DNA from: Gemmatimonadota bacterium
GTDB lineage: Bacteria; Gemmatimonadota; Gemmatimonadetes; Longimicrobiales; Gaopeijiaceae
DNA: 64,000 nt
NCBI GenBank assembly: GCA_034521595.1
Contig: JAXHMG010000003.1
Span: 2,688,001-2,752,000, forward strand
Direction: 5' to 3'
A program made the translations under genes and the position numbers. This document shows, one piece after another, positions 1 to 64,000 of this stretch (position 1 is its first letter; the number at the start of each line of letters is the position of its first letter). Under the pieces are notes generated by a model. That model was not told where the DNA came from. It did not search any database and was given only the letters and a program-made list of their open reading frames with translations.

Positions 1-683
1 CGGCTCAAGAGCGTCCATTCGACACCGTAGTCGTCGGTGCGGTAGAGGAACGGAACCGGCTCGTCCGACTCCTCGCCGGCCATGGCCACATAGGCCCTCC
101 CCCCCGCATGGACGGACGGTTCCAGGGCAACCGTGCGCATCCGGGCAGCCGGAGCCGGGACGTCACGCTCGAGCCACGACCGTCCGCCGTCACGCGTGAG
201 GTATACCCGGCCGTCAGCGGACCCGACCCAGATCAAGCCCGGCTCGAGCGGGCTCTCCGCCACCGACGCGAGCACTGGTGCGCCGGACGGATCCGCCCCA
301 TCGGACGATTCCCGTCCGGCCGAGTCGTCTTCCCAGCTCGCCAACTCGGGACTGATGCCGAGCCACGACGTGCCGCCATCCGTGGAACGGTGCACCCGCC
401 GGCCCACCCGATACCACACATCCGGGTTGTGCGGCGAAGGCACGGGCATCCCGACGGCCGACACTCGGAAGTCGTCGAGGGGCCGGGCCAGCGCATCGAG
501 CGCTCCGTCCCGCTCGACCTCCAACGGCCGATACGCCAGTCCCTGAAACACTCGGTCGAGCCTCGACGTCCGTTCTTGGGCGAGCGCGGGAAGGACGCAC
601 GTGAGGAGCCCGACCGCACAGAGCCCCAGCCCGACGAGGACGGTGCGCGTGGCACGTATCGGCGTCACGTCGTGTCGTCTCAC
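1..683 (-). CDS. Exported BNR/Asp-box (VPS10/sortilin-like) beta-propeller protein; runs off the left edge of the window
   Basis: Absent from the ORF track because no stop lies in the window. My translation from GTG 683 (GTGA overlap with the upstream stop) gives a signal peptide, then Asp-boxes RSTDGGTSW, LTRDGGRSW, YRTDDYGVEW and VAESPLEPGLIWVGSADG. Confidence 0.8.
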   Translation of the reverse strand, partial: MRRHDVTPIRATRTVLVGLGLCAVGLLTCVLPALAQERTSRLDRVFQGLAYRPLEVERDGALDALARPLDDFRVSAVGMPVPSPHNPDVWYRVGRRVHRSTDGGTSWLGISPELASWEDDSAGRESSDGADPSGAPVLASVAESPLEPGLIWVGSADGRVYLTRDGGRSWLERDVPAPAARMRTVALEPSVHAGGRAYVAMAGEESDEPVPFLYRTDDYGVEWTLLS

Positions 684-1420
684 CGGCCCCCTCCCGCACC
701 GCAGGGTTCCCCCTCGGTGCGCCCGAGCGCGGGAGTCAGCCAATCGGCAAACACCTCGCACGCCTCGGTCAACGCGTCCTCGTCACTCCGCCCCGAGCTC
801 TTGAGGACGTGGAATCCATGATCCGCTCCTTCCACCACGTGGAGCTCCGCGTCCGGCGCCGCATCGGCGAGGAGGGGGCGCAGGAGGTCCAGGTTCGCCA
901 ACCGGTCCCGCGTGCCCTGGAGGAACAGCATGGGAACATCGATGTCGGCGAGGTGCCGTCCACGCTCCGCGGACGTGCGTCCGGCCGGGTGCAGCGGAAA
1001 GCCGAAGAACGCCAAGCCCCGGATGCCCGGCAGCGGAGTCTGGGCCTGGGCCAACGAGGTCATGCGACCTCCCATCGATTTTCCTCCCGCGATCAGCGGA
1101 ACGCCGGGGCAGAGGCGAGTGGCCTCTTCCACCGCGCCCCGCACGGTCGCCAGCAGCACGGAACGGGGATCCGGCGCCTTGCGTCCCGCCGCCATATACG
1201 GAAACGCGTACCGCAGCGTGGAGACCCCGAGCTTCCCGAGGTGCTTCGCGGTCGCCTCCATGAAAGGATGCCGTATGCCCGCACCCGCCCCGTGACCGAA
1301 CACGAAGAGGGCCCGGGGCGCATCCGGCCGCGTCAAAAGGCCGGGCACGGGTCCACGCCCGTGCTCGCAGGGGCAAGCTACTTCCGTGACCTCGAGCTCT
1401 CCCTCCACGGCTTCCGTCAC
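680..1420 (-). CDS. Alpha/beta hydrolase (KANL3/Tex30-like, dienelactone hydrolase superfamily)
   Basis: Motifs FGHGAGAG, nucleophile elbow GGKSMGGR, GFPLHP, QGTRD, ADHGF. Start placed at GTG 1420, just after the upstream stop. Confidence 0.85.
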   Translation of the reverse strand: MTEAVEGELEVTEVACPCEHGRGPVPGLLTRPDAPRALFVFGHGAGAGIRHPFMEATAKHLGKLGVSTLRYAFPYMAAGRKAPDPRSVLLATVRGAVEEATRLCPGVPLIAGGKSMGGRMTSLAQAQTPLPGIRGLAFFGFPLHPAGRTSAERGRHLADIDVPMLFLQGTRDRLANLDLLRPLLADAAPDAELHVVEGADHGFHVLKSSGRSDEDALTEACEVFADWLTPALGRTEGEPCGAGGGR

Positions 1421-1424
1421 CGCG

Positions 1425-2087
1425 CTACCCCCCGAGCCCCACCCGGAGACCCAGGCTGAGAATCGGCCAGATTTCCATATACCGCGGTAAGTCCTCCTCG
1501 AAGCTCCGAGCTTCGGCGTCGAGCCTCTCCCGAAACTCCGGATCGTCCACCAGCGTTCCCTCCTCGGCGTCGAGGGATACACGGGTGTCATTCATGAACG
1601 CGACCCCGAGATCGAGCGACAGTCCGATTCCGCTCGACGTGTGCTTGCCGAAGCCCACCAGGATGTACGGTGCCCGGTTCTCGGATTCGAGCACGCCGGT
1701 CAGCGTGCCGATCTCCTCGGGCGTGAACGTCCGCCCTCCGAGGTCCTGCGGCGCGGCCGGAGTCGCGCGGAGCGTGACGTCGTCGGACTTGAAGAGGAAT
1801 CCGCCCCCGAGCCGCATCACCTCGTTCAGATAGAGATCGAGCCCGATGTTCGACCACCGCTCCGGGAGCTCGAGCGTCAGGTCGATGCCGTCCAACGTGC
1901 CGTCGATCTCGAACGGCAGCAGCCCGATCCCGCCGCGCACGACCAACCGGTTCCCCAAGGGAATAGCCGCCTCCGCGCCCAAGCCCAGAGTTCCTCCGCG
2001 TGCCGCGACGCCAAGCGCTTGTGCCGTGGCAGCCTGAGGGAACGAGCCCGCGATCACGAGGGCGAGGGCCAGCAGTCCGGTTCTCAT
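1425..2087 (-). CDS. Exported, probable outer-membrane beta-barrel protein
   Basis: Signal peptide MRTGLLALALVIAG..AQA, GGTLGLGAE, APYILVGFG, amphipathic C-terminal strand WPILSLGLRVGL. Confidence 0.65.
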   Translation of the reverse strand: MRTGLLALALVIAGSFPQAATAQALGVAARGGTLGLGAEAAIPLGNRLVVRGGIGLLPFEIDGTLDGIDLTLELPERWSNIGLDLYLNEVMRLGGGFLFKSDDVTLRATPAAPQDLGGRTFTPEEIGTLTGVLESENRAPYILVGFGKHTSSGIGLSLDLGVAFMNDTRVSLDAEEGTLVDDPEFRERLDAEARSFEEDLPRYMEIWPILSLGLRVGLGG

Positions 2088-2094
2088 CTCGATA

Positions 2095-2913
2095 TCAGCT
2101 CGTCTGATGGAGGTGCACGTCTCGCTGAGGATAGGGGATCGAGCAGCCCGCGGCCTCGAGGTTCTCCTTGAGCGCACGGATCAGATCCCATCGGGTCGGC
2201 CAGTAGTCGGACGCTCGGACCCAGGGCCGCACGACGAGGTTCACGGACGAATCGCCCAACTCATGTACCGCCACCACGGCTTCAGGGTCCTCGAGCACCC
2301 GTGAATCCGAAGCGAGAACATCCTGGCAGGTACGCACGGCCACCCCGAGGTCATCGTCGTATCCGACACCGATCACCAGGTCGATCCGGCGCGTGTCGTT
2401 GGCCGAGTAGTTGCGGATGGTCTGGCCGAACACCTGCGCGTTGGGGATCCGGATCTCGACGTTGTCCGGCGTCGCGAGCACGCAGGAGAAGATGCCCACC
2501 GCACGGACGGTGCCGGCCTGTCCCCCGATCTCCACGTAGTTCTCGATCTCGAACGGTCGGAAAGAGAGGAGCATCACGCCGGCCGCGAAGTTCGAGAAGG
2601 TGTCCTGAAACGCCAACGCGATCGCGAGACCCGCGGCACCGAGCACCGCGATGAACGAGCCGGTCGCGACTCCGAGCGTACTCACGGCAGCGACCACCAC
2701 CAACGCCACCACGCCGACATAGACGATCCCGGCGACGAAAGGAGCCAGCATCGGATCGACGCTGCTGCGGGCTAGCGCGCCCTGGGACAGCCTCCTCGCC
2801 CATCGAGCCGCGACGAGACCGATTCCGAGCACGGCCAGAGCCCCGAGAACCTTGGGCATCCACTGCGCGATGACGGTCGACACGCTCGTCATGAGTACGT
2901 CGGGATCGATCAT
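2095..2913 (-). CDS. mscS: Small-conductance mechanosensitive channel (MscS family)
   Basis: LGAAGLAIALAFQDTFSNFAAG, RPFEI, IPNAQV, RRIDLVIGVGYDDD, LGDSSVN, IPYPQRDVH. Confidence 0.9.
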   Translation of the reverse strand: MIDPDVLMTSVSTVIAQWMPKVLGALAVLGIGLVAARWARRLSQGALARSSVDPMLAPFVAGIVYVGVVALVVVAAVSTLGVATGSFIAVLGAAGLAIALAFQDTFSNFAAGVMLLSFRPFEIENYVEIGGQAGTVRAVGIFSCVLATPDNVEIRIPNAQVFGQTIRNYSANDTRRIDLVIGVGYDDDLGVAVRTCQDVLASDSRVLEDPEAVVAVHELGDSSVNLVVRPWVRASDYWPTRWDLIRALKENLEAAGCSIPYPQRDVHLHQTS

Positions 2914-3075
2914 GAGACCCCCAGCTCCGAGTGAAGAACACGGCAAGAATCCGGTGGAAGGTGCGCCCGCCCTTCGTGGGGCGCCAGGTAGCGTTTCTTC
3001 GAGCGGAGGAATGTACGTCCACTCGGCTTGCCGTCCGCGGCACCCACCGCGAACATCCGTTCACATGCTCACCGC

Positions 3076-3738
3076 ATGCCCCACTTCCGAGCCTTTTCCG
3101 ACGCGAACGAGCGCGTGACCTACTTCGCCGCAGCCCTCGCCAGCCCCATTCTCGGCGTGCTCCTCTACCGCTCGCTCCATGGGAGGGACCGTGCGGTCCG
3201 TCTGGTCGATGGGTTCGTGTACGTGGCGGTGCCCGTGCTCGTCGCCATCCAAGTCCTCCCCGAGGCCATCGAGGATCGCGCGCCATGGCTGCTCCTCGTG
3301 GTCGCGGCGGGCGCCCTCGTGCCCACGGCTTTCGAGCGCGCTTCGCGATCCCTCGCGGATTATACCGACAACCTCACCATCCTCGTGAGTTTGTCGGGCC
3401 TGATCGTACACGCGGGATTGGAAGGAGCCCTCCTCGCACCCGGCGTGTCCCCGATCGATCCCGCGTTCGGATGGGCGGTCGTGTTGCACCGCATTCCCCT
3501 GGGACTCGTGATCTGGTGGCTGGTTCGGCCGCGACACGGAACCGCCCTGGCCGCCGCGGCCGTGGGCTCCCTGGTCCTTGCAACGCTGGTGGGCGCATTC
3601 GTGGGTGGCGAGCTTTCGGGACACAGTCACGGCAGCGGGTTCGAGTACCTCGAGGCATTCGTCGCGGGCACGCTCCTCCATGTGGTTTTCCATCAAGGAC
3701 GCCACGACCACACCCACGGACACGACCATGTCCACTGA
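3076..3738 (+). CDS. Multi-TM membrane protein, ZIP-like metal permease with His-rich C-terminus
   Basis: About 7-8 hydrophobic segments; HAGLEG, VLHRIPLG, AFVAGTLLHVVF; tail HQGRHDHTHGHDHVH. Start may instead be GTG 3115. Confidence 0.6.
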   Translation: MPHFRAFSDANERVTYFAAALASPILGVLLYRSLHGRDRAVRLVDGFVYVAVPVLVAIQVLPEAIEDRAPWLLLVVAAGALVPTAFERASRSLADYTDNLTILVSLSGLIVHAGLEGALLAPGVSPIDPAFGWAVVLHRIPLGLVIWWLVRPRHGTALAAAAVGSLVLATLVGAFVGGELSGHSHGSGFEYLEAFVAGTLLHVVFHQGRHDHTHGHDHVH

Positions 3739-3807
3739 CATCACCTCTCGGCGCAAGACATGTCACTCGCGAAATCATCCCCCCGATCTCGGAGCGGAGG
3801 TTGACCC

Positions 3808-4353
3808 ATGCACGCATTGATACGCCACGTCCTGCTCGCCACCCTCCTCTTCGTGGCGCCGGCAACCACTTCGGGGCAGGATTCCGCCGAAGCCGGACCG
3901 ACGATCGACTCCGGCGGTGCGGTCTTCCCTGTCAGCCCGACTCTGGAAACCCCGACCGAGCTGGACTACCGTGTCGCGTTCGATGTCGCTGACGGCTCGG
4001 GACCGGAGCAGGTCAGCGTTTCGCTCAACACGGTCGCACGCTTCCTCAACATGCACGCCCGGGCCGGCGTCCCGGCCGAGGGGATCGACGCCGCGATCGT
4101 GATCCACGGCACCGCGGTGATGGACGTCCTGAACGCCTCCGCCTACCACCGGCGGGAGGGCACACGGAACCCGAACGCGCCCCTGATCCGGGAGCTGCTC
4201 GACGCGGGCACGCGCATCATCGTCTGTGGCCAGAGCGCCGCCTCACGCGGCGTCGATTCGACCGAGTTCATCGAGGGTGTCGACGTGGCGTTATCGGCCA
4301 TGACCGCCTTCGTGATTCTCCAGTCCGAAGGATACCGGGTGAACCCCTGGTAA
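3808..4353 (+). CDS. Exported DsrE/DsrF-like family protein
   Basis: Signal peptide; RVAFDV, ARFLNMH, IVIHG, NPNAPLIRELLDAG, IVCGQS with a single conserved Cys. Confidence 0.8.
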   Translation: MHALIRHVLLATLLFVAPATTSGQDSAEAGPTIDSGGAVFPVSPTLETPTELDYRVAFDVADGSGPEQVSVSLNTVARFLNMHARAGVPAEGIDAAIVIHGTAVMDVLNASAYHRREGTRNPNAPLIRELLDAGTRIIVCGQSAASRGVDSTEFIEGVDVALSAMTAFVILQSEGYRVNPW

Positions 4354-4465
4354 GAGGCAGGCCCTTGCCATAACTGCACTTACACTCTAACCTTGGTATC
4401 CCCGCCGAAAGAACGCTCGGCAACCCTGCCGGGACGTTTCCCAGTTGTATCGTGGAGTTGCTCGC

Positions 4466-7400
4466 ATGCGTTATCAAAGCAGGCGGGGCGCGTCTGTGCG
4501 TCCATATGATAGGCCCGCGCCAGGGTCCACTCGGAGTCAATACCTTCCCGCTCGGCAGGGTCTGTACGACCCCAGCAACGAACACGACGCATGCGGCATC
4601 GGCTTCGTGGCCAACCTGCACGGCTCGAAGAGCCACGACATCGTCGACCAGGCCCTCCAGATTCTCATCAACCTCGACCACCGGGGCGCGGTCGGTGCTG
4701 ACCCGACCATGGGCGACGGAGCGGGCATCCTCGTGCAGATGCCGCACGCGCTCCTCTCCGAAGTCGCGCCCGAGGCAGGCATCGACCTTCCCGAGCTCGG
4801 CGAGTACGGCGCGGCGAATGTCTTCCTTCCCAACGACCCGGATCTCCGACAGCGTTGTGAAGGGATCCTCGAGAAGTTCGTGGCGGCCGAGGGACAGCAG
4901 GTCCTCGGATGGCGGGACATGCCCGTCGACCGGAGTGTGCTGAGCGACACGGTGCGTGCCACGGAGCCCGTCATTCGACAGCTCTTCGTCGGTCGCGGGC
5001 CGGATTTCGAGGGCGATCAGGACGCGTTCGACCGCAAGCTCTTCGTCATTCGCCGGCAGGCCGAGCTCGAAGTCGCGGCCCTCGGTGACGAGCGAGCGGC
5101 GGACTTCTACGTCTGCTCGCTCTCCACGCGGGTGCTCGGGTACAAGGGCATGATCCTCGGGGAATACGTCGGCCCTTATTACGACGACCTCTCCGACCCA
5201 CGCCTGGTCACGTCTCTCGCGCTCGTGCACCAGCGATTCTCGACGAACACCTTCCCGAGCTGGAGCCTCGCGCAGCCCTTCCGGATGATCTGCCACAACG
5301 GCGAGATCAACACGCTCCGCGGGAACCTCAACTGGATGAACGCTCGGCGGGCCGCGATGCAGTCTTCGGTGCTCGGCGACGACCTCGAGAAGCTGTGGCC
5401 GCTGATCCCCGAAGGTCAGTCCGACTCGGCCGGGCTCGACAACGCGCTCGAGCTCTTGGTGCGCGGCGGCTACTCCCTCGCTCACGCGATGATGATGCTG
5501 ATCCCGGAGGCGTGGGAAGGAAACCGCCTCATGGATCCGAAGCGGCGGGCGTTCTACGAGTACCACGCAGCCCTGATGGAGCCGTGGGACGGCCCGGCCT
5601 CGATCGCCTTCACCGACGGCCGTCAGGTCGGCGCGACCCTCGACCGTAACGGGCTCCGCCCCTCTCGCTACGTCGTGACGGACGACGGCCTCGTGATTCT
5701 CGCCTCGGAGGCGGGTGTGCTCCCGATCCCCGAAGAGAAGATCGTCAAGAAGTGGCGGCTTCAGCCGGGCCGGATGCTCCTGATCGACACCGAAGAGGGC
5801 CGCATCATCGACGACGAGGAGATCAAGGCGGAGCTGGCGTCCACGCATCCGTATCAGGAGATCCTCGACCGCACGCAGGTCCTCGTCGAGGACCTGCCCG
5901 AGTGCGCGCCGGAGCACCCCAACGTCTCCGAATCGCTGCTCGACCGTCAGCAGGCCTTCGGATACACCCAGGAGTCCCTCAGGCTGCTGCTCGCTCCCAT
6001 GGCGTCCGAAGGGAAGGAAGCCACGGGGTCGATGGGCGACGACACGCCGATCGCGGCGATGTCGGACCGTCCCAAGCTCCTCTACTCCTACTTCCGGCAG
6101 CGCTTCGCGCAGGTGACCAACCCCGCGATCGACCCGATCCGGGAATCATTGGTGATGAGCCTGGTCTCGATGATCGGGCCGCGTCCGAATCTTCTCGAGT
6201 TGGACGACAAGGAATCGCACATGCGGTTGGAGGCCCGCAAGCCGATCCTGACGAACCACGACCTCGATAAGATCCGCTGCATATCCAAGTTCCATAAGGG
6301 GCGGTTCCAAGCGGTGACGCTGGACACCACCTATCCCGTCGAGGACGGTCCGGACGGCCTGTCGGACGCACTCGAGGCGCTGTGCCGGCAGGCCGAAGAA
6401 GCCGTGTTGGACGGAGACAACATCATCGTGCTGTCGGACCGGCGGCTCTCGGCCGAAAGGATCGCGATCCCCGCGCTCCTCGCCACGGGCGCCGTACACC
6501 ATCACCTGATCCGCCGTGGACTGCGCACCCAGGTAGGCCTGGTCGTCGAGACCGGGGATGCTCACGAGGTTCACCACCTCGCCGTCCTCGGCGGGTACGG
6601 CGCCGAAGGCATCAACCCCTACATGGCGTTCGAGACGCTCACCGACATGGTCGACCGCGGCGACCTTCCCGAAGGGATGTCGGTCGAAACGGCCCACGAG
6701 AACTACGTCAAAGCAGCCGGAAAGGGCCTTCTCAAGGTGATGTCCAAGATGGGCATCTCCACCTTCCAGTCGTACTGCGGCGCCCAGATCTTCGACGCGC
6801 TCGGGCTCCAGCGCTCGTTCGTCGACAAGTACTTCTTCGGGACGCCCACGGCCATCGAAGGTATCGGCCTGGCGGAAGTCGCCCAGGAGACGTTCCGGCG
6901 TCACCAAGAAGCATTCGGCACCGCTCCGGTGTTCGAGCACGCCCTCGACCCTGGTGGCGATTATCAATTCCGCCTGCGCGGGGAGCGCCACTACTGGACG
7001 CCCGACTCGGTGGCTTCGCTACAGCACGCCGTGCGTGGAAACGCGGTCGACCGTTATCGCGAGTACGCCCGACACGTCAACGACCAGAGCGAGCGGCTCA
7101 TGACGCCGCGGGGGCTCTTCGACCTGAAGCCCTCGAACGCTCCGGTGCCACTCGACGAGGTCGAGCCGGCCGAGGAGATCGTAAAGCGGTTCGCCACCGG
7201 CGCCATGTCCTTCGGAGCCCTGTCTCGGGAGGCACACACGAATCTGGCGATCGCCATGAACCGCATGGGCGCGAAGTCCAATAGCGGAGAAGGAGGTGAG
7301 GAACCGGACCGGTTCAAGGCACGCCCCAACGGCGACCATCTCAACTCCGCGATCAAGCAGGTGGCGTCGGGCCGCTTCGGGGTCACGACCGAGTACCTGA

Positions 7401-9200
7401 TGAGCGCGGACGTCATGCAGATCAAGATCGCGCAGGGGGCGAAGCCCGGTGAGGGGGGTCAGCTCCCGGGGTTCAAGGTCGACGGGAGCATCGCCAAGGT
7501 GCGTCACTCGACACCCGGAGTGGGGCTCATCTCCCCGCCGCCCCACCACGACATCTATTCGATCGAGGACTTGGCCCAGCTCATCTACGATCTCAAGAAC
7601 GTGAACCCCGGCGCGCTGGTGAGCGTGAAGCTCGTTTCCGAGATCGGGGTGGGTACCGTCGCGGCCGGCGTCTCCAAGGCGCACTCGGACCGGGTCACCA
7701 TCGCGGGCCACGACGGCGGAACGGGCGCGAGCCCGCGCACGTCCATTCACCACGCGGGGTCTCCCTGGGAGATCGGCCTGGCGGAGACCCAGCAGACGCT
7801 CGTGCTCAACCGGCTGCGCGGCCGGATCACGGTACAGGTCGACGGCGGGTTGCGCACGGGCCGCGATGTCGTCATCGGGGCCCTCCTGGGTGCCGACGAG
7901 TTCGGCTTCTCGACCGCGCCGCTCATCGCCTCCGGCTGCATCATGATGCGCAAGTGTCATCTCAACACCTGTCCGGTCGGCGTCGCCACGCAGGACCCCG
8001 AGCTCCGGAAGCGCTTCACCGGGCTACCGGAGCACGTCATCAACTACTTCTTCTTCCTGGCTGAAGAGGTGCGGGAGCTGATGGCGGAGCTCGGATTCCG
8101 GACCTTCGAGGAGATGATCGGCCGCTTCGACCGCCTCGATATGCGACGGGGGATCGAGCACTACAAGGCACACGGCCTCGACCTGACCCCGCTTCTCACC
8201 AAGCCCGAGGTCGGGCCGGAGATAGCGATCAGCAACACCGAACAGCAGGAGCACGATCTCGACACCGTGCTCGACCGTACGCTGATCGAGCAGGCCATGC
8301 CGGCCCTGGAGCACGGTACGCCCGTACGACTGGAGCACGCGATCCGGAATACCGATCGCACCACCGGCGCCATGCTTTCGGGCGAGGTCGCACGTCGCTA
8401 CGGACACGCCGGACTGCCCGACGAGACCATCCACGTGAAGCTCACCGGAAACGCCGGCCAGAGCTTCGGAGCGTGGCTGGCGCACGGCATCACGCTCGAG
8501 CTCTCGGGAGACGCGAACGACTACGTGGGCAAGGGCCTCTCCGGCGGGCGGATCATGGTGTACCCACAGGAGCGCGCCGCCATCACGCCGGAACGGAGCA
8601 TGATCGTGGGCAACGTGGTGCTCTATGGAGCCATCACGGGTGAAGCTTATTTCCGAGGGGTAGCCGCGGAGCGTTTCGCGGTGCGGAACTCGGGGGCGTG
8701 GGCCGTGGTCGAGGGCGTGGGAGACCACGGGTGTGAGTACATGACCGGAGGTGTCGTCGTGGTGCTCGGACCGACCGGGCGAAACTTCGCCGCCGGGATG
8801 TCCGGAGGGATCGCGTACGTCCTCGACGATGAGCGCGACTTCAGCCTGAAGGTGAACCCCGAGATGGTGGAGTTGGAGCACGTCGTGGACGAACGGACGC
8901 CGGAAGAGCGCGCGGCCGACGCCCAGCCGGACGCGAAGCTCTCCGAGGTCGCCCGGGACATGCGTGCACAGGACGCTTCACGCCTCCACCGGCTCCTCGT
9001 CCGGCACGCGCACCATACGGGGAGCGAGCGTGCGAGAGAGATCCTCGAGAAGTGGGACGAATACCTTCCCAGCTTCGTCAAGGTGATGCCCACGGACTTC
9101 CGGAGGGCCCTGACCAAGCTCGCGAAAGACGCGGGAACCCCCGGCGAGCCCCGGACACGACCCGCATACCAGCCGAAGCCCGCCGTGGGGAGCTACCAAG

Positions 9201-9208
<8 letters not shown>
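4466..9208 (+). CDS. gltB: Glutamate synthase large subunit
   Basis: EHDACGIGF Ntn cleavage site, [18 protein letters not shown]-domain [11 protein letters not shown] and [37 protein letters not shown] domain. Start could be 4445, 4466 or 4496. Confidence 0.98.
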
Positions 9209-10619
<1,411 letters not shown>

Positions 10620-10707
10620 GCCACTACACGATAGGCCACTGTCGGGGGCACGTCAGGGCGTTGGCCCGACGAGCCGAGCACCGGTCGACACTTCCGAGTT
10701 GCGTCGA

Positions 10708-10857
10708 AGGGCCCGAACCCGAACACTACTTCCCATGTGAGCGGAACGGCGAGCCCGTGAGGGTCCTGCTCCCCCGTGCACGCGGCATCACGCTGCGAGC
10801 GGGCGCGAGGGAGCGGACCCAACACGGGGCTGTTCGGTAGTTGTTGGGAGGCGCCCT
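10708..10857 (+). ncRNA. Candidate structured RNA: ~150-nt long imperfect hairpin in the gltD / choice-of-anchor-B intergenic region
   Basis: Nested pairings read by eye: AGGGC/GCCCT, CCC-AACA-CTAC/GTAG-TGTT-GGG, GAACGGC/GCTGTTC, CCCGTG/CACGGG, GGGTCC/GGACCC, GCTCCC/GGGAGC, apical CGCGGC/GCTGCG. G.U pairs favour the + strand. Family not identified. Confidence 0.4.
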
Positions 10858-10946
10858 GTACATGATGGAGGGGGCGCCCCGGGATGTCGTGACCCGCGGC
10901 GGTGCGCGCCGCGGGATCTTGGTCGATCAATACGAGAGGTACTCGG

Positions 10947-13313
10947 ATGAAGATGTCGAGACGTTGCCTTTTACTAGCGCTCGCCGCCGTTTGGGCGGCT
11001 CCGTTGAGCGCTCAGTCGTTCGGTAACTCGGTCACGGTAGGCGACCGCGAGGTGTTCGTCGGAGAGCCCACGCACGAGATGCGGTCGGGCGTGCTCTACG
11101 TCTTCCGCCCCGACGACTCGGGCGAATGGACTCGAGTCCAGCGCCTCGAAGCTTCCGACGGTCAACCCGGCGACCGATTCGGCATCCGGTCGACGATCCA
11201 CGAAGACGAGCTCTACGTCTCGGCCACGCGCATCGACGACGGAACCGGAGCGGTCTACGTCTTCCGCAAGGACGGGGACGAGTGGGTCGAATCCGGCCGG
11301 CTCGTGACGGATGACCGCTCCCCGGCGGACAGCCTGGGGAGCGGGCTCGACGTGCAAGACGACTGGGCCATGGTCGGAACCATCGGCCAGAACGAAGGGC
11401 GCGGAGCGGTCTACGCCTTCCGCCGTGACGGCGACGAGTGGGTGCAGCACACCAAGCTCGCTCCGGAGAACCTCCAGGCCGAGGACCGTTTCGGCAGCAC
11501 CGTATCGCTCCAGAACGGGTGGGCGCTCGTCGGAGCCCCCTCGCGCGGTGACGAACAAGGCGCGGTCTATACCTTCCGCTACAACGCTTCGTCCGACGAG
11601 TGGGAACCGCGGGGCACCCTCCAGGCACCGAACCTGCAACCGCAGTCGGGCATGGGAAGGGACATCGTGCTGCGTGACGGAACTGCGCTCGTGACGGCCC
11701 CCGGATTTCTGCAAGGCATGGGACTCGTGTTCGCTTACACGCTGGCTAACGAGTCCTGGGAGCTGACCGCCATGCTCTCGCCCTTCCAGATGGAGCCCGG
11801 AGGGCAGTTCGGCTCGTCTCTGAGCTTCGACGGACAAACCGCGCTCATCGGAACGCCCGGCGCCTCGTCCGGAGAAGGGCGCGTCTACGCATTTCGGAAA
11901 GACGAGGAGACCGGAGAGTGGGCTGACGCCCGCCGTCTCGCTCCCGAAGACCTTTCGTCCCAGGATTTCTTCGCGGCCACCGTGGACCAGGCCGGAGGCG
12001 TGGCGGTCGCCGCTTCTCTCGGTCAGGACTACGAAGCCGGCGCCGCCTACGTGCTCGAGCGTTCGGGCAACGAATGGGAGACGGTCGACCGTATCACCGG
12101 CGAAGTCATCGGAATGGAAGCCGTCACCGGGGACGAAGTTCCGTGCTCGGACGACGGTGAGGCGGTCATGTTCGACTGCTCGTCGGTGGACCTGGTCTCG
12201 TTCCTCCCCCTCGGCGACATGGGCGCGGGACGGGGCGTGCGCGCCAACGACGTGTGGGGGTGGACCGACCCGGAGACGGGACGTGAGATCGCACTCGTGG
12301 GCATGACGGACCAGACGGTGTTCGTCGACGTCAGCGACGCGGGGAACCCCTCGTATCTGGGCCGACTCCCCATGACCGAGACGGCCGACGGCTCGACCTG
12401 GCGGGACATGAAGGTCTACGACGATCACATGTACGTGGTATCCGACGGGGCGGGCGAGCATGGCATGCAGGTCTTCGACCTCACCCGGCTCCAGGGGCTC
12501 GACGGCTCGGATCCGGTGACCTTCGACGCGGACGCGCTCTACGACCGCATCAACAGCGCGCACAACATCGTCATCAACGAGGAGACCGGGTTCGCGTACG
12601 CGGTCGGAGCCAGCGCCGGTGGCGACACGTGCGGCGGCGGGCTTCACATGATCGACATCAACCAGCCGACCAACCCCACGTTCGCGGGATGTTTCCAGGA
12701 CACGTCGACCGGACGCCAGCGCACCGGCTATTCGCACGATGCCCAGTGCGTCATCTACCGCGGCCCCGACGAGGACTACCAGGGTCAGGAGATCTGCTTC
12801 GGCTCCAACGAGACGGCGCTCTCGATCGCGGACGTCACGGACAAGGACAACCCCGTCGCGGTGTCGACCGCCACCTACCCGAACGTGGCATACTCCCACC
12901 AGGGCTGGCTCTCCGAGGATCACCGGTACTTCTTCATGAACGACGAGCTCGACGAGATGGGCGGTAACGTGCCCAACACGCGCACGCTCGTCTGGGACAT
13001 CGCCGACCTCGAAGATCCCATTCTCGCCAACGAGTACTTCCACGAGACGAACGCGATCGACCACAACCTGTACGTGCTCGGAAACACGATGTACCAGTCG
13101 AACTACACGAGCGGATTGCGGGTGCTCGACGTTTCCGACCCGGTGAACCCGGCGCCGGTGGGGCACTTCGACACCGTCCCGTACGGAGGCGACGAAGCGG
13201 AGTTCAACGGGTCATGGTCGAACTATCCGTATTTCGAGAGCGGTGTGGTCATCGTCACGAGTCAGCGAGAAGGACTGTTCGTCGTGCGGTACCGCCCGCG
13301 CTCGATCTCCTGA
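10947..13313 (+). CDS. Exported FG-GAP repeat plus choice-of-anchor B (LVIVD repeat) protein
   Basis: Signal peptide; repeated DRFG..GAVYVF FG-GAP units; NDVWGWTDPETGRE, STWRDMKVY, HGMQVFDL, SAHNIVINE, YSHDAQC, YSHQGW, IDHNLY, WSNYPYFESG. Confidence 0.9.
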   Translation: MKMSRRCLLLALAAVWAAPLSAQSFGNSVTVGDREVFVGEPTHEMRSGVLYVFRPDDSGEWTRVQRLEASDGQPGDRFGIRSTIHEDELYVSATRIDDGTGAVYVFRKDGDEWVESGRLVTDDRSPADSLGSGLDVQDDWAMVGTIGQNEGRGAVYAFRRDGDEWVQHTKLAPENLQAEDRFGSTVSLQNGWALVGAPSRGDEQGAVYTFRYNASSDEWEPRGTLQAPNLQPQSGMGRDIVLRDGTALVTAPGFLQGMGLVFAYTLANESWELTAMLSPFQMEPGGQFGSSLSFDGQTALIGTPGASSGEGRVYAFRKDEETGEWADARRLAPEDLSSQDFFAATVDQAGGVAVAASLGQDYEAGAAYVLERSGNEWETVDRITGEVIGMEAVTGDEVPCSDDGEAVMFDCSSVDLVSFLPLGDMGAGRGVRANDVWGWTDPETGREIALVGMTDQTVFVDVSDAGNPSYLGRLPMTETADGSTWRDMKVYDDHMYVVSDGAGEHGMQVFDLTRLQGLDGSDPVTFDADALYDRINSAHNIVINEETGFAYAVGASAGGDTCGGGLHMIDINQPTNPTFAGCFQDTSTGRQRTGYSHDAQCVIYRGPDEDYQGQEICFGSNETALSIADVTDKDNPVAVSTATYPNVAYSHQGWLSEDHRYFFMNDELDEMGGNVPNTRTLVWDIADLEDPILANEYFHETNAIDHNLYVLGNTMYQSNYTSGLRVLDVSDPVNPAPVGHFDTVPYGGDEAEFNGSWSNYPYFESGVVIVTSQREGLFVVRYRPRSIS

Positions 13314-13333
13314 TCGAAGCTGGAGGACACGCG

Positions 13334-15190
13334 TTGCCAGACGCGCATGACACGGACCGGCGAGGAGTGCCGCCGCTCGCTGCGGTGCTCCTCGCCTTGC
13401 TCGCGGGGTCGGCCGGATGCGCCGGAGGTGCGAGCTCCGACCCCGATGCTCCGGCGCCGAGCGGATCGGAAGCGTTCTCGCGGGACATCACGCCGTTCGA
13501 GGTTCTCGATGCCGACGGCACCCCGTACGAGCATCCGTTCCTCGGCGGCTACAACCTTCCCCGGCCTCAACTCGTGGACATCGACGGTGACGGAGACCTG
13601 GACCTCTTCATCCAGGAAGAATCCGGTAAGATCGCCTTCTTCGAACACGTGCCGGAAGAAGAGCCCCGCTTCCAGTGGCGAAGCGATCACTTCCAGGAGC
13701 TCGACGTCGGCGAGTGGTACCGGTTCGTCGATCTCGACCGTGACGGAATTCCGGATCTCCTGGCGGAACAGCCGTACAGCTACGTCCGCTACTACAGGAA
13801 CGTGGGCACCGCGACGGAGCCCCGTTTCGAGCTCGCCGCCGACAGCCTCAAGGACACCTCCGGAGAGCCCATCTTCTCCGACCGCCAGAACATCCCCAAC
13901 GCCACCGACATCGACTGCAACGGGCGTATGGATCTCCTCGTGGGCCGCCTGACCGGAACCATCACCCGGTATCAGGAGAGCGGAACCGACGAGCGGGGGG
14001 CGCCGATGTTCGAGCACATCAACGACCGCTTCGAAGACATCGAGATCGTGGCTCAGTTCGGGAGCCTCCACGGGGCGAACACGATGGCCTTCGGGGACAT
14101 CGACGCAGATGGCGACCAGGACCTCTTCTGGGGTGACTTCTTCGAGCCGGGCATTCTCCTCATCGAGAACGGCGGCACCTGCCAGTCGCCCTCATATCGA
14201 GGCACGCCCCGCCCCTTCCCGCTCGGTGACCCGCTCCTGACGAGCGGTTACAACGCTCCGACCGTCGGGGACGTGGACGGGGACGGCCTTCCGGACATGA
14301 TCGTCGGGGTGCTCGGAGGCGCGTTCAATCCCAACACGACGAGCGTCGACAACCTCAACTACCTCCGACAGCGCCAGGACGGTGGCTTCGAGCACGTGAC
14401 GTCCCGACTGATCTCGATGATCGACGTCGGCAGCGAGAGTGCGCCCGTCCTCGTCGACCTGGACGGCGACGGCGACCTCGATCTCGTGGTCGGCAACAAG
14501 ATCGACCAGGATGACAGTCAGAACGGAAGTCTCACCATCTTCCTGAACGAAGGCACGCCCACCGCCCCTCGCTTCGAAGAAGGGGGGCGGTTGGAGCTCG
14601 GAGGTGGTTATCACCCCGTGCCGGCCTTCGGCGATCTGACTGGGGACGGAGAGGCGGACATCATGCTCGGCACCTGGTCCGACGAGGTCCGCTACCTCTC
14701 CGGCGAGAGCTCCGATCCGACCGAGTTCGAGCTGGTGGACTCGGCATTCGTCACGATCCCGAGAGGTCGCAACACGACTCCGACACTCGGTGACCTCGAC
14801 GGCGACGGAGACCTCGACCTCCTGGTCGGCGAGGCGTCCGGGACCCTCAACTACTACGAGAACGTGGGCACGCGGACGCGACCCGAGTTCGAGCTGGCCG
14901 CCGAGGACTTCGCGGATATCGATGTGGGCCGCCGCAGCGCACCGCGTTTGCACGACCTCGACGGGAACGGCCGACTCGACCTCCTCGTGGGCTCGGAGGA
15001 CGACGGCGTGCACGTCTATCGCAACGTCGGGACGGCCACCGAAGCCGAGTTCGTCCGTGACGGATCGTTGCCCATTCCCGTGCACGGGCTCGCGGTACCG
15101 GCGTTGGGCGACGTGACGGGGAACGGAATGGACGACCTCGTGCTCGGCGGCATCGGCGGAGGGCTGCTGTTCTACCACGGCGGGCGGTAG
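13334..15190 (+). CDS. FG-GAP/VCBS repeat (Ca-binding beta-propeller) lipoprotein
   Basis: Lipobox-like LLAGSAGC; many DxDGDGDLDL repeats. Start placed at TTG 13334 behind GGAGG. Confidence 0.85.
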   Translation: MPDAHDTDRRGVPPLAAVLLALLAGSAGCAGGASSDPDAPAPSGSEAFSRDITPFEVLDADGTPYEHPFLGGYNLPRPQLVDIDGDGDLDLFIQEESGKIAFFEHVPEEEPRFQWRSDHFQELDVGEWYRFVDLDRDGIPDLLAEQPYSYVRYYRNVGTATEPRFELAADSLKDTSGEPIFSDRQNIPNATDIDCNGRMDLLVGRLTGTITRYQESGTDERGAPMFEHINDRFEDIEIVAQFGSLHGANTMAFGDIDADGDQDLFWGDFFEPGILLIENGGTCQSPSYRGTPRPFPLGDPLLTSGYNAPTVGDVDGDGLPDMIVGVLGGAFNPNTTSVDNLNYLRQRQDGGFEHVTSRLISMIDVGSESAPVLVDLDGDGDLDLVVGNKIDQDDSQNGSLTIFLNEGTPTAPRFEEGGRLELGGGYHPVPAFGDLTGDGEADIMLGTWSDEVRYLSGESSDPTEFELVDSAFVTIPRGRNTTPTLGDLDGDGDLDLLVGEASGTLNYYENVGTRTRPEFELAAEDFADIDVGRRSAPRLHDLDGNGRLDLLVGSEDDGVHVYRNVGTATEAEFVRDGSLPIPVHGLAVPALGDVTGNGMDDLVLGGIGGGLLFYHGGR

Positions 15191-15196
15191 GTCCGC

Positions 15197-16090
15197 GTGG
15201 CCACTCCTTCTTCGTCCGGGCCGGTGTTCGGCCTCGTCGACGCCGGTCGGTTGGGTGCGAGCCTCGCGGAAGCCCTGCGACGAGCCGGTCACACGGTCGT
15301 CGCCGTGAGTCGGCGTGACCCCGAACAGGCCCGAGCGCTGGCCCGGCGCCTGGGGGACGGGGTGCTCGGAACGAGTGACCCGCAGGCGGTCGTCAAGGCC
15401 GCGGACGCGGTGTTTCTCACGAGCCCGGACGACCGCATCGGGTGGCTCGCCCGGGAGCTGGCGTTCCGGTCCGACCAGATCGTTATTCATTGCTCGGGCG
15501 CCACCCCCGTGTCGGTCCTCGCACCCGCACGTGCTGCCGGAGCCGAGACGGGCGGCTTCCATCCTCTGCAAACGTTCCCCGACGAGCATGGCGCGGACCG
15601 CTTCGCAGGGGTCACGTTCGGCATCGAAGCCGAAAGGCCCTCCCTGCTCCAGCGGCTTCAACGGCTGGCCGTGGAGCTCGGAGGGACGTCGGTCACGCTC
15701 GACGAGGAATCACGGCCGCTCTATCACGCATCGGCGGTGATGGCCGGACCGCTCACGGCGGCCCTCGCCGGTCTCGCCTCCGAGCTCTGGACCCGATTCG
15801 GACACGACCGAGAGGCCGGGCTGCGGGCGTTGAGCCCCCTCCTGAAGGCAACGACCGACCACCTCGCCATGCTGGGCATCCCCGCGGCGATGACCGGTCC
15901 CTACGTGCGCGGCGACCTCGCTCCGGTCCGTGCGCATCTCGCCGCGCTGGGCGACGCCGACCCCGAGGTTCTCCGCGCGTACGCGTCGCTCGCCCTCGCA
16001 CAGCTTCCGCTCGCAGCGGAGCGTGGCAACATTCCTGAAGACCGGATGCGAGAGCTACACTCGCTCCTGGCGGACGCGGCACGGACGTAG
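15197..16090 (+). CDS. Rossmann-like plus DUF2520 domain protein (candidate PanG-type ketopantoate reductase)
   Basis: AGRLGASL, HCSGA, FHPLQTF, LYHASAV, MTGPYVRGD; directly upstream of panB. Confidence 0.85.
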   Translation: MATPSSSGPVFGLVDAGRLGASLAEALRRAGHTVVAVSRRDPEQARALARRLGDGVLGTSDPQAVVKAADAVFLTSPDDRIGWLARELAFRSDQIVIHCSGATPVSVLAPARAAGAETGGFHPLQTFPDEHGADRFAGVTFGIEAERPSLLQRLQRLAVELGGTSVTLDEESRPLYHASAVMAGPLTAALAGLASELWTRFGHDREAGLRALSPLLKATTDHLAMLGIPAAMTGPYVRGDLAPVRAHLAALGDADPEVLRAYASLALAQLPLAAERGNIPEDRMRELHSLLADAART

Positions 16091-16132
16091 GACACCGCGT
16101 CCTCCCCCCACAGGGAGAGCAGATTGCCAGAG

Positions 16133-16981
16133 ATGAGAACGACACTCCGCGACGTGCGGCGGCTGCTGGACTCGAGCGAGCCCATTCCGATGGTCACCGC
16201 GTACGACTACACCTCGGCGCTCCTCGCCGACCGAGCAGGCATTCCGATGATCCTGGTCGGCGACAGCATGGCGCAGACGATGCTGGGCTTCGAAGACACT
16301 CTTCCGGTCACCGTGGACGACATGGTCCGGCACACGGCGGCGGTCGTCCGCGGGACGAGCCGCGCGTTCGTCGTCGCAGACATGCCGTTCATGAGCTACC
16401 AGGCGAGCTTGTCCGACGCGCTCCGAAACGCCGGGCGGCTGCTCAAGGAAGGGGGCGCGCAGGCGGTGAAGCTCGAAGGGGGCGCCTCCATGGTGGAGAC
16501 CGTACGCGCGCTCGTCGGATCCGGCGTGGCCGTGATGGCCCACCTGGGTTTGACGCCTCAATCGGTCCATCAGCTCGGAGGCTATGGGGTGCAGGCACGC
16601 ACGGCGGCCGCCGCGCGAACGTTGCTCGACGATGCACGCGCCCTGGAGGAAGCGGGCGCGTTCGCGCTCGTCCTCGAGCTCGTCCCGGCGGAGCTCGCCG
16701 CGGAAGTGACCGAAGAGCTCTCGATCCCGACGATCGGCATCGGCGCCGGCGAAGCGTGCGACGGACAGGTCCAGGTGTGGCACGACCTGCTGGGCCTGTC
16801 GGTGGACTTCACCCCGCGGCACGCCAAGCGATACGCGGAGGTCGGCACCGTCGTGCGGGAAGCGTTGGAGCGGTGGGCCGAAGACGTACGCGAACGGCGC
16901 TTCCCGACCGACCAGCAGACCTCGCATCTGACCGAAAGGATCGACCTGGGAACGAAGACCCTCGAGCCGGACCGGGAATGA
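16133..16981 (+). CDS. panB: 3-methyl-2-oxobutanoate hydroxymethyltransferase
   Basis: MVTAYDY, ILVGDS, VADMPFMSY, AVKLEGG, HLGLTPQS, TIGIGAG, CDGQVQV. Alternative TTG start at 16124. Confidence 0.97.
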   Translation: MRTTLRDVRRLLDSSEPIPMVTAYDYTSALLADRAGIPMILVGDSMAQTMLGFEDTLPVTVDDMVRHTAAVVRGTSRAFVVADMPFMSYQASLSDALRNAGRLLKEGGAQAVKLEGGASMVETVRALVGSGVAVMAHLGLTPQSVHQLGGYGVQARTAAAARTLLDDARALEEAGAFALVLELVPAELAAEVTEELSIPTIGIGAGEACDGQVQVWHDLLGLSVDFTPRHAKRYAEVGTVVREALERWAEDVRERRFPTDQQTSHLTERIDLGTKTLEPDRE

Positions 16982-17021
16982 CTTCCGCCGAACGCTCCAC
17001 GCATACGAAGGAACGGACCCC

Positions 17022-17855
17022 GTGCGCGTGATCGAGACCGTGGCCGAGATGCACGAGGCGCGCCACGAGCTCGAGGAGCCGGTCGCTATGGTGGCGACGC
17101 TCGGCGGCATGCACGCGGGACACGAAGCTCTCCTCGAACGCGCACGAGACGTCGGCGCCTCGCTCGTCGCGTCCCTCTTCCTCAATCCGACGCAGTTCGA
17201 CGATCCCGAGGACCTCGAGCGTTACCCGACGGACCGCGCCCGTGACCTCGAGATCTTCGAGCGGCACGGGGTCGATATCGTGTTCGCGCCCTCGGCCGAG
17301 GAGATGTATCCCGGCGGGGCGAGCACGGAAGTCGACCCGGGCCCTGTCGGGCGCGTTCTCGAAGGTGCCCACCGTCCCGGCCACTTTCGGGGAGTGGCCA
17401 CCGTCGTGGCCAAGATCCTGACCGTGCTCCGCCCGGACATCGCCGTCTGGGGCGCGAAGGACGCACAGCAGAACGTGGTCATCCGCCGCCTTTCGACCGA
17501 CCTCCGCATGTCCGTGCGCCACCTCGTCGTCCCCACCGTGCGCGCGACGGACGGCCTCGCCATGAGCTCGCGGAATCGCCACCTCTCTGGAGCGGAACGC
17601 GCCCAGGCCACCTCCCTGTACCGAGGTCTCCGAACCGCGCTGGACCTCTGGAAGGAGGGCCTGCGCGATGCCGACAAGCTGCGCGACGCCGTGCGCTTCG
17701 AGATGTCGGTGCAACCGTCCGTGGAAGTCGAATACGTGAGCCTGGCCGACCCCGAGACGCTGGAGGAGCTCTCCCGCGCCACATCCGAGGCCCTTCTTTC
17801 GGTTGCGGCACGCGTCGGCCGAACCCGACTCATCGACAACATGACGCTGGGTTAG
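17022..17855 (+). CDS. panC: Pantoate--beta-alanine ligase
   Basis: TLGGMHAGH, FLNPTQF, EMYP, RPGHFRGVATVV, KDAQQ, DGLAMSSRN, RLIDN. Confidence 0.95.
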   Translation: MRVIETVAEMHEARHELEEPVAMVATLGGMHAGHEALLERARDVGASLVASLFLNPTQFDDPEDLERYPTDRARDLEIFERHGVDIVFAPSAEEMYPGGASTEVDPGPVGRVLEGAHRPGHFRGVATVVAKILTVLRPDIAVWGAKDAQQNVVIRRLSTDLRMSVRHLVVPTVRATDGLAMSSRNRHLSGAERAQATSLYRGLRTALDLWKEGLRDADKLRDAVRFEMSVQPSVEVEYVSLADPETLEELSRATSEALLSVAARVGRTRLIDNMTLG

Positions 17856-17981
17856 CAGCCCTCGACGCCGTCGGAGCACGGCAGGCGCTCCTTTCGGTTG
17901 CGGTGACCGTCCCCTTTCGGTAGCCTCAGTCGGCTACAGACGACACGCGAGGACACCCCCCCACTTCGACGTCCCTCCGAC

Positions 17982-19145
17982 GTGACTCCCGAATCCTTCC
18001 TTGCACTGACCGAGAGGAATGCCGACCCGGCCTTCCTCCTTTCTTCGCATGGCACCGTCGTAGCCGCGAACCCCAGTGGCTCGTCGACGCTCGGCTGCAC
18101 CGCGGTGAGCCCGGACTGCGGCATGGACCTCGGGGACTTCGTCGACGACTCGGAAGGAGCCTTCGAGGCGCATCTCCGCAGCTGGGTCGCCTCCGGCGTG
18201 CCCATCAGCCGCCCGATCCGCCTGAAAGATCCGGACGGCCGCCGACGCCGTTACCGGGGCGAAGGGCTCCGGGTCACAAGCCCCGGGCCGCAGGTCGACC
18301 CTCTGGTGCTGCTCCACTGCGTGCCCCTCGACGCACGGGCGGAGCGCCGATCCACCCTCGCACCGCAGCGATCGGCATCCGAAGGAAAGGAGCCCAGGAC
18401 CGTCGGCAAGATGGAAGCCATGGGCAACTTGGCCGCCGGCATCGCGCACGATTTCAACAATCTGCTGACGGTGATGAAGGTCGAAGTCGAACTCGCGATG
18501 GAGCACGACGAGGTCCCGGCCGAGATCGTGGACTCGCTTCTCTCGACGCACGCTGCCGTGCTCCGCGCCGAGTCCCTGGTCGACGGCCTCCTCGCGTTTT
18601 CGAGGCACCAGCTCGTTCGGACTTCTCGAACCGACCTGCGGCGACTGGTCGAGGGGACGATTCCGAGGGTCCACACCATCACCGACCCGGCCGAGCCGGT
18701 CGTGGATCAGGCAGATGCGCCCCTTCCCGTACAGATCGATCCGGAGCACATGGAGACCGTGCTCCTCGCCCTCGTCCGGAACGCTGTAGAGGCGACGACC
18801 GCCGAGCCGTTCGTGAGCATCCGGACGCGCAGGGAGGTGCTCGGCCCGGACTTCGTGCGCAGGAACGCCGGCTCCAGCGAGGGAGAGTTCGCGGTCCTCG
18901 AAGTCGCGGATCGGGGAACGGGCATCCCACCCGAAGTCGCCGCTCGCATGTTCGAGCCGTTCTTCACGACCAAAGGGAGAGGCTACGGTCGTGGCCTCGG
19001 GCTGGCGCAGGCGTTCGGCATCGTGAAGATGCTCGGCGGTTACGTGAAAGTGGACACGGACCTCGGTGTGGGATCGACGTTCACCGTATACCTGCCGCTT
19101 CAGGGAGACCTACAGGGCGACCCAGAGCGTACGGAAGACGCTTAG
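17982..19145 (+). CDS. Cytoplasmic PAS-domain sensor histidine kinase, no receiver domain
   Basis: N-terminal PAS-like region; H-box GIAHDFNNLL; DRGTGI, FEPFFTTK, GRGLGL, GVGSTF. Confidence 0.9.
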   Translation: MTPESFLALTERNADPAFLLSSHGTVVAANPSGSSTLGCTAVSPDCGMDLGDFVDDSEGAFEAHLRSWVASGVPISRPIRLKDPDGRRRRYRGEGLRVTSPGPQVDPLVLLHCVPLDARAERRSTLAPQRSASEGKEPRTVGKMEAMGNLAAGIAHDFNNLLTVMKVEVELAMEHDEVPAEIVDSLLSTHAAVLRAESLVDGLLAFSRHQLVRTSRTDLRRLVEGTIPRVHTITDPAEPVVDQADAPLPVQIDPEHMETVLLALVRNAVEATTAEPFVSIRTRREVLGPDFVRRNAGSSEGEFAVLEVADRGTGIPPEVAARMFEPFFTTKGRGYGRGLGLAQAFGIVKMLGGYVKVDTDLGVGSTFTVYLPLQGDLQGDPERTEDA

Positions 19146-19192
19146 CAGCCCACGGGCGGAGGGACACGCCCCTCAGCACGCAGCCAGGCCCG

Positions 19193-20041
19193 CTACGGAA
19201 GGTGCTCGACGAGGAGTTGCTGAAGGGTCTCTGGATCGTCCGCGTTGACCCAGTGCCCTCCGTCGACCCGGTGGAGTCGCACCCGACCGTCCGTGGCCCG
19301 GCCCGCCGCCTCGACGCGGGCGCAGGCGTCCTCGTCCAGCACGGTGGAAGCGCTCGCCTTGATCATGTGCACGCGGGCTTGGGCGGGCGGCGCCTCCAGC
19401 ACCGGCCACGCATCCGTGTCGAAGAAGTCGCGAAGCAGGGCCTCCATCTCGTCGGGGTCGACCCGCCACACGAGCTCGTCTCCGACCGGGGAGCGGACGA
19501 GGTTCGTGGCCATCCACTGCGCGACCGGATTCGGGAAGCCCGACGCCTCCACGGCCGCGATCCCCTCGGCACGGTCGGCGAACGGGCCCGGATTCCGTCG
19601 GAGCACCTCGAGCATGGTCCAAGCGCTTCCCTCCGGGGTCCGCGCCGCGGGTGTCGAGTCCACGACCCAGACGCTCCGGGGCACCTCCACCGAGCCCACA
19701 TCCCCGCGGCTCGTTCCGGCGTCACGTAGGTACAGGAGGGCGACCTTCCCTCCGAACGAGTGCCCGAGCACCGCGGTGGGCGCGATCCCGAGATGCTCGG
19801 CCAGCCGCTTGAGGTCGTCCACGCACGCTTCGAGGGTATGCGGCGGCTCGAAGCCCCCCGAGTCACCATGCATCCGAAGGTCGACGGGAATCGCACCCCA
19901 CTCGGGCCGCTCGCGGACCAAGCGCCGAGCCACGGAAGACCAGTTGCGCCCCGCCCCGTAGATTCCGTGCAGGACGAACATCCATCGGTCGGGGTTCGCG
20001 TCGGGGGCTACGATGTGGTCGTGGGCGAGAATCGGTGGCAT
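19193..20041 (-). CDS. Alpha/beta hydrolase (YbfF/ABHD11-like esterase)
   Basis: LHGIYGAGRNW, VDLRMHG, GHSFGGKVA, GHWVNADDP. Confidence 0.9.
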   Translation of the reverse strand: MPPILAHDHIVAPDANPDRWMFVLHGIYGAGRNWSSVARRLVRERPEWGAIPVDLRMHGDSGGFEPPHTLEACVDDLKRLAEHLGIAPTAVLGHSFGGKVALLYLRDAGTSRGDVGSVEVPRSVWVVDSTPAARTPEGSAWTMLEVLRRNPGPFADRAEGIAAVEASGFPNPVAQWMATNLVRSPVGDELVWRVDPDEMEALLRDFFDTDAWPVLEAPPAQARVHMIKASASTVLDEDACARVEAAGRATDGRVRLHRVDGGHWVNADDPETLQQLLVEHLP

Positions 20042-20164
20042 GTCGGACCAGGTTTCGGGAGATCGTGGCACGCGAAAGGGGAACGGGCGCCCGCAACCTG
20101 CCCGATCCCCACGGAGGAATCAATCGTGTGCCGCCAGGCCCCGCGGTGATCCGGGAGCCCAACG

Positions 20165-20614
20165 TCATTCCACGACCATGGACTCCGCGATCAGCACCAA
20201 GCGCTCCACCGCGACTTCATGACCGGTGGCGTCGAGCTCGGGGCCTTCCATGGCAGTTGGCAAGGCATTCACGAGCCGCCAGGTCTGCACGACACCACTG
20301 CGGTCCTCGGCCAGGAGCTGGATGAGGACCGTCCGCCGGTCGGCCGAGCCGCGCAACGAGGCATCCAGCCATTCGTGCAAGATGGTGTCGCCGATGAGCC
20401 CCCTGCTCAGCGTCGCCGTGATCGGGCTCGCACGTCCGGGGATGAGCCGCGGCGCATTCGTCTTGTAATTCCCCGCACGGTATTGGAGCATCTCCACCGA
20501 CCGGTCGAGTCCGCTCACCGCGCTGAACCCCGCCTGCACCGATTCGGGGTCGAGCCCCTCGAATGACACGAGGAAGTTGAAAGAGCCATAGGGAGTTTCG
20601 CGAAGCACGGGCAT
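20165..20614 (-). CDS. T4 gp19-like tail tube protein (eCIS Afp1/Afp5 type)
   Basis: PYGSFNFLV, GFSAVSGL, YRAG, RLIPGR, TLSRG, HEW, RRTVLIQL, WRLVNALP, GPELDA, VAVERLVL match the gp19-family pattern. Confidence 0.9.
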   Translation of the reverse strand: MPVLRETPYGSFNFLVSFEGLDPESVQAGFSAVSGLDRSVEMLQYRAGNYKTNAPRLIPGRASPITATLSRGLIGDTILHEWLDASLRGSADRRTVLIQLLAEDRSGVVQTWRLVNALPTAMEGPELDATGHEVAVERLVLIAESMVVE

Positions 20615-20615
20615 A

Positions 20616-21131
20616 TCAGCCTTCCTGTCGGATGAGATCGTCAAAGACCAGCTCGAGCTCCTCGAGCGCGATGTCGCCGTGAAGCGCATCGTACCGTGGG
20701 CCGGCCCACCGCAACGGCCATGCGCTGGTGATCTTCCAGGTGTACAGGGTCCGTCCCCCGGCACTTTCGAGATGCCCGATCACCACCTGCCGAATCGCGG
20801 GCTTACCGCTCAACGCTTCCCGCCGCCATTCGTAGAGGGTCCGGTCTCCGTCCAGCGCCCGGGTCAACAGGAGCCTGCCGGGACACGCCGGAGCGCTCCA
20901 CAGCACACGCTCCGGATCCCCCGGATCCTCTTTCCGGCTGAGCTCATCCACCTGCGAAGCGAGCTCGAGCCCGGAAACCCGCGTGCACGAAATCGGTATG
21001 CCGGCGATCTCGACCGTGAAATGGGCGGCCACGGTTACCGCGTCGTCCCCACCCCGCCATGGCAGCGGCGTGCGACCCCGCGGGTCCGAATGTGGCGGCT
21101 CGGGCCGGGGAGGCTCGTTCGGTAGCGTCAT
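20616..21131 (-). CDS. Second, divergent gp19-like tail tube protein
   Basis: HFTVEI, RVSGL, LLLTRAL, LYEWR, RQVVI, WKITSAWPLRWAGP..DA, IALEELEL. True start may be downstream of 21131. Confidence 0.8.
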   Translation of the reverse strand: MTLPNEPPRPEPPHSDPRGRTPLPWRGGDDAVTVAAHFTVEIAGIPISCTRVSGLELASQVDELSRKEDPGDPERVLWSAPACPGRLLLTRALDGDRTLYEWRREALSGKPAIRQVVIGHLESAGGRTLYTWKITSAWPLRWAGPRYDALHGDIALEELELVFDDLIRQEG

Positions 21132-21376
21132 TCGTCCAGCTCATTAATTGGGCGGCGGCGAGGGTGTCCGACGGTGCGGGTCGATGAATACAGGGTTTCC
21201 GTAAGCGTCTTCCGACATCATGCTCCACACACGAGTCTGCCGCCAGGCGCCAGCTGTTCACATCCACGTCGACGGGAACCGGGCATGGCCAACAAGCTAA
21301 CCAACCTACGAGATGTCCATGCCCGCGTGCAGCCGAGACCGCACGACCTCGACCGTGCGGTTTCGGGTCCCCGGTC

Positions 21377-22132
21377 GTGACGCCCCGGCCGGTGCGCACC
21401 ATCGACGACGTCATCAGCGACCTGGACGGAGTCGTGCGCACGTGCCACGAGCGGGGGAGTCGGGCGGGCTACTTCCCCGCGCTGTACAGGCGCGTCACGG
21501 TAGAAGTGCGTGACTGGATCCGTGAGGGACGTTTCGACGACGGAGCGCGCATGGAGCGCTTGGACGTCCTCTTCGCCGACCGATATCTCGAAGCGTGGCA
21601 ACAGCGGGAACGTGGAGAACCGACGAGCCGTTCATGGGGGGTCGCGTTCGACGCGACCGAGGCCTGGTGGCCCATCGTGCTCCAGCACCTCCTGCTCGGG
21701 ATCAACGCGCACATCAATCTGGATTTGGGGATCGCCGCGGCCCGCACGGCACCGGGGGCCGACATTCACGGTCTCGGCGACGATTTCCGTCGGATCAACA
21801 ACCTGCTCGCGTCCATGATCGATGACGTCCAGAAGCGTCTAGCCGACGTTTGGCCATTGTTGCGGCTCCTCGACTGGCTCGGGGGCGACGCCGACGAGGC
21901 CACGATCCACTTCAGCATCGAGCGGGCCCGGGAAGCGGCATGGGCCCTCGCGGTTCGGCTTTCGGCGCTTCCGGAGGCGGCGTGGGCGCACGAGATCCAG
22001 ACCACCGACCGGCTCGTGGCGACGCTCGGACGGGTCGTGCGTCACCCCGGCCCGGGGCTGGGCACCGTGCTCCGGGGTGTCCGCCTCGGCGAGCTCCGCT
22101 CCCCCGAGGGGGTCATCGAGCTCCTTTCCTGA
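21377..22132 (+). CDS. DUF5995 family protein
   Basis: GYFPALYRRVT, RFDDGARMERLDVLFADRY, QHLLLGINAHINLDLGIAA. Confidence 0.85.
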   Translation: MTPRPVRTIDDVISDLDGVVRTCHERGSRAGYFPALYRRVTVEVRDWIREGRFDDGARMERLDVLFADRYLEAWQQRERGEPTSRSWGVAFDATEAWWPIVLQHLLLGINAHINLDLGIAAARTAPGADIHGLGDDFRRINNLLASMIDDVQKRLADVWPLLRLLDWLGGDADEATIHFSIERAREAAWALAVRLSALPEAAWAHEIQTTDRLVATLGRVVRHPGPGLGTVLRGVRLGELRSPEGVIELLS

Positions 22133-22231
22133 GGAGACGGTCCCAGCGTACCCTCCCTGCACGCACTCACCCGTCGAGGAGTCATCCCCCCGGTGTGTAC
22201 CCAACACCGGCGACTCTGCGTGTTCGCATCG

Positions 22232-23476
22232 TCAGTGGCCCAAGGCGATCCGGATCTCGTCGACCACGGTCGCTTCCGATTCCGCTTCCAGCCCGTCGGA
22301 CAGCGCGGCCAGAGCGTCCGGTGTCCCGATCTCGCCGAGGGCCCAGGCCGCGTGTTCCCGCGCGAGCGGGGCAGGGTCGGACAGCGCCGCGGTCAGCACG
22401 GGGATCGCCTCCGGCGAGCCCCAGTTCCCCAACGCAACGCAGACGTTGCGCGCGAACCCAGCCCGCCCCGCCCGGCGTATCGCCGAGGCCCGGGAGAACG
22501 ACTCCCACGCGCGCTCATCCAGGGCCGTCTCCAACAAGTCGACGAGCGGGGACGCGAGCGTGCCGGGGTGGGGCTCCGGCGGGCTCTCGGCAGTCGCCTC
22601 CACGCCCGGCGGCCGCTCGCCCGGACCCCGCGCCGCGTATCGGCCCTCCGGGTCGGGCGCGGCAAAGCGCCGGTTCCACGGACACACCTCCTGACATATG
22701 TCACACCCGAAGACACGGTTCCCGATAGCGGGCCGTAGCTCCCGGGGGATGGAACCCTGCAGCTCGATGGTCAGATACGAGATGCAGCGCCGGGCGTCCA
22801 TGACCGGAGCACCGTCTTCGTCACGGCCGAGCAACGCGCTCGTCGGGCAAGCGTCGAGGCAGGCCCGGCAGGTGCCACAGTGATCTTCGGTGAAGGCCTC
22901 GTCGGGAGGGAGGGGGATTTCGAGCAGGAGCGCCCCCAGGAAAAAGTACGAGCCGCGGCGGGGATGGATGAGCATCGTGTTCCGCCCGAACCACCCGAGG
23001 CCCGCCCGGCGGGCCAGCTCTCGCTCCAGGACGGGACCCGTGTCGACGTACACGCGCCCCGGCCTGTCCTCGCGCCGGAGACGTTCGGCGAGCCACCGCT
23101 GCAGCCGCTGGAGCTTCCGCCGCACGACGCGGTGGTAATCCGCCCCACGCGCATACCGGGCGACGACGCCGATCGCGGGATCGTCGGGTACACCGGGTGG
23201 GTCGTCAGGGAGATAGGCGTCCGCGACGACGAGCACCGATCGCACGCCGGGGAGCGACGCATGCAGAGCCTCCCGCCGGGCGATGGCGTCGGGCCGGGCA
23301 AGGTAGTCCATCGTGCCATGGTGGCCCCGCTCCAGCCAGCGCCGGTAGAAGGCCCCGTGCTCGCTGTCCTTGGCCTCCGCGATACCGGCGCGGTCGAAGC
23401 CCACCCGAACGGCTTCGGCCTTGAGGTCTTCGGCGAGCCCGGCGTCGCCGGAACGCTCCGGATCCCACGCGCTCAC
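22232..23476 (-). CDS. queG: tRNA epoxyqueuosine(34) reductase
   Basis: ARYARGADYH, VDTGPVLER, AGLGWFGRN, HCGTCRACLDACPT, RCISYLTIE, FGCDICQEVCPWN, C-terminal HEAT repeat. GTGA overlap with the upstream stop. Confidence 0.95.
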   Translation of the reverse strand: MSAWDPERSGDAGLAEDLKAEAVRVGFDRAGIAEAKDSEHGAFYRRWLERGHHGTMDYLARPDAIARREALHASLPGVRSVLVVADAYLPDDPPGVPDDPAIGVVARYARGADYHRVVRRKLQRLQRWLAERLRREDRPGRVYVDTGPVLERELARRAGLGWFGRNTMLIHPRRGSYFFLGALLLEIPLPPDEAFTEDHCGTCRACLDACPTSALLGRDEDGAPVMDARRCISYLTIELQGSIPRELRPAIGNRVFGCDICQEVCPWNRRFAAPDPEGRYAARGPGERPPGVEATAESPPEPHPGTLASPLVDLLETALDERAWESFSRASAIRRAGRAGFARNVCVALGNWGSPEAIPVLTAALSDPAPLAREHAAWALGEIGTPDALAALSDGLEAESEATVVDEIRIALGH

Positions 23477-24711
23477 CGTCGATCTCCGGCTGCCGGCACG
23501 CGGTAGGCGCGCCCTTTCCAGCGCACGTTCCGCCCGCGCACCCAGGAGCGCAGGAAGATGTAGCTGGTGAGCACCGCACCGAGGGGATAGAGCAGGCCGT
23601 ACCGCGCCCCAGCGCCCATCCGCAGGGAGAAGTACCCGAACTGGGCCACGCTGGCGGAAACAGCCAAGGCCGCCCACGTGAGCGATACGGTGGGCTCGAG
23701 ACCGCCGAGTAGCAGGGGCCGGCCCGTGAGCACCTCCGTGCCTGCCAGAAGAAGCACGGCGGGAGGCACGAGCCAGAGGAGCGCCCCCAGCACCAATGCG
23801 ACCGGCGGAACGAGGGGACGCGCCCACCGGGGGAAGCTCTGTTGTCCCCCGAGGACGAGGTTCTTCGACCAACCGTCGATGAGCTCCCGGAGCGATCGGT
23901 ACATGCGCGTCTCCAACGCGTCTTCCGCCCCCCGGACCCGGAGCCGCATGCCGGCCCGCTTTACGTGCTGCGCCAGAGCCAGGTCCTCCACGACCTCGTC
24001 CCGGACGACCTCGTGCCCTCCCACACGCGCATACGCCTCCCTCGGCATCATGATGAACTGCCCGTTCGCGATCGCGTCCCGCCACCGGTCGTTCGCCACG
24101 GTGCGCTCGAAGTCCGGGAAACGGAAGAGCATGCCCAGAAACACGTGGGGTTGGAGGAGGCGCTCCCAGAAGGTGTCCATCCGTTGCCGTCCGACGAGGG
24201 TGAGCAGGTCGGCGCGCTCCTGCCGCAGACCCGTGAGAGCTCTTTCGAGCAAACGAGGTCCGTGCACCGTATCCGCGTCGGTGAAAAGAAGGACCTCACC
24301 CCGCGCGGCCCTCGCGCCTTGATGGCACGCCCAGGGCTTTCCGAGCCAGCCCTCGGGAAGGGTCGCTCCTTCGACGACGGTCAATCGGTGGGCAGCTCCG
24401 GCGGCGGTCGCCCGCGCGACCTCTCCCGTACCGTCTTCGCTACGATCGTCGACCACCACGACCTCGAAATTCGGATATCGGGACGCCGTGAGCGAGGCGA
24501 GACACGCCCGGATGTTGTGCGCCTCGTTCCGGGCGGGAACGACAACGGTGACCAAAGGCCAATACGGCTCGTCCGGTCGTTCGTGCTCCCCGCGGACGAT
24601 CGGGCGCTCTCCCTCGCCCGCCACGGGAAGCGAAGACGGAAAGCGGACCCCGAACCGGACGAACGCCAGGCAGGCCAACCAGGGCAACGCCAGGGCCAAC
24701 GCGACGATCAT
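23473..24711 (-). CDS. Membrane glycosyltransferase family 2 (HpnB/CrtQ-like)
   Basis: VPARNE, VDDRSEDGT, GWLGKPWAC, FTDAD, ANGQF, EDLALA, RMY..GWSKN; C-terminal TM segments and WKGR. Confidence 0.9.
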   Translation of the reverse strand: MIVALALALPWLACLAFVRFGVRFPSSLPVAGEGERPIVRGEHERPDEPYWPLVTVVVPARNEAHNIRACLASLTASRYPNFEVVVVDDRSEDGTGEVARATAAGAAHRLTVVEGATLPEGWLGKPWACHQGARAARGEVLLFTDADTVHGPRLLERALTGLRQERADLLTLVGRQRMDTFWERLLQPHVFLGMLFRFPDFERTVANDRWRDAIANGQFIMMPREAYARVGGHEVVRDEVVEDLALAQHVKRAGMRLRVRGAEDALETRMYRSLRELIDGWSKNLVLGGQQSFPRWARPLVPPVALVLGALLWLVPPAVLLLAGTEVLTGRPLLLGGLEPTVSLTWAALAVSASVAQFGYFSLRMGAGARYGLLYPLGAVLTSYIFLRSWVRGRNVRWKGRAYRVPAAGDRR

Positions 24712-25067
24712 TCCGGCCCGCTGTCACGGCCCGACTGCGAATCCCCGTCGATCTTCGGTGTCCACCGATCCGAGTCGCGCTCACGGTATTTCTCCAGCAC
24801 CTGCTCCAGCGACTCTCCGAGATCGATGTCCTGTTGGTTCGCCATCGCGAGGAGCACGAACAGCACGTCGGCCATCTCGAGCGCCAAGTCCTGCTCGGCC
24901 TCCTCGTCCTTCTTGATCTTGTGCCCGAATCGGTGGTTCATCTCCCGTGCGAGCTCACCCACCTCTTCGATGAGGCGGGCCAGGTTCGTGAGGGGCGGCC
25001 AGTAACCTTCCTCGAACCGGGAGATCCAGGCGTCGACCCGGGCCTGGGCTTCGGAGAGCTCCATCAC
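24708..25067 (-). CDS. MazG-like nucleotide pyrophosphohydrolase (YpjD-like)
   Basis: GYWPPLTNLARLIEEVGELARE, EMADVLF, KYRERD. Confidence 0.9.
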   Translation of the reverse strand: MMELSEAQARVDAWISRFEEGYWPPLTNLARLIEEVGELAREMNHRFGHKIKKDEEAEQDLALEMADVLFVLLAMANQQDIDLGESLEQVLEKYRERDSDRWTPKIDGDSQSGRDSGPE

Positions 25068-26107
25068 GGCTCCAAAACGATCTTGCCGAACACGCCGCCG
25101 CCTTCGAGCAGCTCGTGAGCGCGGCGCGCTTCCGCAAGCGGCAGGGTCTCGTGAATGACGGGCTGTAGAGCTCCCGAGAAGACCATCCGCATGACCCGCC
25201 GGAACTCGCCCGGCGTGCCCATCGTGCTCCCAAGAATAGAAAGTTGTTTCCAGAATATCAATCTAATATCCGAGACCCCCTTAGGACCCGTGGTGGCACC
25301 CGACGTCACGAGACGGCCACCCACGGCCAGAGACCGGAGACATTGCTCCCAGACGGCCTCTCCGGCCGTGTCGTAGACGAGGTGAACGCCACGCTTTCCG
25401 GTCTCCCGCCAAACCTCGCGCGAAAAGTCCACGTCGGTGCGATCGTATACCCGGTGGGCTCCCATCGCTTCGATGCGCTCGACGTTCTCGGTGCCGCTCG
25501 TCACCGCGTAGACCTCTGCGCCCGCCGCTACGGCGATGGACACCGAAGCCGTCCCGACCCCCCCGGACGCCCCCGTGACCAACACCCGCTCGCCAGCGCG
25601 CAGCGCCCCCCTCGTGATGAGGGCGCGCCAAGCGGTGACGAAGGACAGTCCCGCCGCGGCCGCCTTCGCCGACGGCACGCCCTCGGGAATCTCGAGGAGG
25701 TTGGCGGCGGGAACGACCACATACTCCGCAAAGCCGCCCTGCGTGTGCTCTCCCAGAATATGAAAAGCAGATTCTAGAATCGACTCTCCACGATCCTCGG
25801 CCTCGTACCACTGGTATCCGACCGACGGATCGACGACCACACGCGTTCCCAGGGGCACCCCTTCGACGCCCGCGCCGACGGACTCCACCGTCCCCACGAT
25901 GTCCGATCCCCCGATGTGGGGCATCGGCGTCTCGATGGGCAGCCCCCTCCGCACCCACAGATCCAGATGGTTCATGGCCGCCGCCTCGACCTGAAGCCGA
26001 ACCTCGCCCGGCGCCGGATCGGGGACTGCGACGTCGTCACGGACCTTCACGACCTCCGGTCCACCGAACTCTGAAAAAACGGCGGCACGCATCGTCTGGG
26101 GCATCAT
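25064..26107 (-). CDS. Zinc-binding-fold alcohol dehydrogenase / quinone oxidoreductase (MDR family)
   Basis: GGPEV, NHLDLWVRRG, PHIGGSD, GGFAEY, GASGGVG, SGATTG, GSTMG, FGKIVL. Confidence 0.9.
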   Translation of the reverse strand: MMPQTMRAAVFSEFGGPEVVKVRDDVAVPDPAPGEVRLQVEAAAMNHLDLWVRRGLPIETPMPHIGGSDIVGTVESVGAGVEGVPLGTRVVVDPSVGYQWYEAEDRGESILESAFHILGEHTQGGFAEYVVVPAANLLEIPEGVPSAKAAAAGLSFVTAWRALITRGALRAGERVLVTGASGGVGTASVSIAVAAGAEVYAVTSGTENVERIEAMGAHRVYDRTDVDFSREVWRETGKRGVHLVYDTAGEAVWEQCLRSLAVGGRLVTSGATTGPKGVSDIRLIFWKQLSILGSTMGTPGEFRRVMRMVFSGALQPVIHETLPLAEARRAHELLEGGGVFGKIVLEP

Positions 26108-26244
26108 TCCTGACCTGTGGGAGTGGGTGCAACGAGCCTGACCCCGGAGCGCGGGGACCGCGACCCATCTCGAGCCTCCGCGGTCGCGCTCCTCGAAGTG
26201 TAGTGCACTGTACCCCGGCGCCGGTAGGCGCGAAAATGTATCCC

Positions 26245-26610
26245 ATGAGCAACGACGGAGCCGACTCACCGGAACCGACACCCGAATACCTCGACGACTC
26301 GACCCTCGGAGGGTACTTCGAGACACACGATCGCCCACCCGCCTTCGAGGGGTCCGACGGTCTCCCGTACACCGTCTCGATCGAGATCGAACGAACCGGC
26401 GATCTCCGGCTGCCGTACTGCGGGTACCTGGTCTTTCCCCGATGGGCGGAGACGGGGGTAGGCATCATTGGACACGTGGAAACCGAGACCCTGAGCGAGG
26501 GGCGAAGCGAGGGCGATGTTCGGACAACCCTCGACGCGCTCACGCTTTACGACGTGCAGGATCTCCTCGAACGAGCCATCGCCGCGCGAGAGAGTGACGT
26601 CGATGACTGA
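26245..26610 (+). CDS. Hypothetical acidic protein
   Basis: Typical high-GC codon usage; TLGGY..HDRPPAFEGSDG.PYTV, GYLVFPRW; overlaps the queE start. Confidence 0.7.
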   Translation: MSNDGADSPEPTPEYLDDSTLGGYFETHDRPPAFEGSDGLPYTVSIEIERTGDLRLPYCGYLVFPRWAETGVGIIGHVETETLSEGRSEGDVRTTLDALTLYDVQDLLERAIAARESDVDD

Positions 26611-27268
26611 ATTCCTGCGGATCACCGAGATCTTTCATTCGATCCAAGGTGAGTCGACCTGGGCGGGGCTTCCGTGCACCTTCGTGCGCCTCACCGGGTG
26701 TCCGCTCCGCTGCTCATGGTGCGATACCGAGTACGCATTCCACGGTGGTGAGCGTCGTACGTTCGCATCGGTGCTCGAAGAGGTGGCCAAACACCCCACC
26801 TCGCTCGTCGAGATCACCGGAGGGGAGCCCCTCGCGCACCCGGGCTCCTTCCGGCTCGCCGAGGCCCTGCTGGCGCAAGGGTACACGGTCCTCGTCGAGA
26901 CATCGGGCGCGTTCGACGTCTCCGCTCTCGATCCTCGGGTCCACAAGATCATGGACCTCAAGTGTCCCGGCTCGGGGGAATCATCCCGAAACCTGTGGTC
27001 GAACCTGGAGCACCTCACGGGCCGAGACGAGATCAAGTTCGTGGTCTCCGACCGCGCGGACTACGAGTGGGCGCGATCCACCATCCGGGAGCGAGGCCTG
27101 GACGCTCGCGTCCATGAAGGACAATTGCGGGCTCTGCTGATCTCCCCCGTGTGGGACGCCGTCGACCTCGAAGGCTTGGCCGGATGGATCCTGGAGGACG
27201 GTCTTCCCGTCCGCTTCCAACTACAACTCCACAAGCTCATCTGGGGCGCCGACCGCATCGGAGTCTGA
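26603..27268 (+). CDS. queE: 7-carboxy-7-deazaguanine synthase (radical SAM)
   Basis: EIFHSIQGES, FVRLTGCPLRCSWCDT (CxxxCxxC), TGGEPL, VETSG, MDLKCPGSG, QLHKLIW. Confidence 0.92.
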   Translation: MTEFLRITEIFHSIQGESTWAGLPCTFVRLTGCPLRCSWCDTEYAFHGGERRTFASVLEEVAKHPTSLVEITGGEPLAHPGSFRLAEALLAQGYTVLVETSGAFDVSALDPRVHKIMDLKCPGSGESSRNLWSNLEHLTGRDEIKFVVSDRADYEWARSTIRERGLDARVHEGQLRALLISPVWDAVDLEGLAGWILEDGLPVRFQLQLHKLIWGADRIGV

Positions 27269-27273
27269 CCTTC

Positions 27274-27900
27274 GTGTCACAGGGTCCTCTCGAAACCGAC
27301 CCCCGCTTCTGGGTGCTCAGCGAAGCCCTCGCCTCGTACGCCGGGGACGACGACGACCCGCTCCTTTTCGACGAGGCGTACCTCCAGGCCGCGGTGGCTC
27401 TCGTCCTCCGCGCGCGCACCGACCTCGAGGTGCTGCTGATCAAGCGAGCCCAGTCCGAGCGCGACCCCTGGTCGGGACACATGGCGCTCCCCGGAGGGCG
27501 CCGCGACGACGACGACGACGACCTGCTCACGACCGCCGTCCGTGAAACCATGGAAGAGACCGCTGTCGATCTCGACCGAAACGGACGGATCCTCGGGCGA
27601 CTCGACGTCGTCGCACCCTCGAGTCCGCGCCTACCCAAGCTCACCATATCGCCGTTCGTGTTCGGAGTCCGAGCCGACGTGCCCGCTCACGTGGCCAGCC
27701 ACGAGATCGAGCAGGTGTACTGGGTTTCGGTAGATGAATTGCGGGATCCGGCCACGCACACGACGATAGAGATTTCCCTCCCCGGCGGCACTCGTCCCTT
27801 CCCGTGCTACGCAGTAGCCGGAGAGATCGTCTGGGGACTCACCCACCGCATCCTCCGCCAGTTCCTCCGCGTCTCCCCCGAGCTCGACCTCAACCCCTAG
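27274..27900 (+). CDS. Nudix hydrolase, CoA pyrophosphatase type
   Basis: LLIKRA, DPWSGHMALPGG, TAVRETMEE, VWGLT. Confidence 0.9.
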   Translation: MSQGPLETDPRFWVLSEALASYAGDDDDPLLFDEAYLQAAVALVLRARTDLEVLLIKRAQSERDPWSGHMALPGGRRDDDDDDLLTTAVRETMEETAVDLDRNGRILGRLDVVAPSSPRLPKLTISPFVFGVRADVPAHVASHEIEQVYWVSVDELRDPATHTTIEISLPGGTRPFPCYAVAGEIVWGLTHRILRQFLRVSPELDLNP

Positions 27901-27912
27901 CACCCCCCACCC

Positions 27913-28207
27913 CACCGTGACGGTGGAGGCCTCGGAGCCATGGTCTCTGGCGAGCGAGGGCTTGGATGCAACGCATCCGAGCGAAGCGGCCTAGCCTCCT
28001 TACCGTGACGGTGGATGGCCTCGGGGCCGCAGCCTCGACCGAGCGAGGGCTTGGATGCCCACATCCAAGCGAAGCGGCCCCTGCTCCCCCCACCGTGACG
28101 GTGGAGGCCTCGGGGCCAAGACCTCTGACGAGCGAGGGCTTGGATGCGAAGCATCCGAGCGAAGCGGCCCGAGTCCGGCAGAGGTCTTGGCCCCGAGGCC
28201 CCCCACC
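27913..28207. repeat. Three tandem ~89-nt hairpin-rich REP/BIME-like repeats plus an inverted partial copy
   Basis: Units start at 27913, 28001 and 28091 with (C/T)ACCGTGACGGTGG..GGCCTCGG, then CGAGCGAGGGCTTGGATG..CATCC(G/A)AGCGAAGCGGCC. 28106-28127 and 28179-28200 form a perfect 22-bp inverted repeat. Confidence 0.9.
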
Positions 28208-28209
28208 AC

Positions 28210-29301
28210 TCACTCCTCCACCCACTCCGCCAAGAACAGATTCGTCTCGTTCGGCTCGTCGTTGAACCGATTCGATCCGAACACGAGGTATTGGCCGTCC
28301 GGGCTGAATACCGGGAATCCGTCGAACTCTTCGGAGTAGGTCACCCGGGTCAGGTCGGTGCCGTCCAGATCGATCATGTAGATCTCGAACTCCCGCCCCG
28401 ACGGATCCTCGTGATTCGAGCTGAAGAGCACCTTTTCGCCGGACGGATGCCAGTACGGTGCGAAGTTCGCACCGCCGAGGTCCGTCACCTGCCGCTTGTT
28501 CGATCCGTCCGCGTCCATCACCCAGACCTCGAGGTTCCCGGGACGGATGAGCCCCTCGTCGAGGAGCCGCAGGTATTCCTCGGTCTCCGCACCTTCTTCG
28601 GGATAGTGCGCGCGCCAGATGATCTGGGACCCGTCCGGCGAATAGAACGCGCCGCCGTCGTAGCCGACCCGGTCGGTCAGTCGTTGGACGTCCGAGCCGT
28701 CGAGGTTCATGGAGTACAACTCGAGGTCCCCGTCTCGCACGCTGGTGAACACGACACGGTCCCCGACCGGTGACACGGTCGCTTCGGCGTCGTAGCCCGG
28801 TGTGTCGGTGAGTCGCCGTACGTCGGATCCGTCGACGTTCGCGGAAAAGATGTCGTACGTATCGTAGATCGGCCACACGTATCCCCGCGACATGTCGGGC
28901 TCCGCGGGGCACGAAGCGTCGTGGTGATGGGTAGAGGAGTACAAGATCCGCTCGCCGTCGGGGTAGAAGTACGAACACGTCGTGCGCCCCTCCCCGGTGC
29001 TGACCTCGGTCGACTCAAGCGTCTCCAGGTCGAGGAGGAAGATCTGGTCGCACTCCATACCGGGCTTCGTCGCTTGGTAGACCAGGGCCGAGCCGTCAAA
29101 GGCCCAATACGCCTCGGCGTTTTCGCCTCCGGAGGTCAGTTGTCGGAGATTTCTGAAGTGGTCCTCGCCCGGCATGGTCAGCGACTCGGGATCACCCCCG
29201 TCCCCACCGTCAGCGGCCGGCTCTCCCTCCGACCCGCACGAGGAGATAAAAAGGGCCACGACGAGTGCCATGCTCATCCATGCGAACGATCGCTGTCTCA
29301 C
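28210..29301 (-). CDS. TolB-like PD40-repeat beta-propeller lipoprotein
   Basis: Lipobox FISSC; RQLTSGGENAEAYW, GRTTCSYFYP, GYDAEATVSP, GYDGGAFYSPDG, ANFAPYWHP, FDGFPVFSPDG. GTG 29301 follows GGGAGAAG. Confidence 0.88.
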   Translation of the reverse strand: MRQRSFAWMSMALVVALFISSCGSEGEPAADGGDGGDPESLTMPGEDHFRNLRQLTSGGENAEAYWAFDGSALVYQATKPGMECDQIFLLDLETLESTEVSTGEGRTTCSYFYPDGERILYSSTHHHDASCPAEPDMSRGYVWPIYDTYDIFSANVDGSDVRRLTDTPGYDAEATVSPVGDRVVFTSVRDGDLELYSMNLDGSDVQRLTDRVGYDGGAFYSPDGSQIIWRAHYPEEGAETEEYLRLLDEGLIRPGNLEVWVMDADGSNKRQVTDLGGANFAPYWHPSGEKVLFSSNHEDPSGREFEIYMIDLDGTDLTRVTYSEEFDGFPVFSPDGQYLVFGSNRFNDEPNETNLFLAEWVEE

Positions 29302-29337
29302 GACTCTTCTCCCTTGAGGCGATTGTTCCCGAAAACC

Positions 29338-30732
29338 GTGCGTGCCCTCGTCCCGAGCGCCGTCCTGCTCGCGCTCGGCGCCGTGGCGCCCGTCTCCGGC
29401 CAAAACTGTCCCGATCCCGACAGGCTCGCCGAGGGCACGACCGGCGCCATGGCTCACGTTCGCCACCTCGCCGACGACGACCTCGAAGGGCGTGCCGTCG
29501 GCACATCCGGGGCACGCTGCGCGGCAGCCTACCTCGCCGCGCGGTTCCACGCCCTCGGGCTCGATCCGGCGGGACACGAAGGTAGCTACTTCCACACCTT
29601 TCCCGTGAGGGCCGGAGCCGAGCTCGGCCCGGACAATACGTTCACCGTGGAAGGCGAGCGCCTGGCGCTGGGTCAAGACTGGGCACCATACGGTTTTTCC
29701 GCCAGTCGGGCCGTCGAAGCGCCCCTCGTGTACGGCGGTCACGGCCTTTCCAGCCCCGGCACAGCCCGTGACCGCTTCAGTCGCATCTCGATTTCCGGCA
29801 AAGTCGTCGTCGTCGAAGCCGGGGACCCGGACGCTCCTGGCGCATCGTCCCTGCGGGCGGACCCGCGTTTCAAAGCCACGGTCGCTGCGGGGCGCGGAGC
29901 CGCCGGAATGCTCATTCTGCTCCCCGAAGGTCTCGCGCTTCCGAACGTCACCGACGAGACGAGAGACGCCCTTCCGATTCCAATCGCGGCCATCGGCGGG
30001 GCGACGGCAGCCCGCGTCCGCGCCGCCGCGCGGCAGGACCACGTCGGGGAGCTCAGAACCGACGTCCGGCCGCTCCCGGTCGATGCGCAAAACGTCGTCG
30101 CGCGGCTACCCGGCACCGATCCCGAGCACGCTTCAGAGCACATCATCGTGGGCGCACACTACGACCATCTGGGGTTCGGTGGGGAGGGCTCCCTCGAACC
30201 GGGAAGCCGAGCCGTGCACAACGGCGCCGACGACAACGCCAGTGGCACCGCCGCCGTCCTCGAGATCGCACGGGCGCTCGTCGACGGTCCCCCACGTCCC
30301 CGAAGCGTGCTCTTTATCGCCTTCACGGGTGAGGAACGGGGTTTGTGGGGCTCGGCCCGCTTCGTGACCGACCCGACGATCGACCTCGAGCGCTCGGTCG
30401 CGATGCTGAATCTCGACATGGTCGGCCGGCTCGAAGACGGACCGTTGACCGTGCTCGGGGTCGGCACCGCCTCCCGCTGGCCGACCCTCCTCGACGAGGT
30501 CAACGACGCCCTCGCCGAGCCGCACCGAATCGTCAAACGGGCGAGCGGAAGCGGTCTGTCCGACCACGCCTCCTTCCATGCGGAAGGGATCCCGGTGCTC
30601 CACTTCTTCACCGGCACCCACGAGGACTATCACCGGCCGAGCGACGACTGGGAAAAGGTCGACGGCGACGGCCTCGATCGAATCGTCACATTCGTGTCTT
30701 GCGTCGTTGAACGCCTGGCCCGCCCACGATGA
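29338..30732 (+). CDS. Exported M28 family aminopeptidase with PA domain
   Basis: Signal peptide; LADDDLEGR, GAHYDHLG, NGADDNASG, FTGEERGLWGS, NLDMVGR, SDHASF, YHRPSDD. Confidence 0.92.
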   Translation: MRALVPSAVLLALGAVAPVSGQNCPDPDRLAEGTTGAMAHVRHLADDDLEGRAVGTSGARCAAAYLAARFHALGLDPAGHEGSYFHTFPVRAGAELGPDNTFTVEGERLALGQDWAPYGFSASRAVEAPLVYGGHGLSSPGTARDRFSRISISGKVVVVEAGDPDAPGASSLRADPRFKATVAAGRGAAGMLILLPEGLALPNVTDETRDALPIPIAAIGGATAARVRAAARQDHVGELRTDVRPLPVDAQNVVARLPGTDPEHASEHIIVGAHYDHLGFGGEGSLEPGSRAVHNGADDNASGTAAVLEIARALVDGPPRPRSVLFIAFTGEERGLWGSARFVTDPTIDLERSVAMLNLDMVGRLEDGPLTVLGVGTASRWPTLLDEVNDALAEPHRIVKRASGSGLSDHASFHAEGIPVLHFFTGTHEDYHRPSDDWEKVDGDGLDRIVTFVSCVVERLARPR

Positions 30733-30874
30733 GGGAACCCTGCCGGCCGTGAGCGCGTGGCGCGATGCGCGGGCCGGCGCCAATCGAGCCCACGCACCGC
30801 GCCTGGATCCGCTCCGCTCCCGAAAAGCTCGCCCCTCGGTACGACCGTGAGAATGTCGGGATGGGACGGATCGC

Positions 30875-32020
30875 TCAGGTCACCGTCTGCCGCACGTGGA
30901 TGTCCCGCGCGGCCAACTCGGTCAGATAGGCCTCGAGGGGCACGCACTCCGCCGGGGTATGCACCCCCGGCGGGATCCGCCCGGTACCCTGCAAGCGCGC
31001 CACGGCGGCCAGGGAATATCCGGTCGTCCGCATCATCGCGCTGATCCCGTGCCGCATATCGGCCACGTCGAGCAGATCGTAGCGGATTTCCCGAGCGCCC
31101 TTCGCTCCACGTCCGGCGACCACCACACGAAGCGCGACCAAGTCTTCTGCATCCGGGTCTTCCAACGAGGGGCCAACCGCACGGATGAACATCTCGCGCG
31201 GGCTGACCCGGCAGCCGTCGAACGCGATGGGCTCGTCCGAGAGCAACCCCAGGTCACGGATCGCCTTCATGAGGTCGGCGTGGCCGGGATAGCGGAGGGT
31301 CTTGTAGGTCATCGAGGCGACACGGCCTTCGTAGTCGTACGGCATCGTGGAGATGCCCCCCGCGGTGAGGAAGGCTTCGAGCTCCCCGAGGGGCGCACCG
31401 AAATCGACGCGCTCGACCTCGGTCATCGGCTCGCGCTCCACCACCCGTCCTTCTTCCAGCTTAAGGACGGGCGTCGTGTAGTAGTCCAGGACCCCTTCGA
31501 GCGAATAGGCCACGCGGTAGTTCAACGGGGGATGGGGTATGCGGGGAAGGCCACCCACGTAGATCCGCACCGAGGCGACGTCCTCGAGCGCGTCGATCCC
31601 GCCGCGCGCGAGAATGTTGACCATGCCCGGCGCCAGCCCGCAGTCCGGCACGACGGAGATGCCGGCGCTCCGAGCCTCCGCGTCGAGCTCCTGCTGGCGC
31701 CGCACGATCTCCGTATTTCCTCCGAGGTCGCAGAAGTGCGCGCCCGCCTCCACCGCGGCGCGCGCGGCCTGGAGGTTGAAATGGTACGGGAGGGCGCACA
31801 CCACCACGTCGAAGCCGCGCACCGCCTCCCCGAGCGCGCGGGGATCCGAAGCGTCGAGTCGCCGGAGGTTCAACCGGTCCCCGAGGAGCGGCGCCAGGAA
31901 GGACGCGGGCCGATCGACGTTCTGGTCGGCCACCGTGACGGCCTCCACGTCGGTCGAGTTCGCGAGGTCGAACGCGCATGCGGAGCCCTGAGCCCCACCC
32001 CCCAACACCAGGAGTTCCAT
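30875..32020 (-). CDS. Saccharopine dehydrogenase family (lysine 6-dehydrogenase-like)
   Basis: GGGAQG, CDLGGN, PDCGLAPG, VGGLP, EAFLTAGG, YKTLRYPGH, AMMRTTGY. Confidence 0.9.
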   Translation of the reverse strand: MELLVLGGGAQGSACAFDLANSTDVEAVTVADQNVDRPASFLAPLLGDRLNLRRLDASDPRALGEAVRGFDVVVCALPYHFNLQAARAAVEAGAHFCDLGGNTEIVRRQQELDAEARSAGISVVPDCGLAPGMVNILARGGIDALEDVASVRIYVGGLPRIPHPPLNYRVAYSLEGVLDYYTTPVLKLEEGRVVEREPMTEVERVDFGAPLGELEAFLTAGGISTMPYDYEGRVASMTYKTLRYPGHADLMKAIRDLGLLSDEPIAFDGCRVSPREMFIRAVGPSLEDPDAEDLVALRVVVAGRGAKGAREIRYDLLDVADMRHGISAMMRTTGYSLAAVARLQGTGRIPPGVHTPAECVPLEAYLTELAARDIHVRQTVT

Positions 32021-32037
32021 CGTCGGCTCCGTCCCGC

Positions 32038-34662
32038 TCAGCCGAGCAGGTCGAGTTGGTCTTCCGGGGCGACGTCCGTTTCGTCTTCCCCAGCGTCCTC
32101 GTTCGCCGGAGCGGCCGGCTCGTCGGGTCCGTCTTCAGCGACCGATCCCTCCGACGTGTCGGGAACGGCCGCGGCCCCGGCCTCCGGATCCGCTCCGGAG
32201 GGCCCCTCGGGGCCCTCTCCTTCCGCCTGCGCCCGGGTGACTTCGACGACCCGGTCGTCAGACTCGAGCTCCACGATCCTGCGCCCCTGCGTGCGACGCC
32301 CCTGAACCGGAACGGCGTCGGCCTTGACCCGTGTGACCTGCCCGGTCGCCGTGATCAACATGACTTCGTCCTGGTCCACGACCTCGAGCCCGCTCACCAT
32401 CGCCCCCGCATCTCCGGCAATGGCGAGGGTACCCAAGCCGCCCCGCTTCTGCAGGGGGAATTCCGACACCGGGGTCCGCTTGCCGAGTCCGTCCGCGCTG
32501 ACCATGAGGACCGTCGCGTCCCTCCGGATGAAGAGCACGCCCACGACCTCGTCGTGCTCCCGGAGCCCCATCCCCTTCACGCCCCGAGCGGTTCGGCCGA
32601 ACACGCTGACGTCCTCCTCGGGGAAGCGGATCGCCCGCCCTTCCTTCGAGAGCAGAATCAGCTCTCCGCTGCCGTCCGACAGCACCACGTCCAGAATCCG
32701 GTCGTCCTCCTTGAGGCCCGCCGCCCGGATCCCGCCATTCCGGGGATTCGAAAACTCCGCGAGCTCCGTGCGCTTGATGAGCCCGTGCCTGGACAGAAAC
32801 ACCAGGTACCGCCCTTCCTGCTCGAGATCACTCACGGGGATCATGGCGACCATACGGTCGCCGCGGTCCGCCCCCTCCAAGAGTGAGTAGACCGACTGCC
32901 CTCGGGATGCCCGCGCCCCTTCCGGGACCTCCAGCACGGGGAGGAAGTGACATTGACCGGCCTCGGTGAACGCCAGGATCCAGCCCTGGGAGCGCGCCAC
33001 GAACACCCGCTCGAGGTAGTCGTCCTCGTACCGTTCCATCCCCGCCAACGGCTTCCCGGACGCCACACGCCGCTTGTACAGATGCATCGGGATCCTCTTG
33101 ATGAATCCCTGGTGCGACAGGGTCACGACTACGTCCTCGTCCGCCGTTTGGTCATCCAGCGCCGCGGGCGTGCCGGGCTCAGCGTCCGCCTCGTCGAGCA
33201 GGACCGTCCGTCGCTCGTCCCCGTACTTGTCGACGACCTCCTGGAGCTCGTCGAGCATCGCCTCGAGCTGGAGCTCTTCGGAGCCGAGGAGCGCGCGCAG
33301 GTATTCGATGCTGGCTTTCAGCTCCGCAAGGCGTTCTTCGAGTTGCGTGCGCGACAGAGCGGTGAGGCGGGCGAGCCGCATGTTGAGAATCGCGTCGGCC
33401 TGGATTTCGCTGAGCCCGAAGCGGCCCTGCAATCCCTCCGACGCCTCCTCGCGGTCGGCCGAGCCACGAATGATCTCGATGACCTCGTCGATGTGATCGA
33501 GCGCGGCGAGCAAGCCTTCGACCACGTGCCGCTCCGCCTCCGCCTTCTCCAGGTCGTGGCGGCTCCGGCGTTGGATGACGTCGAGCCGATGATCCCGGAA
33601 ACGCTCGAGCATCAGCTTGAGATCAAAGACCCGCGGCTGCCCGTCGTCGAGCGCGATCATGTGCGCGCCGAACGTCGTCTGCAGATACGTGGCGCGGTAC
33701 AGACGCTCGAGGACGACGCCGGCGTCGGTGCCCCGCTTGAGCTCGATGACGAGTCGGATTCCGTCCCGGTCGGTCTCGTCCCGCAAGCCGGAGATCTCGT
33801 CCGCCTTTCCCTTTTTCGCGAGGGCGGCGATCTGCTCGATGAGCTTCGTCTTGGAAACCGCGTACGGAATCTCGGTGACGACGAGCTGCTCCTTGCCGCC
33901 CCGGAGGGCTTCCTTCACGACCCGGGCGCGCATGACGATCCGCCCCCGCCCCTCGCGGTACATCGCCTCGATCCCGTCGCGCCCGACCACGAAGCCTCCG
34001 GTCGGAAAGTCGGGGCCCGGGAGGCATTGCATGAGGTCGTCCACGGTGCAGTCGGGATCAGCCGCGAGCTGCCGGACCCCCGCGGCGACCTCGGCCAGGT
34101 TGTGCGGGGGCACGTTGGTGCTCATCCCGACCGCGATGCCGGACGACCCGTTCACCAGGAGGTTCGGGAATCGCGCCGGGAGGACGACCGGCTCCTCGCG
34201 CTGGTCGTCGAAGTTCGGCTGGAAATCGACCGTCCCCTTCTCGATGTCCGAGAGCAACTCGGTCGCAACCGCTTCCAGGCGAGCTTCCGTGTAGCGGTAG
34301 GCCGCCGCCGAATCGCCGTCGATCGATCCGAAGTTGCCCTGACCGTCCACGAGGGGCATCCGCAGCGAAAAGTCCTGCACCATGCGGACGAGGGCATCGT
34401 AGACCGCCGTGTCTCCGTGCGGATGGTACTTACCCAGCACGTCTCCGACGACGGCCGCGCTCTTCTTGTAGGCACGGTCCGGGGACAAGCCCATCTCGTG
34501 CATGGCATACAAGATGCGCCGGTGCACGGGCTTGAGTCCGTCACGAACGTCGGGCAGGGCACGCTGAACGATGACGCTCATCGAGTAGTCGAGGAACGAC
34601 TCGCGCATCTCTTCTTCGATCAGGCGCGGGAGGATGCGTTCCCGCTGGGAAGCCGTGGCCAT
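32038..34662 (-). CDS. gyrA: Type IIA topoisomerase A subunit (GyrA/ParC family; GyrA-box degenerate, possibly ParC)
   Basis: [41 protein letters not shown] (catalytic Tyr), [10 protein letters not shown]-terminal pinwheel repeats and acidic tail. Confidence 0.85.
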
Positions 34663-34849
34663 GCAAGCTCCGGTGGGTGTATCACGGATAACGGGTAGCG
34701 CGCGGGGCCAGCGAAAAAACCGGAGTGGGGTTCGAGGCCGCCGCGTTCCGGCCGCGGCCCAGCCGCGGCTCGAAGCTTCTCACCTCGCGATAGGGGCCGC
34801 AACCCGGCGTAGGGGCCACCTGCAGGGGCGTGCCGTCGTTGCAGGACGG

Positions 34850-35125
34850 TTAGCTCCGCTCCCCCTCCGAAGAGCCGTCGGCAGCGACACCCGAGATCAG
34901 GTCCTCGACCCGGCGCTTCAACTCGGCCGGGGCGCTCTCGCCTCGCCCGGCACGGATCAGGGCCTCACGAAACGAGCGCTCGAAACGCAGGTGTGGATAG
35001 CAGCGGGAGCACGCCTCGAAGTGGGCGCGCACCTGCTCGGCCGGCACCTCCGAGAGCTCGCCGTCGAGAAACTCCTGAACCATGGCCACCGCCTCGCGGC
35101 ACGAGATCGCATCATCACATGCCAT
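34850..35125 (-). CDS. zf-HC2 zinc-binding anti-sigma factor (RsrA-like)
   Basis: C..FLDGEL..HFEACSRC (HxxxCxxC), AP.ELK; directly downstream of the ECF sigma gene. Confidence 0.9.
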   Translation of the reverse strand: MACDDAISCREAVAMVQEFLDGELSEVPAEQVRAHFEACSRCYPHLRFERSFREALIRAGRGESAPAELKRRVEDLISGVAADGSSEGERS

Positions 35126-35129
35126 CGTC

Positions 35130-35738
35130 TCAACCTCCCTCGGAGGACACAGAACCGGCGGGGACGTAGCCCCTCTCGATCGCGTATTCGTACAGTGCCG
35201 CTTGCAGGCGACGCCGCCCCCTGAACAGGCGGCTTTTCACCGTACCCACCGGCACGTCCAACAAGTCGGCGACCTCCTGGTACGTGAGTCCTTCGAGGTC
35301 CGAAAGCCGCACGGCCTCACGATGCTCCTCCGGGAGAGCGTCGATGGCGTCGAGGATCTTCCCGTCCACGATGGAGTCGAAGAACGCACCTTCCGGATCC
35401 ACGGTATCGACGGTGGCCCAGATCGGATTCACGGGATCGGGTAGGGTGTCGTCCCGCTCGCTGTGCTTCTCGACCAGCTCGTCGTGGCGTTGGGAACGCT
35501 CCCGGCCGCGCAAATACACGTTCCTGCAGATGGTGAACAGCCAGCTCTTCACGCGCGTCCCGCGTGTGTACTGCTCCCATGAGCGGTAGGCCCGCAGGAA
35601 GGTCTCCTGAACGAGATCGGCCGCGTGATCCGGACTTTCGGACAGCCGGAGCGCGAAACGGTACACGGCGTCCAGGTGGGGCAACGCCTCTTCGTTGAAC
35701 CCGCGCTTCGACTCACGTTCGGTCGAAACGTCAGTCAC
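35130..35738 (-). CDS. ECF sigma-70 family factor (SigR/SigH-like)
   Basis: ADLVQETFLRAY, KSWLFTICRN, LPEEHR, YQEVADLLDVPVGTVKSRLFRGR. Confidence 0.95.
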   Translation of the reverse strand: MTDVSTERESKRGFNEEALPHLDAVYRFALRLSESPDHAADLVQETFLRAYRSWEQYTRGTRVKSWLFTICRNVYLRGRERSQRHDELVEKHSERDDTLPDPVNPIWATVDTVDPEGAFFDSIVDGKILDAIDALPEEHREAVRLSDLEGLTYQEVADLLDVPVGTVKSRLFRGRRRLQAALYEYAIERGYVPAGSVSSEGG

Positions 35739-36058
35739 CGATCCAGCCGCTCCAGGTCCTCGGCGAGGTCCTCGGCCATCGTCGGATGTCCGTGCCGCTC
35801 CGCGGCCGCGATTCCCTCACGATACGCCTCCTTGGCTTCGTCCACTGCTCCGAGCTCACTGAGCGCGGCGCCCAAACGGCCCCACGCGTTGCCCTCGTCG
35901 TCCGAAGCCGCGAGGTACGCACGAAGTTCCCGCACGCCGTCCCGGGTCCGTCCCTGATTCAGGTACTCGACAGCGAGCGCGAACCGGACGCGCGTGTCTT
36001 CCGGCCGCTGCTCGAGCATGTGCTCGAGCGACTCGACTCTCTTGGCGGGATCGGTCAC
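35735..36058 (-). CDS. Small TPR protein
   Basis: RFALAVEY, NAWGRLGAAL..G..EAKEAYREGI; GTGA coupling to the sigma gene. Confidence 0.8.
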   Translation of the reverse strand: MTDPAKRVESLEHMLEQRPEDTRVRFALAVEYLNQGRTRDGVRELRAYLAASDDEGNAWGRLGAALSELGAVDEAKEAYREGIAAAERHGHPTMAEDLAEDLERLDR

Positions 36059-36068
36059 GCGGGAGCCG

Positions 36069-36491
36069 TCAATCGGGGAAGTGGATGTCGCGGGCCGACT
36101 CCGCCGTCGGCGAGGCGCCCGTCATCAGCTCGATGAGAGCGGTCATCTCGCTGGCCATCTCCGAGATTCGGTGCGACACCGTGAAGGCGTGTGCGAAGTC
36201 GAAGTAGGCGGCGACAGCCGATTCATCCGCCGCGTGTGTCGCGACCACGGCGCTCTCCATCTCCTGCCGGAGCCAGGCGACGATGGAGTCGACCGCTTCC
36301 TGCACTTCGTGCACCTCGGCCAAAGAGTCCAGGGACAGGTCGCCGTCCAACATGCCCACGAGCGCCTCGACGCGGGCGCGCTTCTCGGGCGGTGCGAGCA
36401 CCGATCCGTCCGCCGGCACGTCCTCACGGAGCAAGCCGGTGGCCCCGGACTTCAGAGCGGTGAGCTCTTCGTAGTTGAATTGGAGGATCAC
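36069..36491 (-). CDS. Hypothetical helical protein
   Basis: GTG 36491 behind GGGAGG; typical codon usage; AVAAYFDFAH. Confidence 0.7.
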   Translation of the reverse strand: MILQFNYEELTALKSGATGLLREDVPADGSVLAPPEKRARVEALVGMLDGDLSLDSLAEVHEVQEAVDSIVAWLRQEMESAVVATHAADESAVAAYFDFAHAFTVSHRISEMASEMTALIELMTGASPTAESARDIHFPD

Positions 36492-36564
36492 GGCGCCTCC
36501 CTTCGCCCTCGACCGTCTCTGGCGAAGCTGTTGAAGAAGTGAGCCGAAGCGCACCCTATGATAC

Positions 36565-37377
36565 TCAACCAACCGCTTCGTTGTTTCGGCGAGAGTCTTC
36601 GACGAACCAATCCCCGATCACGAGCCCCCCGACGATATCCACCAGCGCATGCGCGACGATGACCGGCAGAAGGCTTCCCGCTCCCAGGAATCCACCAGCA
36701 AGGATCGCGCCCATCACGGCCGTCCGCACCATCCCCAGCCGCCCCTGGTAGGCGTGGAGCGCCCCGAACACCACCGATGTGAGCACGACGCTCCAAGGAA
36801 GGCCCACCGCTACCGCGAGCATCGGGATGGCGTACCCCCGGTAGGCGATCTCCTCGCCGAATCCGGCCACGAGGGACAGCAGCACGAACACCCGCTTTTC
36901 CTTACGGTTCCGTGGAAGAAGGCGCCCCAGAACGGCTGTTTCCGAGACACCGCGCCAGAGACCGACGAGGCGGAAGAGCAGCATCACGCCGACGCCCGTG
37001 GCACCGAGACCGAAGCTCCACAGCACGAAGTCGAAGAAGGGCATGCCGACGATCCCGATCGCCGCGATGCCTCCGTCTCGGGCCCCGACGAGCCAGGCGG
37101 TGGCCCCCAGGACCCACAGCGTCGCGATCGAGCTCCAGTAGGCGGAGAGCCGGTCGAACTCCATCCCCTCGAGCATGGACGCCTGAACGAGGGCGAAGCC
37201 CGGCATCACCACGAGCAACAGCACCAGGAGAATCGTGTCCAGAAGCGGGACACTCCCTCCGAGAAACAGGGCCAACCCCACGCCCCACGCCGCGGCCACC
37301 CCCGCCACGACCGATGCGCGGGCCGGCCCCGGAGCGACCGCCTGCTCGTCGCCGCTCGTGACCTGGGACGAGATCAC
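36565..37377 (-). CDS. CPBP (Abi/CAAX) intramembrane glutamic metalloprotease
   Basis: EEIAYRGY, FGALHAYQG, AHALVD, multiple TM segments. Confidence 0.92.
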   Translation of the reverse strand: MISSQVTSGDEQAVAPGPARASVVAGVAAAWGVGLALFLGGSVPLLDTILLVLLLVVMPGFALVQASMLEGMEFDRLSAYWSSIATLWVLGATAWLVGARDGGIAAIGIVGMPFFDFVLWSFGLGATGVGVMLLFRLVGLWRGVSETAVLGRLLPRNRKEKRVFVLLSLVAGFGEEIAYRGYAIPMLAVAVGLPWSVVLTSVVFGALHAYQGRLGMVRTAVMGAILAGGFLGAGSLLPVIVAHALVDIVGGLVIGDWFVEDSRRNNEAVG

Positions 37378-38795
37378 GCGTACCGCTCCGTCGCTTCGAG
37401 CGTACGCCGCACGTCGTCCCAGCTCGTGGTGTGATTGAGGATGCAGAGTCGGAGCGCGTACGTCCCGCGAAGCCGGGTCGACGACATCATCGCGAGCCCC
37501 GAATTCACGATCTCCGTGCGGACCCTCTCGTTGAGGGCTTCCAACTCTTCGGCGTCAGCAGCTTCCGAGGGGCGCACGCGGAAGCAGACGATGCCGAGAG
37601 ACGCCGGCTGCAGGAGCTCCAGGACGGGTGAGTCGCGAATGAAGGCCTCGGCCCGCTCCGCCAGATCGAGCGTCCGGTCCACGGCGCGCCGGAACGCCCC
37701 GAGACCGAACGTCTGGATCGACATCCACACCTTGAGCGCACGGAAGGACCGGCTGAGCTGGAGGCCGCGGTCCCCGAAGTTCGGATTCTCGGTGCCCCAG
37801 TCGGCATCTTGCAGATACTCGGGCCGCACCGAGAAAGCCCGCTCCAGGCCACGAACGTCCCGCACCATGAGGCAACCCGCCTCGAAAGGCTGGTAGAGCC
37901 ACTTGTGCGCGTCCATCGCGATGGAGTCGGCGCGCTCGAGCCCGGCGAGCGCCGCCTTGCCCCGTTCCGTCAGGATCGCGAAGCCACCGTACGCGGCGTC
38001 CACGTGAAGCCAGATTCCGAGCTCGGCGCACAGGTCCGCGAGATCCCCGATAGGATCCACGGCCCCCGTGTTCGTCGTGCCCGCGTTGGCGCAGATCGCG
38101 ACCGGATTCTTCCCCTCCGCCCGGTCCTCCGCGACGGTCCGACGAAGCGCTTCCAGATCGATCCGATATCCGTCGTCGGAAGGGATCATGCGCACGTTCT
38201 CCGGACGCACCCCCACGATCCGGGCGGCACGAACCAGGGCCGTATGGCTCTGGTCGCTCATGTACACGGTCGCTCGCTCGGGGGCCCCGGCAGCTTCGCG
38301 GGCCGCCACGAGCGCGTCGAGACTGGCCGCCGAGCCCCCGCTCGTGAAGAGCCCGCCGGCCCCTTCCGGATACCCGATCCACTCACGGAACCAATCGACG
38401 ACCACCAGCTCCAGCGTGCTGGGACCGCTCGACCCCAGCCACGTACCCTGAAACACGTTGTGCCCGGCGCTCATGAAATCCGCGAGGACGCCCGGCCAGG
38501 TCCCGGACGAGGGCACGAACGCGAAGAAGCGCGGGTGGTCGACGCGGGCGGCGTACGGCAGGACGTCACGGAAGACCCGTTCCACGACCTCCTCGCACGA
38601 TGTGCCGGCCTCGGGTGCCGGTCCGGCGAGGCGGGGATCGAGGTCGCTCCTGCGGGCGCCCTTCCAGGCCGCCTCCTCGGGCAGATCGCGGAGCCGCTCG
38701 ACCGTCAGCCGGCTCACGAGCGAGGCGAGCTCGAGCATCCGGTCCGGGTCGAGCGAGAGCTCCGATTCGGGTGTGTCTTCCCTGGAGGGCGTCAT
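37374..38795 (-). CDS. PLP-dependent group II decarboxylase (aromatic amino acid/DAB decarboxylase-like)
   Basis: [50 protein letters not shown]. Confidence 0.92.
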
Positions 38796-38813
38796 CGGGG
38801 TAATCTTTCCTTC

Positions 38814-39131
38814 ATGTCTGCGACCACTAGCACCGCCAAAGGCGTCGTATTCCGCGTCCTCGACGCGATGAACGCACCGCATTCCGGCCGTATCCTACGA
38901 CTGAGGCTGCAGTCCGGGGAACCGCCCGCGGTCAAATCTCTCAAGGGCCGGGAGATGCTCGCCGTCGCACCGGACGACCGGCGCTGCCGGATTCGCATCA
39001 CCGGCTTCGCGAAATTCGGCGGAAAGCCGAGCGACGACCGGCTGGCGCGGTCGGGGCGCATCGACGTGCAAGTCGAGGAGCTCGACGACACGGGCCCCGT
39101 GGATCTTCGCTGGGAAGTGCGTCCGGCCTGA
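38814..39131 (+). CDS. Hypothetical small beta-rich protein
   Basis: 3' part of ORF 37809..39131 from ATG 38814 (FRVLDAM..GRILRLRL..GRIDVQV); fills the gap between flanking genes. Confidence 0.6.
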   Translation: MSATTSTAKGVVFRVLDAMNAPHSGRILRLRLQSGEPPAVKSLKGREMLAVAPDDRRCRIRITGFAKFGGKPSDDRLARSGRIDVQVEELDDTGPVDLRWEVRPA

Positions 39132-39159
39132 GCCCTCGACGGGCCGGTGGGAAGTGGGC

Positions 39160-39900
39160 TCACTGGGAGCGCAGTCCCGGCGGCTCCCGGCTGAAGGTGT
39201 CGAGGAACCACTCCCTGTACTCGTCCGCCCGGTCGGGATTGGCGCGGGCCCACTCCGCCCTGGACGAAGCGAACTCGTCCGGACGGGCGGTGAAGATGAA
39301 GGCATCCAGGTAACCGGCGTCCGACGCATAGGCCAGCTCGTCGAGGGGGCCGTACGGTGCCGTGTCGAACACGGTCCGTCCCAGGGTCCAGGCGTCGGCG
39401 CACCGCTCGAGGATGGCTCGCTCGAGCTCGTACCCGACCGCATCCGGAGCCTCCGGAAGCCACTCCTCCTGGCGGCCCATCGAGCTCATCAGGTGTAGAT
39501 GGCCGTAGATCTGGTGCACGAGCCGCGTGTCGGGGGCCCTCGCGTCCACCTGAACCCATACGGAGTCGTTCGAGACCCGGAGCCCCTCCCACACGTAGAC
39601 CTCTTCGGTGACCGGCTCGCCGATGACCCAGAAGCTCGGGTCTTCCACGATGTTCCGCTGCTCCCGCGTCACCCATTCGTTGACCTTTTTCATCTCTTCG
39701 TGATCGGCGTTGATCCGGACGCCCGAATGGATGACGATGGGTCTGGGCGCCGGAAGCTCGGGCGTGGCGACGCCGCAGCCACTCACCCCGGCGACTAGAG
39801 CCGAGACGACGAACAACCAGCGGGAACGCGACTGTACGGGCTCCCGCCTCCCCGAAGCCGTGCCGGCTCCGGAGCCGCTCCTGATCGATAGCCTTGACAC
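39160..39900 (-). CDS. Hypothetical lipoprotein
   Basis: Lipobox-like LVAGVSGC; PRPIVIHSG, EDPSFW, YGHLHLM, LDELAY, YLDAFIF. Start uncertain. Confidence 0.7.
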   Translation of the reverse strand: MSRLSIRSGSGAGTASGRREPVQSRSRWLFVVSALVAGVSGCGVATPELPAPRPIVIHSGVRINADHEEMKKVNEWVTREQRNIVEDPSFWVIGEPVTEEVYVWEGLRVSNDSVWVQVDARAPDTRLVHQIYGHLHLMSSMGRQEEWLPEAPDAVGYELERAILERCADAWTLGRTVFDTAPYGPLDELAYASDAGYLDAFIFTARPDEFASSRAEWARANPDRADEYREWFLDTFSREPPGLRSQ

Positions 39901-40013
39901 TTTGAGGTCCTTGGTCCGGAATTGGAGTGACTTCGAACCCTGCAACCCATGGACAACTGGACGTGCAGAGCACGCTGACGGACGATACCCACGCATTCCG
40001 CGCTCCTCGGACG

Positions 40014-40529
40014 ATGACCCCGAACGAGCTCGGGGACAATCTCGCCCGCCTGGTCTGGGAGAGCTTTTCCGACTTCGTCTCACGAGAGGACGTCGAAACA
40101 CCCCTCCCGGATATCGATGCCCTGTATGACGACGATGGTAGCGCGCATCGCACAACCGAGGAAGCGCTGATCTTCTTCATGTGGGCCCACACACGGGGCG
40201 CGCAGCTGGCGTTCCTGGGGCGGGCGCCCGACGAGCTCATCCGCGAAGGGCTCGACGCGATGCACCGGGCGGTGTTCGAAGACATGACCGAGCACGGAAC
40301 CCCCGAAGCGCAGATTCCGCTCTTCGAGCAGCGGGTCAGCGCGCGGTACGCCGAATACCATCAGGCGGCCGCGGAGTCGGACGTCCGGCTGGGACAGGCG
40401 GCGTCGAGGCATCTGAGCGGAGCCGAGGAAGGCCCGGCCCTCTCGGAAGCGCTCCGAGAGCGCGCGGTGGCGGTCGCCAACCCGCTGCGGGATTTCCTCG
40501 AGGACGTGGAGTTGGTCAGGGAAGGTTAG
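40014..40529 (+). CDS. Hypothetical protein
   Basis: Typical codon usage; EEALIFFMWAHTRG, FEQRVSARYAEY. Confidence 0.7.
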   Translation: MTPNELGDNLARLVWESFSDFVSREDVETPLPDIDALYDDDGSAHRTTEEALIFFMWAHTRGAQLAFLGRAPDELIREGLDAMHRAVFEDMTEHGTPEAQIPLFEQRVSARYAEYHQAAAESDVRLGQAASRHLSGAEEGPALSEALRERAVAVANPLRDFLEDVELVREG

Positions 40530-40565
40530 CGGGGTGTTGCGGAGTGCGCTGGGCCGAGGTTGCCA

Positions 40566-41252
40566 CTAGCGTCCAGGGTCGAACTCCAGACCGGCGAGGA
40601 AGGAGAATGCTCGGTTGTTGGCATTCCCGCGAGAGCCCACGGAAACGGATCTCAGCCCCCATTCACGCCGCGCCGATATCGTCACAGCCAGTGAGCCACC
40701 GAGGTCCAGCTTCGCTCCGGCACCCGCGACGACCCCTACGTCACCCCATCCGGGACGTATGGAGACTGTGTCACAGCCGACAGTATCGGGATCGTCTGGT
40801 TCCAAGAAGGGCACCACGTTGACCCTGCAGTCCAAACGTACGCCCACGTACGGGCCGACGTGAACGCGTGGCGTGAACCGACCGTAGGACGGCAGCTCAA
40901 ACTGAAGCAGTACGGGAGCTTCGAGGTATCGAATCCTGACCCGGTATCCAAAGTCTCCGCGCACGGGTTCGTGCGCTCCCTTTTCGGCATACACGCCCGC
41001 GACGAGCACGCTCAGCTCACCGGAGATCGGAAACCGAGTGTTCACCTCGAAGCGGATTCCGGTGAGAGGTTGGGTATCGTCACGTTCGTACTCAGAGCCA
41101 CGCCAGTTTGCGGATACAACACCGGCCGAGACCCCGACGGGTTGACCAATCTGGGCGCTCAGGCTCTCGGCAAGGGCACCGAAAAACAGGGTTACAACCG
41201 TACAGCCCACCAGCCTCCCGGCCCAGCCCTGACGACGACCGAGAGACATCAT
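40566..41252 (-). CDS. Outer-membrane beta-barrel (porin-like / OMP_b-brl_2) protein
   Basis: Signal peptide; YAEKG, YLEAPVLL, HVGPYVG, NRAFSFLAGLEF; ATGA coupling to the S8 gene. Confidence 0.75.
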   Translation of the reverse strand: MMSLGRRQGWAGRLVGCTVVTLFFGALAESLSAQIGQPVGVSAGVVSANWRGSEYERDDTQPLTGIRFEVNTRFPISGELSVLVAGVYAEKGAHEPVRGDFGYRVRIRYLEAPVLLQFELPSYGRFTPRVHVGPYVGVRLDCRVNVVPFLEPDDPDTVGCDTVSIRPGWGDVGVVAGAGAKLDLGGSLAVTISARREWGLRSVSVGSRGNANNRAFSFLAGLEFDPGR

Positions 41253-43147
41253 CCGCCCCCACCCCGACGCTCAGGGGCTTCGGGGCCACCACCAATGTTG
41301 TTGAAGACGACGACCGTGTCCGCGACAGCGTCCGGATCGGATCCGTTCACGGTCACCGAAATGTCGAAGTGTGGGTCGGACTCACCGACCCACCGAGCGT
41401 AGGAGTCGGATGAGCCCACGGTGCTGCAACTGGGATCGCACTCGGTCCACGAGTACGAGTAGCTACCGCTCCCGCCGGATGGGAACGCTTGGTACGTGTA
41501 GTAGCCAGCTGTCTGGATATTGTTCTCACCCGTGACGTATACGGACAGGGGCTCGCAAGGGTCGTGCTGACTGAGAACGCAATAGGCATCCACGAACCCA
41601 TGGCCGTAGGAGTCGTCCCGACCGCCTGGGCCCAGATCCCGGGCGTGTTCCTGCAGCTCATCTCGCAGGTCCGAGGCACTCCAACCGGGAAACTTCTCGA
41701 GCGCCAGACGCGCCACGCCGACCGCCCCTGGCGCCGCGAACGAGGTACCATCTTCGACTGAAGTATACTCCTGGCTCCCGCTGCGGTCGTCCTCGCGGTT
41801 CCACGATACTCGGATCGACTCACCGGGCCCCACCAGCTCGAGCTGATCTCCCGTTCTCGAGAACCAAGAGAGGTCAAGCGATGAGTCCACAGAACCCACG
41901 GCCACGACCTCAGGGAAGGCCCCCGGCAACTTGACTGGCCCGTGCGCTCCGGTATCGTCATTTCCTGCGGCGGAGAACCAAAGGACGTTGTCGTCAAGCG
42001 CGGCGGACTTGAACTCGTCGTGCAGCCCCTGGTACGACAACGTGTCGTCAATGGACGTGCCGGACGGTCCCACTCCCGTGACGGCAACGCGCACGTCGAC
42101 CGAGTAGTTGTCCCAGTACTCCGTGATGAAGGATACGGCATCGCGCATACCCGCCACGTCCAGTGCTTGGTGATCTTGGGGGCTGATCGGGTCGTATGTC
42201 ACCTTGAAGATGATCGTCGGGCTTGATCCGCTGGCGAACGGGGCGATACCGACGGAACCGACCGAGTTGTTGGTCGCGAGCACCGTCCCGAGCACCCCCG
42301 TTCCGTGGTAGTGGTGGGCGGGTGCGTTGTAGCGACCCTCATAACACCAATGCTCGGTCACAGGGTTGCCGCACGGCTGGTCGGCGTACTCCAGGGTGGG
42401 GTTGGCGAAGAGGACGCTATGGTCAATGAGGTCGGGATGATTGGTGCCAAACAGGTCCGCGCCCGTATCCATCATTCCTACGTTGGCACCGTCACCAGTG
42501 TACCCGATATCCCATGCAAGGTCTGCACGAGTCGCCTCGATTCCCCACGAACTCCATTGGGTGGGATTCACACGAGCGTCGTCGACTGCCCGAACGGTGC
42601 TGTCAGCGGTGTGGGGGACGACCGCCTCGTGAGGGCCGCCCACGGTGTAGTTCGGCTCAAGGTAGGAGACGTTCGGATGGTCCAAGAGTTGCCGCAAGAA
42701 CACGGTGTCCCTTGGTGCCGTGACCGTCAGGTAAGTCCGGTAGATCGTATCCACCTGCTCCTGACCGTCCAGGTACGTCGTTATCGGACCTGCGACAGGC
42801 TTGACAACCTCCAGTCCCGGAAACGCCGCCCGGACCTCGCTCCCGGCATCTAGTCGCGCCTCCACGGGAAGCTTCAGGCCATCAGTGCTCACTCCGCGGA
42901 CGGCCTCTTGCTCTTTCAGATTCACGAACATCAGGCCGCTACTCACCGTGGAATCCCTCGTATCCGAAACGATTCGGTCAAGGGCCATCTGACTGCGGGG
43001 CGTTTGCTCCACAACCGTGGGCCCGCTCCCAGCGTGATCATCGACGGGCTCCAATGGCTGACCAAGATCGCAAGCGGCTGTGAGCGTCAAAATCATCAGT
43101 CCCACGACCATCTTGGATCTCTGGTGTCGTCGCGTGTCGTACCGCAT
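41249..43147 (-). CDS. S8 family (subtilisin-like) serine peptidase, lipoprotein, with C-terminal Ig/PKD-like domain
   Basis: Lipobox LTAAC; catalytic triad MMDTG, HGTGVLG, GTSFAAP; oxyanion AAGN; DLGPGGRDDSYGHG; PSGGSGSYSYSW. Confidence 0.92.
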   Translation of the reverse strand: MRYDTRRHQRSKMVVGLMILTLTAACDLGQPLEPVDDHAGSGPTVVEQTPRSQMALDRIVSDTRDSTVSSGLMFVNLKEQEAVRGVSTDGLKLPVEARLDAGSEVRAAFPGLEVVKPVAGPITTYLDGQEQVDTIYRTYLTVTAPRDTVFLRQLLDHPNVSYLEPNYTVGGPHEAVVPHTADSTVRAVDDARVNPTQWSSWGIEATRADLAWDIGYTGDGANVGMMDTGADLFGTNHPDLIDHSVLFANPTLEYADQPCGNPVTEHWCYEGRYNAPAHHYHGTGVLGTVLATNNSVGSVGIAPFASGSSPTIIFKVTYDPISPQDHQALDVAGMRDAVSFITEYWDNYSVDVRVAVTGVGPSGTSIDDTLSYQGLHDEFKSAALDDNVLWFSAAGNDDTGAHGPVKLPGAFPEVVAVGSVDSSLDLSWFSRTGDQLELVGPGESIRVSWNREDDRSGSQEYTSVEDGTSFAAPGAVGVARLALEKFPGWSASDLRDELQEHARDLGPGGRDDSYGHGFVDAYCVLSQHDPCEPLSVYVTGENNIQTAGYYTYQAFPSGGSGSYSYSWTECDPSCSTVGSSDSYARWVGESDPHFDISVTVNGSDPDAVADTVVVFNNIGGGPEAPERRGGGG

Positions 43148-43410
43148 CTCGGGCTCCGGAATCGCGAGTCGCTGGTAGCCTTCCAAGGTCGTTCACCACC
43201 AGACTACCGTGCTTCCGTGCGGGCCGCGTCCACGATTCCGGACCAATCCCACGTATCGGACATGGAGACCGGATCGCTTCCGGAGCCGACGAGCCCCGGC
43301 CCGGGAATGCCTTACAAACCGCTGACGCAGCATGACTCGCCCCCGCGGCCTCGGTCGGCTAGTAGTGAAGGCAAGCAAACGACGTTGCAGGGCTTCCTGG
43401 GGAGGGTCGC

Positions 43411-44214
43411 GTGTCGCCAGCCGACGTGGATTCACGCAGCGTCCTCGTGTGCCGGCCTAGGGATGCGGGCGAGATGGAGCTCGTCGGTTATCACCGGATC
43501 CGACGCCACCTCCGAGGTGCGTTCGACCTGGTCACCGCCGTTCGTCCGGATGGAGCGGTGTCTGAAGCATCGAAGGCCGACGCCGTGGTCGCGTACGAGC
43601 CACACCTGGATCGCCGCACGGCGGCTTTCGTCGAGACGATCGGGGTGGCTTGCTCCGGGGGTCTGGTGCTCGTAACGCCCTTCGATGCACCGGGCCTGAG
43701 GCATCTGGCACCCGTGCGCATCGATGCCGTGATCTTCGAAGAGGAGATCGACCAGCGGTTGATTCCGGCGGTCGACGACGCATGCCGCCTCACTACGATT
43801 CTCTCGGCGATCGCCCGCTGCGAAGAACGAGATGGGCCTCTGCCCGGGGTGGTGGGAGCCGGTCTCGAACGCTTGGCCCGGGACGCGTGCTCGGGACAGG
43901 ACTACGTGGGATCCTTGCGAGCGCTGGCGGATCGTGTGGGCTGTTCGGTCGGCTATCTCCGGGGCGTGCTGCGTAGACGGGACATCCGCGGGTCTGAGCT
44001 CGTCAGGCTATGCTTCTTGCTATCCGCGCTACGGGCCCGTCAGAGTGGATCAGCTTGGGAGCGTGTGGCTCTGAGACACGGCTATCGTTCGGTGAGTGGT
44101 CTCTCCGAAGCGTTCCTCCGAAGGTTCGGCAAGCGTACGAGCCACCTCGACGCCGCACTTCAGGTGCCGGTCGTCGTTGCCAGCATCTGCGCGTGTCTCG
44201 AGGGCGACCCTTGA
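43411..44214 (+). CDS. AraC-like HTH transcriptional regulator
   Basis: LRALADRVGCSVGYLR and WERVALRHGYRSVSGLSEAFLRRFG (two HTHs); divergent from the S8 gene. Confidence 0.7.
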   Translation: MSPADVDSRSVLVCRPRDAGEMELVGYHRIRRHLRGAFDLVTAVRPDGAVSEASKADAVVAYEPHLDRRTAAFVETIGVACSGGLVLVTPFDAPGLRHLAPVRIDAVIFEEEIDQRLIPAVDDACRLTTILSAIARCEERDGPLPGVVGAGLERLARDACSGQDYVGSLRALADRVGCSVGYLRGVLRRRDIRGSELVRLCFLLSALRARQSGSAWERVALRHGYRSVSGLSEAFLRRFGKRTSHLDAALQVPVVVASICACLEGDP

Positions 44215-44236
44215 GGTGAGCCCGCGACGGGTCGGC

Positions 44237-44479
44237 TCAGCGCCTCCACCGCATGATCTCGAACGGGCTCCCGCACGCCCGACACCAGTACGTGCTCACC
44301 GACGCGTGCGACCCGAACGCGTTCATGATCTCGGTCTCCTGGCCGTCACAGAACGGACAGGGCGGCGCGGTGGGCAACGAGTCGGGAGACTCCTCCCTGC
44401 GCGCCTCGGCGTCGTCGGCCTCGTCGCGGGCCGTGTCGGGAAGTCCCGAGCGCCGGAAGGGAGGGGGTGTCGGGGTCAT
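44237..44479 (-). CDS. Stand-alone PaaD-like zinc-ribbon protein
   Basis: CPFCDG..FGSHAS..YWCRACGSPFE; ATGA coupling to the paaC-like gene. Confidence 0.8.
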   Translation of the reverse strand: MTPTPPPFRRSGLPDTARDEADDAEARREESPDSLPTAPPCPFCDGQETEIMNAFGSHASVSTYWCRACGSPFEIMRWRR

Positions 44480-45273
44480 TCGACGAAGAGCGCGCGATTC
44501 CGGTCGCCTCGTGCCCGCTCGATGGTGTCCTGGTCGGGATGGCCGGGTCTTCGGCCACGCTCCGCGTCCCACTCGTCGGTGGCCGGCTCGACCGCGTCGA
44601 CATCCACACCGCCCGCGGCGAGCACGTCCCGAACATAGTCGCGGAACGTCGTGACCTGGTCGGCGCCGGGCTCGGTGCCCCCGGCGTCCACGAGCGTCCT
44701 GGCCGGACCGTCGTCCGTTCCCAGCCATGCGAGCGCTTCCGGCAGGAAGCGGTCGGTCGCTTCTCGCAGAAGCTTCTTGGCCTCGTCCGAGGAACTCGCC
44801 AACCGTCGATACCACGCGGCTCCGAGGCTGATGTGGAAGTCCTCCTCGGCGATCATCTTCGCGCACCGGTTCCGTGCCGACTCCAGGTTCCCGCGTGCGA
44901 ACGCCGCGATCGCGGTATAGAGCGCTCCGTCCACGACCACGATGCCTGCGACCGTGGCGGCCCAGTCCGGGAACGGCTCGTCCACGGACCCGATGTTCGC
45001 GTACTCCTCCGCGGGACGCTCGTGCTCGACCTCGACCGGATCGATATCGAGCTCCTTCAGCATCGCGTAGAGCAACCGGGCGTGGCCCCACTCGTCCTGG
45101 GTCATGGACGACATGGCGATTCCCGTCTCGACGGTCGGAGCACCCAGGTTCCAGTCGGAATAGCGGATGCCCAGAAGGCGCTTGCTGTCGGCCAGGCGGA
45201 GGATGTGGCGCGTCAGCGCGGAGCGGGTTTCCGTGTCGAGCGTTTTCAGATCCAGCACCGTGCCGGCGGTCAT
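44476..45273 (-). CDS. paaC: Phenylacetyl-CoA epoxidase subunit C-like (ferritin-like)
   Basis: LADSKRLLGIRYSDW..AP..E, QDEWGHARLLY, EEDFH; lies within a paaA/B/D-like cluster. Confidence 0.75.
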   Translation of the reverse strand: MTAGTVLDLKTLDTETRSALTRHILRLADSKRLLGIRYSDWNLGAPTVETGIAMSSMTQDEWGHARLLYAMLKELDIDPVEVEHERPAEEYANIGSVDEPFPDWAATVAGIVVVDGALYTAIAAFARGNLESARNRCAKMIAEEDFHISLGAAWYRRLASSSDEAKKLLREATDRFLPEALAWLGTDDGPARTLVDAGGTEPGADQVTTFRDYVRDVLAAGGVDVDAVEPATDEWDAERGRRPGHPDQDTIERARGDRNRALFVE

Positions 45274-45494
45274 GACGTCTCTCCGTGATTCCGGGCGAAC
45301 GGGCCTTCGGTGAGGTTCACGGGGATGATCTCGGAGCGAGGAACCACGCACATCTCGAACCAATTCTCTTCGGAGTACGTCGTCCACGCGTACACCTTGG
45401 CGGTATCGTCGTCGAGGGCGTCGATGTAGCCGATATGCGCGAGCATGTCGCCGCGGCTCTTGCGGGCGAACACGTCGTAGGTGATCTCCATCAT
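45270..45494 (-). CDS. paaB: Phenylacetyl-CoA epoxidase subunit B-like
   Basis: YDVFARKSRGD..HIGYIDA..AKVYAWTTY..MCVVPR; 74 aa; position in cluster. Confidence 0.7.
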   Translation of the reverse strand: MMEITYDVFARKSRGDMLAHIGYIDALDDDTAKVYAWTTYSEENWFEMCVVPRSEIIPVNLTEGPFARNHGETS

Positions 45495-45565
45495 CCGTTC
45501 GTTCGTCTCTCGTCTCGGCGCGCTCCGTCCGGGCCTCGGATACGGTCCGGCGGTTGGCGCGCGTC

Positions 45566-45991
45566 TCAGGCGGTGACCCCGAAGCGCTTCAGCGTCTCAC
45601 GGCCCTCGGGGGTGATCATCTCCGTCGTCCACGGGGGGCTCCAGACCTCTTCGATCTCGACCCTGTCGATCCAGGACTCGACCTCGAGCCGGTCCCGGAT
45701 GTCCTCGCGGATGAACTCCATGCACGGACAGGCGGTGGCCGTGAACGTCAACTCGATGCGCACCACACCGCCGTCGAGCTCCAAACCGTAGATGAGGCCC
45801 AGGTCCACGAGGCTGATCGGCAGCTCGGGGTCCAGGACTTCCTTCAGGGCGTCCCACGTCGCCTGGAGCGGATCGTCCGGGGGCTCGGACAACGGACCCG
45901 TCCACTGGTCTCGCCCGCCGCTCTTGTGCGACGTGACGGCCTGGGGCAGTCCGGCGTCACGCCCGGACGCGAGCGGAAGCACGGTCGACAC
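45566..45991 (-). CDS. paaD: DUF59 / PaaD-like metal-sulfur cluster assembly factor
   Basis: LKEVLDPELPISLVDLGLIY, TFTATACPC, WSPPWT..ITPEGR..L..FG. Confidence 0.75.
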   Translation of the reverse strand: MSTVLPLASGRDAGLPQAVTSHKSGGRDQWTGPLSEPPDDPLQATWDALKEVLDPELPISLVDLGLIYGLELDGGVVRIELTFTATACPCMEFIREDIRDRLEVESWIDRVEIEEVWSPPWTTEMITPEGRETLKRFGVTA

Positions 45992-45993
45992 GC

Positions 45994-46944
45994 TCAGGCC
46001 GCCCGGCCGTTCAGCCAGCGGTCCACGTCACCGCGGGAGCGCTGGATCGACTCCACGTAGGCCTGGTTCATCGGTCCACGCGCCTTCCAACGCTCGAAGA
46101 CCCGCTCCCAGGGGATCTCTCCTTCCTCGAACAGCCACCGCTTCTCTTCCTCGCTGTAGTGGCAGGGGAAGGGGAAGTCGAGCACGTACTTGTTCTCCGC
46201 TTCGTCCCAGTGCGCGGGCACGTCGAGTCCGAGCTCCTCGCACAACGGAACCGTCGACGACATCCAGACCTGGCGGAGCTGATCGTTGGTGAGCCCCTTG
46301 AGCCGGTAGTCGAGCTGACCGGAGTGACGCTTCATGTCGTCCGGGAGCCCGAACCACTCGATGGTCATCGGGAACATCCAGTCCACCGAGCGCTGGACCA
46401 GCTCGCGGGCTTCCCCTCCGGCCTTCGTGAGGCGTCGCATCCAGACCTCGCCGTGCCGCAAGTGGAAGGTCTCCTCCATGCTGATCTTGACCAACGCACG
46501 CTTGAGCGGTCCGTACGACGTGTTCTCGTGGACATCGGCGAGCAGGGTGATGCCGGCACGGTCGAAGAACCCGGTGGCGACCACGAGCTCCGCCCAGTTG
46601 TCGAGCGGTTGGTCGAACCCGTACGGGTGCTTGAACTCGTGCGGCTCACGCCCGTAGACGAGGTGCTCTTTCGACTCGCCGAGATCCTCGAGGAGGCGGT
46701 AGGCGATGTTGGCGTGCGCCAGCTCGTCCTGGATGATCGCGTGCGCGGCCACCTGCGTGTTGTTGGACGGCGCATACCGGGCCGCCATCCAGTACGCGGG
46801 CGCGCTCATGAGCTCCGTGTCGGCCTGCACCGTGAGCTGGCCCCTGAGCGCCTTCTTGTACCCCTCGGTCATCTCTTCGGGGCTTTCGACGATGTAACCG
46901 TCCTGGACCTTCTGCTTGAGCTCGTCGTCGGTAAACGCTGTCAT
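45994..46944 (-). CDS. paaA: Phenylacetyl-CoA epoxidase catalytic subunit A-like (di-iron)
   Basis: EEMTEGYK, QADTE, QDELAH, TSYGP..RAL, EETFH, TNDQLRQ.W. Confidence 0.82.
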   Translation of the reverse strand: MTAFTDDELKQKVQDGYIVESPEEMTEGYKKALRGQLTVQADTELMSAPAYWMAARYAPSNNTQVAAHAIIQDELAHANIAYRLLEDLGESKEHLVYGREPHEFKHPYGFDQPLDNWAELVVATGFFDRAGITLLADVHENTSYGPLKRALVKISMEETFHLRHGEVWMRRLTKAGGEARELVQRSVDWMFPMTIEWFGLPDDMKRHSGQLDYRLKGLTNDQLRQVWMSSTVPLCEELGLDVPAHWDEAENKYVLDFPFPCHYSEEEKRWLFEEGEIPWERVFERWKARGPMNQAYVESIQRSRGDVDRWLNGRAA

Positions 46945-46998
46945 GGTCGCCCTCTCCGGTATGACACTTTCGCCTCGACGGACGAAAGAGTGTAATAT

Positions 46999-47026
46999 AA
47001 TCTAGCGGGCCCGGCCCGACGGGCAA
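46999..47026 (-). promoter_or_regulatory. Putative sigma70-type promoter of the paa-like operon
   Basis: Minus strand TTGCCC-N16-TAGATT, followed by AT-rich ATATTACACT; a conspicuous AT patch in high-GC DNA. Confidence 0.35.
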
Positions 47027-47086
47027 TCCCCGTACGCTCGACCGGGTACCGGACGCGCCCCGCGCGAGCGCGGGACACGAGGTCGG

Positions 47087-47386
47087 TCACAAGCCCAGGG
47101 AAGACCGTACGAGCGGGTTCATGCGCTCCGGGCTCCAGGGAGGGTCGAACGTGAGTTGGACGTCGGCGCTGTCGACACCGTCCACGCCCAGGATCGCCTC
47201 CTTGGCCTGCTCGACGATCTCGCCCGCTACCGGGCACATCGGAGACGTCAGCGACATGACGGTCTTCACGTCACCCCCGTCCACTTCGATGTCGTAGATG
47301 AGCCCCAGGACGACTAGATCGATCCCCAACTCGGGATCCTTCACGCCCTTGAGCGCTGTCTGGATATCCTTCTCTGTGACCGCCAT
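47087..47386 (-). CDS. DUF59 / SufT-like Fe-S assembly factor
   Basis: VKDPELGIDLVVLGLIY, MSLTSPMCP, FDPPWSPERM. Confidence 0.9.
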   Translation of the reverse strand: MAVTEKDIQTALKGVKDPELGIDLVVLGLIYDIEVDGGDVKTVMSLTSPMCPVAGEIVEQAKEAILGVDGVDSADVQLTFDPPWSPERMNPLVRSSLGL

Positions 47387-47477
47387 GGTCGGTACCTCTA
47401 ACTAGAGTTCGCGCGGAGGCGTCGAACCTTGCTGTACCGCGCACCCCCGGGGAATGATCCGGAGCAACGCCCTGAGC

Positions 47478-48854
47478 TCACCCCGACCGAGACGCACCAT
47501 CCGGATCGAGCGAAGCATCGAACGCCGCGGCCGCCTTGGCGATGACGTCCGAGCCCGACCGATCCTCGCCTTCCGCCGCTCCCGCACGGGTGACGAGGGT
47601 GGCCGTGATGTCGAAGACGCCTTCGACACCCGCATCGGATTCCCGCACGCGCGCGACGAGCGCATCCAGCCGCGCCCTCGCGCTCGCGAACGTGCCTCCC
47701 TCGGCGAGGAACTTGCGGCCCAGGATGACCGAATCGCTCGGTCCCTCCGCGAACGCGAGCAGGTGATCGCCCTCACCGAGGCTCAGGCGGACCGACCGGT
47801 ACTCCAGCTCGTCGTCCGAGCCGAGCGCCGGAGCGTCGGGCACCAAATCCTCGTGCGCCCCGTTCGCCCGGACGACGGTGCCCCCGACCCCTCCCGCGCT
47901 CGCCCACTCGACCCCATCCTCGGAAAGAGCGGCGAGCCCACAGCTCACCGCGCCCGATATACCTTCGACCCATCCGGCCCGGAGCCCGCGGTTCACACGG
48001 GCCAACAACGCTCCGAGATCGGGCAACGGATCCTCCGCGAAGTCCCTCAGGAGCCCTCGCACCGAGAGGAGCCGGTGGGCCGAGGACAGGCTGACCTGAT
48101 CCGCCTTGAGCACCGCCAGGGCAAGACGCCCGTCGGAGAGCAGAAACCAATCCCACGCCGCGGCACCCTCGCCGTGCTCGTGGGCGACGGTGCTGCCCGC
48201 CACGTCGAATCCCGGGAAGTTCGGCGTGCCGCGCGGAAGCAAGCGACCACGCACCATGCGGTTGTACTCCGACAGCGCCTCGCGCGGCGTTTCCCGGGGC
48301 GCATCCTTGTGGGCCAGCCGCACCGACGTGGCCCACAGCGCCTTCGAGAGATTCTTGAGGAGCCTCGCGGCGAGGGAGTCGGAATCGAGAAGCCCGAAGA
48401 AGGCATCCCGCGAGATTCCGATCAGGTAGCTCTGCTCGGGCACGTGCGCCGTCGCTGATCGGGGCGCTTCGTTGAGGAGCGCCATCTCGCCGAAGGCCTG
48501 GCCGGCACGCAACACGGCCAGACGCTCCCCGTCCTCGCCCCCCTTGGTGAGCTCGACCGACCCACGGACGACGACGTAGAAGTAATCCCCGGGCTCGCCC
48601 TCCTCGAACAACCGCGTGTCGGCTTCGAGGATCACGGGCTCGGCAATGGTCCGGAGGCGTTCGAAGTCCTCCTCGGGCAAACCATCGAAAAGCTCCACCT
48701 GCTTGAGGGCCGAGCCCACCTGGGCGCGCGTCTCCTCGACGACCAGCTCGCCGATCCTGTTGAGAGCTTCGTCGGAGATGCTCGCCAGCACGGGATTCGA
48801 GCGGAGCGATTCGAGTACGTCCGGCGGAACGGTATTGCTCGTTTCTGAGTCCAT
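47478..48854 (-). CDS. cNMP-binding domain plus degenerate SpoIIE/PP2C domain protein
   Basis: LFEEGEPGDYFYVVVRGSV, FGEMALLNEAPRSATA; C-terminal SpoIIE-like fold (WDWFLLSDGRLALAV, LLARVNRGL, WASAG, LGEGDHLLAFAEG, DIT). Confidence 0.82.
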   Translation of the reverse strand: MDSETSNTVPPDVLESLRSNPVLASISDEALNRIGELVVEETRAQVGSALKQVELFDGLPEEDFERLRTIAEPVILEADTRLFEEGEPGDYFYVVVRGSVELTKGGEDGERLAVLRAGQAFGEMALLNEAPRSATAHVPEQSYLIGISRDAFFGLLDSDSLAARLLKNLSKALWATSVRLAHKDAPRETPREALSEYNRMVRGRLLPRGTPNFPGFDVAGSTVAHEHGEGAAAWDWFLLSDGRLALAVLKADQVSLSSAHRLLSVRGLLRDFAEDPLPDLGALLARVNRGLRAGWVEGISGAVSCGLAALSEDGVEWASAGGVGGTVVRANGAHEDLVPDAPALGSDDELEYRSVRLSLGEGDHLLAFAEGPSDSVILGRKFLAEGGTFASARARLDALVARVRESDAGVEGVFDITATLVTRAGAAEGEDRSGSDVIAKAAAAFDASLDPDGASRSG

Positions 48855-49063
48855 GGACGGACACTCCCGCGTTCGATCGCATTCGTCAAGCTGCGCGCTC
48901 CACTCCGCCCGGAGCGGTGGCGGGCGGAACCCCGAATCCACCAGGAACCGCCGGCTGGAACCGCCGGGCGGACATGCCTCGCGAAGCGGCCGGGCACGCG
49001 TGTACATTGGGAAGCATACGCCCGGCCCCTCGAGGCTGCCACACGAATGGAGGAGCGAGCCGA

Positions 49064-49981
49064 GTGGACTCCGTTTCGTCCACACCACAGCCCACGTCCA
49101 CCGCGGGCGACAGCGCCGACACGGGCGTGACGGTGCGGTGCGCCGGCGTCCGGGGCTCGATCCCGAGTCCCGGGCCGTACACGGTGCGCTATGGGGGCAA
49201 CACGAGCTGCGTGGAGCTTTGTTCAGGCTCGACCCGACTCCTGCTCGACGCCGGATCGGGGATCCGCGCCCTGGGCCGAGAGCTGGCGAGCGGGGACGTC
49301 AAGGAGCACACGATCCTCCTGACACACTTCCACTGGGACCACATCCAGGGGTTTCCGTTCTTCGGTCCGCTGCACGATCCCGCGTGCCACCTCCGCGTGT
49401 TCGCTCCCGGGCAGCCGAAGGCCGACGTGCGACAGCTCTTCGAACGTCAGATGGATCCGGCCTTCTTCCCCGTGCCCCTCGAGGCGGCCGCCGCGCGACT
49501 GACGTTCCATGAAGCTTCGGAGGGCCCGGTCGAGGGTCTCGGGGCCGTCGTGCACGCGATGCGGGTCAGACATCCGTCGCACGTGCTGGGCTACCGCATC
49601 GAGCTCGAGGGTCGGGTGGTGTGTTACGTCCCGGACAACGAGCTGGCGAGCACCGGGTACGACCTCGGACCCCGTTGGCGCGAGGAGATGATCGAGTTCG
49701 TCGGGGACGCGGACCTGCTCATCCACGACGCCATGTACACCGAGTCCGAGTACGAGAATCGCGAGGGCTGGGGCCACTCCACCTTTCGGCAGGCGGTGCG
49801 TCTCGCGGAGGATGCCGGGGTCCGACGTCTGCTCTTCTTCCACCACGACCCCGCCCGCACCGACGAGCAGCTCGACCGGATCGTCCACACCCTACGCGAG
49901 CACGTCGCGGCCCGTGGCTCCCGTGTCGAGCTCGAAGCCGCTTCCGAGGCCTCCTCCTTCCATGTGGAGCCACGCGCATGA
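49064..49981 (+). CDS. MBL-fold metallo-hydrolase (candidate cyclic-nucleotide phosphodiesterase)
   Basis: GVRGSIP, YGGNTSC, LDAGSG, THFHWDHIQGFPFF, LIHDAMY, GWGHS, FHHDP. GTG 49064 behind GGAGGA. Confidence 0.88.
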   Translation: MDSVSSTPQPTSTAGDSADTGVTVRCAGVRGSIPSPGPYTVRYGGNTSCVELCSGSTRLLLDAGSGIRALGRELASGDVKEHTILLTHFHWDHIQGFPFFGPLHDPACHLRVFAPGQPKADVRQLFERQMDPAFFPVPLEAAAARLTFHEASEGPVEGLGAVVHAMRVRHPSHVLGYRIELEGRVVCYVPDNELASTGYDLGPRWREEMIEFVGDADLLIHDAMYTESEYENREGWGHSTFRQAVRLAEDAGVRRLLFFHHDPARTDEQLDRIVHTLREHVAARGSRVELEAASEASSFHVEPRA

Positions 49982-51885
49982 GCACCCCCACCCGCCGGAG
50001 GCGAGGACGACTCGCGATCCTCCTCGCGACGCTTCCACCCCTGCTCGCGCTCGACGCGCCGGACCGGGCGGAGCCCACCAGTTGGGCACTCGTCGTGGGC
50101 GTCACCGACTACGTCCACTTCGACGACGAGGAGGGCGGCGATCTCCCGGGCGCGGAGCAGGATGCGCGCCGGATGCGCGATGTCCTGGTCAGTCGGGGAT
50201 ACGTGCCGGAGACGAACGTCCGACTCCTCCTGAACCGGGAAGCGACCCGCGCCGGAATGGAAGAGGCGATCACGGGCTGGCTCGGAGAGCGGGCTGCTCC
50301 CGGAGACGACGTCTTCGTCTTCTTCGCGGGGCACGGATCACAGATGTGGGACGAGGACGGGGACGAGAGCGACGGCCTGGACGAGACCCTCGCTCCGGCC
50401 GACGCGCTTCCCGACCGGACCGACAACGACATTTCGGACGACGTCTTCGGCATGTGGCTGGACGGGATCCCCACCGAAAACGTGATCGTGATCCTCGACA
50501 GCTGTCACTCCGGCACCGGAACGCGGGACGTCACCCCGTTCAGCCGCGCCCGTGCGCTGGGACGTGACCTGGACGACATCCCCGAGCCGGAGGAGGGGAT
50601 GAGAACCCGCACCGCCGATGGCGGTCCCGGCGCCGAGCCGTCGGGGTTCGAGGCCGGGGAGCGGGCCGTGCTCGAGCTGGCGGCCGCGCAACCCGATCAG
50701 GCCGCGGTCGAGGTTCTCTTCCCGGAAGAGGGGGGCGCCGAGCCTTTCCAGGGCGGAGCGTTCACGACCCACCTCGTCCGTGAGCTCTGGCGCGCGTCCG
50801 AGGGGGACACGTACGAACAGGTCTTCAGGCGGACCGCCGAAGCCATGAAGAGGAACCGGTTCCAGCAAGACCCGAGGCTTTCGGAAGAGGTCGACCTCAA
50901 GAATCGGTCGATCGCCCGACTCGACGCCACCGGATCCGCCGGGCGGCCGTCGGGTCTGCCCGTGCTCCGCGTTTCGGGAACACGGGTGGAGCTGGGAGGC
51001 GGCGCGGCCCTCGGGATCCCCCCCGGCTCGACCTTCGAGACGCCTTCCGGGGGTCGCCTCACGGTCGTGTCCAGCGGGGAGCGGGAGATCACCGCGGAGA
51101 TCGCCGAAGGCCCGGTCGAGGTCGGAGACCTGGCTCGCCTGACGGCCTATCGATACCCCGACCGCCCGCTCCTCGTGAACGTCGCGGCCGTCGATACGGA
51201 GATCGCCCGATCCCTGTCGGATATGCTCGAGGGCACGACGGGCATCCGGACGGTCGAGGATCCCGACGGCTTCAGCCACCTGCTCCTGCGCCGCTCGGGG
51301 GAGGAGCTCCGTGTCCTCGGGATCGACGGCTTCGTACGCCACGACGGTCTGAGCGCGGCCCCCGACGCGCTGGGGGCGGTGGCCGCCATCTTGCGGACGG
51401 AAGCCGCCTCGAAGCGGCTCGGTGATATGGAGAATCCCGCGCAACCCTTCGACGTACGGCTCGCGATGTCCGACGGCCGGTTCGCGTTCGGGCTCGGGGA
51501 AGAGATCCGGTTCCGCCTTCGGTCGGAGCGGGACGGGTATCTCACCCTCGTCGACCTCGGCACGGACGGTACCGTTGCGATGCTCTTTCCGAACGGAGAA
51601 ACGCCGAGCGTGAGGGTGCGGGCCGGGGAAGAGATCGTGTACCCAGCCGGCGCCGACGTGTACTTCGAGGCGCTGCCTCCGGCCGGCAGCGGTCTGGTGC
51701 GCGCCTTCGTGACGGACCGGCCGCTCGACATCCCGATACCGGACGGCGAAACCTACGCCTATGGAGACGAAGAGTTCGCCGCCACGGTCGTGGAGGCGCT
51801 CCTCGACGCCGTCGGGTCCAGCCACGGTGGCGTCACGCTCGATTCCTGGGGCACCGCGTCGCTCACGTACCGGATCCGTCCGTGA
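49978..51885 (+). CDS. Exported caspase-family (peptidase C14, metacaspase-like) protein with C-terminal DUF4384-like domain
   Basis: Arg-rich then hydrophobic N-terminus; WALVVGVTDY, FFAGHGSQ (His), ILDSCHSG (Cys), GAFT..L, Q.P.L; C-terminal GEEIRF..SERDGYLTLVD..DGTV.MLFPN. ATGA overlap with the MBL gene. Confidence 0.88.
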   Translation: MSTPTRRRRGRLAILLATLPPLLALDAPDRAEPTSWALVVGVTDYVHFDDEEGGDLPGAEQDARRMRDVLVSRGYVPETNVRLLLNREATRAGMEEAITGWLGERAAPGDDVFVFFAGHGSQMWDEDGDESDGLDETLAPADALPDRTDNDISDDVFGMWLDGIPTENVIVILDSCHSGTGTRDVTPFSRARALGRDLDDIPEPEEGMRTRTADGGPGAEPSGFEAGERAVLELAAAQPDQAAVEVLFPEEGGAEPFQGGAFTTHLVRELWRASEGDTYEQVFRRTAEAMKRNRFQQDPRLSEEVDLKNRSIARLDATGSAGRPSGLPVLRVSGTRVELGGGAALGIPPGSTFETPSGGRLTVVSSGEREITAEIAEGPVEVGDLARLTAYRYPDRPLLVNVAAVDTEIARSLSDMLEGTTGIRTVEDPDGFSHLLLRRSGEELRVLGIDGFVRHDGLSAAPDALGAVAAILRTEAASKRLGDMENPAQPFDVRLAMSDGRFAFGLGEEIRFRLRSERDGYLTLVDLGTDGTVAMLFPNGETPSVRVRAGEEIVYPAGADVYFEALPPAGSGLVRAFVTDRPLDIPIPDGETYAYGDEEFAATVVEALLDAVGSSHGGVTLDSWGTASLTYRIRP

Positions 51886-51939
51886 TGCGAACCTACGTGA
51901 TCCGACCGACCCCGTGACGCCCTCGCCGTTTCGCCCGAA

Positions 51940-54192
51940 GTGAGTCGCGCGAGGAAGTTGCGGCGACTCGCCGCGTTCCTGGCCATCGTGCTCGGCGCGT
52001 CGTCGCTCGCGCTCGTTCTCGACGCGATGGGGGAGCTCACGGGCCTCCGCGCGTTCGAGGATCTCACGCTCGATCTGCGGCAGCGCACGACGGCGGAGTC
52101 ACTCCTGCCGGGCCCCTCGGAGCGTTCGACCGACGTGGTCCTGGTTCTCTTCGACGAGCATTCCGTGCTCGACCCGGATTTCGGGTGGCCCTGGCTCTCG
52201 CCGTTCCCCAGAAGCGTGCTCGCCGACCTGGTGGACGCGCTTTCGGAGGCCGGCGCCCGCACGATCGGCTTGGACGTCTACCTCGACCGCCTCTTCCCCG
52301 GTCTCGACACCATCGACGGGGGCAACGACCGCCTGCACGCGGCGATGGAGCGGGCCGGCAACGTGGTCCTAGCCGCACCGCTCCAACGGACGGACTCGGG
52401 ACCGACCGTCGCTCCACCCCACCCGATGTTCGCCACCGCGGCCACCGACGTGGGCGCCGCCGACCTCCCGGCCGCCTTCGAGACCTTCCGGGATGGGGCT
52501 CTGGCGGTACGCTCCGGCAACGGTCTGGAGCCTTCGTTCTCCCTGGCGCTCTACGCTCACGCTCGGGGCCTGGACACCGACTCGCTGCTCGCGGCGGCGG
52601 AGCGCTCGGGCCGGCTCGACCTCCCCGGCCTCCCCGAGAACGTGGGGCACGTGCCGAGCGGCTGGTTCCGGGACGACGGCGCGGGAGCGGGGTCCATCGT
52701 GCCGTTCCGGGTCCGGTACACCGGCCCTCCCTCGAGCGCGGACGCGGAGGACCCACCGGGCACGTTTCCCACGTACGCGTCCGGAACGCTCCCCGTGACG
52801 GCCTCGTTCGCACCCGAGATGTTTCGCGACAAGATCGTTCTTCTCGGAACGGGCTTTCACGACGAAGACAAGTTCCGGACGCCGTTCTACGGCGCTTCAC
52901 CTCCCGACGATGTCGAAGGCCCGGACGGCCGGGAACCGTACACGTGGATGTTCGGTGTCGAGCTCCACGCCAACGCGCTCCAGAACATGCTCGACGAACG
53001 CTACGTCGAGCCACTGGGCTCGACCGCCTCGGCCCTGCTGCTGCTTCTCGTGGCGTTCGTGCCGGCCGCCGTGACGTTCCGGTCCGGGGCAGCGTGGAGC
53101 GGAGTGGTGACCGCGGGCGTCATTCTCGGCGTCGTGGCCGGCGCCTGGTGGGCCTGGGCCGGAGCCGTGTATGTGCCCGGCTTCGAGGTCACGGGCCTCG
53201 GCACCGCTTTTCTCTGGGTTCCCGTCGCGGCCCCGATGGCTTCCGGCCTGCTCTCCTATGTCGGATCCGTGGGATACGTAGCCATCGTGGAAGGGCGGGA
53301 AAAGCGATTCATCAAGAACGCATTCGGGAAATATCTCTCGCCCGACGTCGTTGCCGAGATCGCTGACGACCCCGAATCGCTCTCGCTCGGCGGGCAGAGT
53401 CGTCCACTCTCGTTGCTCTTCTCCGACCTGTCCGGCTTTACCTCGCTTTCGGAGCAGCTGTCACCCGAAGAGCTCGTCGCCCTGCTGAACGAGTACCTCG
53501 ACGACATGACCCGAGTCGTGCTGTCCGAGCGCGGATATCTGGACAAATACATCGGGGACGCGATCATGGCGTTCTGGAACGCCCCGCGCGCGCTCGACGA
53601 TCATCCGGACCGGGCGCTCCGGGCGGCGGTTCGAATGCAACGAAGCCTCGATCGGCTCAACGCGCGGTGGAGTCGAGACCACGACCGCCCCGACCTTCGG
53701 GCGCGGATCGGCGTGCACACGGGGCCCGCCGTCGTGGGGAACGTCGGGGGCCGCGACCGTTTCGACTATTCGGCCATCGGGGACGCGGTGAACCTCGCCG
53801 CGCGCCTCGAGCCGGCCAACGACACCTACGGCACGCGCATCATCACCTCACGGGAGACATTGGACGAGGCGGACGCCACCCGCTTCCGGATCCGCGAGCT
53901 CGACCTCGTGGCGGTGAAGGGGAGAGACCAACCGGTCTCGATTCACGAGGTCGTGGAGCTCCGCGAAGCCGAGCTTCCCCCCGGGCTCGCACGTGCGCTC
54001 GAGCGATACGACCAGGGCTTGGCCGCCTACCGGGCAAGGGATTGGAACCGGGCGAAGACGCACTTCGTATCCGCACTCGACGCCCGGCCGGAAGACGGCC
54101 CGAGCCGACTGTACGTCGCCCGCTGCGACGCGCACATCACCGACCCACCCGCTCCCGATTGGGATTTCGTGGTGCAACGGAGCTCGAAGTAA
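51940..54192 (+). CDS. CHASE2-domain class III adenylate cyclase with C-terminal TPR
   Basis: PFPRSVLADLV..GARTIGLDV, DKIVLLG, DKFRTPF, GVELHANAL; 3 TM segments; FGKYLSP, LFSDLSGFT, DKYIGDAIMAFW, DYSAIGDAVNLAARLE, VKGR. Confidence 0.93.
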   Translation: MSRARKLRRLAAFLAIVLGASSLALVLDAMGELTGLRAFEDLTLDLRQRTTAESLLPGPSERSTDVVLVLFDEHSVLDPDFGWPWLSPFPRSVLADLVDALSEAGARTIGLDVYLDRLFPGLDTIDGGNDRLHAAMERAGNVVLAAPLQRTDSGPTVAPPHPMFATAATDVGAADLPAAFETFRDGALAVRSGNGLEPSFSLALYAHARGLDTDSLLAAAERSGRLDLPGLPENVGHVPSGWFRDDGAGAGSIVPFRVRYTGPPSSADAEDPPGTFPTYASGTLPVTASFAPEMFRDKIVLLGTGFHDEDKFRTPFYGASPPDDVEGPDGREPYTWMFGVELHANALQNMLDERYVEPLGSTASALLLLLVAFVPAAVTFRSGAAWSGVVTAGVILGVVAGAWWAWAGAVYVPGFEVTGLGTAFLWVPVAAPMASGLLSYVGSVGYVAIVEGREKRFIKNAFGKYLSPDVVAEIADDPESLSLGGQSRPLSLLFSDLSGFTSLSEQLSPEELVALLNEYLDDMTRVVLSERGYLDKYIGDAIMAFWNAPRALDDHPDRALRAAVRMQRSLDRLNARWSRDHDRPDLRARIGVHTGPAVVGNVGGRDRFDYSAIGDAVNLAARLEPANDTYGTRIITSRETLDEADATRFRIRELDLVAVKGRDQPVSIHEVVELREAELPPGLARALERYDQGLAAYRARDWNRAKTHFVSALDARPEDGPSRLYVARCDAHITDPPAPDWDFVVQRSSK

Positions 54193-54229
54193 GAGATTGG
54201 AAGAGTTTTCGCCGTTCCGGGAGACGCAA

Positions 54230-55213
54230 ATGCAGCATCCAAAGAGACCAACCTCCGCAGGAGGCGGCGGCCACGCCGCACGACGAGGGCGGATCCTGGC
54301 ATGGGTCACGCTGGCCGCGGCCTTCACCGGAGCCGCGACGGACACATCCGCCCAGGAGGAGGCGGTCGCGCTCGTCGTGCGTGTTCAGGGCGCGGTTCAG
54401 GTCGAGCGTGGGGATGACTCGGGGCCGGCAGCGGTCGGGCTGCGCCTCATCGAAGGCGACGAGCTGCGACCCGAAGACGGAGGGCGCGCGATCCTCGTCA
54501 CACCGTCGGGCGCCCAACAGGTGGTGACCGAGGCGACGACCGTGCGTGCTCCGGCCGTCACCGAGCCCACGGACCTCTTCACTCGCGCGGTCGCGACGCT
54601 CGCGCAGGCCGCGAGCGTGGACGCCACACTCGGTGGTCGGCAGGGCATGATCCGCCCCATTCCCGGACGAACGTCGCTCGTCGCGCCACGAAACGATCTG
54701 CTCGTGTCATCCACGCGACCCACCTTCCGATGGACCGCCACGCCCGACGCTCGCTACGACCTCATGTTGCGACGAGCCGACGGTGGCCGGCCCGAAATCT
54801 TCGAAGTCGGGACGGATACCGTGTGGAGCCTCCCGAGGGAGCTGGACGCGCTACGGGAGGGAGACACGTACGCGTGGACGGTGTTCGTCGGGGGACGGGA
54901 CGGCGGTCGGCCACTGCCGCAGCAGGAGTTCCGGGTCCTCGATGCCGAGCGACGTGGGGAGCTCGAGTCCCGGCTCGACGCGGTACGTGCGCTCGATCTG
55001 GATCCGACGGCAGAAGGGTTGGCGCTGAGCGCCATCATCTACCACGACTTCGAGCTCTTCTACGACGCCACTGCCGCGCTGCGGGAGCTGCGGGAAGCCG
55101 GAGCCCCCCTCAGCCCGAACCTCCACCGGCTGGAAGGCGAAGCGTGGGCTGAGCTCGGGGACGCGGAAGCCGCCCGTGCCGCGTTCGATCGGGCGACGGG
55201 AGGAGCACATTGA
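54230..55213 (+). CDS. Exported FecR-like plus DUF928-like protein with C-terminal TPR-like helices
   Basis: Signal peptide ending SAQ; VRVQGAVQV..L..GDEL; LVAP..TRPTFRW, YAWTV, IYHDFELFYDA. Confidence 0.6.
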   Translation: MQHPKRPTSAGGGGHAARRGRILAWVTLAAAFTGAATDTSAQEEAVALVVRVQGAVQVERGDDSGPAAVGLRLIEGDELRPEDGGRAILVTPSGAQQVVTEATTVRAPAVTEPTDLFTRAVATLAQAASVDATLGGRQGMIRPIPGRTSLVAPRNDLLVSSTRPTFRWTATPDARYDLMLRRADGGRPEIFEVGTDTVWSLPRELDALREGDTYAWTVFVGGRDGGRPLPQQEFRVLDAERRGELESRLDAVRALDLDPTAEGLALSAIIYHDFELFYDATAALRELREAGAPLSPNLHRLEGEAWAELGDAEAARAAFDRATGGAH

Positions 55214-56904
55214 CCCCGGACGCATCCCCCAGCGACGACCTCCGCACCGCGCTCGACGAAACCCGCGAGGATCTGGCTCGCACCCGAGCCGAGCTGGACC
55301 GGGCCCACACGGAGCTTCGGGAGCTCCATCGCATCGGCGCGGCGCTCATGAGCGAACGAAACCCGTCGCGGCTCATGGACTCGATTCTCTCGCAAGCACG
55401 GGCGCTCACCACGTCCGACGCGGGAAGCCTGTACCTGGTCGAAGAGGACGAAGAAGGAAACAGCCTGCTGCACTTCCTGGGTTCGCAGAACGACACGCTT
55501 CCGGACCTGCCGCCGGTCGACTTCACGCTTCCCATCGACGAAGGCTCCATCGCCGGGTACGCGGCCACGACGGGTGAGCCGTTGGTGCTCGATGACGTCT
55601 ACGATCTTCCGGACGACCTACCGTTTTCGTTCAACAAGACGGTGTACGACGAGAAATACGGGTACCGTGCGAAGTCGATGCTCGTCGTGCCGATGCTCGA
55701 CCACCGGGACCACGTGGTCGGGGTTTTGCAGCTCATCAATCGCAAGCGCGAGCCCACCGCGACCGTGCGGTCCGAGGCGGAGGCCGAGCGGTGGGTCCTC
55801 CCGTACACCGAGCGCGAGGTGACGTTGGTTTCTTCGCTGGCCGGCCAGGCCGCGGTCTCCATCGAGAACGGCCGCCTCTACCGGGACATCGAGAACCTCT
55901 TCGCCGGGTTCATCAAGGCAGCGGTGACGGCCATCGACCGCCGTGATCCGACCACGGCCGGTCATTCGGTTCGGGTGACCGAGCTCACCTGCGCGATGGC
56001 CGAGCTCATGAACGAGCAGGACGAGGGCCCGTTCTCGGACGTCGCATTCGACGAGGAAGAGTTGAAGCAGCTCCGCTATGCGGGTCTTCTACACGATTTC
56101 GGGAAAGTCGCGGTCCGCGAGGAGACGCTGGTCAAGGCGAACAAGCTCCCCCCGGTGCTCCAATCGCGGGTGGAAGCACGGTTCGCGTTGATCCGTCGTA
56201 CGTTGGAGCGAGTGGCGGCCGATGACCGGGCGGCCGTGCTCGCGCGCGCCGCGGAAGCCGGCGACCGACGGACGCCGACCGCCCGCGACCACACCGCCGC
56301 CGAGCTGGCCACGATCGACGAGCGGCTGGAGCGGGAGCTCGCCGAACTCGACCGCTACTGGACCGCGATCCGCGAAGCGAACGTTCCCCGCGTGCTCGAA
56401 GAAGGCGCCGCGGAGATCCTGGAGGAGATCGCCGGCAAGACGTTCGAGGATGCCGACGGGGAGGAGCACCCCTACCTCACGCCGGAAGAGCTCCACTACC
56501 TGTCCATCCGCCGTGGCAACCTCGACGAACGGGAGCGCGCCCAGATCGAGTCCCACGTGCTCCACTCCTACGACTTCCTGCTCGACATTCCGTGGACGGA
56601 GGATCTTTCCCGGATCGCCGAGATCGTGCGCGGCCACCACGAAAAGCTGGACGGAACCGGATACCCCGACGGCGTCACGGCGGAGCACCTCGCCCTCGAA
56701 ACCCGCATCATGACCGTTTGCGACATCTTCGACGCGCTCACGGCGTCCGACCGACCCTACAAGAAGGCGGTTCCGGTCGAGAAGGCGCTCGACATCCTGC
56801 GCGCCGAAGCCGCAGAAGGGGCCCTCGCTCCGGACATCGTCGAGCTGTTCATCGAGAGCGGGGTGTACCGGAAGGTGCTGGAAACGGATTGGCGGGAGCT
56901 GTAA
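55210..56904 (+). CDS. GAF plus HD-GYP phosphodiesterase
   Basis: DAGSLY, SIAGYAA, DDVY, SMLVVPM, GVLQLIN; GHSVRV, LHDFGK, HHEKLDGTGYP, DIFDALTASDRPYK. TTGA overlap with the upstream gene. Confidence 0.93.
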   Translation: MTPDASPSDDLRTALDETREDLARTRAELDRAHTELRELHRIGAALMSERNPSRLMDSILSQARALTTSDAGSLYLVEEDEEGNSLLHFLGSQNDTLPDLPPVDFTLPIDEGSIAGYAATTGEPLVLDDVYDLPDDLPFSFNKTVYDEKYGYRAKSMLVVPMLDHRDHVVGVLQLINRKREPTATVRSEAEAERWVLPYTEREVTLVSSLAGQAAVSIENGRLYRDIENLFAGFIKAAVTAIDRRDPTTAGHSVRVTELTCAMAELMNEQDEGPFSDVAFDEEELKQLRYAGLLHDFGKVAVREETLVKANKLPPVLQSRVEARFALIRRTLERVAADDRAAVLARAAEAGDRRTPTARDHTAAELATIDERLERELAELDRYWTAIREANVPRVLEEGAAEILEEIAGKTFEDADGEEHPYLTPEELHYLSIRRGNLDERERAQIESHVLHSYDFLLDIPWTEDLSRIAEIVRGHHEKLDGTGYPDGVTAEHLALETRIMTVCDIFDALTASDRPYKKAVPVEKALDILRAEAAEGALAPDIVELFIESGVYRKVLETDWREL

Positions 56905-58234
56905 CTCCGGGGAACCGCCGCGACATCCACTCGAACGCACCTCGGAGCAACCACGCGGCCGCGGCGACGATCAAGGCGAGCGCCCCCCACCGGAGCAACG
57001 TGGCGGCGAAGCCGAGATCGAACGCCGGCATGGTGAGCTCGTGCTGGAGAAAGCCCCCACCGCGCTCGATCATCCAGTGCCACCCGGTATGGGCGAGCAT
57101 CGCGGAAAGCACCACCACGCCCGCCACCTCGGGGACGACCTTCCGGAAGAGCAGCTCGAGCAAGGGCGCCGCGAGCGCCAGCACGAGAAGCTGTCCCAGC
57201 TCGACCCCCACGTTGAACGCGAGCAGCGACGTGATCAGGTGGGCCCCCGCGAATTGGAGGGACTCCGAGAGCACGAAGGAGAACCCGAATCCGTGCACGA
57301 GCCCGAACCCGAATGCGATCGCCCACCGGCGGTGCAGGCGTGCCCCCAGAATGTTCTCGAACGCCATGAAGACGATCGAGGCGGCAATGAGCGTTTCGAT
57401 GAGGGGCGGGAACCAGAGCGCCTCCGGGGCGAGTCCGAGCGCCGAGGCGATGAGCGTGATGGAATGGGCCACCGTGAACGCCGTGACCACGGGAACGAGC
57501 GCCCGCACACTGCGGAACGGCACCACGAGGCAGAGCAGAAAGAGAAGGTGGTCGATGCCGTCGAGGATGTGCTCGAACCCGAGGACCACGAACCGGAGCG
57601 CGGCCTGGTGCCACCGCGGATCGAGCCGGACGAGCCCCGGATTCCCAGTGTACTGGAAGACGCGCTCCGTCTCGGCATCCGGGAGGAACCGCAGGACCGT
57701 CAGGGTCCGAAGACCGAGGTGGGCGAACCGGGGGTCGATCGAGAACTCCGAGCGGTCCGAAGCGATCGGCACTTCGAAGAGCACGTCGAGCGCCGCCTGG
57801 CGCCAGTGGAGCTCCGTGCCCGCCGGCAGGGGATCGGACTGAACGTGCGCGAGCGCCAGCTCGTAGTCCCCGAACGAACGGTCTCCCGGCGCCGACACCC
57901 GAGCCTCCGTGAGCTCCAGCCCTTCGAGCACGCGGTCGTTCTCGCGGACCTCCACGTAGCCGCCGATCCACTGGCGTGCGGCGTTCCGGATCAGCGGCTC
58001 GGCCCGCTCGATCTCGAGGTACCCCGGCCCTCGAACCGGGAAGTCGTAGTCGCGCATCGACTCCAGGGGTACCCGCACGAGGAGTCGCAAGCGATCGCCT
58101 TCGGGCTTCACGAACGCCTGGACCGTCACGTCGGCGGGGATCTCGTGCGCTTCGGGCCAAGACGGGAGCAGGAGGACGAACGCGACGACGAGCGCGGCCG
58201 TGCGACGGATGGACGGCCCGGTTGGACGAAGCAT
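56849..58234 (-). CDS. HupE/UreJ family membrane protein with N-terminal periplasmic domain
   Basis: Signal peptide then AHEIP; GFEHILDGIDHLLF, TAFTVAHSITL, FGLVHGFGF, FNVGVELGQ. 3' end overlaps the convergent HD-GYP gene by 56 nt. Confidence 0.88.
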   Translation of the reverse strand: MLRPTGPSIRRTAALVVAFVLLLPSWPEAHEIPADVTVQAFVKPEGDRLRLLVRVPLESMRDYDFPVRGPGYLEIERAEPLIRNAARQWIGGYVEVRENDRVLEGLELTEARVSAPGDRSFGDYELALAHVQSDPLPAGTELHWRQAALDVLFEVPIASDRSEFSIDPRFAHLGLRTLTVLRFLPDAETERVFQYTGNPGLVRLDPRWHQAALRFVVLGFEHILDGIDHLLFLLCLVVPFRSVRALVPVVTAFTVAHSITLIASALGLAPEALWFPPLIETLIAASIVFMAFENILGARLHRRWAIAFGFGLVHGFGFSFVLSESLQFAGAHLITSLLAFNVGVELGQLLVLALAAPLLELLFRKVVPEVAGVVVLSAMLAHTGWHWMIERGGGFLQHELTMPAFDLGFAATLLRWGALALIVAAAAWLLRGAFEWMSRRFPGVTAPANPFPAPSGTPRSR

Positions 58235-58455
58235 CGGCGAACTCCGGGGGTTGGACTCTCGTGGGCCGCGAAGGTACGCCGGGGAGAATCGGACCCACAA
58301 GGTCGCCCCGACGGCCACCACGCTGCATGACTCGATATCCCGCTGCGGGAATTGCCGAACCGTCTCGGGGGCCGTAGCCTACCGGAGCGGTGCACCCGCG
58401 GGAGCGTTGCCGGAAGCGCTCCCACGATCCACGCGGCAGAGGGAGAGAACAGCGC

Positions 58456-59655
58456 ATGCGGAAGCGCAAGATGGCGGTCGGCTTCGGACTCGTCGCGGGA
58501 GCGGCCGCGCTCGCGTGCGCCTCGGAAGCGCTCGACGATCTCGCCGCCGGCACGGTCGGACAGGAAGGGATGGCCCCGATCTTCGAGGTCGATCCGTTCT
58601 GGCCGAAGCCGCTCCCGAACCACTGGGTCCTCGGATCCGTGGTCGGCGTGGGGGTGGATTCCCGCGACCACGTGTTCATCATCCACCGTCAGGCTCCGCT
58701 CAACGAACGGACCGAGATCGGCGCGGCGACCGATCCGCCCACGGGAGAGTGCTGCCGGCCGGCTCCGTACGTGCTCGAGTTCGACCCCGAAGGGAATCTC
58801 GTGAACTCGTGGGGTGGTGAGGGCGAAGGCTACACCTGGCCGGCTTCGAACCACGGCATCTCCATCGATCCCATGGACAACATCTGGATCGGTGGGAACG
58901 GCGCGGGCGACAGCCACGTCTTGAAGTTCAGCCGCGACGGCACGTTCCTCGCCGAATACGGCATCCCCGGCCAGCGCACGCCCGACTCGAACAGCACCGA
59001 GTTCTTCGGCCGCCCGGCCAAGATCTCCTTCGATGCCGAGGCCCAGGAGGCCTACGTGGCGGACGGATACAGTCACCGTCGCGTAGCCGTGCTCGACATG
59101 AACACCGGTGAGATCAAGCGCTTCTGGGGCGCGTACGGGAACGAGCCCACCGACGAGAACCCGGGACCCTACGACCCGGACGCACCGCTCATCGACCAGT
59201 TCCGCACGCCGGTGCACTGCGCCGAGCCCACGGACGACGGCCACGTCTACGTCTGCGACCGGCCCAACAACCGCATCCAGGTCTTCCGGACCGACGGGAC
59301 CTACGTCGACGAGGTCCAGCTCGCGCCGCGCACGCTCGGGGACGGATCCACGTGGGACATCGCCTTCTCGCGCGATCCGGAGCAGACCTACATGTACGTC
59401 GCGGACGGCAAGAACATGAAGGTCTACATCATGGACCGAGCCTCGCTCGAAGTGCTCACGACCTTCGGCGACGGGGGCCGGCAGCCCGGGCTCTTCTTCG
59501 CGGTCCACTCGATCGCGACCGACTCGGAGGGCAACATCTACACGACCGAGACCTACGAGGGCAAGCGCGTGCAGAAGTTCCTTTTCCGGGGCATCGGTCC
59601 GGTCGAGGAAGAAGACCAGGGTGCGCCGTGGCCGGAGGACCGTCTTCCGGGCTGA
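58456..59655 (+). CDS. NHL-repeat beta-propeller (PAM lyase-like) exported protein
   Basis: FEVDPFWPKPLPNHW, YVADGY..RV, YVCDRPNNRIQVF, DSEGNIYTTE..RVQKF. Confidence 0.88.
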   Translation: MRKRKMAVGFGLVAGAAALACASEALDDLAAGTVGQEGMAPIFEVDPFWPKPLPNHWVLGSVVGVGVDSRDHVFIIHRQAPLNERTEIGAATDPPTGECCRPAPYVLEFDPEGNLVNSWGGEGEGYTWPASNHGISIDPMDNIWIGGNGAGDSHVLKFSRDGTFLAEYGIPGQRTPDSNSTEFFGRPAKISFDAEAQEAYVADGYSHRRVAVLDMNTGEIKRFWGAYGNEPTDENPGPYDPDAPLIDQFRTPVHCAEPTDDGHVYVCDRPNNRIQVFRTDGTYVDEVQLAPRTLGDGSTWDIAFSRDPEQTYMYVADGKNMKVYIMDRASLEVLTTFGDGGRQPGLFFAVHSIATDSEGNIYTTETYEGKRVQKFLFRGIGPVEEEDQGAPWPEDRLPG

Positions 59656-59797
59656 GCCCAGCCGAAGCGACACCGGACCCGGACTCGCCCGAATCCGCGA
59701 ACGGACAAACATTGACGGCGAGCACACCGGAGCGTTCCTTGATGCTCCCAGCGGCTCACGAGACGAACCGAACGAACGCCCGAACAGGAGATCCCGA

Positions 59798-60439
59798 ATG
59801 CGACGTAACCAGATGATCCCCACGCTCCTGCTGACCGCGGTGGTCGCGGCCTGCGGCGGGGGCGAAGACATGGCCGAGCACGAGGCGGATCAGGAAGCGG
59901 AGATGGCCGCGGCGCCGGCCACGGAGACGGCCGCCGGATGCTTCCTTCAGGGAGCGACGATCGAGGAGGCGGGGGAGCGCCCGAGCCCGCTGCACACCAC
60001 CGAGCTCTCGGTCGGTGGCACGGAAGGGACCCTCTGTTACGGTGCGCCTTCGGCGCGTGACCGGGAGGTCATGGGTGGGCTCGTGCCGTACGGCGAGCTC
60101 TGGCGGACCGGCGCGAACGAAGCGACGGCCATCCACCTCGAAGGCCCGGCGGTCATCGGTGGGATCGAGCTGGACGCGGGGAGCTACTCCCTCTACACGA
60201 TGCCGAACGAAGGCGAATGGGAGGTCTTCCTCAACTCGTCTGTCGAGCGGTGGGGCATTCCGATCTCCGACGAGGTCCGCGAGACCGAGATCGGCAGCTT
60301 CACGGTGACGCCGGAAGCCACCGACGGAATGGTCGAGACGCTGGATTTCTCGTTCGAGTCGAGCGGCGAGGCCTCCGCTGAGCTCGTGATGGAGTGGGAG
60401 AACACGCGCATCCGGATCCCCGTCGAAGCCGGGATGTAG
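59798..60439 (+). CDS. DUF2911 family lipoprotein
   Basis: Lipobox VAAC; RPSP, YGAPSARDR, VPYGELWRTGANEAT, GSYSLYT.P, MEWEN. Confidence 0.9.
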   Translation: MRRNQMIPTLLLTAVVAACGGGEDMAEHEADQEAEMAAAPATETAAGCFLQGATIEEAGERPSPLHTTELSVGGTEGTLCYGAPSARDREVMGGLVPYGELWRTGANEATAIHLEGPAVIGGIELDAGSYSLYTMPNEGEWEVFLNSSVERWGIPISDEVRETEIGSFTVTPEATDGMVETLDFSFESSGEASAELVMEWENTRIRIPVEAGM

Positions 60440-60467
60440 CAGCCCGAGAACCCGAACGGGCGGGAAC

Positions 60468-60503
60468 GGCCCCGGCTCCGGACACTGCTCCGGGGTCGGG
60501 GCC
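60468..60503. terminator. GC-rich hairpin between convergent genes (probable terminator)
   Basis: GGCCCCGGCTCCGG-N8-CCGGGGTCGGGGCC, a 14-bp stem with G.U pairs; no long U-tract. Confidence 0.5.
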
Positions 60504-60532
60504 TTCGCGTTCCGTACGGAGGCGCGACGACC

Positions 60533-61519
60533 TCACACGTATGGCTCGTCCGTGGCCAGGTATCCGGTCACGTAGTCCCGCACCCCCTCTTCCACGCTTC
60601 GGAACGGGCGGTCGTAGCCGGCGGCTCGGAGTCGGCCCATCTCCGCCTGGGTGAAGTACTGGTACCGGTCCCGGATCTCCTCCGGGATGTCGATCCACCG
60701 CACGTCGAGCGGACGCTCGACCGCGTCGTAGAGCGCGGTCATGAGCTCGAGCCACGTCTGGGCGCGGCCGGTGCCGACGTTGAACAGCCCGGAGACCTCC
60801 GGATGCTCCAACAGCCAGAGCATCACGTCCACGCAGTCGTCGACGTACACGAAGTCCCGCATCTGTCCGCCATCGGGATAGTCGGGATCGTGCGACCGGA
60901 AGAGCGTTGCCCGGTCGCCGCGCGCCGCACCCGGATACGCCTTGGCCACCAGACTCCGCATGTCGCCTTTGTGGTACTCGTTCGGCCCGTAGACGTTGAA
61001 GAACTTGAGGCCGACCCACTGCGGAGGCGTCGCCCCCCCGGATTCCACCTCGCGCGCGACCCACCGATCGAAGAGATGCTTGCTCCACCCGTACGCGTTG
61101 AGGGGAAGGAGGCGGGCGAGCGCTTCCGAGCTCCCGTCGTCGTCGAACCCGGCCGATCCGTCGCCGTACGTCGCCGCGGAGGACGCGTAGAGGAACGGCA
61201 CCTCGTGCCTCGCACACCACCGCCACAACCGTTGTGAGAGGCGGACGTTCGTCTCGACGATCAGGTCCGCGTCGGTCTCCGTCGTCGAAGATATCGCACC
61301 CATGTGCACGACGTGCTCGATCTCGGCCGCCCTCCGATCGAGGAAGGCATCCAGGGCGCCGGGATCCACGAGCTCGTCGAGCGCCCTCCGCCTGAGGTTC
61401 TTCCACTTGTCCTCCGTACCCAGTCGGTCGACCACACTGACGGAGCCGAGCGCCGCGCGCTCCAGCCCGGCGACCAGGTTGGACCCGATGAAGCCGGCTC
61501 CTCCCGTGACGACGATCAT
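60533..61519 (-). CDS. hldD: ADP-L-glycero-D-manno-heptose 6-epimerase
   Basis: VTGGAGFIGSN, HMGAISSTTE, YASSAATYG, PLNAYGWSK, FFNVYGPNEYHKGDM, RDFVYV, YQYFTQA. Confidence 0.95.
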   Translation of the reverse strand: MIVVTGGAGFIGSNLVAGLERAALGSVSVVDRLGTEDKWKNLRRRALDELVDPGALDAFLDRRAAEIEHVVHMGAISSTTETDADLIVETNVRLSQRLWRWCARHEVPFLYASSAATYGDGSAGFDDDGSSEALARLLPLNAYGWSKHLFDRWVAREVESGGATPPQWVGLKFFNVYGPNEYHKGDMRSLVAKAYPGAARGDRATLFRSHDPDYPDGGQMRDFVYVDDCVDVMLWLLEHPEVSGLFNVGTGRAQTWLELMTALYDAVERPLDVRWIDIPEEIRDRYQYFTQAEMGRLRAAGYDRPFRSVEEGVRDYVTGYLATDEPYV

Positions 61520-62559
61520 GCCGACGCCCCTCCTCCCTTCATGACCACGGTGCGAATCGGGAACGGAATCTCGATGCCTTCCAGATTGTAGCGGCGGTGA
61601 AGGTGCTTGATGAACTCGTGGCGGACGCGCCCTCTCGCCCGGAGCTCGGTCACGAGCATCCGCACCTCGAAGTTGATGCTCGAATCGCCGAACTCACGAA
61701 AGAGGATCTTCGACTCCTCGCCACGGACCCCACCGTCCACCGAATCGACCACCTCCTTGGCGACCTCGCGCGTCACCCGTTCCACGTGCTCCAGATCGCT
61801 GTCGTAGGCGACGCCGACCATGACGCTGATCCAGAGCGCCGTCTCCGGGTAGCTGAAGTTCTTCACGATCGAGTTCGCGAGCACCGAGTTGGGCACCACG
61901 ACCAGGTTCCCGTCGGGAAAGGTGTCGATGGTCGTGTTGCGAGCCTTCACGTCGGTGACCCACCCCTCCTCCCCGGTGGAGAGCGCCACGAAATCCCCCT
62001 GCCGAACCTGTCGGGAAAAAATGATCTGCATGCCTGCGAACAGGTTCCCCAGCGTGTCCTGCAGGGCGAGGGCGACCGCCAAACCGCCGATGCCCAGGGC
62101 GGTGATGAGCGGCGTGATGTTGATCCCCAGGTTCTGAAGGATGATGAACACACCGAGCATCCCGACCGCGATGCGGGCGAGGTTCACCACCAGCGTCGGA
62201 GACTTGAGCGTCTCGGGACTGCTGTCCGACATGATCCGTACGGCACCGCCGGCCGCGCGCATCCCCGCCACCACCGCGGAGCCGATCACCACCACCGTGA
62301 GCACCGTTCGAATCGTCGAGGCCAACGTCTCGTCCACCGTGCCCACGTTGCCCGCGAAGTAGACACCGGCGGAAGCGAGCCACACGGTGGGCAGGCCTTT
62401 GATGGCGCTCACGATCAGGGAGTCCCAGCGGTACCGCGTCCGTAGAATGATGCGGCGGATCCGCTCCACGAGCACACGCTCGACGAGCAATCCGAGGAGC
62501 ACGCCTCCCACGATCAGGACGGTTCGCTGCACCCAAGGCTCTTGCAGGAACTCACTCAT
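61516..62559 (-). CDS. Mechanosensitive ion channel, MscS family
   Basis: LGIGGLAVALALQDTLGNLFAG, VVPNS, GVAYDSDL, FGDSSINF, GIEIPFP. Confidence 0.9.
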   Translation of the reverse strand: MSEFLQEPWVQRTVLIVGGVLLGLLVERVLVERIRRIILRTRYRWDSLIVSAIKGLPTVWLASAGVYFAGNVGTVDETLASTIRTVLTVVVIGSAVVAGMRAAGGAVRIMSDSSPETLKSPTLVVNLARIAVGMLGVFIILQNLGINITPLITALGIGGLAVALALQDTLGNLFAGMQIIFSRQVRQGDFVALSTGEEGWVTDVKARNTTIDTFPDGNLVVVPNSVLANSIVKNFSYPETALWISVMVGVAYDSDLEHVERVTREVAKEVVDSVDGGVRGEESKILFREFGDSSINFEVRMLVTELRARGRVRHEFIKHLHRRYNLEGIEIPFPIRTVVMKGGGASA

Positions 62560-62580
62560 GAAGCCCTCCGCGATGGGTAG

Positions 62581-63378
62581 TCACCGGTTCTCGCTCGACC
62601 CGTGCGGGTCGCGCGGAGGGAAGGGGACGAAGGAAGACGTCCGCCGCACGTACGCCGCGTAATCCGGTCGCCGCGCTTCCATGCCCTCCTCGAGAAGCGT
62701 AACGCCGGATACAGCGACGAGCAGATACGTCATGAGCACGGGAGCGAACACGGTCCAGGCTCCTCCGGCACCGACGGCGATGACGTATGCGCCCCACCAG
62801 AGAACGGCGTTCCCGAAATAATTCGGGTGTCTGGAATACCGCCAGAGACCTTCATCGAGCACCCGCCCCCGGTTCTCCGGTCGAGCTTTGAACGCTTCGA
62901 GCTGCCGGTCGGCGACCGCTTCGAGCGTCAGCCCGAGCAGAAAGAGGAACCCGCCCGTCAGATCCCAGGGGCCGAGGGGACCCGACCCGGTCACGGCGGC
63001 GAAGAGCGGCGCGGAAACCAACCACAAGAGAAGGGCCTGAAGCCAGAACACGGTCACCAGGCTCACGTAGGAAAAGCGGGGTCCGCCCGCCTCACGCATG
63101 GCTGCGTACCGGCGATCCTCGCCGGAGTGGAGCGCTCGACGCAACAGGTGTCCACCGAGCCGCGCCGCCCAGAGAGCGACGAGCGCGACCACGAGCCAAC
63201 TTCGCGGCGTCGGCTCAGGCGCCAGCACGAGGTACGTCACCGTGACCAACAGGAAGCCGGGCGCCCAGAACGGATCGACGATGCTGACGTCTTCGAGCGC
63301 GAGGCTCACCAGCCAGAGCAGGGTCATGGCGAGCAACACCACGCCCAGTCCGGCGAGAGCGATGCCGAGGTTTTCCAT
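62581..63378 (-). CDS. DUF1295 family (steroid 5-alpha-reductase-like) membrane protein
   Basis: SIVDPFW, WAARLG, EDRRY, EAVADRQL, GLWRYSRHPNYFG, SGVTLLE, Y..RTSSFVP. Confidence 0.92.
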   Translation of the reverse strand: MENLGIALAGLGVVLLAMTLLWLVSLALEDVSIVDPFWAPGFLLVTVTYLVLAPEPTPRSWLVVALVALWAARLGGHLLRRALHSGEDRRYAAMREAGGPRFSYVSLVTVFWLQALLLWLVSAPLFAAVTGSGPLGPWDLTGGFLFLLGLTLEAVADRQLEAFKARPENRGRVLDEGLWRYSRHPNYFGNAVLWWGAYVIAVGAGGAWTVFAPVLMTYLLVAVSGVTLLEEGMEARRPDYAAYVRRTSSFVPFPPRDPHGSSENR

Positions 63379-63620
63379 CCGCGCCTCCGAGAATCGAGGT
63401 CCGTGAAGATACCACACACCCGCCTCGCGCAACTCCACCTTGCGTGCACATCACGGCCGCCTACTCTGAGATTTCGAGAAACCGCCGCTCTCCGACCTCC
63501 AGGATTCATGCACGCCTTTCCGGCCCTCGCGCTCCTGCTCTGCACGCTCGCCCACCTTTCCCTCGGTGCCCGAGCGGGAGGACAACCCGCCGGTACGCTC
63601 CCCAGGCGGGCGTTGAGCCG

Positions 63621-64000
63621 ATGAGCTCCGAATGGCTGCGCGCAGGGCTCGCTTTGGTTGTTGCTTCGGTACTGATCGCACCCTCCGTCACGGCCCAAAG
63701 CCCTGCGGATCGTCGTACGGATGCCTTGGATCGGGGGGTGAGCGCGCCCGAAGCCACGGGAATCGTCGACCTCCCGAGACTGACGGGACCCGTCACGCTC
63801 GACGGCATGCCCGACGAGGCTGCGTGGGACCGGGTCGAACCACTGCCTCTTACCATGTATCAACCCACCTTCCGGGGAGAGAGCGATCGAGAGATCGAGT
63901 TGCTCGTCGCCTACGACGACGACGCGATCTATGTGGCCGGTCGACTCTACCACGACGATCCATCACGCATCGGGGCGTTCTCGTTCACCCGTGACCGGTA
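63621..64000 (+). CDS. Exported CBM9-like / DUF5916 family protein; runs off the right edge of the window
   Basis: My translation from ATG 63621: signal peptide, then PVTLDGMPDEAAW..YQP..VAYDDDAIYVAGR...RD. No stop in the window. Confidence 0.78.
   Translation, partial: MSSEWLRAGLALVVASVLIAPSVTAQSPADRRTDALDRGVSAPEATGIVDLPRLTGPVTLDGMPDEAAWDRVEPLPLTMYQPTFRGESDREIELLVAYDDDAIYVAGRLYHDDPSRIGAFSFTRDR

Follow-up and report, generated by a model that had tools for sequence, protein, structure and literature searches.

Contractile injection systems are regarded as machines that cannot be divided, and genome surveys define them by their co-located core genes. In extracellular and cytoplasmic systems of this kind, inner tubes of the Afp1/Pvc1/Cis1 type assemble on a baseplate, enclosed by a sheath, and their genes are neighbors of the sheath and baseplate genes. 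Loci of this kind occur in the bacterial family of the genome analyzed here, in sister genera. A complete eCIS is found in one same-family genome (G007: Pvc16, sheath, tube, sheath, tube, Afp7-like, GPD, base_V, and Baseplate_J). Another genome (G065) carries Pvc16, sheath, two tubes, CIS_tube, VgrG, PAAR, gp25, and Baseplate_J, its second tube gene being known from a PF06841 genome match alone.

The window, that is the whole stretch of DNA that was analyzed, covers 64,000 nt (C3:2688001-2752000) of a Gemmatimonadota genome (label G000) of 3.49 Mb in three contigs, which contain no Ns and are estimated to be ~93% complete. The host has been described as a soil-type Gemmatimonadota bacterium. 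The original prediction was that this window contains an orphan pair of tube genes, which are either satellite tubes for a distant eCIS, a domesticated sheath-independent tube or filament, or a deletion remnant.

Two tandem gp19-like genes, here called tube1 and tube2 (Table 1), were confirmed by the ORF listing, by the sequence, and by PF06841 matches to both. Exactly 1 nt separates stop from start (GGC TGA T ATG), as had been stated. The 3′ end of tube1 before this junction reads ...AGGAAGGC TGA T ATG..., in which AGGAAGG is a Shine-Dalgarno-like run. The 1-nt spacing was also read from the printed frames of the congeners G002, G003, and G004, and in genome G116 the tube1-like and tube2-like ORFs overlap by 4 nt according to their coordinates. 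Both ORFs are intact, in agreement with the prediction, and they are intact in four species. The longer GTG-started ORF at tube2 in the ORF listing is an upstream extension of the 149-aa gene. The two proteins share 33% sequence identity across their C-terminal 86 residues, and inspection by eye revealed no signal peptide or membrane segment in either. A sigma-70-like promoter was not predicted in the region 19000-22300, a scan which is uninformative for this phylum.

Table 1. Features of the tube gene pair and its flanks. Positions refer to the window.
Feature	Position	Strand	Description
alpha/beta hydrolase gene	19193-20071	−	PF12697/PF00561; 93 nt downstream of tube2, same strand
tube2	20165-20614	−	coding 20168-20614, 149 aa; stop 20165-20167; canonical Afp1/Cis1-like inner tube protein
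Coupling junction	20612-20628	−	AGGAAGG in tube1 3′ end, TGA stop, 1 nt, tube2 ATG; read from sequence
tube1	20616-21131	−	coding 20619-21131, 171 aa; stop 20616-20618; divergent CIS-type tube paralogue, tube1-like clade
tube1 N-terminal Pro/Arg-rich extension	21024-21131	−	~residues 1-36; start motif M-T-L/P-P-N-x-P
DUF5995 gene	21377-22132	+	PF19458, E 7.6e-73; divergent from tube1

Both proteins are homologous to contractile-system tube proteins. The prediction was to be given up if profile searches failed to show gp19 homology; this homology was upheld by profile matches, by sequence comparison with PDB chains, and by a fold search. PF06841 (T4 gp19/CIS inner tube; cut-off 28.2 bits) matches tube1 with 56.8 bits and tube2 with 100.2 bits, and tube2 scores 90.9 bits with TIGR02241. 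When PDB was searched with phmmer, tube2 scored 66.6 bits with 9qgl_1A, 65.5 bits with Afp1, and 61.2 bits with Pvc1, compared to 39.5 bits with Afp5 and 38.6 bits with Pvc5; the match to chains of the Pvc1/Afp1/Cis1 type has an E-value of 2e-17. Scores of a tube1 profile with this type of chain were 39-45 bits, those with Afp5-type chains being lower. NCBIfam ranks CIS5_fam above CIS1_fam for both proteins (tube2: 72.5 and 21.6 bits; tube1: 47.6 bits with CIS5_fam). This conflicts with the order in PDB, and NCBIfam was given less weight; its equivalog cut-offs (220 bits for CIS1_fam, 260 bits for CIS5_fam) are reached by neither protein.

The upstream gene had been described as a divergent copy with a replaced loop, and this is borne out by the profile alignment to Pvc1-type tubes. 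Where the latter have "EY.dG..n..K.PG", tube1 reads "L.rKedP.d..rvlWsaPa.PG", the final PG being retained. The start motif of tube1 is common to the four congeners and to the distant homologues P0015, P0016, and P0018; across the congeners, the start reads M-T/I-x-P-N/D and is followed by a Pro/Arg-rich linker of varying length. In an AF2 model of tube1 (23-row alignment, pLDDT 75.9), the core is well predicted, the N-terminus is disordered (block-mean pLDDT 55, 50, and 39 for residues 1-30; residues 18-33 below 50), and the first secondary structure occurs at or after residue 38. The model keeps the hairpin (strands 64-81) with a pLDDT of ~65, less confident than the core, so that an inability of tube1 to polymerize is not established. 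Foldseek ranked Pvc1/Afp1/Cis1 chains first for this model (prob 1.0, E 1e-9 to 4e-7, TM 0.53-0.69). A complex prediction for tube1 (residues 30-171) with tube2 obtained a score equal to that of a control with an unrelated chain.

The absence of sheath, spike, baseplate, and phage genes from the 64 kb, as stated initially, agrees with a Pfam scan of 53 window ORFs, in which phage and contractile-system families were not found. AAA (PF00004), the domain of the Afp15-type ATPase, was likewise not detected among the scanned ORFs at E limits from 1e-3 to 1e-5. Genome-wide, tube1 and tube2 are the sole PF06841 matches, and no match over the cut-off was obtained for the sheath (PF04984, PF17482), gp25 (PF04965), Baseplate_J (PF04865), the spike OB domain (PF04717), the Afp7-type tube (PF19266), or the Pvc16 cap (PF14065). 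PF04984 and PF04717 have no match, and PF04965, PF04865, PF19266, and the T6SS sheath TssC/VipB (PF05943) have none at E ≤ 0.1. The best match to PF17482 scores 15.3 bits (cut-off 26.9) and that to Pvc16_N (PF14065) 16.2 bits (cut-off 27), both being located far from the window. A tblastn search with 12 + 15 contractile-system proteins from the same-family genomes G007 and G065 recovered only tube1 and tube2. When relatives' VgrG, GPD, base_V, and PAAR sequences were used as tblastn queries, nothing was returned at E ≤ 0.01, and six same-family sheath proteins gave nothing credible, the flanks of the pair included. Thus, all other contractile-system families that were searched for are absent from this genome. 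Because the genome is ~93% complete and in three contigs, an eCIS of 20-30 kb could sit in the unassembled part.

The pair is not a prophage or a phage tail module: its neighbors are housekeeping genes, and tblastn with tube1 against 50,697 phage records gave no match. Plasmid relatives of tube1 are only eCIS tubes with 25%-32% sequence identity.

An esterase gene on one side and a divergent DUF5995 gene on the other had been reported as flanks, and Pfam identifies them as an alpha/beta hydrolase gene and a DUF5995 gene. The hydrolase gene is possibly cotranscribed with the tube pair, judging from gene order and from the gap between tube2 and the hydrolase gene (20072-20164), in which no terminator-like site was predicted. 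Its orthologue also lies downstream of the pair in G002 (75% identity); the gene is not kept beside other cassettes. A DUF5995 gene directly follows a distant cassette in one metagenome locus (L114, E 3.2e-59), and the orthologue in G003 (78% identical) directly precedes an orphan sheath-like ORF. The gene, which is absent from the remaining cassette contexts examined, may be an associate of the tube pair. Farther from the pair are panB, panC, a histidine kinase gene, and genes for QueG, a GT2 glycosyltransferase, and MazG; the rest of the scanned window ORFs represent ordinary metabolism and housekeeping (e.g., gltB/D, gyrA, an ECF sigma factor).

The pair is carried by the three congeners G002, G003, and G004, with 70%-74% sequence identity for tube2 and 62%-65% for tube1. 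Across six species pairs (Nei-Gojobori, dS 0.40-1.08), dN/dS is 0.23-0.31 for tube1 and 0.19-0.41 for tube2, close to the values of neighboring genes (DUF5995 0.15, panC 0.20, hydrolase 0.20, GT2 0.30). Both genes are under purifying selection at housekeeping level. The locus is partly syntenic, with the hydrolase and panC side common to G002 and the GT2 gene common to G003. The immediate neighbors are not the same: G004 has MFS and DUF305 genes there, and G003 has genes for MacB/FtsX and an amidohydrolase. The original prediction would have been abandoned if relatives had a full eCIS at this locus and the genes showed relaxed selection; at the orthologous locus there is no eCIS in any relative, and the constraint is housekeeping-like. 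The pair is probably inherited vertically.

PF06841 is matched in 31 and PF04984 in 20 of the 151 genomes from this bacterial family. Every genome with a sheath match has a tube match as well, which leaves 11 genomes with tubes and without a sheath match. A tree of tube proteins was computed from 51 rows: from 60 PF06841 places, seven contig-end fragments and then two short or weak rows were dropped, and four rows with a Pfam match on the C-terminal half only were extended from the ORF. Eight of these rows form the tube1-like clade (support 99/99), namely the four congeners, G041, G093:C219, G116:C219, and G138:C21. There is no PF04984 match on the contigs of any of its eight members, and all 28 sheath-adjacent tubes fall outside the clade. 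In G041, G093, and G116, the tube1-like gene is located directly upstream of a canonical tube gene, with housekeeping flanks that include GT2 and MutS-like, subtilase and M14 peptidase, and SDR and X-Pro peptidase genes. A profile search at the level of the phylum, which failed to split tube1-like from canonical tubes (tube2 of the source genome scored 76 bits), gave two-hit contigs in G465, G169 (C66), G298 (C7), G241 (C9), and G416 (C3). The one from G465, a genome from a different family, is a confirmed cassette, located between genes for L,D-transpeptidases and a HAD hydrolase. In another genus (G088), the partner of single orphan tubes is a protein of 129 aa, which was considered as a tube1-like protein and rejected (hhalign prob 1.1); it represents a different module.

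When 1.84 billion cluster representatives were searched with tube1 (phmmer), 700 matches were obtained at E ≤ 1e-3 and three at E ≤ 1e-30. A word-indexed search returned 22 clusters with 48%-100% sequence identity, and an Atlas look-up returned generic PF06841 clusters only. Metagenomes were scanned with the motif [GD][CA]W[PA][KCA]RW[ST]G, which stems from a narrower alignment and biases the sample towards that motif; many of the resulting 56 loci are shorter than 5 kb, and several are near-duplicates or close relatives. A tube1-like gene adjoins a tube2-like gene in 50 of them. In the six exceptions, three loci end at the contig edge after the tube1-like match, one has ~320 bases left, and two (L125, L126) are weak or atypical. 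None of the 56 loci matches any of 15 sheath, cap, Afp7, spike, and baseplate queries by tblastn, and contractile-system Pfam families do not occur among 66 neighbor proteins from 19 loci. The tblastn queries are from Longimicrobiales, and together with the Pfam scan of 19 loci they could overlook very divergent sheath or baseplate genes; the 66 proteins come from 110 called ORFs, the 44 omitted being mostly very short or from near-duplicate loci. Neighbors include CorA, ABC transporters, sigma factors, MFS, DAO, methyltransferases, and riboflavin genes, and the same pair is found in about 19 different neighborhoods. The pair thus recurs alone in many unrelated gene neighborhoods. The check proposed at the outset, whether the two-gene cassette recurs without a sheath in relatives, has had a positive outcome: it does so in further genera, in a second family, and in 50 of the 56 metagenome loci.

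Several relatives are fusion proteins. In P0036, P0052, P0054, and P0059, a partial AAA domain (PF00004) is joined to a tube1-like PF06841 domain; the AAA part covers model positions of about 14-119, without the N-terminal P-loop part. Both families occur together in 13 of the 120 clusters listed for a search with P0036, one of which is labeled as a Kiloniellales MAG. A single chain of 455 aa (P0030) has an AAA-like domain and two PF06841 stretches, first a tube1-like and then a tube2-like one; in a MAFFT alignment, every tube1-like row fell on the tube2 domain of this chain. P0030 could have arisen from an error in assembly or gene calling. As far as domain composition tells, tube1, tube2, and a partial AAA domain are tied to each other by natural fusions. 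In the source genome, tblastn found no counterpart to the AAA-like N-domains of P0036, P0052, and P0073 at E ≤ 0.01.

We consider it fairly probable that the pair represents an autonomous module of two tube proteins which does not depend on a sheath; it would stem from the inner tube of a contractile injection system and function in the absence of sheath, baseplate, and spike. Among the three readings offered originally, the domesticated tube or filament is the one that fits best, strengthened by the sheath-less recurrence across genera, family, and metagenomes; the satellite reading found no support in this genome, and neither did the remnant. In the proposed module, tube2 would be a canonical Afp1/Cis1-like ring-forming subunit, and tube1 a distinct paralogue in which the region of the hairpin loop is rewritten and the N-terminal arm is disordered; in relatives, a partial AAA-type domain lacking the P-loop region takes the place of this arm. 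The 1-nt coupled junction, the 4-nt overlap in G116, and the single-chain fusion P0030 suggest that both proteins are synthesized at roughly the same level. They may co-assemble in the cytoplasm into a hetero-oligomeric Hcp-like ring, a double ring, or a short noncontractile tube, with tube1 as a specialized subunit which would cap, nucleate, or alternate. Since many other bacteria have the pair on its own as well, what it builds probably functions without contracting. Candidate cellular roles would be those of a carrier or chaperone ring, a scaffold, or a container.

The main competing explanation is that the genes, comparable to the orphan hcp genes of T6SS, encode accessory tubes, which feed alternative tube or adaptor subunits to a contractile system that is located elsewhere and is unassembled or recently lost in the source genome. 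We consider this unlikely. It draws on the incompleteness of the assembly (93% complete) and on the four of eight cassette genomes that have a PF04984 match elsewhere (G003, G004, G093, G465): the cassette of G093 is on contig C219 and a sheath-plus-tube locus on C271, and in the other three a sheath-like gene is on another contig than the cassette. G138 has a lone tube1-like gene and sheath genes elsewhere. A division of labor with a distant sheath is thus possible in some lineages. However, in G003, G060, G155, and G138, the sheath-like genes are likewise orphans, surrounded by housekeeping genes and not part of a full machine, and PF04984 is missing from the other cassette genomes (G000, G002, G041, and G116, the last being 69% complete). 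For the source genome, which is devoid of the baseplate, spike, cap, and Afp7 families as well, the claim of satellite tubes is unsupported. Had a partner system been lost, housekeeping-level constraint over a dS of ~1 in four species would not be expected. This constraint also bears on the possibility of a slowly decaying eCIS remnant, deleted in the genus ancestor and functionless now. Genuine deletion remnants do exist in this family: in G082, what is left of a sheath gene ahead of a lone tube is a 42-52 aa piece of the C-terminus (L033:10494-10637). Furthermore, sister genera hold full eCIS loci. In the case of tube1 and tube2, however, the ORFs of all four species (dS 0.4-1.1) are intact and have a neighbor-like dN/dS (0.19-0.41), junction and start motif are conserved, sheath-like sequence was not found by tblastn anywhere in the source genome, flanks included, and the pair occurs in about 19 different neighborhoods. 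The remnant reading is largely refuted already, and we regard it as very improbable.

Assembly interference by mimics of structural proteins is an established idea, and the rewritten ring-joining loop of tube1 would suit a host-encoded pair whose altered subunit keeps infecting myophages or incoming injection systems from assembling their tails or tubes. Such a defense role seems distinctly improbable to us: PADLOC models match neither the tube proteins nor their neighbors, the flanks are housekeeping genes and not defense islands, the locus is orthologous and stable in the genus (GT2, hydrolase, and panC synteny), and no phage record holds a relative of tube1.

If the sheath-independent two-tube module is real, it may, as a tentative and rather doubtful extension, define a widespread, undescribed class of noncontractile nanostructure that descended from injection-system tubes. 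This would be a self-sufficient two-subunit intracellular ring or tube with a purpose unrelated to injection, sometimes equipped with a partial AAA-type domain, and with orphan sheath-like and DUF5995 genes as occasional partners. The titles and abstract beginnings searched in the literature contained nothing on sheath-less tube pairs or AAA-tube fusions. A conserved tube pair that is under selection without the other parts shows that the tube module leads an evolutionary life of its own, which spans Gemmatimonadota genera, at least one MAG labeled as Alphaproteobacteria (AAA fusion), and dozens of metagenome contigs. Provided that its proteins self-assemble, the pair would offer a minimal and genetically compact ring or tube scaffold from two proteins of ~150 aa each, of interest for the evolution of phage-tail-like machines and for protein nanotechnology. 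"Phage tail protein" annotations in such genomes are markers of neither a prophage nor an eCIS.

Among described systems, the Afp1/Pvc1/Cis1 tubes (6rao_A, 6j0b_a, 7adz_1a, 9qgl_1A, 7b5h_AN) share PF06841 with the pair (58-67 bits for tube2, 39-45 bits for the tube1 profile) and resemble the tube1 model (Foldseek prob 1.0, TM 0.57-0.69). They differ by their dependence on the sheath and baseplate genes that the source genome lacks, and tube1 belongs to a clade of its own, never adjacent to a sheath gene in the sampled contigs. Afp5/Pvc5/Cis5 is the other tube paralogue of eCIS and serves as tube initiator or adaptor. With it, the pair has in common that there are two tube paralogues, one of which would form a specialized ring, and that CIS5_fam outscores CIS1_fam for both proteins. 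However, the CIS5_fam scores are far below 260 bits, the PDB searches favor the Afp1 type over the Afp5 type, and Afp5 works at the junction of baseplate and tube, whereas the source genome has no baseplate.

Orphan Hcp proteins serve a T6SS of the same cell. The orphan hcp (hcp-vgrG) islands of T6SS resemble the pair in that genes with a tube fold are located away from the main machine; a 2026 paper (PMC13098142) reports 929 orphan hcp/vgrG/PAAR islands on plasmids. The pair differs from them, as the source genome lacks PF05943 and as tube1 and tube2 belong to PF06841, are not Hcp, and form a fixed heterologous pair. Tandem tube domains which form pseudo-hexameric trimers are known from phage T5 pb6 and from the N-terminal domains of gp27/VgrG. 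These proteins are components of complete tails or spikes, in which they differ from the pair, and they have two diverged tube domains per chain, like the tube1-tube2 fusion P0030. This analogy suggests subunits alternating in one ring as a possible arrangement of tube1 and tube2.

Sheath genes, too, seem to lead a solitary life within the bacterial family to which the genome of the window belongs. Orphan sheath-like genes of about 380-530 aa were found in G003 (a congener), in G060, G155, and G138 (same family), and, as a candidate, in G465 (another family). Those of the first four genomes have weak C-terminal matches to the sheath families PF04984 and/or PF17482; they have housekeeping flanks and no adjoining tube or baseplate gene. 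Three genomes of a single genus (G088, G127, G152) carry one canonical tube gene each, and genome searches returned no sheath match in them. In G088 and G127, this gene is directly followed by a 129-aa ORF without a Pfam match and without detectable tube likeness (hhalign probability 1.1).

Orphan components and neighbouring genes in the window, in relatives, and in a metagenome contig
Feature	Source	Position	Strand	Remark
Sheath-like gene	G003	L023:9033-10748	+	
Sheath-like gene	G060	L031:9288-10850		
Sheath-like gene	G155	L032:9258-10643		
Sheath-like gene	G138	L035:3061-4650	-	
Sheath-like gene	G465	L070: about 7421-9004	-	tblastn only
Single canonical tube locus	G088	L029:10006-10851	+	
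Single canonical tube locus	G127	L030:9675-10485	-	
Single canonical tube locus	G152	L034:10017-10472	+	
DUF5995 gene	window	21377-22132	+	adjoins tube pair
DUF5995 gene	metagenome	L114:8876-9613	-	adjoins distant tube pair
DUF5995 orthologue	G003	L023:8824-9567	+	directly before sheath-like ORF
218-aa ORF	G093	L055:1194-1850	-	9 nt after tube pair
Lone tube gene	G082	L033:9857-10555	-	sheath fragment upstream
Sheath C-terminus fragment, 42-52 aa	G082	L033:10494-10637		

The adjacency of DUF5995 to orphan injection-system parts (n = 3) seems to be more than chance, and the G003 orthologue is 78% identical to the window protein. The majority of the tube cassettes have no DUF5995 neighbour. The 218-aa ORF of G093 (same family) lacks a Pfam match and was not seen adjoining other cassettes. 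Elsewhere in the window, a caspase-like Peptidase_C14 protein with DUF4384 (49621-51885, +) is directly followed by a CHASE2-adenylate/guanylate cyclase (51940-54192, +).

Among the proteins representing sequence clusters, P0036, P0052, P0054, P0059, P0073, P0093, and P0030 are naturally occurring fusions in which a partial AAA domain, devoid of the P-loop part, is joined to a tube1-like domain; P0030 carries an additional tube2-like domain in the same chain. The N-domain of such fusions matches PF00004 in P0052 and gives no match in P0073. At four loci (L088, L110, L115, L117), a tube2-like gene precedes the gene for the N-domain plus tube1-like domain. P0076 (335 aa) begins with what looks like a signal peptide, which is followed by two tandem canonical tube domains; it may be a double-tube protein that is exported.

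The sheath fragment and lone tube gene of G082 (same family) are a clear deletion remnant of an extracellular contractile injection system, which provides a useful contrast to the tube pair of the window.
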